The translations under genes were made by a program, and so were the position numbers. The notes below the pieces were generated by a model. That model saw only the letters and a program-made list of their open reading frames with translations, was not told the DNA's origin and searched no databases. A stretch of DNA of 38,299 nt. It comes from Klebsormidium nitens. Its lineage: Eukaryota > Plantae > Klebsormidiophyceae. Below, piece by piece: positions 1 to 38,299 of the stretch (positions within the stretch are counted from its first letter, which is position 1; the number at the start of each line of letters is the position of its first letter). The stretch covers positions 1-38,299 of the forward strand of contig DF237692.1 of NCBI GenBank assembly GCA_000708835.1. The letters run 5' to 3'.

Positions 1-88
1 CTGTTAAGACGTAACCGCTGTCGTTTCGCTAACAAGCAGCTAACGAAATCCTGACGAGAACGAGGTTAGACTTAACCAGACGTAATCG

Positions 89-3000
89 TTACAGCTGGAA
101 GTGAGTCAGGCACCAGCCGGTTGCCCCCACGCCCCCCTCCTTGAGAAAGCCTTGCATCCACGGCCGCCGCGGGACCGCCTTGCACACCGCGCACGCCGCT
201 GGATCCGCACACCCACCCGACTCGGTCACGAGGTCGACCAAGGCTCTCACGTTCGCTGGTAGCCCCTCGCGCATGGCGACGAACTCATCCGACTTTAGTG
301 GCGCATTGCTCCCTTGGGCCGGAGCCTTCCGAAAGTTGCACCATCTCAACGCGAGAGCTCGCACGGCCGGCCGCAGCTCCGACAGCCCGTTGCGGTGCTT
401 CCAAGGGTAGTCGATCCCCTCTAGCGGCACGTCGGAAGGGCGCACCCCGCCAATGCTCAGAGGAGTGAAGCCGCCAGCCACCCGAGGCGCCTCTGGGTCG
501 GGCTCGCACACGCTGTGCAACGAAGCCTCCGAGTCGTCGCGCATGGCACTCGAGTTGGCAAAGAACGTGCCATCGAACGTGATGACCTTCTCTCGACCAA
601 AGGCGTAGGTCGCGAGCTCGGAGGTGGGCCCCTCCGTCCGCTCAACTCTCAGAGGCGTCCCAACCATTCGAGCCTCCGCCTCGGCCGCCTCGACCTCGCT
701 CGTGTAGAGGTGCACGCAATCGGGGCGCGAGCACACGTGCTGGATCCGCGAGCGCGCCGCGAGGTCGTTGAAGGCTTGCATCGCCGAGTCAAAGACCCGA
801 TCGTCCAACCTAGGGCCGCTCGACCCCTCGAGGCACCTCGTGGCCATGTCCCCCGCCTCAAAGTTGAGGCTATGTGAAGCGCCGAGTGCCGCGGCAAAGT
901 GGTTGCGCAGCAGGAGGCCATGGGAGATGAGGGTCGTTCCGGAGAAGTTAAAGATGCCATCCTCCTGCAACCAAGGAGCAATCAAGAAGGTCAATCAATG
1001 TTGCATTCATTATGGTCTCCTTCATTTGAAGGCTATCATCAAGAGTCAAATATTGGCATGAAATCAAACGCGCAGTTTGGGTTGGTGTTGAGCATTCTTG
1101 GAGAGAACGGAAAGCTTGATCTCCAAGACTTGGCGGCTTCAGCATCTACGTGCAAAGATGCACATGCTTATGTTGGAAGAAGGGTGCACGAGTACCCACG
1201 ATCAACAAAGATGCCTCCGCCAGGCCCGCACTCGTGCACTAAAGTATACCCAATTCAAAGATGTGCGATATGCAATCGGAGTGATATCCGCTTTCAATGG
1301 CCTTTTCCACCTCATGTCAATGCAGTTGTCTGCCGTGATTGTATCACAATCAGATATGATCGATTGGATTGCCTGACCACAATGGATGCTCGGCGCAAGT
1401 ACAAAGTGCGTGATCTCACTTGCTTGCCATGGGTTCCGAGCCCTGAGCCACCATATCAAGCACGTTACTATCTCAAATGGGACGTGATTTCGAAAGCCCT
1501 TCAAGAAAATTACGGACCTCAAGGTTTGAGACAGAAAGGCCTTTGAAGCTAGGAGTAAAAGAGGGGTGGCGCGATTGCAGGGGAGAGAGAATCAGAAGTG
1601 TAGATGACTCTTCGATGATGATACTCACCTGGCCGTCGTAGGCCACCGAGCAGCATGCCGCCTCTCGTCCAGGAGCGATGCGGCAGACGCGCCGATAGGT
1701 GGTGACCTCAAAGCGTGCTCCAGCAGTTGTCAGCGACCCCTTTCGACTCTCGATCTTCCACGGCCGGCCGCATGGAGCCACAGGGTCGCGTGGCCTTGGA
1801 GCGCAAAAGTGCTGCGCTTCATCGCGGCGTCTCACGCCCTCCTCGCCCCAGCGCTCGCAGAGGCTTGCGACAATCGCCCCGCCTCGGCTCATGACCGTAT
1901 CGATCCTCTTGTGACTGTGGCCCATGTCAAGTGCCGCAGCAGAGAGGCACTCCCAAGGCTCGAGAGAAGCCTGGTGGGCGCACGCGACCTTGAAGTCCTG
2001 CCGGCGACACGCGGGATTGTTGCAAACCAGAATGTTCCTTGCCCTCGCTTCTCGTTGCGAAACCCTCTCCGCGCGCCTCTCGGTGAGGGTCGGCCGCTTC
2101 CCATCTTGGCCACCATTTGCGGCAGGCTCGCTCACGATTGCCTCTGCCTTTGCAAGTACCCTTGAAAGATGCGGGCACCGCTCCGGTCCCAAGCACTCGA
2201 CGTGGCTACAATGCGCGGTCTCTCCCGCCAACACGCACACCACGGGCTGCTCGCCCCTATCGCTCACGACAAACACACGGAGCTGCGCCCCCCCTTTCCA
2301 CGCCTCCGCATCCAGCCCAAAGAGAGCACCTCCCACGCACCCCCCTTGTTCGAGGGGCAAAATCCAAGGCAGGCCGTCGGTGACCTCGCGCGCAAACGGG
2401 CGGCTGTCGTCAAAGGCCGTGAATTCGGCCTCTCCGTTTTGCGCATGAGACGCGTTGCCCCCAAAAACCCCATGTCGTGGTCTCTGCACGCCCTCTGACC
2501 GCACAGGCACCGAAAGCTGCCCGTGTGATCGATCTTCACGAGCCGCGGCGCGTTCAAGACCCCCCTCTCCGTCACCAAAAGGTCCAAAAGGCGCCCGTTC
2601 GAGCCCCCAACAAGCGGGACCAAAAAGAGGCCGGGAGCAACCGCAATCGGAGGGATCCTGCTTCGGCCCAACTCGGAGAGGATTGCCTCCGCGCCAAGCT
2701 CAAGTGGGCTCGGCCTCACTTCGAGCGCTCTCTTCACTCCGCGCCTTGATGGAGCGACTGCCTTGGGCTCGCGGCAATACGGACAGGCGGCAAGGTCCCT
2801 CCTCTGCACAAAGAATTGGTGACCGCCCTCGCTTGCCTCCTCTCCTGGCCCTACCTGCCGAAGCTCTTTTGTCCGGGGGAACACTTCGTACTTGGCGAGA
2901 AGCTCTTCTTGGGAAACTGGGGAGCCACTCGCACTTGAAACGAAGGGGCGCCCCTCCTCGTACTGCGCCTCTACGCACCGCAAGCACAGAAGATGCCCGC

Positions 3001-3454
3001 CTCCGCCTCGGCAGATGATCGCCCCACCCCGGTTCCGTTTCCGCTCCCAGACGAACGGATCGCACCCTCGAGTGTAGACCGCTCCCTTTCCGCCGCACGT
3101 GCGCCCGATGCACGTCGAACCGAGCCCCCCTTGAGCAAAAGCCCCTGCAGGCCGCAGAGCGAAGGCCAGCCCGTAGTCGAAGAAGAAGTCAGCGCCCCCC
3201 TGCTTGGCCGCATAGGAGGGGCGGCCTCCTCGTATTCCCCCAGCATTTGGCAAGGGAGGCACGGCAGCTGGGACGCTCTTGACGTCGCTAAAGACAGGAG
3301 ACGGGCCCTCGAAATGGACTGCCGCGCAGCTCCTAACGGCTTGACCGGCCTTCAAAGTCTCGTGCAAGCTTGCAGCGGCCGCTGGGGTGGTCGAGGCGAT
3401 GAGCACGAAGCTGGAGGGTTCTTTCTCGTCACGACACGCCGTCTCGTGATTCAT
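89..3454 (-). mobile_element. KDZ (Kyakuja-Dileera-Zisupton)/HMGXB3-like transposase gene with SWIM-like and CxC-like Cys clusters; spliced, probably continuing beyond the left edge; frame break near 2440-2510
   Basis: ORFs 2264..3715, 1473..2510 and 89..994 are collinear on the minus strand. The exon ending at 1629 (CAG|gtgagt) splices in phase 0 to the exon starting at 964 (ttgcag|GAG). The join reads CCSVAYDGQ|EDGIFNFSGTTLISHGLLL, followed later by FDSAMQAFNDL..HVCSRPDC..VITFDGTF. This resembles recalled CxC4-type/KDZ motifs (YDG..GIFN..L.SH.LL; C..C..VI.DG). Upstream Zn-finger-like motifs are CLCGQRACRDH and CSHVECLGPERCPH. The start at 3454 is tentative because it follows a good acceptor (ctctctgctgtcag|gATG). 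Confidence 0.6.
1058..1546 (+). CDS. Intronless F-box-like plus XPA-like Zn-finger/DNA-binding-domain protein (162 aa from ATG 1058), nested antisense in the transposase intron
   Basis: The N-terminus FGLVLSILGENGKLDLQDLAASASTCKD is F-box-like. The C-terminus CAIC-x19-CRDC...LTTMDARRKYKVRDLTCLPWVPSPEPPYQARYYLKWDVISKALQENYGPQGL parallels the recalled XPA core (C4 finger then ITKTEAKQEYLLKD.DL..L....K.NP....MKLYLK..V...S.EVWGS.EAL). The ORF is open from 899, so the start could lie further upstream. Confidence 0.6.
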   Translation: MKSNAQFGLVLSILGENGKLDLQDLAASASTCKDAHAYVGRRVHEYPRSTKMPPPGPHSCTKVYPIQRCAICNRSDIRFQWPFPPHVNAVVCRDCITIRYDRLDCLTTMDARRKYKVRDLTCLPWVPSPEPPYQARYYLKWDVISKALQENYGPQGLRQKGL

Positions 3455-3576
3455 CCTGACAGCAGAGAGAAAGCTTTGAGATTGAGCCGGTTTTGATGGC
3501 CCTAAGTCTTTGCGGCACCCCTTCAAAGGGGCGACTCTGCTTTGAAACGAAACTCCTCCCTCCTCCCTCCTGACTG

Positions 3577-3987
3577 CTGACGTCATCAGAATTGGGCGCC
3601 CAGAAAGTTTGCCAAAAGCTCGGCCAACTTGGTGACAAGCGACGGCAGCTGACGTCATCAGAAGCGGGCGCCCAGAAAGTTTGCCAAAAGCTCGGACAAC
3701 TTGGACAAGCGACAACTGCTGACGTCATCAGAAGCGGGCACCCGGAAAGTCTATGAAAAGCTCGGACAACTTGGACAAGGGACGGCTTCTGACGTCATCA
3801 GACTTGGTCGCCCAAAAACTTTGCCAAAAGCTCGGACAACTTGGACAAGCGACAACTGCTGACGTCATCAGAAGCGGGCGCCCTAAGAGTCGATGAAATG
3901 CTCGGACACTTGGACAAGCAACGGCTGGTGACGTCATCAAAAACGGGCGCCCAAAAAGTCTTTCGAAAAGCTTGTACAGTTTGGACT
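3577..3987. repeat. Tandem array of ~70-bp units (6 copies), each starting with TGACGTCATCA
   Basis: Units start at 3577, 3649, 3719, 3789, 3859 and 3928. Approximate consensus ctgacgtcatcagaagcgggcgcccagaaagtttgccaaaagctcggacaacttggacaagcgacaactg. Confidence 0.95.
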
Positions 3988-4400
3988 TCGATTGTGCGCT
4001 AGATGGTCGGAAGTTGGGGCCGGCCATACCCCGCAGAATGGGAGGTGTACCAGAAAACGCCGAATAAAGTTCTTTAAAAAGAATACACCTTTTTCTGGTA
4101 CCAGGTTTGTATGGGCTAGCCGCCGACCGCACCCCACATGATCGGTTGCCGGCCATTTTGGACTTCGGTTGTGCGCTAGATGGTCGGGAGTTGGGGCCGG
4201 ACATACCCCGCAGAATGGGAGATGTACCAGAAAACGGCGAATAGCTTCTTAAGAAAGAATACACCTTGTTCTGGTACCAGGTTTGAATGGGCTAGCAACC
4301 CGGTACCCCACATGATCGGTTGCCGGCCATCCCCCGCAAAATGCAAGACGGTACCAGAAAACGCCGAATAGCTTCTTAAGAAAGAATACATCCTTTCTTG
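3982..4400. repeat. Satellite-like array, block 1 (177/127-bp periods)
   Basis: ttggacttcg.ttgtgcgctagatggtcgg... is repeated 177 bp apart. The core GTACCAGAAAA..TTCTTAAGAA..TT(C)TGGTAC starts at 4047, 4224 and 4351. Confidence 0.9.
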
Positions 4401-4579
4401 GTACGAGGTTTCTATGGGCTGTCAGCCAAGCCGCGCAAAATTTGAAAGCGGCCCAACCATCACCCGTAAGTTCTGAAAAGCGGCCGAATTCTTAAGGAGA
4501 AACACGCCCTTCTCTGGTGGGTCTGGTACGAGCCCACACCGTGCTTGATCGGCTCTCTGGCCATCCCCGGCAGAATTCC

Positions 4580-5057
4580 CGGCACTGGACTCCGCCTTCC
4601 GGAGTTGACCCTTAGACGGCTAGTACGAGTTGGAGACCGTGGGGAGACCGTCAGCCGTGACGTCATCTGTCTCTGATGACGTCATCAGAACTTGCTACGG
4701 TAGAAACTTTGAAAGATGCGAAATTCAAAGAGCTTTCCGAAGAAGTATCAAACACTAAGATCGGCCAGGAACTCCGCCTTTGGGAGCTTTCTGAGTTGAC
4801 CCTTCCCGAAAGCCTGGCACAACGGCCAGTACGAGTCGGAGACCGTCAGCCGTGACGTCATCTGTCTCTGATGACGTCATCAGAACTTGCTACGGTAGAA
4901 ACATTGACAGATGCGAAATTCAAAGAGCTTTCCGAAGAAGTATCAAATATTGAAATCGGCCAGGAACTCCGCCTCCAAGAGCTTTCTGAGTTGACCCTTC
5001 TCGGAAGCATGCCACAACTTGAGCGTAGTAGTGCGAATCGGAGACCGTCAGCTGTGT
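4580..5057. repeat. ~195-bp tandem duplication (about 2.5 units), each full unit with two TGACGTCA sites
   Basis: ggagaccgtcagccgtgacgtcatctgtctctgatgacgtcatcagaacttgctacggtagaaac occurs at ~4643 and ~4838, with a partial third start at 5041. Confidence 0.9.
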
Positions 5058-5069
5058 GAATGTTGCCAC

Positions 5070-6085
5070 ACCCTGCGGGATGTACCAGAAAAAGCCCTTT
5101 AGATTCTTAAAAAGTGATACGCCTTTTCTTGGTACACTCCAAATGTACGCGGGATGGCTGGACGTGCGCTTGATGGGCGACCCGACCATACCCCGCACAA
5201 TGGGTACGGTGTACCACAAAACGCCCAATTACTTCTTTAGAAAGAAATACAGCGTTTCCTGGTATACGCGCTGGTCGTATGCTGGATTGTCGGATTGCTG
5301 AATGGGGCAACTCGACCATATATACCTTGCAAGATGGGCGTACCACAAAAGGACCAATTACTTCTTTAGAAAGAAATACACCGTTTCTTGGTACGCGCTC
5401 AGGATCATGAAGTTTGATCGTCAGACTGTTGGAAGGGGCAACTCGGCCATACCCTGCAAGATGGGTGTACCACAGAAAGAGTGACTTAGATTCTTAAGAA
5501 GTGATACAGCGTTTCTTGGTACGCGCTCAGGATCGTGGGTAGTAGGATGATCAGGATGGGGCAACTCGACCATACCTTGCGCGCACGATGGGTGTACCAC
5601 AAAGGGGCCCATTAGATTCTTAAAAAGAAATACACCGTTTCCTGGTACACGCGGATCATGCTTTGGATGGTCAGACTGTTGGAAGGGGCGGCCGTCCAGC
5701 CAACCCTGCAAAACTCAGAGTGTACCACAAAACGCTGATAAGATGAAGAAGAGTTACTACATCGTTGATTGTACGCGCGGACTGTGTGTTGAATGGTCGA
5801 ATCACTAGAATGTGCTTGATAAGCAGGGCCGGCCAGACCTCGCCGCAGACTCTGCCAGGGCCCTGCCATATCCAGCCATACCCTGCAAGATTCAGAGTGT
5901 ACCACAAAGGACCACTTAGATTCTTAAGAAGTAAGACACCGTTTCTTGGTACACACGGATTAATTGTGTAAAGGGATGGTCGGATTGCTAGATGAGGCCG
6001 CCCAGCCATACCCTGCACAATGAGTGTACCACAAAACGCCCAATTACTTCTTTAGAAAGAAAGACAGCGTTTCTTGGTACGCACG
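5070..6085. repeat. Satellite-like array, block 2 (8 units, mostly 127-129 bp, one 177 bp)
   Basis: GTACCA(C/G)A cores start at 5083, 5211, 5340, 5467, 5594, 5722, 5899 and 6026. Most are followed by ttctt(t/a)a.aa and tttc(c/t)tggta(c). The 5722 unit is degenerate. Confidence 0.9.
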
Positions 6086-6121
6086 GACAAAGTGTTGGTT
6101 GGCCACATTGTGCGCTGCGGC

Positions 6122-6693
6122 CTCGGGGTGGCAACTCCAGTTTTAAAATGGATGGTGTTTTCTAATTGCCTTTCTCCTAAAATGACCCAAAACAAATCAG
6201 CTCGACGTTTTGTTTCATATCCTCGTATAGCCCTTGGTCTATAGTTTTCAAAACACCACTCGTTTTGAAATTTGGCCCCCCCCACAAAAAGTAAAACACT
6301 TTTAAAACATTTTAAAACGCCAAAATCTTAATACATGTATCTGCGGGTTAGGCGAACCTCAAAATTGCCCGTTTTATAAAACAAACAAAACAACAAAACG
6401 TTTTAAAACGCTTCAAATCCGGATTAAAACAAGACAAGTCGACAATTCGAGCCCCTAATATGATCCGTTTTCTCCTTGTAATATACGCAGAATCGCTTCT
6501 AAACTGCATACGGAATCCAGACAAGTCGATTGCCACTGAAAAAACAAGAACAAACATACAAATTGGACCTTTACCACCGTTTTAGAACAGTTTTTAACCG
6601 TTTTAAAAAGGCGTTTTACGTTTCCAAAACGACTAAACCTCTTGTTTTAATCCGCAGATGCCATGTTTTAAAATTGGGAGTTGCCACCCCGGG
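6122..6693. mobile_element. MITE-like non-autonomous DNA transposon (572 bp) with TIRs and 8-bp TSD
   Basis: The left end CTCGGGGTGGCAACTCCAGTTTTAAAA matches the reverse complement of the right end, CCCGGGGTGGCAACTCCCAATTTTAAAA. The direct repeat GCTGCGGC flanks it at 6114-6121 and 6694-6701. The interior is AT-rich with no credible ORF. Confidence 0.85.
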
Positions 6694-7652
6694 GCTGCGG
6701 CGAGCCATTTTCAGTAGCTTGAACCCCAAGCGATAAACCAAGAGGCCGCATTGCTCACCTCCTGCCAAAATGCACCTCCGCCAACCAGCCCGGCCGCTCT
6801 GACACGCTCGTGGCGCCACCAAATGGTCTGCTCCTTGTGCGAGCTCGCTGCGAACAGTGCCGCAGGCCACGAACTGGGTCCCGACGGTGCATAGCTTATG
6901 AGTTGCGAGGACGTACCGGGCACTTCCACTGCATTTCGGCCGAATCTCAGATCGACGGCGGCAGGAAAACCCCGGCCCATCGGACGGCTGAGAAAGTTAG
7001 GTGGAAATGTAACCTCGCGCCGGCCCGCTCGATAGGTTGGCGCGGTCACTCGCGCGGGCGGGGCGCCTCGGCAGCCGCGGGCGGCGGGTTTATCCGTAGG
7101 ACGTACGATTTTTTGTAAACCTGGCACACCGTCCAGCAGTGTCCGAAACTGCACAGTCAAAATGGCAGTGGCTTGAAGAGGGCAATCCCCGGCCCGAGTT
7201 GCTCATGAAATGCAGGCTTGGCCACTGCTTGCAGAAACTTGTCGTCTGCCCGGGGATTGCTATCGGGGCGAGAATGCATGAAAGCGTTGACATTCACGTC
7301 CCTAAATTCTTGAGGCACCAATCCACCCGCATTGGAGATTGGTGCTTCTCACAAGTTCAAAAGGCTTCGTTGGAGTGCTGATTACGGGACGCATGCCCCT
7401 TGGGCCTTGAGGCAGCACTTCTTGTCGCTATTTAGTTGCCTGTGTGGCCTGCAGACTTAATTTGAAAAGTGTGCGGCAGACGAATACGAGTTTGGCATCC
7501 TGCAAGAGGGCCGCCCTTAAATCAAGTGAACCTGGTTGGCTGGTGCTTGCAGAACTTGGAAAGGGCTCGCAAAAGTGAGGCGACGTCACGGTCTGTACTT
7601 GATTGATTGGACAGTCTAGCAAACAACAAGGGGTGGGCTAAGGGTTGAAGCA

Positions 7653-7776
7653 ATGAGCGCTGCGGCCGAAGCGGCTTTAGCGGAGCTGTGCAACAGAGTC
7701 GGAGGAGGGAAGAGGCATTTTGAGCAGATACTGCAGCACTTGAGAGAGACAGACTCCCGGACCGCGGGAGATCTTG
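7653..7776 (+). other. Possible first coding exon of an unidentified or decayed gene
   Basis: ATG MSAAAEAALAELCNRVGGGKRHFEQILQHLRETDSRTAGDL ends at a consensus donor G|gtaagt (7777). Downstream exons could not be linked convincingly. Confidence 0.25.
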
Positions 7777-9660
7777 GTAAGTCAGCTTGCAACCCTCACC
7801 ATTTTGAAGCTGTCAATTCTGTTGTATCCAGCCCAATGCTTTGATTGCACTCTGTGGAAGTTTTCTGGTCTGAACCTGCTCCACTCGCAAATTGAGACCT
7901 GTGCCGTCTGCCTTTGACCTCTTCTTGCAGCTCCACTTCATAAGGTTGAAGCGTTAATAATAAAAGGTTCTATTTAAGTTTTGCACCAGACTCTGCTTTT
8001 CATTCAGCGCAAGTACTGAACCCAGGTTATCCTTTAACGGCGTGATGCATGCTGGTGCCAAGTCATGCTTGATTCCGTTCTTAAAGCCGTGGTAGACATA
8101 CTTTCTGGCAGTGGCTTTCCCTGAGGTGTTGAGTTGCTTTTTATCTGCCTGATCATGTCTTCTTCACCGTGGCATATTTGTAGAGCATGGTGTAGGAGTT
8201 GAAACTTCTGCTTGGATGTTAAGTCTATACAATGTGCTGGTTTGCTTTCTTACACTAGCAGCTGTTCTTCGACCTAGCTGGTAGACTACCTGTGTCTGAA
8301 GGAGTAAGATTTCTACGGCACAGATCTGATGCGGGCCCTGAAATTCCAGAAGTATCTTCTGGTTGGCGGGTGCTTGAGCTTGGAGACATTGGAGTTTTGT
8401 ATCGGCCAGCATGCCCGAAGTAGAAAGCAAGTTCTATTGTTGTATCTTTCCATGCGATTTCATGCCCCCTTGAAACCCTAGTAGGCAATGCTGTCAGGTT
8501 CGTGTTTGAGAAAGAGCTGCAGAGTTTCGTCTACGCTCCTTCCATGCACTGTCTCCACAACATTGGTCAGGACTTTACTCTAACACACCATACCCTCACG
8601 AGTCATCACAGAGACCTTGTGATTGCCTTAGCCCGAGATACCTACCGTTGGATGCCAAGGCGTCCATTGGATTGGTTGTTGACACGACGTTCGGGGGTTG
8701 CATGTCGCATCCACAGCACAGGGTCTGTGAATGTGTCGAAGTTAGAAGGAGGGCAATGCTGCCACACTTTCTTTCTTGAAAGATACGGATATGGTTGGTA
8801 GATTCAGGTTACTGCAGTAGTCTATGCCGGTGTTTTGGGAGCTTTTTCCAAAGAATGATTAGGGTTTTGAGAACGTGTCGGAATTTGGCGGCCATCATTA
8901 CTAGCTGGCTTCTGATTGGGCATGAAGACCCGGAGTGCAAGACAATGCCCCTTTCCTAAACTCTTCTTTGGGTCAGGCCACCTTTATTTGGGAAATTTTG
9001 TTGGCACGGCGACCACTTCCTAGAACCTCATGCGTCAAAGGGCCTCAACTGCGGTTCCACTTGGAACTGCAGAGTCCCTCCATTTCATTTCTCTGGATTA
9101 ATTCTTCTCATGGAACGCACTGAAATTCTGAAAATTTCCTCATGTCATTGGTGCCAAAGGAGGGGTTCTAGGACTCGCAAGTTAGCCGTGCTTAGGGCTA
9201 ACTTTCAGGCTCGTTGTCAGTCCCTGACAACAGGACTTCAGGCTGGACTCCCGGTATCGCAGAGATGACCCTCACAGTCTTCTCGATTATCCCATCTTCT
9301 CTTGGCTCCTCAGACTGCTGGACTTGCTGCTCGTGTTACTGGGAGCCCTGTGCCGGTCTAGTTCTTGGTCAGAATCGTTTCCTTTGGTTCTGAAACTTTC
9401 CAACTTATTGTCACCCCCCCGCTTTACGACTCTGTCTCAGCATCACCCCGGATAGTATGCTATGATTTGTTTGTATTTTTCATGAATCCTCTTCGAAATT
9501 CAACTTCACCTCCCCGCCTCTCTCAGCATCAATCCCAAGTACTGGAACAAGCAATTCGTGACCCTGCCACCCTGTGGCCCTGTAACCTATGCTCACCGCA
9601 ATAGCTTATCCATCTCTCCACCTGCTTATCGGTGCAGAGCGTCAGCTGGGGATAGTCTTG

Positions 9661-11790
9661 ATGGAGGATGCGGAGGCGGGCGACTGCGAGGATGATTACC
9701 CGTGCCCCGGGTGCGAGGATGACTTTGATTTGCCGTCGCTGTGCTCGCACATGGAGGAGGAGCATCCAGAGCTGCTCGAGGAAGAAGTGGTGAGGAGTTT
9801 GAATCTACCTCTTTTTCCAGAGAAACGCCTTTTGAAGCTAAGGCAAACGCCTTGGAACATTTGACTCTGTCATTACCAAACCAGCATCCGTGGATATCCA
9901 AGTTTGCCTGTTCTCTCCCCGGAAGATTCCAAGGGGGGCAGCCGAGCAGCCCTTTGGGTACCCTGCGCTTCAGGTCGTTATCCTACTTGAGCTTGCATGC
10001 TTTAGGCAGTCAGTACCAGCGGAACCGGGTCTTGACACAGGCTTCTCAGTAAAAGTAGCACAACTATGGTTGGGAAGCTTCATCCCGGCTCGTCACTTGG
10101 TGACGTCCTGACCACTATCCTCGTACCTAGATTGACTTTGTGGCCGCAGGCGAGATTCAATTATCGTTTGCGGTCCTGCCCGGTGAGCAGAAGAGAAAAC
10201 CATCTTCTAATCAGTACGTCCCGTTTTCAAGCATAGAGCTGAGAAGGACGAGCAGGATTTTGAGTGAGTTGTATCCAGCAGTAAACTGTGTGCTCCTGAG
10301 ACCCACCAGCAGTTGCGCTGACGTCTGCTGGCTCTCTGTGTGCAGGATTGTCCCGTCTGCGGGCGGCTAGTACGAAAAGACGTTGTGGGGCACATGCTGT
10401 CAGAGCACGTCCAGTTCTCTAGGATATCCTCACCAAGCGCGAACGCCATCATCTTTGTCTTTGTTTCTTCTGTTGTCTTCGTTCATGTTTGCGGCGTTGC
10501 TTGTTTCCTGTCTCCGTTTTCAGCGTCTAATGTTGGGAGGCAGACACTGCGCCTATGTCGATAGGATTAGGAGCAAACCATGAGCCCTCTTTCAAGCCAG
10601 GTTCCTCTTATATCTCTGCTTTTAACAAAGAATGAGTAGGAACGCTGGACAGCGAGGGTGATGCAACCAGTCACGTACCCCCGACCTGAGCAGTTCGTAA
10701 CCAGAGGGATCACCCTGCCATGTGCGAGTCACTTTCTTCAAAAGCAGCGGCTGGTCTCCGACTTGATAAGCTACCTACTCGTTCCAAAAGCGAGACGTTT
10801 TAAGTCGTTCTTCTCGTCTGCCTGTGTGTCACACCTGTTTGAAAGCACGGCTGTTTCACGACTTGACAAGTGGCCAGGAAACAGGGTCTGAACCTGTTTG
10901 AGACAAATTCTTTGTCGGGCTCGTCTCTTGTCTGCGTTTGGAAGCTCCTCCACGCCTGCTCGCCTCGAAAACCATACCTTAGTAGAGCACACCTTTGTCG
11001 AGCAAGTTTTCATCCCTGGAAGTTCCTTGACGCCTGTGCACGACAGAAGCCGGAGGAGAAGCGGCCGCGCTAGCAGTTTGGTCGAGTCGCTCAGCCTGCT
11101 CTCAAACGCCCGGAAGGGGGGTTCGTCGCTCATGGTCGAGCGTGGAACTGGCGCGGCAAGCCACCGGAAAGACGCAGACGAGAGTTTTTTGCCGGCGTTG
11201 GCCGACAGCCTGATTGCGGAGGAGGCAGCCAAGGCGCGGGGCGGGGAGAGTCAACCGGCCGCCACTTTGAACCCAAGGTGAGGCCCCGGACTGGCGTCGT
11301 GGAGAAGGTTGAGCGCATAGGTCTATCAGCGAAAACCGTGCGCTTTGTAATCAGTGGCAGCAAGACTGCTGGCGGAAGTGTAATGTTCCCGGCAAAAGCT
11401 TGGATGTGATCCCGGTTTTTTAGCACAATGTTAAGACATGGAGTGGTGAGTTCTTGTGATGAGGTGCAAAGGGCAACATGCCCACGGCATCTTACAGAAT
11501 ATACTATGTCGCACGCCGTAGGATTCGCGCTGTGGGAAATCTGACGTTCCCGAATGCGAGTGATGTGGAGCACCACAAAGCTCTCGCCTACGCTGTGCCC
11601 AATCTCAAGCCTCGGGGGCCTTAAACTGCTCGTCCGACCCAACTTCTGCGAAGATTAACTGTTGTGGCTTTTTTGCAGCGTGGGGGCAAATTGGACTGCA
11701 GAAGAAAAACAGGAGCACTACGAGCAGGCGGTCTTGCGTGCCCAGTTCGTTCAAGGATTAGTCATATCCACTCTCCTCAAGGATAGCTAA
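9661..11790 (+). CDS. DI19: Di19 (drought-induced 19) family C2H2 zinc-finger protein, ~184 aa, 4 exons
   Basis: join(9661..9789,10346..10423,11042..11277,11679..11790) is 555 nt with consistent phases. It encodes YPCPGCEDDFDLPSLCSHMEEEH, DCPVCGRLVRKDVVGHMLSEH, the basic stretch RSRRRS and the C-terminal Di19_C-like RAQFVQGLVISTLLKDS. Confidence 0.9.
10424..11041 (+). other. U12-type (minor spliceosome) AT-AC intron in Di19
   Basis: The 5' site is ATATCCTC at 10424, the branch point TTCCTTGAC is at 11023-11031, and the 3' site ...TGCAC ends at 11041. The phase-0 join gives HVQFSR|DRSRRRS. Confidence 0.85.
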
Positions 11791-12510
11791 TCTGCAAGGG
11801 AACTGCACTTGCAAAGTAGCATGATGCAGGCAATTTTTGATTCCTTGTCAACAGTAGGTTGCTGTAGGTGTCATCTACGTAACCTGCCGTCCCTATCATC
11901 GTGCTTGTATATAGTAAAAGTAGTGCCGAGTCAGAATCTGTTTCATTATTCGGGCCGCTGGGATCGGATATGTAAACAACTTGCAGATCATTTGTGAGCT
12001 GTGAATGCACATGTCGCTGACATGCATGCACATAGAGTTGCCTCTGTTTTTTTCTAGATTGTGAGTCTTTCTCACTCTCCGAAGTGATGTATACATTCGC
12101 ACATCCGAACCGGCCATGCCTTTCATAACTTAGTACAGCCCGGCCCACTATTTCTAGATGTGCGGACGGCACATGCGTTGACTGCGGCCACACGGAGATG
12201 CTTGCAGTACCGCCGGCTATATGCCTTCGCACCTTGTACGTTGGACGACATCCCATGTTCAGTGATGATGGCAGCACATCGCCAGCAAAGACTCATGCAC
12301 GCACAACATGCCACTAGGTCCGGAACTCGCAGCCTGTAACCTGTTATTTGCAAACATTAAGTGCAGGCGCACGGGCCGCACTGCTGGTCATAGACCTCCC
12401 ATGCATGATGCTGTAATCAACGCCTGTGTATGTACCCAAGATATCGAAGACACATATGCATCGAGAGCTCGCACCCCTAAATTGCTTGTGCGACAAGTTC
12501 GTTAACCTGT

Positions 12511-15500
12511 TCAAAGATCTATAACTCGAGACAGCTTCTGAATTCTATTTAGCAGAAGGTCGCCCTGCTTAATGGTAGACTGATAAAGAGCATTCTTCGC
12601 ATCTGGCCTGTTCGTCTCCAGGACACCGCTGACTTTGTCAATCTTCGCATTTAGCCGCCCCGACGCTATGAAATGTGAGATCTCGCTGCAGCCAAAGACG
12701 ATGCAACCAGGTCAACTTGGTTCAAGCAACAGTACGAAGAGTCGGACAGGAGTCAAGGTGTGCTTATCTTCGAAGTTCCAGATACTCCAATCGGAAACAT
12801 TAGCAAATCAGTCCCAGGCGTCATAAAGATGAAGGGCAACGTCATGCAATGATGGCAAATGAGCATGTCTTTTTAACGAGCAAGACAGACTTTGTGCAGT
12901 ACACGCGTCTTACTGCCAAAATCCACAAGAAGCAAAGGTGCAAGGCTAGAGCATGCATTATCGAACAAGTTCACGCTCGCCCCTCGTCATTCAAGCAATC
13001 AAATGAAGGACGGCCAGACAAAAAGAGGAACTAGTCTCGGGCACACAACCAGCTCCTGCCCATGCTATACCTCTTCAGCCACAAAGCTAAGAAGAAAACT
13101 CAAATCCTAAGCACAAACGCGGATACAAAACTCCACGTGCGAAAGCCACGTGGCGCGCTGAGACGGCTCACCTATCGAGGAACTCCACGCTGACCCCGAA
13201 GCGGCCATTACGTCAAGCGTGACTCTTGTACGACTCAAGGAAAGCACAGACATAAGACCAAGCCTCCAATATACGGAAGACACGTGGCACGCTGAGAAGG
13301 CTCACCTGTCGAGGAAGTCCACGCTGACCCCGAAGGACCCCGCCGCGTACGATTTAAGGAAAGCACAGACGGAAGACGAAGCCTCCAATAAGCGGAAGAC
13401 ACGTGGCTCACCTATCCAGAAAGTCCACGCTGACCCCGAAGGACCCCGCCATCGCGTCGAGCGTGACGCTCTTGTACGACTCGAGGAACTGCGTGTACGC
13501 GATCACGCGCACCTCACGCATGTAGTAGTGGTAGTGCGGACTCAGGTAGCGGTCCCGCCGGACGTCGTCCGTCAGGGGCGCTGCAGGGTGGACACGTGGC
13601 AATGGGTGAGGAGCCAAGGGGGACACGTGGCAAGCGGGCGGGGATTCGGGAGAGGCTAAGCGTTTGCAGGGCAGGAAGGCTTGCGTTGCCGGAGTCAGAT
13701 TGGACCGGGCAGGAATCAGCGCGAAGATGCTGAGGGCCACTTTTCTGATGCGGGACGCCGCTTCAATGCAGATTAGCATAGATCGGCGAGAATGCTCTAG
13801 TTGCTACGATTGGTCTAAAAGTCAGACCTCAATTTCACAAAAGGCTCCTCAATCGCCTCGCCTGGGACAACAAAAGAGCCGAGCCTCACCAAAAGCGCTG
13901 AAGAACTCTTTGTACTGCGTGTCGTAGAGCGCGTTCAGGAACTGGGACAGGTGCGGCCACTCCCCAATGACCGCCAGAATCTCGGGCGCGTCCACCACCT
14001 GCACGGTGAGTGGATGTCGTCAGCTGACCGCAGGCTGACGATAGCAAAGCGTCGGCCCTCGGATTGGCATCTTGGGCGCGTATACAGCTTGCGCAGTATG
14101 CAGCAAGCGTCAATCCAGAATGAAGGGCGAACGCATCGCGCTCATCTTGTGCAACTTGGATTCGAAGGTGGGCACTCTTGGACAGTGTCAAGTTCCCCCG
14201 TCCTTGCTCTTAAGCTGGGTTACTGTCTTGCCTTCCAAGATAGTGGATGCCTCCGCATTCATCGGTCGACTAAGCTATTGATCTACGTTTACTAGTTGAG
14301 AAGCGATCATGCACCTTGGCAGGTTGCTGCAGTGCACCCTACTCCAGACCGCTGCAGCAATGTTACCGCCTCAGAAACGCCAAAGCAAGTATACGATAAA
14401 GAATTACAAGTTGACTTTCAAGCAGACTCAAACGCAGTGCCTTCAATCTTCGCCTTGAGGTTGACTCGCTTGAGTGCAATCTGGCCGGTAAGAACGGTGT
14501 AAAACGATGAGGGTCTTGTAGCAAAAGAACATGCTCTCGCCTCTGCCGCATGTAAGATTCTCGAGCCTTTGCTAGGCTACCCCAACCTTGCATGCAAAAT
14601 CTCAATGCAATCTGATCATTCGTGATGCGTCCTATCGAGAAGTGTACCTTTGCCTTGAGGTCGACTCGCTTGAGTGTGATTAGGCTGGTGAGGACGGTGT
14701 AGAAGATGAAGGTCTTGTAGGGGAAGAGCTCGGTGGCCGTGAAGGTGGCGATGGAGTCGAGGAAGAGGTCGGCGGCTTTTTTGAAGTTGCGCGTCGCCAG
14801 GTGGTACAACCCCTCGTACACCTTGAGCCGGTTCTTGCGCTCCCAGTCGCCGCCCGACGCAAACAGGCTGACGGAAATTAAGCACATAATAGTTGTTGAA
14901 TTTTCTTCACTTAGCTAGATAATGCAAACGCTGAAGAGCAGAAGGGGAGTTGTGAACGGAGAAACAGCCCCTCACACACCTTGAGCTGGTTCTTGCGCTC
15001 CCGGTTGCCGCCCGGCACAAACAGGCTGGCGAAAGTTTCGTGTCCTGATTCAATCTCCGCTTTTGTGTCTTGGAGCTAAGCTCAGCGGACAAGTGTGTTG
15101 ACAAAACACGAAAAGCAGTTTCTGATTTCCTTTTTGTAATCAGGTGCGATGATCGTACTACCTGCATGAAGCCAAGCTCGAATGAAACCGGATATAATGA
15201 GGACTGGTTGGAATATAATTAGGAAACAAAAGTTCTGACCGGACTACCTGCTCGAAGCCAAGCACAAAGCAAACTCACATCTTTGCCTTCTCCACGCTCT
15301 TGGAAACGAGGTCGAAGTCCAGCTCGAAGAACCCAAGGCGCAGGATGTGAAACACCAGGTCCATCTTCTGGCCCACCGCAATGGTCTTCTCCTCAGTCAG
15401 GTTCATCTGAGCGAGCGCTTTCTCCTGCAGGGGTGCCACATGAAGCCCTTCCATCAAGCTCCAACCATTGTGCTATGGTCAACAGTACTGCTTCCGCATG

Positions 15501-16813
15501 TCGGTGGTGACTTTGAAATCAAGCCTGGCATAGCGCTCCTACTGCTGTCTACCCTGCGAATTGCAACAAACTACTGACTCCATCATTTGCCCCTGTGGCA
15601 CCATAACAGGCTCTTTGTTGACGTTTAGCCTAGACGTGATGACAGGTGCAATGACTTTGGAAAGATGTCTTGCCACGGCGGCCGAGTAACATGATCTACT
15701 CTCTGCATCTGCAGTACGATTGAAAGCATCTGCGCTCACCTTGTTGCCAATCCGGATGTAAAACATGGCCTTCTCTAGAAGCGCCTCTCGCACTTCGCTC
15801 TCCCCAAGGTTCTCTTCTGCGTCCTTGATCCTGTCAGAATCAAAGACATGATGAGTACCACAAAGCAATCAAGCTCTGATTGACAGCGGCGTGCTCCTGT
15901 AAGGATCAACCTATGCCACCAAATCGTATGGAAGCCAAAATCTGATACTTGCTTGCGCTCGGTGCTCGGTTCTATTTAGTTCAACAAATAGCACCTGCGT
16001 TGCACTGCGTTGCAGTTGCTAGATAGCCCCAATCTCAGACGCTTTGCTCATGGCAAGCGCCACCGAAATGACCAGCGGGCTGCAAATCACGAGTATAGCC
16101 CCTGCGGATCTGCACCACCCAGCTCCCAGCTGTCACTAACAATTGAAGAAAGCTGTGGCTCAGCAAGGACTTACTTCTCATCGATCTTCTTCTCGTCCTC
16201 TGCATTTCTTTCCCTGAGCTTTTTGACAAACTCCTTGTCTACCGACCAACCAAAATCAGCTACCGCCTTTTCATAGATGTCCACCAGACCTGTACAGAAA
16301 CAACCCGCAGTACTTTGAGATGCAATTCTGATTCTTCGATGGCGAGCTCTGGCTCAACGCGTCACCTAGTTCAAACCGGAAGGTCCCTAAGTAGACTGCA
16401 CCCCAAGCCATTTGGCTAGCACTCAATCTGCAAAGGAAAGGGTGATTTGTGCTATCACCACCTGGTCGCTGGCAGATGTTCCATAGAGCTTCAAGCAATC
16501 TTTCAATAGGAGCGACCATCCTTGATATGAAGTCGCAGTCTCCATTCAAACAAGATCAATCGATGACCCAACAACATGTGCTCGGACTGTCAAAGCGCTT
16601 GCCCCTCAAAAGTATCTTTTGAGCTGCGGCCATCGCAGGCGAGTCAGACAACCAAATCGCGAAAGGTGATAGCGCACCATCCTTTTCCACCGCCGCAAGT
16701 ACCTCCTCCTTATACTTATGCTTTTCGATGTCAGGTGTATCAGGCACGCTCAATAGGAAGAGGGTCTCCGCCAGTTCGAGCTTAGAATCCTGCGGCAACT
16801 CCTCTTCCGCCAT
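12511..16813 (-). CDS. RPN7: 26S proteasome non-ATPase regulatory subunit 6 (lid subunit RPN7), ~386 aa, 8 exons
   Basis: complement(join(12511..12685,13412..13580,13890..13998,14648..14867,15279..15424,15740..15830,16175..16289,16678..16813)) is 1161 nt, all GT-AG with consistent phases. Hallmark peptides: [104 protein letters not shown]. Confidence 0.97.
13130..13430 (-). repeat. Two degenerate intronic copies of the RPN7 exon-7 3' end plus donor site
   Basis: The real ggctcacctatccagaaagtccacgctgaccccgaa (13405) is echoed at 13299 and 13165. Confidence 0.85.
14440..15035 (-). repeat. Degenerate partial copies of RPN7 exon 5 in both flanking introns
   Basis: 14980-15025 reads [15 protein letters not shown] versus the real [15 protein letters not shown]. 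About 14440-14525 echoes [24 protein letters not shown]. Confidence 0.85.
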
Positions 16814-17332
16814 GCTTGCCTAGTGCCGCTGCCGAGATCCTTCCAACCGCTCGTCCGCACAATCTGCTTCAACTACAAACTGTTTCAATCAGCAGATTTG
16901 TCGACTTTTCTCGACTGGAGCACAAGAAGGGCGCTAATAGTATTAGTAAAAGCCTCCAAAAAGCATGTAGCTTCTCAAGAGTCAAGGGCCAGAAGTTTAA
17001 AACTTTTGAGTATTGAAGTTACAAGTTCAACTTCCGAGTTCCAGCGCTCTTCCAGGCTGAGCTCCGCATACTGTGAAATAGCTCAGAAACTTGCTGCCGT
17101 CGATGCTTTGGCCTCTTGATCCGACCGTCAAATTAGCTCAATCGTCTTTGCAGGTCAAACCCTCTGCTAATACGCACCGTCGATTCAATAAACTAGAAGC
17201 GGCACACCTTCGTCCGTCGGGCCAGTGCAGAGGGATCGCACAGAATGGGGCAGCTAGGCAGAAACTTGAAGACAAGCTCGGGCTGTGGCTTGTTTTTCCT
17301 GTGCGCTTTGCGTCAGTTGGTGCTTTGACATC
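16814..17332. promoter_or_regulatory. Short head-to-head intergenic region, probable bidirectional promoter (RPN7/METTL4)
   Basis: The start codons at 16813 (-) and 17333 (+) diverge about 520 bp apart. No specific elements were identified. Confidence 0.45.
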
Positions 17333-20300
17333 ATGGCCCTTGTGCTTGGGAAAGAGGACGGCGTCTGGATTGACTCTCCACGGGAGGCAAGTAAGCAGTA
17401 TGATCTTTTCGAGCTTGCCGCGTTCCGATATTTCGCCCGCAAAAAACCAATTCCCAGTCAAACTGGAGGGCCTTGCAATGGAGAAGATACGTCCTCTTCT
17501 ATGGTGCCCAGCCAAGCGAGCTCCAGTCATCAAATAGGTGGGTTCAGAACTAGCAATGAGGACTTGCAAGCAGCACTTGAATTATGGGGAACACACAGTC
17601 AACGTTTAAAGAGCCCTTGAAAGGGATCAGTTTCTTCACGTCATGGTCAACATTTCTATGCTGCGACGTAGAGGTGGTGCGTTATGATGTCGCGAGATAA
17701 TACAATCAAAGGCTCCAACAAAAGCTAATGCTGTTCCTCAAATGCCGACGATGCTCTCCTGTTTGCAAGAGAACTTCTGCAAGAAAGCAACAGCTATCCT
17801 TTTTTCTGAAACTACAGTCCAGACAGGATCAATTGGCTTCTGAGTAAGGTGACATGGCGTTTGCAGTTCTTCGTGAAGAAGGCCCAGGACTTAATACCAC
17901 CACGGAAGGAATTGCCAGAAACAGAAAAAGGAAAAGGAAAACAAGGAGCACATACACTCCAAACACCAAAGAAGTGGCAGCAAAAGCCAGACATGAGGTA
18001 AGATTACACTTCAAGCTCTTATGGAGCCATCTCACGAAGCCTACTGCATATCAGTGGGCAAGCACTTCGAAGCCACATGGATCCGACCTTGGTTTCTTCG
18101 GCTCCAAACTGTCCAAGGACTTTCAAGTTGACTGTAAGATGAGGGACAATGGAGGGCCGGCTGCCACCTGCTCGCAGAAAAGTGGCTTTTCTATCACGAG
18201 TTGTGGACCTTATCATGATGTCGGTGCTGTCAGCAATTTCCTTCTTCGATGCATCATCGCTTTGAGCCCTGTAGAGTTGTCCAGTCTGAAACATGTCCGC
18301 ATATCTCCAGTGCTGTGAAGCTCCATGCGCTCAACTCCCTGTCCTTGTGGCCTCAGGCGATCCGTCCGTTCATCCTGGCTGCTTACGAAGCCTTCGGACA
18401 GCGGCTAGCTGATGGCAGCCTGCCTAGAAGTTGGATCCAGCCTGCAAGCTCAGAACCTGAAATGGGAGACGAGGATGTCGACTTCGTTGCTCTTGCTGGC
18501 GTCTGGCAAGCGGACTTGGCTGAGATCGTCTTCCAAGACTCCGAAGGTGACTATGCTTCTCTGGAACAAATGGTTGTTATCTTCCTTTACCTGTGTTCTG
18601 TCCTTGCACGGATGCTGAGCAATCTTTTGGACGATATTGCTGACCTGGCCCTCCCACTTTAGATTTTGTCAATTGATAGTCTTGAAGCTCCCGGTGGAAT
18701 GAAGTAGGTTTAAGCTTCCAAGCCAACTTTTGAAGTTTGCTTTACTCGCTCCTTTTGGCAGAGCACTTCCCGCTGTTCAACGCTCTTGTTAGGAACGATT
18801 GCGCTTCCGAAGTACTGGCGGCCTGTATGGGCCACACCTTTCTTCTCCCGAAAAGGTCAGCATTCCTCTTGGTGAGCCGTATCGTCGTATTATAACCTGG
18901 GATACGCTATGCATATGCTATTTGGATTGCAAAGCACACAGCCTTATGTCAGACCGCTTCCTTCAATCGTGGAGGTCGAATAGATAAAGCAGCGGGCATC
19001 GAACAAAGGCAGAAGCCCTTCTGAAGGCCGTTTCACTTACAGGAGTCTCGTCTGTTACAAGCTGCCACGCTCATTCGACGTGCTCATCTTGCTTCAATGT
19101 GGAAGTTGAACCTGCCTTGTTGTGCCCGGTGCACTTTCAAGAAAGTGTTCCTGTTCGACCTCAGGAAGTACGGAAAGAACAACACATTGGTGACGTCTAA
19201 AACACGCCAGTTTTGGGCGCTCACCTCCAAGGGCAGCCTACCGTGGTTTCTGACTTCCGTGCAAGCCTCTCGCTTCAAGGATTTGATCCGCTGGCTTGAT
19301 CTGACCGGCTTACTTGCGAACCCCCCTTTGTGGCGCTCAAAAACAGGCGCGCTAAAAGGACTGCTGCTGTGTGTCAAAGAAGCACGCTAAAATCTGCTCT
19401 GACGGCCCTCTTTGTCCGGTTCAATGCAGTCTGACTTCAGCCGTCTGAGCCCGCTTATACCAGGTAGGCTGCCGCACCCCTTTTGCCATAGGGTCATCGT
19501 TGGTCGCTTTCAGCACCCTTTCAGTATAAGCGCCAGCAGGAAACGGCTTTTGTCACTCACAGAACCTTGTAAATTGCGAGTCTCTTTGTCGTCTGTATCC
19601 ACGAAGGATTTGCGAGGCTGTAGTCAAATCCACTGCAGAAATTGGTAGGCCGTTCGTAGAAAGCATGGGCACCAACTTGTTTTCAGGAGTGTTGCGCCAC
19701 TGTCGGATGGCTACCCTTCCTCGTTGTACGTGTTCTCCTTTGGAGCTACGTGAATGGACTATCAGATTGCGCGTGTGCCCTCATGCAACTTGAGTCGAAC
19801 AGTCGATATCCGGTCCTCAGTCTCCGTCCAGATCACCATCCAGATTGGTGACCTCGTGGGTTGGGGCTAAGCTTGAGCTCGGACCGCCACGGCATCCGTG
19901 CCTCCATACCACTTCTTTTCTCATTTGACCGCTGAAAAGGAGGTTCTATCACGTACGTAAAGGGCTAGAAAGCTGGTGCGTCGGTCACGAAAATCCCCAG
20001 AGGAGCTAGTCTTGATCAGGCCCCAAAAGTTGACTCAGATAACTGAAGTGCGGAAAAGAGTTGCCCACTTACCCTCCTCGCTTTGCTGACCGCAGCAACA
20101 AGAAGCGAGGGCTATGACATCATCCTGCTGGACCCTCCCTGGGAGAACAAAAGCGTGCAGAGGCAGGCCACGTGAGTCTGGTCGCTGTAGCCATCTCTGC
20201 TGCGGATCGCGGGGTTTACATTACTCGTGTGCGAGTGCGCGCCGGTTCGTCCGTCTTGTTTACTCATTTTGCGGAGATATAGCACTGAGGAAAAGATACA

Positions 20301-22745
20301 TTCGTGGCTCGCTTGGAGGACGCGCCAGCCACAGCGAACTGATGGCAATGATCTAAGCAAAGTAGAAGCTCGACACTGTGTCCCCCAGTATCGAAATATT
20401 GATTATCAAGCAGAATGAAAGATACAGCCTCGAAGATGGAAAAGGCCAACGAGAACTGTAAATATACCCCTCAAAATTCTAAGAATCTGGACATTGCACA
20501 GGTACGCAATCCTGCTCAACCAATCTCGATCTGAGTGTAGACGAAGCCCCGTTGCTGCAAAAGGAAAGCCATGAAAACCCCAGATCGCACGAAACCATTA
20601 AAGCTCCGATTTGTACCCGGGCATTGCACAGATACAAGACCCTTGTCAAACGTAACTTGATCTGGGTTGGAACGCCGAAGCCGAAGCAGATTCTGAATCT
20701 CAAAGGACTCTCGTTGCTGTAACAGGAATATCGAAGGTCCTGCAGAAACCTTAAATTGCTGTTTTGTATCTGGGATCACACAGGTACGCCACCCTGCCCA
20801 ATCGCAACCTCCTGGGGCTGCCCCTGCAGAAGCTGGCCCACTCTGACGGGGCGCTTGTCGCGATCTGGGTCACCAACCGGGAGAAGCTGCGCGCTTTTGT
20901 GGAAAGCGAGCTTCTGGCCACGTGGGGGCTGCGGCTGGAGGCCACGTGGCACTGGCTCAAGGTGAATAAGCCTACTGTAGTCTACTCCGTAATCACTTTG
21001 CTCCGTGGCGTCATAGACGTGAGGTCTGGGGAAGGTTTGCAGGTGAAACTGCCGGAGGAATCCCCTCTGGAACAGACCAGATTTTCGTTGATTAGTTTTG
21101 CGACCAAGCGCCCTGAGTTACTCGAGATCTGCAAAACGCGGTTCAGGACGATAGCCAACACTGTCGCAAGCGTCTGGTGGTTACCCCACCGTCGCAGAAG
21201 AATAGAGAGATCATGCGGGAATCATCTCTGTCTTTGATGCACTATTTGCTCGTGATGGTACAAGAGTGTTCCCGCTATGCAAAAAGCGTCGTTCCAAGCA
21301 TCCAACTAATGCTTCTGAGCGGAAAAGTATATTGTAAAGCTTGAGGACAGTCGTAGCTAAGGACAGACCGCTGAGCGCCTGCAAGATCTCAATGCCGGGT
21401 AATCCATGAACACTCTTTGACCGACGTTTTGCCCCCAGTGGAACCATCATCCGCGCAGTTCGGCCTCCACATCCGGTGAATTCTGCCATGTACCCGGCGT
21501 TGTTTTTTGCAATTTGTTGAAAGACTTTCTTCACCTCGCAGGTCACCCCCGAGGGGGAAACGATCAGTCCGCTAGATCTGGCTCATCACCGGCCGTACGA
21601 AGTGCTCGTGCTTGCCAGAGCCCCGTCCGAAGAGCAAGACGTGCCGTCCGCAGAGCGCGAGCAGCCGTCCGAAACGCAACACGTTGCGTCCGCAGAGCGC
21701 GAACAGCCGTCCGAAATGCAGCAAGCGGCGTCCGACGAGCGCGAGCAGCCGTTCGGTACCCACAAAATGAATACCGTAGAGTCGCCGGCTTCTTCGCAGG
21801 TAATCGTTCCTCTGCTGGAATTATCTGTTTTTGCAGTCGAACTTGTCTTGCAAATCTTGCAGCTTTCGTCGTGCCTCGTCTTGGTACCGACTGCTCTGTC
21901 CATCGCAGCGACGGTAGTGGCTGTTACTCTGGATCTCGAGCACCGGGAACGAGCGAGAGTACCGGCTCGCCGATGGAAGAATGGTCGGGAATAGCTTCGC
22001 CGGAAAGGAATTGCGTGCATGTTGAGTGTTCTGCGAATCGGTTCCGTCTCTACTGAAGCCGCGCCTACGGGGACCTATCGAAGACGTGACTTGTAACGTG
22101 ACTCGTAACTCACTTGAGCAGTTGACCGTTACGCCGTCTGCGCCCGACAACTTCGTCATCGTCAGCGTTCCTGGAGAACACTCGAGGAAGCCGCCTCTGA
22201 AGTGTAAGGCCCCCAAGCCATGCGAACCTACTTTGTGAAAGAAGAACATACGGATGCATTCTTCGTCAACGCGCATCTTGGTCTTCTGTCAGAACGCCCC
22301 GTTTGGCGCTTTAAGAAAGACTCTGCACCTGGGGCCTCAAGATTGATACAAAACTCTCAGGAGAGCGCATGCCAAGCCAAATTGACTAGCTACTCTTTTC
22401 GACGCGTTTTGTGTTTCTGCCGCTTCATTCGTGCGTTGTCCATGAATCGGATACTGTCCTGAGCTCTCCTACGACTGCCTTTCATATATCCTCCCGCTGC
22501 CTTTAGTAATCAGCACGTAGACCGCCGATATTTTTCCGCCAGGTCTACTGGAAAAGTACTCGGCAAAAGGCGCTTCCTCGCGGGGCTTGGAGCTGTTTGC
22601 GCGCGAGCTGACGGCGGGATGGACGTCGTGGGGCAATGAGGTGCTGCGGTTCCAAGACGCCAAGTACTTCGTGGCCAAGGGGGGAAGGGCGCTGACCCCT
22701 GATTGTAGCTCGAATCATTTGGCCAGGCCCAGGGAAGTGAAGTAA
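17333..22745 (+). CDS. METTL4: MT-A70 family N6-adenine methyltransferase, plant METTL4-like
   Basis: Exons: 17333-17537, 17867-17997, 18357-18546, 18762-18855, [unlocated short exon], 19430-19463, 20096-20171, 20784-20961, 21542-21799, 22122-22203, 22543-22745. It has the catalytic YDIILLDPPWENKS plus YATLPN, GALVAIWVTNREKL, HHRPYEVL, SVPGEHSRKPPL and LELFARELTAGWTSWGNEVLRFQ. The N-terminal RKRKRK..RHE and LAGVWQA motifs match recalled plant METTL4. Confidence 0.9.
21643..21760 (+). repeat. Coding 42-bp tandem repeat (3 x 14 aa, S(A/D)EREQP..) inside a METTL4 exon
   Basis: Translates as PSAEREQPSETQHV / ASAEREQPSEMQQA / ASDEREQPFG. Confidence 0.85.
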
Positions 22746-23251
22746 CTGCGTAAAATGTGACCTAGTCTCCATAGAGAGGGAGTGTTGGTCGTGATTTTAT
22801 ACTTGGCAATCAATCAGCTCGGAAGTTGAGTTGAGTGGAATTGCGGAAGTGACCGTACAGCAGCGAGCTTCATTCAAGGAACTGGCCTTCGATCTGGCCC
22901 CCGCTGCGCAGTCGTGCATATCGCTTGGTGCAGGGCTCGAGAACGTCACCTTTCGTACAAGATGTGTCTCCATACCAGTCCCAATAAAATATTGCAAGCG
23001 CATGTTGCTACCGTGTCGTGGTCCTATAAAACCTACAACGCCCCGATGTATGGATGCATGATACCACATAAGAATGACACATGTGGCCCGCTTGACGGTA
23101 GGCCAGCTCGATCAAAAACGCCCGCTTTAGACATATGATGCATGTGTGCCTCCTGCGCGGCCGCGCGCACACATGATGGTGAGACGGGCGTTGGGTTCCT
23201 GTTTGCAGATCTCGCAGCTTCTGACGGCCGCCCGGAGAAAGGATCCAAAAT

Positions 23252-23614
23252 CATTGAGGCGTTTTACATGAGAGGTGGTTTGCCGAGGGTAAGTGCTGAC
23301 TTGCCGGGCACTGTCGCGACTAAACTTGTACCGCCCAGACTTACCGTGGGCTCGTCGACATATCGGCGTTTTACATGGTCCGAGGGTAAGTCGTTGGTAA
23401 GTCCCGATCGAGGGCAAATCCGCACTCATTTTGGACTTACCACGACTTACCACGGTTTACCTCATCGATTTCGATGAGTTAAATTGGGGCCTACTTTACC
23501 GTCGGTAAAGTCGACTTACCACGGTAAGTCGCTACCATGTAAAAGGCAAGTCGTGGTAAGTCCGAAAATTGACTTACCGTCGGGACTTTAACCTCCATGT
23601 AAAACGCCTCAATG
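23252..23614. mobile_element. MITE-like element (363 bp) with 19-bp perfect terminal inverted repeats and an internal GGTAAGTC/GACTTACC motif array
   Basis: CATTGAGGCGTTTTACATG at 23252 pairs with CATGTAAAACGCCTCAATG ending at 23614. About a dozen GGTAAGTC(G)/(C)GACTTACC-like motifs occur inside in both orientations. The TSD is unclear, and is AT if the true ends are TGAGG..CCTCA. Confidence 0.8.
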
Positions 23615-24239
23615 TTTGCCATGCGCTTTGTCCGCATCATGATCCTGATTCTCGATCAACGAAAGCGAGCTCTAACAGTTTACTCTTTCGTTCTTGAGCA
23701 TACGTACACAGCGGGCCTGCACGGCCGCGGCTGGCCCGCTCGTCACCTCATGGACCGATGACCGATGCGTACTCGTGAAGGATTTGAATCCATCCGCACA
23801 GCTCAAGGTGCTTGACTGCAGGCCGGCAGCTTGGGAAGTAGCGCGAACCGTAAAGCTGATCATATTGTCGTACAGCTCGCAATCTTCTACGATGCTGGCT
23901 ACGACAGATGGGTTATCGTTGCATTCGTTCGCATCCAGAAGCTGCGATCAAGCCGTTTTACAATGCAGGCAGTAGTAATCTAGAACTGTGTCTCTCATTG
24001 CCCCATTAGGTTCAAATTGATGTCCTAATCTACTAGCTAGGTCTTCGACCACCAGTCGGAGTTGCTCTGTAAGTTGAACAATCTGGAGACTGGTCTGAGA
24101 TACCTTCAAAAGACTACCGTGACCCCAATTCAAACGGAACAGCTCTGTGATTGGTTAGACTGCATATCACTCTCAAATCTCCGTCCTATTATGTCCAAGA
24201 AAGCAACTTTTCCTTACGACTCCGCTCTGTCGAGTCTCT

Positions 24240-25792
24240 TCACGAATCAAATGTCCTTGCTCGACTAGCCTGGCAGTGGATCTTGTGCGACGGCCAGTGC
24301 AGCTTCTGATGCTCCTTGCTGCAAAATGAATCATAAGGTGATCAAAAAGATGAGCAATCCTTAAACGTGGGGCTTCATGACTTTGAAAAGTTCAAAGGTG
24401 ACAAACATGGCCAACGTTGATTCATGCTCTGCGAAGATACTTCCAGAAATGTTTTGGGGAAAAGCTGACTGGTTTCAAAGAGCACGTGTCTCTCTGGAGA
24501 AGCTGATGCGGCACACTCCCTCTGCATAACATTCTCTGTCAAGAAAGCAATGCTCGCCTCTTCCCTTCCACTCGTTCTTACATGTAACTTAAGCCAGTAT
24601 TTTCGAAGGGTACCTGGTAAGTTCCAGTGCAAATAAACAGGGTCTGGAGTCTTCATCTGCGAATGATAACAAGGCGGTAAGTACTCACCTGCAGTAACGG
24701 GCGATCTGACAGAGCGCGCACTTGCCAAACTTCTTTTCGCCGGTCTCGGGGCCTTCTGTGCACAGCTTCCAGGAGCAGACCACAGGAACCACATCCCCAT
24801 CTCCAGTGTGCTTGAGCTTATATTCTTTGATGTTACGCAGCAATCCGATAGGCGCCTTCTTGCCCTGCATTCTTGCTTCGATGTAATACCAGCCAAGATC
24901 GTAAATTGGTGGCGCCGCATTGATCTTTTTTTTATGGGGCTTGAGTCCGGACAGCGCATTATGAGCGCGCATCTTCTTCACCCGTTTCGAGCAAGCAATG
25001 AAGGGCTGTGGTGCAAGATTGCACAGGAGAACCTTCGGGCTTGAAGGTGGGGTGAACCCTGAGCTCCTTTACGGGCGAGCCTTCCAAAATCTCTGCAATC
25101 AGCTTGAGTAAGCCCTTGTCCAAGGCCCACAGTTGGCAGTCTTCCGCACTGGCAAGAGACACGGCTAATCTTGACATTATGTCGCGAACCTTCCAGGAAT
25201 CGAAAACACTTAGTTTGCTAAGGAAGTCGCGGGATACAAGATACCCAAGACATTCGAAGATGGATTGCTCTTCCGCAACGTCCTTCATGGCTTCCCTGAA
25301 AGTTCTGGATGCTTCTGCAAAGTTGCCCAGAGTCTGTAGAGGCGTTCCAAATGACAGGGTGATCATTGAGGGGCCCATGACGGCCGCTCCTGCCTCCAAA
25401 GAGCGGGCTTCTTGGACAGCCATCCGAGAAAGCGTACGGTAAATATCACGAGCAGCCAACCTTTCCTTTGGCCCTAAGATCCTCAAGCAGCGTTCTACAA
25501 CAATCTTGCTCGTTGACAACATCGAAAACGCCAAAGTGCAGCCAAGTGAATACAGTGGATCTTGTTCTGATGTATACAACAGAATCCCTTTCCAAAGCTT
25601 CCTGAGAACAACGCCGCCATAGTAGACTGCAATTCCCTGTGCGATTCTTGCAAGTTGTTCTGCCTCTCTGCTTGCTTTCACCATATACATGCCTCCTAGA
25701 AGCTTTATACCCTTGTCTATGCTTTCTACATCGCTTGAAAGCAGCTTGGCAGCACACTCTTCCACCAGGGACTCAAGGTCCCGTGTGTCCAT
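24240..25792 (-). pseudogene. MYND zinc-finger gene copy A with a frameshifting ~8-nt deletion near 24985
   Basis: Exons 24689..25792 and 24240..24318 total 1183 nt, which is not a multiple of 3. Copy A has gaaacg-ggtgaagaagatg where copy B has gaaacg-gaggctggggttgagaagatg. The MYND CALCQIARYCS|KEHQKLHWPSHKIHC is therefore out of frame with the 277-aa N-terminal ORF. Confidence 0.75.
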
Positions 25793-26889
25793 TTCTCAGA
25801 AGCTGGTGGCACAGTAGAATCAGCAAACTTTGTGAAGCCGCAACCTGATCAAGAAGGCAGACTTTGGTCCCTTCGTGGTCATATTTCCTTCTTCTGTCAA
25901 GTCTGCACGGTCACCGAAACAACGCATGTGCATCTTTTCTGAGCATCTTCTCAGCCCTGGCGCATCAGATTCTTCAACGATCTTCATGCGCGCACTCTGT
26001 GCGCATTGGGCAGACCTGAGCAATCAACACCATCGTACGTAGAGGCCGATGCCCGCGGCCGGCCGCGACACGAGGGGCGATCGCAGGGGCGCGGCTGGAG
26101 GTTTCGCTTTATGGATTCAACGCGCAAACTAATCTGTGATCGTACCGGTCCATCAGCTTCAGAGGAGAGTGCTCTGCGCTCTCCTGACTCGCTGATACGT
26201 TCAGGATGACCAACTTGGGGTTACTGGGCGGTTTGGGTTCGCTAGATTGGACAACCCTTGGATGATCGGATGGTCGCCATTTGAACATCCACTCTTACAA
26301 TGGGAAGCTGAAGTCACTAACAATCAAGAAACGATGCATGCCTTCTTTTTGCAGAGGGACTCATTCATGGAGGGCGTGATCAAGACGTACGTAAATCAGA
26401 GTCAAACTTCAGGCAGACCTCAAGCATTGTGCCGCAGACTCTGGCCGAGGAAATCTTCGCAGTTTTCACGATCGAACCTCTCCTTACAAACTAGACGATG
26501 ATGGCAAATTAATCTTATGTTATCATTAAATTCACTTTCCCGTCCATCCGGGCGGCCAAAACCAGCCAGAAGCTGCATTCAGCGTACTTAAAAGCAATAG
26601 CATTCAGATCTGTGTCGGTCATCGGCCCTTCGCGCGCTTGTTGAAGAATCCAATTTGCTGATCTACTTGATCCAAGCCCATCACCAGTAAGAGTCCCTAG
26701 CTCTGCATGATGAACAATCTCGACAACCGTGACCTCATTCACGACACCAATGAACAGCTCAGGTAATCTATAGCCGGTTGATCTGCATACCATGACTACA
26801 GTAGCAACCTTATTGTCGTATCATGTCCAGGGACTGCCCAAGGACACCATTTGCTTCTTACGACTGCGCTTTTTGAACATCGTCACGAA

Positions 26890-28399
26890 TCAAATTGTAC
26901 TTGCGCGACCAGCCTGGCAATGGATCTTGTGCGACGGCCAGTGCAGCTTGTGATGCTCTTTGCTGCAACGTCACAACCTGAATAACTCAATGGAGACTTA
27001 CAAATGCCATCTTCGAGACATTCTGATAGATACGATGCTTCAAGGAATGTCTTCGAGAAAGGCTCATTACATTTGATGATTAGAACCTTGTGCCGCACAC
27101 TCCCTCTGCGTAGGTTTTTTTGTAAGCAAACGAAAAACGCTTCTTCCCTGTTACTTTTACCTTCCCACAAGGTAATCCACCAGGTGATGTCCCAGCTTTG
27201 AGTTAAAGGGTCTGCAGTGACCACTTCCTGGCACGAGGTCCATCTTCGAAAGGTATCAAGGCAATCAGTACTCACCTGCAATAACGGGAGACCTGACAGA
27301 GCGCGCACTTGCCGAACTTCTTTCCGGCGGTCTCGGGGCCTGCTGTGCACAGCTTCCAAGAGCAGACCACTGGAAGAACGACGTAACCATCTCCACTTTG
27401 CTTGAGCTTCCATCTACCGACATAACGCAGCGCTCCCAGTGCTGCGTGTTTGCCCTGCATTCTTGTCTCGATGTAATTCCAGCTCCGATTGAGGGGCGCC
27501 CCGTTAATTTTCTGCTTGTGGGGCTTAAGTCCGGATAGTGCGTTGTGAGCGCGCATCTTCTCAACCCCAGCCTCCGTTTCGAGCAAGAAAACAAGGGATG
27601 CTGCGCAGGACTGATTGGGAGAACCATCGGGCTTAAAGTTGGGGCTCAGATTGGGCTCCTTCACGGGCGAGCCTTCCAAGATTGCTGCAATCAGCTTGAG
27701 TAGGCCCTTGTCTAAGGCCCAAAGCTGGCTGTCTTTTGCAATCGCCAGAGACTCGACTAACCGTGACAACAAGTCGCGAAGCTTCCAAGAATCAAAAGCA
27801 GTCAGCTTGCTAAGGAACTCTGGGCTTACAAGGTACCCAAGAGTCTCAAAGATGGATTGTTCTTCCGCGACGTCCTTCATGCCCTCCCGGAAAACTCTAG
27901 AGGCTTCTGCAAAGTTGCATATGTTCCGTAAACGCGTCCCAAATCTCAGCGTGTTGAACGAAGGGCCTTCGACGGCCGCTCCAATTCTCTTCAGAGAGCG
28001 GGCTTCTTGAACAGCCATCCCAGAAAGCGTTCGGTAGATGTCACGAGCAGCCAACCTTTCCTTTGCCCCTAGGATCTTCAAGCAGCGTTCTACGACAACT
28101 TTGTTGGATGAGAGAATCGACAATGCAAAATTGCATCCCGTTGAATACGTGGTCGGCGGCTTTGGACATCCTTCTGAAGTCCTCAACTGCAGGCCTTCCC
28201 AGAGCTTCTTGAGGACAACGCCGCCATTGTAAACTGCAATCTCCTGAGCAATTCTTGCAAGTTGTTCCGCTTGTTTGCTTGCTGTCACTATATACTTGCC
28301 TCTTAGAATCTGGATGCCCTTATCAAGGATGTTCACATCGTCTGAAAGCAGCATGGCAGCACACTGTTCCACCAAGGACTCAAGGTCCCTTGGGTCCAT
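26890..28399 (-). CDS. MYND-type zinc-finger protein, copy B (~398 aa, 2 exons)
   Basis: complement(join(26890..26962,27276..28399)) is 1197 nt. It has a helical-looking N-terminus, then CSWKLC..KFGKCALCQVSRYCS|KEHHKLHWPSHKIHC, a MYND signature split by a phase-2 intron. Confidence 0.85.
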
Positions 28400-30179
28400 T
28401 TCTCAAAAGATGACGGAGCAGAATCAGCACACTTTGCGAAGCCGCAACCTGATCAAGAAAGCAAACTTTGGTCTCTTGGTTACGAATCCTTCTTTTGTTC
28501 AGTCTGACTTTCCCCTGAAACAATGCATGTGCCTCTTCTTCTCCTGAGCATCCTCTCAGCCCTGGCGCACAGGTTTCTTCAACATTCATGCGTGCATGGA
28601 GCGGACCTGGACCCACCAGTTGACTGACGATCAATCATCAAACTAGTACTGACCATCGAAGAGGCGAGACGCCCGCGCGCGGCCAGCCGCGATTCTAGGC
28701 GGGGTTGCACGGCCGCGGCTGAGGTTTCGCCTTTTTGAATTACTAGTCAAGAGGCAAAAAATGTTTGGGTTCTGTCAAAACTACCGTCCCATTTGCTACA
28801 GCATGAGAGTTCTCTGCGCTCTCGTGGCTATGTGAAACGCTTAGGATTTGACCAACTTGTGCTGACTTGTGCTTATGATCTGGCCGGTTTGGATTAACTA
28901 GACTGGACCGCCGATGTCTGGAGCGCCCTTGGACATTGGACGGTCGCCATTTCAACATCTTGACATCCATCAGGTGACAATACATGCCTTTTTTGTGCAG
29001 AGAACTCCGTATCGAGTCTGCTCAGAAATGGTGAACGTGCTTTCAGTAAGCAGCGCATGATTCCAGGGGATTCGTCACCGACTTGCAGCGGCGAACGGCG
29101 CAAGCACCAACCAAAAGCTTGGTGGAAGGAAGTTGGCCGCCTCTGTCTGCAGGATTTGGCGATAGCCAGGTCAGGAGACCATAGGCGACCGTAGATGAAT
29201 CATAAGCTTGGTTTTGAGAGAGATGAAACGGCGTTTTTCTGAGTGAGTTTGCAGTGCTGTCATCCTTTCGGCGATGTTTGCATTGTGAATGTTCTGACGA
29301 AGGATTCGAAACAGTCGGTCCTTCTGGAAAGTGCAGATGAAGCTGAGCCACTCGATACAACCCTTTGATTGAAGACTGTTGCCAAAATTTACTTGATGTA
29401 GACATGATGGGTTGGACAGGCAACTTAGAGCCTGCAGCAAACGCTTCGAGGATACATACCTAGGCCAGGCCAGACAGGGCGGCGGCCTAACTTCGTTGAC
29501 CTACAAGCTTCTTGGCTACTCGTCAATTCCAGCTGTTGCGATTAAGGAGTTCCACTAATCGATACGAATGTTGAAAAGCTCTAGAGGGGTGGGCGTGAAC
29601 TAATCCAATAACCCAATACATCGAGTCATCTGTTGTTGGGCCGCAATCACGCATATAGCAGGGACGGTTGACTGAGAAAATGAGATGGAGTGATATCCAA
29701 TTATTTAGCTCTTAGATCGACTTGAGGATGTAATTTCGTGTTATGATAAGCGACGGCGTACGGACGGCACACATATGCCGCGTCTGCCGGATATCTACGA
29801 ATGTGACTGCATGCATGCAAGCGGCGGCCGTGGAGGCCCGATAGAAGTTCTAATGATATGATCAAAAGCAGCACGGCATCAGATGGGCATCGAAGTAGCT
29901 TGATCAGTATTAAGATTCTACGAGGAGGTGTGGCCCGTGGGTCTGCATGGTGTCGTAAGCACCTATGTATCCATATATCCTGACCGCTGCTAGGGCTGGC
30001 ACTGATCTGCTTCCTGTAAGCGCGCGAACGAATATTCTTTACTGTCTTTGACGTCCCGGCAGAACTGTTGACAACGTTCTTGATGATAGTTGGTTCGTTT
30101 CTAAGAATGCCTCGTCTGCCGCTTGCAGCCAAAGGCTTTGGGTTTATGGGATTTTGACTTTACAGGATCCAAACGGTGC

Positions 30180-33100
30180 TCAATGCATGTCCGGTGTGAA
30201 AGGGTACACCTCTAAGTCGACTGGATGGAGCTCGCCTGCTTTGGTTCGGTGGAGCGCGTCGAAGCACTGCAGAAGGAAGGGCAGCTTCAGTCAGCTTCAT
30301 TGTTGAGACGACAAATATAACCGAAAGGCAGCCCTCCATTGCAGTAGTGGTTCGTACAGAAGATCTCTCGGGCTAAGACATTCTGTGCCAGATTCCAGCA
30401 CAGCTAAGACCTTTCGACGTCTTGTTAGGGGCAGGGCCGCTTGCTTCGCACCTATTAGTTTGTTAACCGACGCCTCACCAAGGCAATCATATGGGCTTTG
30501 GACAGTAACCTGACGACGAAAGCACTTTCACCGAAGAAGGGTCCTCGCCAAGCAATCAACTTTTGAACGGCTGAGCGTGTAATAGTCCTCGAAACATTCA
30601 TCCAAAGCTTGCACCGCCCCGGATCCCTAGCCTCAATCAGAAGGGGGTCCTCATTCAGAAGGGGTTCCGTACAGAAGCGTTTCAAAGCACTCACTTGCTC
30701 GCAGAAGAGGCACGGGCTCTCGGGCACCAGTTCATCTCCCACCGTTATCTTCTGCAGCCAGGGCAAACACTGTGATCAGCGAGGCGAAACGTCGCCTTTA
30801 TTATCCCTGGCAGCACGGCTGCTGGAACCGTCCGAAATCGCCCTTGCCGAATGCAGATAGGGACTCCGTCCTCCCAGAGATTGCTCACAACCGAGTGAAG
30901 GACCAACCACGCGACTCAATTCTGGTTGGCAAAGCGCAACCAGAGAGACACCTTGAGCGGACGGGGCGATGCAACTTGCGAAAAGGGGAGGAACACGAGA
31001 AGAAGGGGACGTGGGCGCTCACCGACGCCTGCTGCTTACAACAGATGTGGCACTTTTTCGGCGGACGTTGCGTCTGCATGAGCAACGAAGCGAGACGCAT
31101 GTCAAGGTTGAAGATACGAGTATCCTGTTCTTCAGCACCAGACCCTATTTTTTACAACCGAGAGAAATTCATAGGATCCGTATCGCACCACACCATGCAG
31201 AGCCCAGCGTTCGAAACGTCGTGGTGAATGGCGGGCCGGCATTAACCAATGACGTGCAATCGAATGCTAACAGAATCACCTTCTCTTCTTTTACCGTCAG
31301 CGTATCTCAATATCGCAGCACGAAAGTTTTAACACCATCTATCTTGAATAATAAGGAGCCTGGTAAGCAACACTTGGCTCATGAAGGCAGAAAGAGTTTG
31401 TTCGGTTTTCTCTTACCCGGTACCGCAGCAAGGGATATGCGAACAGATCCGGAACGTCGAATCGGTTCAGCATCCTGCAAGATGATACAGCGAGGCTCTA
31501 TGTAGACCGCCTGATAACAGGATTGCGGATGGAAGGAATGTAGTTACAGGTTTGACGAGGCAGAGGTGCTTTCTTCAGCCACGCAGGCAAGACAAGAATG
31601 GGGTCCAATTAAAGAATTATAGCAACGAACTTACTTAAAAGCGCGTTTCAAAGAAGTGCGTCGTCAAACTGTGGACGCGGTTCAAGTTCATCGCTTCAAG
31701 CCGGATTTGCGCAATGACGTCACAACTCACCTCACGTCCGTGAACACCATCTTGTGCTCGCAGTTGCCCTGCAGCGCATACGACGAGCAGTCAGAGACTC
31801 GACGAGATGTTTGAAACATATGCATCTGAAATGGGTCTGATTTGGCACAGCAATGAACCAAATTCTGTAGAGGCGACAAAGCCCTGTTCCAGTAAAGATC
31901 GAAGACGTCGCGGCGTACTGCTCAAGCGGGTTCGAGAGACATTGATTACTCTGGGAAATGTATCAGTACTTCGTCACGACCGGAGAGCCGCCCGTTCATC
32001 GCGCACCGCGCATCGTTCGCTTCGACGATGGCAGAAGAAGCAATTGAGTCGGTCTGCGCAACGAGCTGCGAAGGAGGCCTTGGTTTCGGCTCCAGAACGT
32101 GCTTCATAACAGTGACAGTACGGATACTCCACTCCGACCCGCACGTTCTGGTCTCCAAAAGCATGTACTGAAGGTCTCAATTTCGGCCACAAAGGGTCAT
32201 CATAAAATACCCCGCGGTTGCGAAGAAGGTACTCCGGTCCACTCCGCAGGTTGAGTCTTCAAACGCGTGTAGTGAGGGAGTCAAATCTTTCTTACCTGGA
32301 TACTCCTTTCGGATCGGCACTTGTCAGGTCCTCAGACGCGTGTAGTGAAGGCCTTCACTTCGGCTACACAAGCTGCTCACAATTTTCTTAAGTGGTGAGA
32401 GTAGAGATACTCCGCACCGACTCGCACTTTCAGATCCTCAAACGCGTATAGTGACAATCTTCAAATTCAGTTATAAAGGCCGCGAAAGTATTCTTACCTG
32501 GTGACAGTAGAGGTACTCCGCTCCGACCCGCACGTTCAGGTCTTCAAACGTGTACCGCTCCATATCTCTCTGCTCGTAGCGGACGACGCCCGCCCCGGGC
32601 CCGCCACGTGGCGACGGCTGGGCGGCCGCCCATTCGACGATAGGCGCGCTGTACCTTATGGCTGACGCTCCGCTTCGCATATCGTCGAAAAAGGTGTCCT
32701 GCGAGGTAACGAGGCGATTAAGAAGGCGAACAGAGGCTTCGTCTCGATTATGGTTAATTTTCGGTCTGCTTTGCGTGATTATCTCTCCGCGTATGCAGCG
32801 GCGGTAACTGCTGATTGCTGCGACGCAGAGAACGTGATCCCGGACGGAACCATCAGAATAGACATACGATGAATTGCCGCTGAGTCCTAGACGCCAGAAT
32901 TATCTTCAGTTCCAGTGCAAGAGCCTCTTAAACAAGAGAAACATAGCGACCCCTCTGCCGCATGCATCAACCATTACCAGCAGGCAGTCCGACAGGCCGG
33001 ACGCTTGAGAGCGGAAGCTTTGCCTACTACCAACGGAACCCTTCTGTGACAACCAACCGGTCAATCTGCCGGCCTTGGCGCTCGGCGGATGTCCCAAAAC

Positions 33101-36100
33101 ACCTAGAGATGGGGTCATCCGACGAAGTCGCACGTGGCTACGTGGCGACGTTAAGGCAGTGAGTCCGGCCTCAAGTGTCGCCAATGGTCATAGTCATATC
33201 GCAAATGGGGCGACAGAAAGAGTTGCCAACGGGGTCCCTAAGTCGCCCGCGATGGGAGTTGTCCCACGAGGACCTCATGGATATCCTCGGGAATCTTAAG
33301 TATGTGAAAGTCGAAGACTCGCCTACATTTGTACCGTGATCACGACTTACCCCTATGAAAATAATCCGGAGGAATTGCCCTAAGCCCAAGATGACAAGCG
33401 TCTCACGACAGTCTCACGAACGACTTGCAGGATCCAACCACACCAGAAGACTCGCCACCAATCGTGCCGTTTCTACGACTTACCTCTACGAAGAAGTATC
33501 CGGAGGGGTTGTCCTTGCCCGATTCGCGCGCGAGCGTGTCCAGGGGGCACAGGATGCGGTCGCGGAACTGGGTCAGCCGTTGCGAACCAAGTATCAGGTG
33601 CTCTTGATACTGTACAGGAAGCGAGGCGGAGGTTTCATTATCAGACTAGGTTTCCGACCCTGAAATGAGAGATTGTTAACTGTCAAAACGCCGTACGATT
33701 AAGCCGAGGCGCGCTGACGGACCTCGATGGCACATACTTGAAGCGCTCAGATGAGCTGGCAGTGGGTAATACCGACCTGGACAGAGACAGGCCTCTGCGC
33801 CTGTCAAAGCGCGAACGATTCCACAAACCTCATGAAGGAGCCAAACAAGCAGGATTGCAGCTAAATCCACCCGGCGTTTGAGTGATACTTGCCAATTACC
33901 TGTCGAGTTCGTGCAAAAGAAGTTTGTAACGGTGGAGGATATCATTCAATCAGCCACTTTGCAAACGCTTTGGACTTGCCCCGGTGTTCCTGTTGCTGGC
34001 GTCAAAGACGCGCCCGATGATCACGACCTCCGGCGGAACTGGTTCGGCGCACGAAGGGAACATATCGTCCTGCGGTCCAAGAGAGCAGCCGACTTCGAAC
34101 GTAAGAACCACCCACTGAGTGCAGGAAACCAGGTTTGAATGACCTCCATGGGTTTATGAATGTTGTTTCTTAGCAGAAACAAACTCTTTCCAACACAGCT
34201 ATACTACCAAGTCTAGACCAGTTTTTTCATATCTGTTAAGATTCAGACCAGCCGACTTGTAGTTGCTCTCTGGTAAATCAGTACGTTTTCTTAATGTCTC
34301 CGTTTTGCTAGCAGGGGGGTAGCGGCCCATCAGACTTCTGGAATTTGTCAACACGTTGGCTAACAGCGCATGGCTTCAAAATTCGCCCCAATTGACTCAA
34401 TGGACACCTGGATATAAGCAACCAACGAACGTCACGGTTTGTTGCTCTTGCAACAGGCAGCGGGGTATAAAGACAGATGAGAAAGGAATGAAGTGTTACC
34501 TGGGTAAAGCAGTGCGTCTTCTTGTAGGAGACGGCGGCCCTTTGATCTTCCGGACAGTCCCTGCAGGACCGAGGGTAAGGAGATGTCAGTACTTTGTCGA
34601 ATAAGGGGAGGAAATTAGAAGAAATAAGGGGCTGGTTGGAGGGTTGAATGATCCCCCCCCCCCCAAAGGAAGAAACGGCGTGGTTTCCAAACCTTGGCAA
34701 GGAGTCGCAGTCGTCTGCCGTTATGCGGTCGCCTTTCGTCCGGGAAGAGCGGTAGCATTGTCAACCAGAACTTTAGCAGGGGGCTTAGAAAATCTCAGGA
34801 GACCGACGACCGCCTAAGCGAGGAGGATCCGATGCTGCAGGACGGTGCTATACAATCTTCAAACAACTCACAAGTATGTTCTTCCAGAACAACAGATGGC
34901 AGACTGACAGCACCTTTTGAGTTAGACGACATCAACGGATTGAGGACCAATAATGCCGTGCCTAGAGGAAGTGATCAGAAGCCTAAACTCGAAGCCACAA
35001 CCAAACTCTTCGTACCGTATGCAGCGCAGCGGCGCCTTGTTCCGCATCCTCTCCCGGTACACTCTCCACTCTGCCAGCGTCGCAAGCATCCCCTGGGTCG
35101 CCCCGTTCTCCGCCCATGATCCCTGCAGGCAGAGCCAGAAATTCGCAATGGATAAGGGGTAGCACAAAAATCGTATCGCTACTGTGTCTCTCTCGTTGTC
35201 AAAGCGTGGCGCTCCGGATGCACTGGTGTTGGAAACTTTGCCCTGTTTCGCCCATGATCCCTGCAGGCAAAGCGCAGAAGTTCACTATGGATGAAGGATA
35301 GCACAAACATTGCATCCCTACTGTGTCTCTTTCGTTGCCAAAGAATGGCGCTCCAGGTTCGGTGGGGTTGGAAGCTTTGCCCTGTTTCGCCCCACGATCT
35401 CTGCAGGCCGAAGCGCAGAAGTTTGCAGTAAATGAAGGATAGTGCAAAAATCGTAACGCTACTGTGCCTCTTCCGTTCTTTAAGAATAACGCTCCAGATT
35501 TGGTGGTTTTGGAAGCTTTTGCCCTGTTTCGCCCCACGATCCTTGCAGGCGAAGGGCAGAGATCATAATCGATGAGGGATACCGCAGATGATGTCTGCCT
35601 TTCGTCGTCAAATTTTGGACGTTCTAGATACGTTGTTCTTGGAAAGTGGGTCCTCTTATGCCCCAAACCCTTTGCGAAACCCTTGTATTCAAGCCCCAGG
35701 GCTGCCAAAGGCTGCAAGACTGAAGTTGACTACGTTCAAATCGGGCGGCTGCACCGCAAACTGGCCAGTTCAAACTTCAGCGATCCGCTTGCCTGGGGGA
35801 GCCGCCCGGAGCGCGCTGCCTGTCTCGCCGCCTTCCGCTTCTCCTTCCGCTGCGCCTCTTTTTTCTGCTTCTCTTTCTGCTTCGCTGCCGAGTTTTGCCC
35901 CCCTGGTAAGCCGTTGGCTCGTGTTTCGGTCTGGGGGGCTTGTGCTGGCTCGGTGCCTTCCCCCCCACCGTGAACTGCAGCGCCGTTGGCTTGGCTATGC
36001 ACCTGTGTTCCGTTCTGGGGGGCTTGTGCTGGGTCTGTGCCTTCCCCCCCACTATGAACCGCAAAATCGTTTGCTTCTAAGCGCATCTCCAGTCCGTTTT

Positions 36101-38173
36101 CGAAAGCTGGTTCAAGCTCGTTGATTCCCAGGGAGCGTAACGACTGTGCTGGTGAACCCTCGGCTGGCAAGCCGGCCGCTGTCCGATCTTCCAGTGGTGC
36201 TGACTGAACAGTTTCGTGCATGCTGGCTGCGACTATAGGTTGCTGACTGTGCGAAACTCCTAAGTCCGCAAGTGACTCTATCCCCTCTGTTTTGGGAGCA
36301 CTAAGCGCTGATAGTGAAGGACTCTGTAAGGGTTGGCCCAACTGGTTCTCTGGCTCAATCGCATGATCTTGGTTCAATGTGGGGAAAGTATCTGCCAGAT
36401 CTGGTGGGGGTTTCAGTGCTTCCAAGAGGGAGTCTATGGATTCTCGCCCCGGAGATTGCGCTTCGGCTCTGCTGAGAAGAACGTCACCTGACTCTCGCTC
36501 TGGTGACTGGATGTCTGCATCGCCTAGTAAAAGGGTCAAGGGGTCTACGGAGGGCGCTGGGGTCGCTCCTGTAAAGTCTAGAGCTTCCTGTGAAGCTTTT
36601 TGCTGCATGGAGGCGCCTAGTCCTCCGTTCTCAACTGCTTGCCTAAGATCTGCTGCATCCCCCGTTTGGAATTTTAACTCTTCAAATTCCATGGAGCCTA
36701 AGAAAAGCTGACTATCTAGGGCAGCGCTGGGGCCAGTCCCATTGGCTTCTTCTCCTGGGGATGTCTCTGCCCTCTTTTTCTGGCGTTCGGAATAGGGAGG
36801 GCGCTTCACGAAGCTGCCTGCTCTCCCATGAGCATGCAGAGCCTGGACCAAAGAGGAGAACAGGACAATCTCGATGACATACAAAGAAGGAAGTCAACTC
36901 CAAACCATTCTTGAGTTCTGACCTCTGAACAAGCATGATCTGATCTTCGTGCAACTCATTGACAGAATTTCATCTTTGTGCAACTTATTGACAGATTCCC
37001 ATTCTTGTGTAACGCTGAGCACTTGGGAAGAAAGAGAGAGGGAACAAACCAACGGATACACAGAAGTATAACAAAAATGTGGACGCCATGGCCAGAGAAA
37101 GAAGATGTTGCCTTCTGTAACCTTCTGTAAAACTTTTCTGACATCCACAGAAGCAATCAAAAGTGCATTAGCCATACCTTCCAGCAAGTTTTTGAGGGAA
37201 GTGGCCTGCCTTACTTGCAAATCATGAGTGAGCATCTCTTGCAGTATCTGTTCAACCGGCTGCATTTGTAGTTCGTGGCAGCTGCAAGACAATGGGATAG
37301 AAGAAGTTAGAAAAGAACGGGAAAATCAAAAGAAAGAGGTTTGTTGCGAACGGAAATGCTGGGATATGCGCGCTGTTCATTCAACATTTGAGCTCAAGCA
37401 GCAGTTCTGAGCTACAACAAGTCCTGAAAGCAAAGCGCATCACGCCATAGGGAGGCAATTCCGAGGCGGAACAAAGGAAACCACCAAAGCGCAGGGACTT
37501 ATGTTCCAAGCAAACTTGAAAACAGGGTCTGAATCAGTCTACACAACATAACGCCACCATGGAAGGAACTTAGCCAAGGGTTGTACCTTATGTCGACCGG
37601 TTGTGGTGAAATTTTGAGACAAGAGTCCACCAAATCCTGGATGTCCTGCAATAAAAAGACTCTCTGACTTTCCAGTTGTTCGAACAAAAGATCTTCAATT
37701 TATGACCAATAAAAGCAAGACTTCTCAGAAAATTGCTGCCCGTCTATGCATTTGGTGCTCCCTCCAAGGCTTCAGATATTTGAGAACCTTATGTGGCTTT
37801 GCAAGATGCTGACACCGAGAAATTTGAAAAAGTAACGCACCCGCAATTGTGCCAAGCACGTCTCTTTGAACTGCCTGATCTGCACAAAGTCCGACACAAA
37901 CTCGCCGCGCAGGAGGGGCGCACCAACCGCTCCAGCTCCAGAGAAAGACTTTGCTTCAGCTAGGGGCCAGGGGAGCTGCTCAAACCGCGGAGGTGTGCTG
38001 GCAACCGGAGCAAGCTCATAGTGCTGGAACAAGTCGTCCAAAGTCGCCACAGCATTGCCTCCAACCGCTTCTCCTTGAACAAGGAGATTCTCTGGAGTCT
38101 CAGCATCCTCATCGTCGTCATCTCTCAAGAGCTCCGCTTCGAGCTGGTGTATTTCCACGATGGGGGCCGCCAT
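30180..38173 (-). CDS. SNAPC3: snRNA-activating protein complex subunit 3 (SNAP50 / plant SRD2 orthologue), ~794 aa, 14 exons
   Basis: complement(join(30180..30266,30695..30751,31023..31073,31417..31474,31731..31768,32498..32698,33484..33609,33980..34069,34500..34560,35016..35122,35793..36842,37215..37281,37587..37645,37841..38173)) is 2385 nt with consistent phases. Motifs: PPEVVI, YQEHLILGSQRLTQFRDRILC, PSGYFFVE|DTFFDDMR, FEDLNVRVGAEYLYCHQ|GNCEH, AYPL, KKCHICC, PESPCLFCEQ|CFDALH. The 5' exons and the long 1050-nt exon are less certain. Confidence 0.88.
32100..32460 (-). repeat. Four degenerate intronic copies of the 3' end of the SNAPC3 YLYCHQ exon
   Basis: Variants of tactccgctccgacccgcacgttcaggtcttcaaacg occur near 32125, 32230, 32300 and 32408, and some retain the ttcttacctgg donor complement. 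Confidence 0.8.
35113..35600 (-). repeat. ~139-bp tandem array (4 units) duplicating a SNAPC3 acceptor site and exon start
   Basis: ccca(t/c)gatc..tgcaggc occurs at about 35113, 35251, 35391 and 35533. The 35113 unit contains the functional acceptor ctgcag|ggatcatggg. Confidence 0.9.
35920..36070 (-). repeat. Coding ~81-bp duplication (2 x 27 aa) in the long SNAPC3 exon
   Basis: VHSGGEGTDPAQAPQ and VHGGGEGTEPAQAPQ are spaced 27 aa apart. Confidence 0.8.
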
Positions 38174-38299
38174 GGCCTTCGTTTTAGCTAAGAAGACTTG
38201 GAGAACCTGAAATGAACCAGTGAAACGCAACGATTGCAGTTTATGAGCAGAAGGTCGTTTTCAAAACCCTTATCGAAAGAAACCCCATCCGAGCGGGGT

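Follow-up and report, generated by a model that had tools for sequence, protein, structure and literature searches.

What is a second, antisense gene doing inside the intron of a transposase gene, and does it serve the transposon that carries it? The question is raised by contig DF237692.1 of Klebsormidium nitens, of which we analyzed a stretch of 38,299 nucleotides (the window). Our reading is that positions 1-7031 of the window are probably the 5' two thirds of a large KDZ-type transposon copy, whose intron-nested antisense gene is probably the element's accessory factor. The putative host gene is made up as follows:

2444..3454, minus strand: first part of exon 1 of the putative KDZ-family gene; about 337 in-frame codons from the ATG at 3454-3452
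2436..2446, minus strand: 10 bp deleted (near 2440) relative to sister copies, found by alignment; the frame shifts, with a stop at 2264-2266
1629..2441, minus strand: second part of exon 1; 271 codons in the other frame, ending in ..AYDGQ
92..964, minus strand: exon 2; 291 codons, from EDGIFNFS.. to ..THFQL, stop at 89-91
85..90, no strand: homology break relative to all sister copies; the window gene ends at 89/90

Exon 1 of the window copy is thus spread over two frames, which switch at the deletion. Its first part shares 70-74% amino acid identity with the sister copies L001 and L002 and 71% with L007, at a dN/dS of 0.16-0.36; the second part, read in frame, has a dN/dS of 0.14-0.29, and exon 2, 78-85% identical to its sisters, one of 0.08-0.34. 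RNA-like contigs cover exon 2, and in the first part of exon 1 their coverage reaches 3456. Across the deletion site, contigs X3 (1885-3006) and X6 (2246-2738) have the sequence of the window, with no joint, splice or difference, and because the deletion shifts the frame, the transposase of this copy is a transcribed pseudogene. At the homology break, L007 continues past ..THFQ, and the window gene is cut about 170 codons before the KDZ-matching region (residues ~470-660 of the L001 exon-2 ORF). Absent from the window copy are a C-terminal part of about 400 codons with the KDZ catalytic region and, beyond that part, the Prim-Pol/helicase gene. Lacking a catalytic domain within the window and bearing a frameshift, the copy is not a working transposase: it is dead in that role, yet transcribed and spliced. 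In L007, which looks intact, the exon-1, exon-2 and nested ORFs have 672, 708 and 304 aa, respectively.

Two further features lie upstream of the gene:

3572..3986, no strand: 70-bp tandem repeats containing TGACGTCA palindromes, 5' of the transposase gene
6735..7031, no strand: conserved block 2-3.8 kb upstream, candidate element end

Further repeat arrays lie at 4643-5018 and 5208-5653, and the upstream repeats are partly common to L001, L003 and L004. The conserved block has a sharp end at ~7031 in five copies. No inverted partner of this candidate terminus was found in the sister loci or in 22 kb of L010, and the same sequences gave no TIR or TSD, the left end lying outside the sequence examined. 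For Zisupton, an 8-bp TSD and TIRs have been described (PMC12730594).

The assignment of the host gene to the KDZ-type transposase family is supported only transitively, through its sister copies. In the HMM check proposed by the initial annotation, the Pfam KDZ, CxC and SWIM models stayed below threshold on the exon pieces of the window; these pieces and the nested ORF matched nothing in Pfam even at E up to 10, NCBIfam had no match either, and Pfam KDZ had no direct match on the L001 or L002 ORFs. Pfam's own CxC4 model reached an E-value of only 0.022, on the exon-2 half of L002. The exon-2 ORF of L001 has HMMER matches to 96 proteins, and HMMER links the L001 and L002 ORFs, at E 3e-14 to 1e-6, to proteins above the PF18758 cut-off. 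Among the distant matches of the L001 exon-2 ORF are P0029 (E 3e-14) and P0040 (E 2e-9), both of which exceed the PF18758 cut-off of 26.6 with scores of 35-37 bits; PF18717 (CxC4) is matched by P0040 and P0053 at 38-44 bits. In the window, the relevant motif is divided between the exons:

884..1784, minus strand: CxC4-type cysteine cluster; coding parts 1629-1784 and 884-964, split by the intron

A small surrogate HMM, trained on four regions that Pfam verifies as CxC4, did score on the spliced window protein, at 36.9 bits (domain score 35.4 bits, spliced residues 558-636). By itself, exon 1 reached 4.1 bits and exon 2 reached 15.5, and none of 1000 shuffles exceeded 5.3. By this measure, splicing restores a KDZ-type CxC4 cysteine-cluster motif. 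The KDZ-like transposase initially annotated here survives, then, as a family assignment through sisters and cysteine cluster, but not as an intact gene.

The intron itself is confirmed:

965..1628, minus strand: phase-0 GT-AG intron, 664 bp, 46.8% GC; joint seen in four runs, splice sites conserved

It lies between ..AYDGQ and EDGIFNFS.. (minus-strand GT..AG at 1628/965). A contig otherwise identical to the window omits exactly the 664 intron bases in four RNA-like runs (X3, X5, X6 and X7, all from one study, their kind guessed as RNA), and the splice-site dinucleotides are conserved in all five aligned copies (the window and L001-L004). The coding region of the transposase gene has this one intron, inside the CxC4 cysteine-cluster motif, and it is spliced out here. 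Both the phase-0 intron splitting YDGQ/EDGIFNFS and its AT-richness, which had been read from the DNA alone, are confirmed: GC content is 46.8% in the intron and 47.9% in the nested ORF, against 63.5-65.6% in the exons. No contig in the four runs covers 981-1540, that is, none comes from the nested ORF; such an absence cannot prove the nested gene silent, and the window copy is also decayed. Scans of the intron for bacterial-type promoters and terminators, models that are irrelevant for a eukaryote, were empty.

Most of the intron is occupied by the nested gene, which has no intron of its own:

1058..1546, plus strand: nested antisense gene, 162 aa and stop; predicted helical N-terminus, C4 zinc finger and XPA/Rad14-like alpha/beta part
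1262..1537, plus strand: zinc finger and putative XPA/Rad14-like DNA-binding core, residues 69-160, from profile and fold matches
1530..1537, plus strand: 4-bp insertion (near 1533) relative to sister copies; early stop of the nested frame, conserved basic C-terminal tail lost

The 489-bp ORF that the initial annotation described as complete is present, but the insertion replaces its basic tail, which the nested proteins of P0001 and P0002 have. All four zinc-binding cysteines are kept in the window. Among the intact copies of the window lineage (window, P0001 and P0002), these ligands (C69, C72, C92 and C95) never vary; both CxxC pairs are also found in L007, P0105, P0107 and P0108, and the cysteines are lost only in the frameshifted L003 and L004.

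The C-terminal two thirds of the protein look, with moderate support from profile and predicted fold, like the zinc-finger DNA-binding domain of XPA/Rad14. A family profile run against the PDB matched RAD14 (5lcl_B, E 0.023; 5g32, E 0.04) and XPA (6j44, E 0.22; 1xpa, E 0.6); RAD14 and XPA make up 5 of the 11 matches, including the top three, and are collinear with the family over ~90-130 residues. These matches appeared only once more diverged members had joined the profile, and neither phmmer with a single nested protein nor a shallow six-row profile found XPA in the PDB. A 12-row profile used in a word-indexed protein search returned family members only and no XPA-named protein, and an Atlas search with the C-terminal part gave no usable match. 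The core of the AF2 model has a pLDDT of 77-88 (an earlier AlphaFold model from the six-row alignment had a mean of 37), and Rad14/XPA structures fill all of the Foldseek top ten (E 0.046-0.37, probability up to 0.98). VIA-align superposed the model on 6j44 with Z 5.1 and an rmsd of 1.0 A over 45 residues, which is not above unrelated helical matches in a wide search, and on 5lcl with Z 4.7 over 89-98 residues, again not above unrelated rows in such a search. The support is marginal, with sequence profile and fold concordant. The XPA likeness claimed initially has moderate backing from the best PDB profile and Foldseek matches; the XPA_N and XPA_C models of Pfam had no match up to E 10 in 12 family members. 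A weak match to DUF5768 (E 0.0039) was observed in one member of the nested family.

What the nested protein appears to have in common with the minimal DNA-binding domain of XPA/Rad14 (6j44, 1xpa, 5lcl, 5g32) is a CxxC..CxxC zinc finger and then, in the same collinear order, an alpha/beta part of the pattern T-x-x-E/D-A-R/K-x-x-Y..DL..L..P..YY/LY with a basic helix after it. It differs in its spacer between the cysteine pairs, of 19 residues as against 17 in XPA, and in being transposon-encoded, 162-304 aa long and below Pfam detection. The N-terminal ERCC1/RPA32-binding and C-terminal TFIIH-binding regions of XPA are probably absent; the nested protein is too short to hold the partner-binding regions (ERCC1, RPA, TFIIH) in the XPA arrangement.

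The F-box proposed initially fared worse and is now a language-model lead only. Neither F-box nor F-box-like from Pfam matched any of 12 nested-family members up to E 10, and the language-model neighbors, which are F-box clusters at 0.83-0.89, lie under the tool's 0.9 line. At the N-terminus, three helices are predicted (2-16, 22-29 and 35-43) at a pLDDT of ~40, for which a wide fold search found generic helical matches only. The resemblance to F-box proteins (PF00646 / PF12937) lies in an N-terminal stretch of ~45 residues with three predicted helices and a hydrophobic..DL..x..CK pattern; the LP/W hallmarks are missing.

Whether the nested frame is a gene of the element is best judged from its sister copies. 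It lies between ..AYDGQ and EDGIFNFS.. in L001-L005, L007, L008 and L009, and the intron, its splice sites and the nested gene are common to all eight sister loci, which form three diverged lineages (L004 and L005 appear to be one copy). The nested ORF is broken in L001 (at the start), L003, L004/L005 and P0004. In the coding frame only, its dN/dS is as low as 0.16-0.28; four control frames gave 0.6-2, and the antisense frame that shares its wobble positions gave 0.3. For all full-length pairs, the upper bootstrap limit of pN/pS is <0.7. Judged from this substitution pattern, the nested gene is under purifying selection wherever the subfamily is found. To the initial question whether sister copies keep the same intron and nested ORF, the eight loci answer yes; with a dN/dS of ~0.2 in the nested frame, they support conserved cargo and not a one-off insertion.

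Cargo may still be of no use to transposition. The GC3 of the nested gene, 44-54% (43.6% in the window ORF), resembles that of other window ORFs (52-58%) and not that of the transposase exons (70-80%), and on this ground one could read it as a host-captured passenger, kept for some unrelated benefit to host or element, such as interference with repair or silencing in the host. The much faster divergence of the nested protein, 43-44% identical between the window and L007 against 71-85% for the transposase, would also fit. Such a passenger is unlikely, given purifying selection across element lineages and the fact that every nested-gene homologue with readable context sits inside a KDZ intron; a search of 5.8 billion proteins turned up no free-standing relative. 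Metagenome contigs scanned with the nested-protein alignment gave no confirmed relative.

The distant relative L006 (GCA_000708835.1) has the motif uninterrupted, with no intron at the site and no nested ORF, and since it lacks both, the family makes a clean case for studying how intron and nested gene may have originated jointly. Together with the sharply distinct composition of the intron, the case of L006 would suit a mobile cassette that entered an ancestral KDZ gene at its CxC4 motif, with a gene of its own, and, being spliced out, is tolerated and rides along. We find this highly improbable: no cassette copy was found outside KDZ introns, the intron ends showed no terminal repeats, and the long shared divergence, with the ORF under selection, speaks for a function.

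The antisense position is all that favors a mainly regulatory role, in which antisense transcription through the intron would tune transposase expression and the ORF would be secondary. There is only a very slight chance of this, as substitutions follow the codons of one frame only, the zinc ligands and XPA-like motif are conserved across lineages 43-49% identical, and the four RNA-like runs yielded no antisense contigs. A chance ORF in a conserved intron, which the lack of a Pfam match and of nested-ORF contigs might suggest, is barely credible when dS is ~1 and dN ~0.2 in one frame only, the frame is open in such distant lineages, and its product is modeled with a confident core.

If the nested gene is the accessory factor that we favor, its protein would be a C4 zinc-finger DNA-binding module of the XPA/Rad14 type, whose short N-terminal helical part, possibly F-box-like, may bind a partner. 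Its gene could have a promoter of its own within the AT-richer intron, and the protein might recognize distorted or single/double-strand junction DNA at element ends or in transposition or replication intermediates, a role that would be analogous to that of the Myb-like, TnpA and MURB proteins of other DNA transposons. Nesting would tie the two genes together, neither being deletable without the other. The roles proposed initially, namely ubiquitin targeting, repair of excision intermediates and action against silencing, are likewise hypothetical. A bolder version is distinctly unlikely in our view: here a self-replicating KDZ element would depend on the XPA-like protein as a third, obligate component beside transposase and Prim-Pol/D5-type helicase, the protein would recognize single/double-strand junctions or hairpins during replicative transposition and recruit a host partner through its F-box-like part, and the intron would have been born from the gene insertion that locked both genes together.

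A second element-encoded DNA-binding protein kept with the transposase is familiar from PIF/Harbinger (Myb-like), CACTA TnpA/TnpD and MuDR mudrA/mudrB. In these two-gene DNA transposons, the second protein comes from a neighboring gene or from same-strand alternative splicing, and not from a gene nested antisense in an intron as here. This comparison draws in part on PMC12730594. KDZ (Kyakuja-Dileera-Zisupton) transposons with accessory genes, such as the TET/JBP-carrying elements of fungi (PMC12730594 and work cited there), share with the present family the N-terminal CxC4 cluster and the carriage of extra protein-coding genes; homology to Pfam KDZ proteins is seen at the C-terminus of the sister copies as well. 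The fungal accessory gene encodes a dioxygenase and stands beside the transposase gene, whereas here a putative XPA/Rad14-like zinc-finger protein is encoded antisense in the transposase's own intron; the sister copies also bear a Prim-Pol/DUF5906 primase-helicase gene, and the host is an alga-type genome. The literature searched held no antisense XPA-like gene in a KDZ transposase intron.

Few eukaryotic DNA transposons are as poorly understood as KDZ elements. If our reading is true, a selected DNA-structure sensor of the XPA type inside a transposase intron would represent a novel type of accessory factor, and intron nesting a new way to link two genes of an element. The nested protein offers a small, concrete handle on which DNA intermediates KDZ elements make.

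The host gene in the window belongs to a transposase family and is read from the minus strand; the single intron of its coding region carries a second gene on the opposite strand, laid out as follows.

3454, minus: ATG of the transposase reading frame, a GC-rich frame
3454 to about 2444, minus: exon 1, first frame
about 2444 to 1629, minus: exon 1, second frame, ending ..AYDGQ, then GTGAGT
965-1628, minus: intron of 664 bp
1058-1546, plus: nested ORF of 162 aa, entirely within the intron
964 (after ..TTGCAG) to the stop at 89-91, minus: exon 2, beginning EDGIFNFS..

The initial annotation had proposed that the intron splits YDGQ from EDGIFNFS, and this was borne out by four sequencing runs of a single study, whose kind was guessed as RNA. 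One contig per run, identical to the window, crosses 965-1628 by skipping exactly 664 bases, and the skipped segment ends CT..AC on the plus strand, i.e. GT..AG on the minus strand. These unstranded contigs cover the exons from about 124 to 3456, and none in any of the four runs falls within 981-1540. The joint, the lack of intron sequence and the extent of the coverage lead us to treat the runs as RNA in practice. The intron is real and is removed by splicing. We read the CxC4 match across the junction as a homology signature of the same splicing: an HMM built from four Pfam-called CxC4 regions (in the database proteins P0029, P0040, P0053 and P0065) scores 36.9 bits on the spliced window protein, compared with 4.1 bits on exon 1 alone, 15.5 bits on exon 2 alone and at most 5.3 bits among 1000 shuffles. 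The intron is also AT-richer, as described initially, with a GC content of 46.8% by composition count in the window (nested ORF 47.9%, GC3 43.6%) versus 63.5-65.6% in the exons (GC3 70-80%). Two of the RNA-like contigs end at 3456, a position just 5' of the ATG that follows a minus-strand AG; one of them continues for 12 letters that have no match, a hint of an intron in the 5' UTR.

Pfam searches of the window pieces and sister ORFs gave no significant match, the best being CxC4 at E 0.022 over half a motif. The full exon-2 ORF of the sister locus L001 (705 aa), searched against 1.84 billion representatives, retrieves fragments of its own family and dozens of distant proteins, the latter through residues about 470-660. 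Among ten distant proteins scanned, PF18758 (KDZ) was found in eight, two above the cut-off and six just below it (E 6.5e-6 to 0.006), and PF18717 (CxC4) in four, two of them above the cut-off. Since the link runs through these proteins, membership is transitive; on this homology, the host gene would be of the KDZ kind. The proposed KDZ-like transposase is thus supported for the family, through these proteins and the spliced CxC4 motif; the window copy is defective. DNA similarity to each sister locus begins at position 90 (96 for L003), where the window reads ..THFQL-stop and L007 goes on ..THFQPYAALLH.. for about 400 codons more, and the KDZ-matching region is absent. Exon 1 changes frame because 10 bp near 2440, present in L001-L003, are missing. 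The RNA-like contigs show neither joint nor difference where they cross the deletion site, so the frameshift is carried into the message, whose reading would end at 2264-2266. This copy is thus transcribed and correctly spliced yet unable to encode a transposase. A contig of run X6 extends 158 letters beyond the window's left end; the transcript therefore reads through the 89/90 break.

Homologues of the nested protein are rare (about 15 in 5.8 billion proteins), and wherever their context can be read they are encoded antisense to the host gene, in the gap from ..AYDGQ to EDGIFNFS.., at L001, L002, L003, L004/L005 (apparently one copy), L007, L008 and L009. This recurrence in the same intron upholds the earlier reading of the gene as cargo. 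The lineages are three.

Window type: 162-176 aa
Long type, L007/L008: 304 aa, 43-44% identical to the window protein, with flanking exons 71-85% identical
ENA metagenome type: P0108

In a five-copy DNA alignment, where no copy has lost the nested ATG or either splice site, Nei-Gojobori estimates of dN/dS were 0.16-0.28 for the nested coding frame at dS of about 0.3-1.5, 0.6-2.4 for four control frames, about 0.3 for the antisense frame with shared wobble positions and 0.08-0.36 for the transposase exons. Bootstrap intervals of pN/pS lay below 0.7 for every full-length pair, deep pairs included. Judged from these alignments, the nested gene is conserved cargo under selection. L006, a distant KDZ relative in the Klebsormidium nitens assembly GCA_000708835.1 (29% identity), has an uninterrupted motif and no nested ORF; intron and gene thus occur as a pair, a feature specific to the subfamily. 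At L007 the long nested ORF reaches into exon 1 of the opposite strand by about 85 nt (6900-6983), so that nested gene and transposase gene overlap in antisense across the best-conserved part of the CxC4 motif. Individual copies are decaying, and the window copy is not the complete gene first described.

Window: 4-bp insertion, basic tail replaced
L001: 96-bp duplication, in-frame start removed
L002: 5-residue deletion
L003: stop, frameshift, cysteines lost
L004/L005: frameshift, Cys-to-Tyr change

Three parts are conserved across the nested family: the N-terminal motif F..VLS..GENG.L.L.DLA..A.TCKD, a double CxxC signature with 19 residues between the pairs, and the XPA-like segment L.CLTT.E/D-AR.KY...DL..L.W.P.P...RYY, behind which most members have a basic helix. 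Searches with Pfam and NCBIfam models gave no hit on the nested protein; one copy, P0003, has a weak Pfam DUF5768 match at residues 60-198, over the XPA-like part (E 0.0039, 17 bits). A 12-row alignment profile searched against all PDB sequences ranks RAD14 first to third (E 0.023, 0.04 and 0.064) and finds human XPA at E 0.22 and 0.6, with collinearity from zinc finger to basic helix. In an AlphaFold model from this alignment, residues 51-150 have pLDDT 77-88, and each of the ten best Foldseek matches in the PDB is the DNA-binding domain of Rad14 or of XPA (E 0.046-0.37, with probabilities reaching 0.98). VIA-align superposed the model on XPA 6j44 with Z 5.1 (rmsd 1.0 A over 45 residues) and on Rad14 with Z 4.7 (89-98 residues); a Foldseek-independent fold search placed XPA third, tied with generic helical matches to low-confidence ends. 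These lines are individually marginal and mutually agreeing, and the XPA/Rad14-type homology proposed initially is probably genuine. The F-box reading of the N-terminal part fared less well: language-model neighbours reach 0.83-0.89, under the tool's 0.9 line, and the three helices are modelled at low confidence. It is a tentative reading, a little short of an even chance, and the protein is not classed here among the F-box proteins.

Sister copies indicate a wider element. A Prim-Pol plus DUF5906 (D5-type helicase) gene, convergent with the transposase, is present in every sister copy with enough flank (L001, L002, L003, L004, L007 and L010), and is missing from the window because of the break at 89/90.

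L001:442-3219, L002:455-3243, L004:1594-3786, L007:10560-13126, L010:10001-12789: Prim-Pol/DUF5906 gene
Window 3572-3986, 4643-5018 and 5208-5653: tandem arrays on the 5' side of the transposase gene
Window 6735-7031: conserved 300-bp block beyond the arrays

A small ORF at L010 3307-3849 matches Herpes_ori_bp, and together with the Prim-Pol/DUF5906 gene it suggests that the element is large and brings a replication module of its own. The arrays, partly common to L001, L003 and L004, are built from 70-bp units each with a TGACGTCA palindrome, units of 195 bp that contain perfect TCTGATGACGTCATCAGA palindromes, and units of 129 bp; they might act as promoter elements or as binding sites. In five copies the similarity in the conserved block breaks off sharply at about 7031 (..CTCGCGCCGCCCC), and this edge may be one element end, a candidate terminus; a search for an inverted partner or a TSD of the block found neither. 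Elsewhere in the window, and unrelated to the nested gene, two tandem paralogous ORFs of 277 and 375 aa (24959-25792 and 27272-28399, minus) begin MD.RDLESLVE.CAA.LLS, the longer with a Cys-rich stretch at its end.

Full-text literature searches found no paper that treats KDZ together with XPA, nor any on transposons that uses the term 'XPA-like'; PMC12730594 covers the general background, namely KDZ, TIRs and TSDs. The initial observation is confirmed and its interpretation partly supported. Expression of the nested gene is unproven, at least for the decayed window copy, with 0 contigs over the ORF in the four RNA-like runs. KDZ is a known kind of element; what is new is the architecture, an XPA-like gene nested in an intron. 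Its established part comprises co-inheritance, selection, removal of the host intron by splicing and the zinc-finger/XPA-like core. The nested protein would be made from a promoter within the AT-richer intron and may serve the element as a DNA-structure-binding accessory factor, and nesting in the intron would render the gene pair inseparable.
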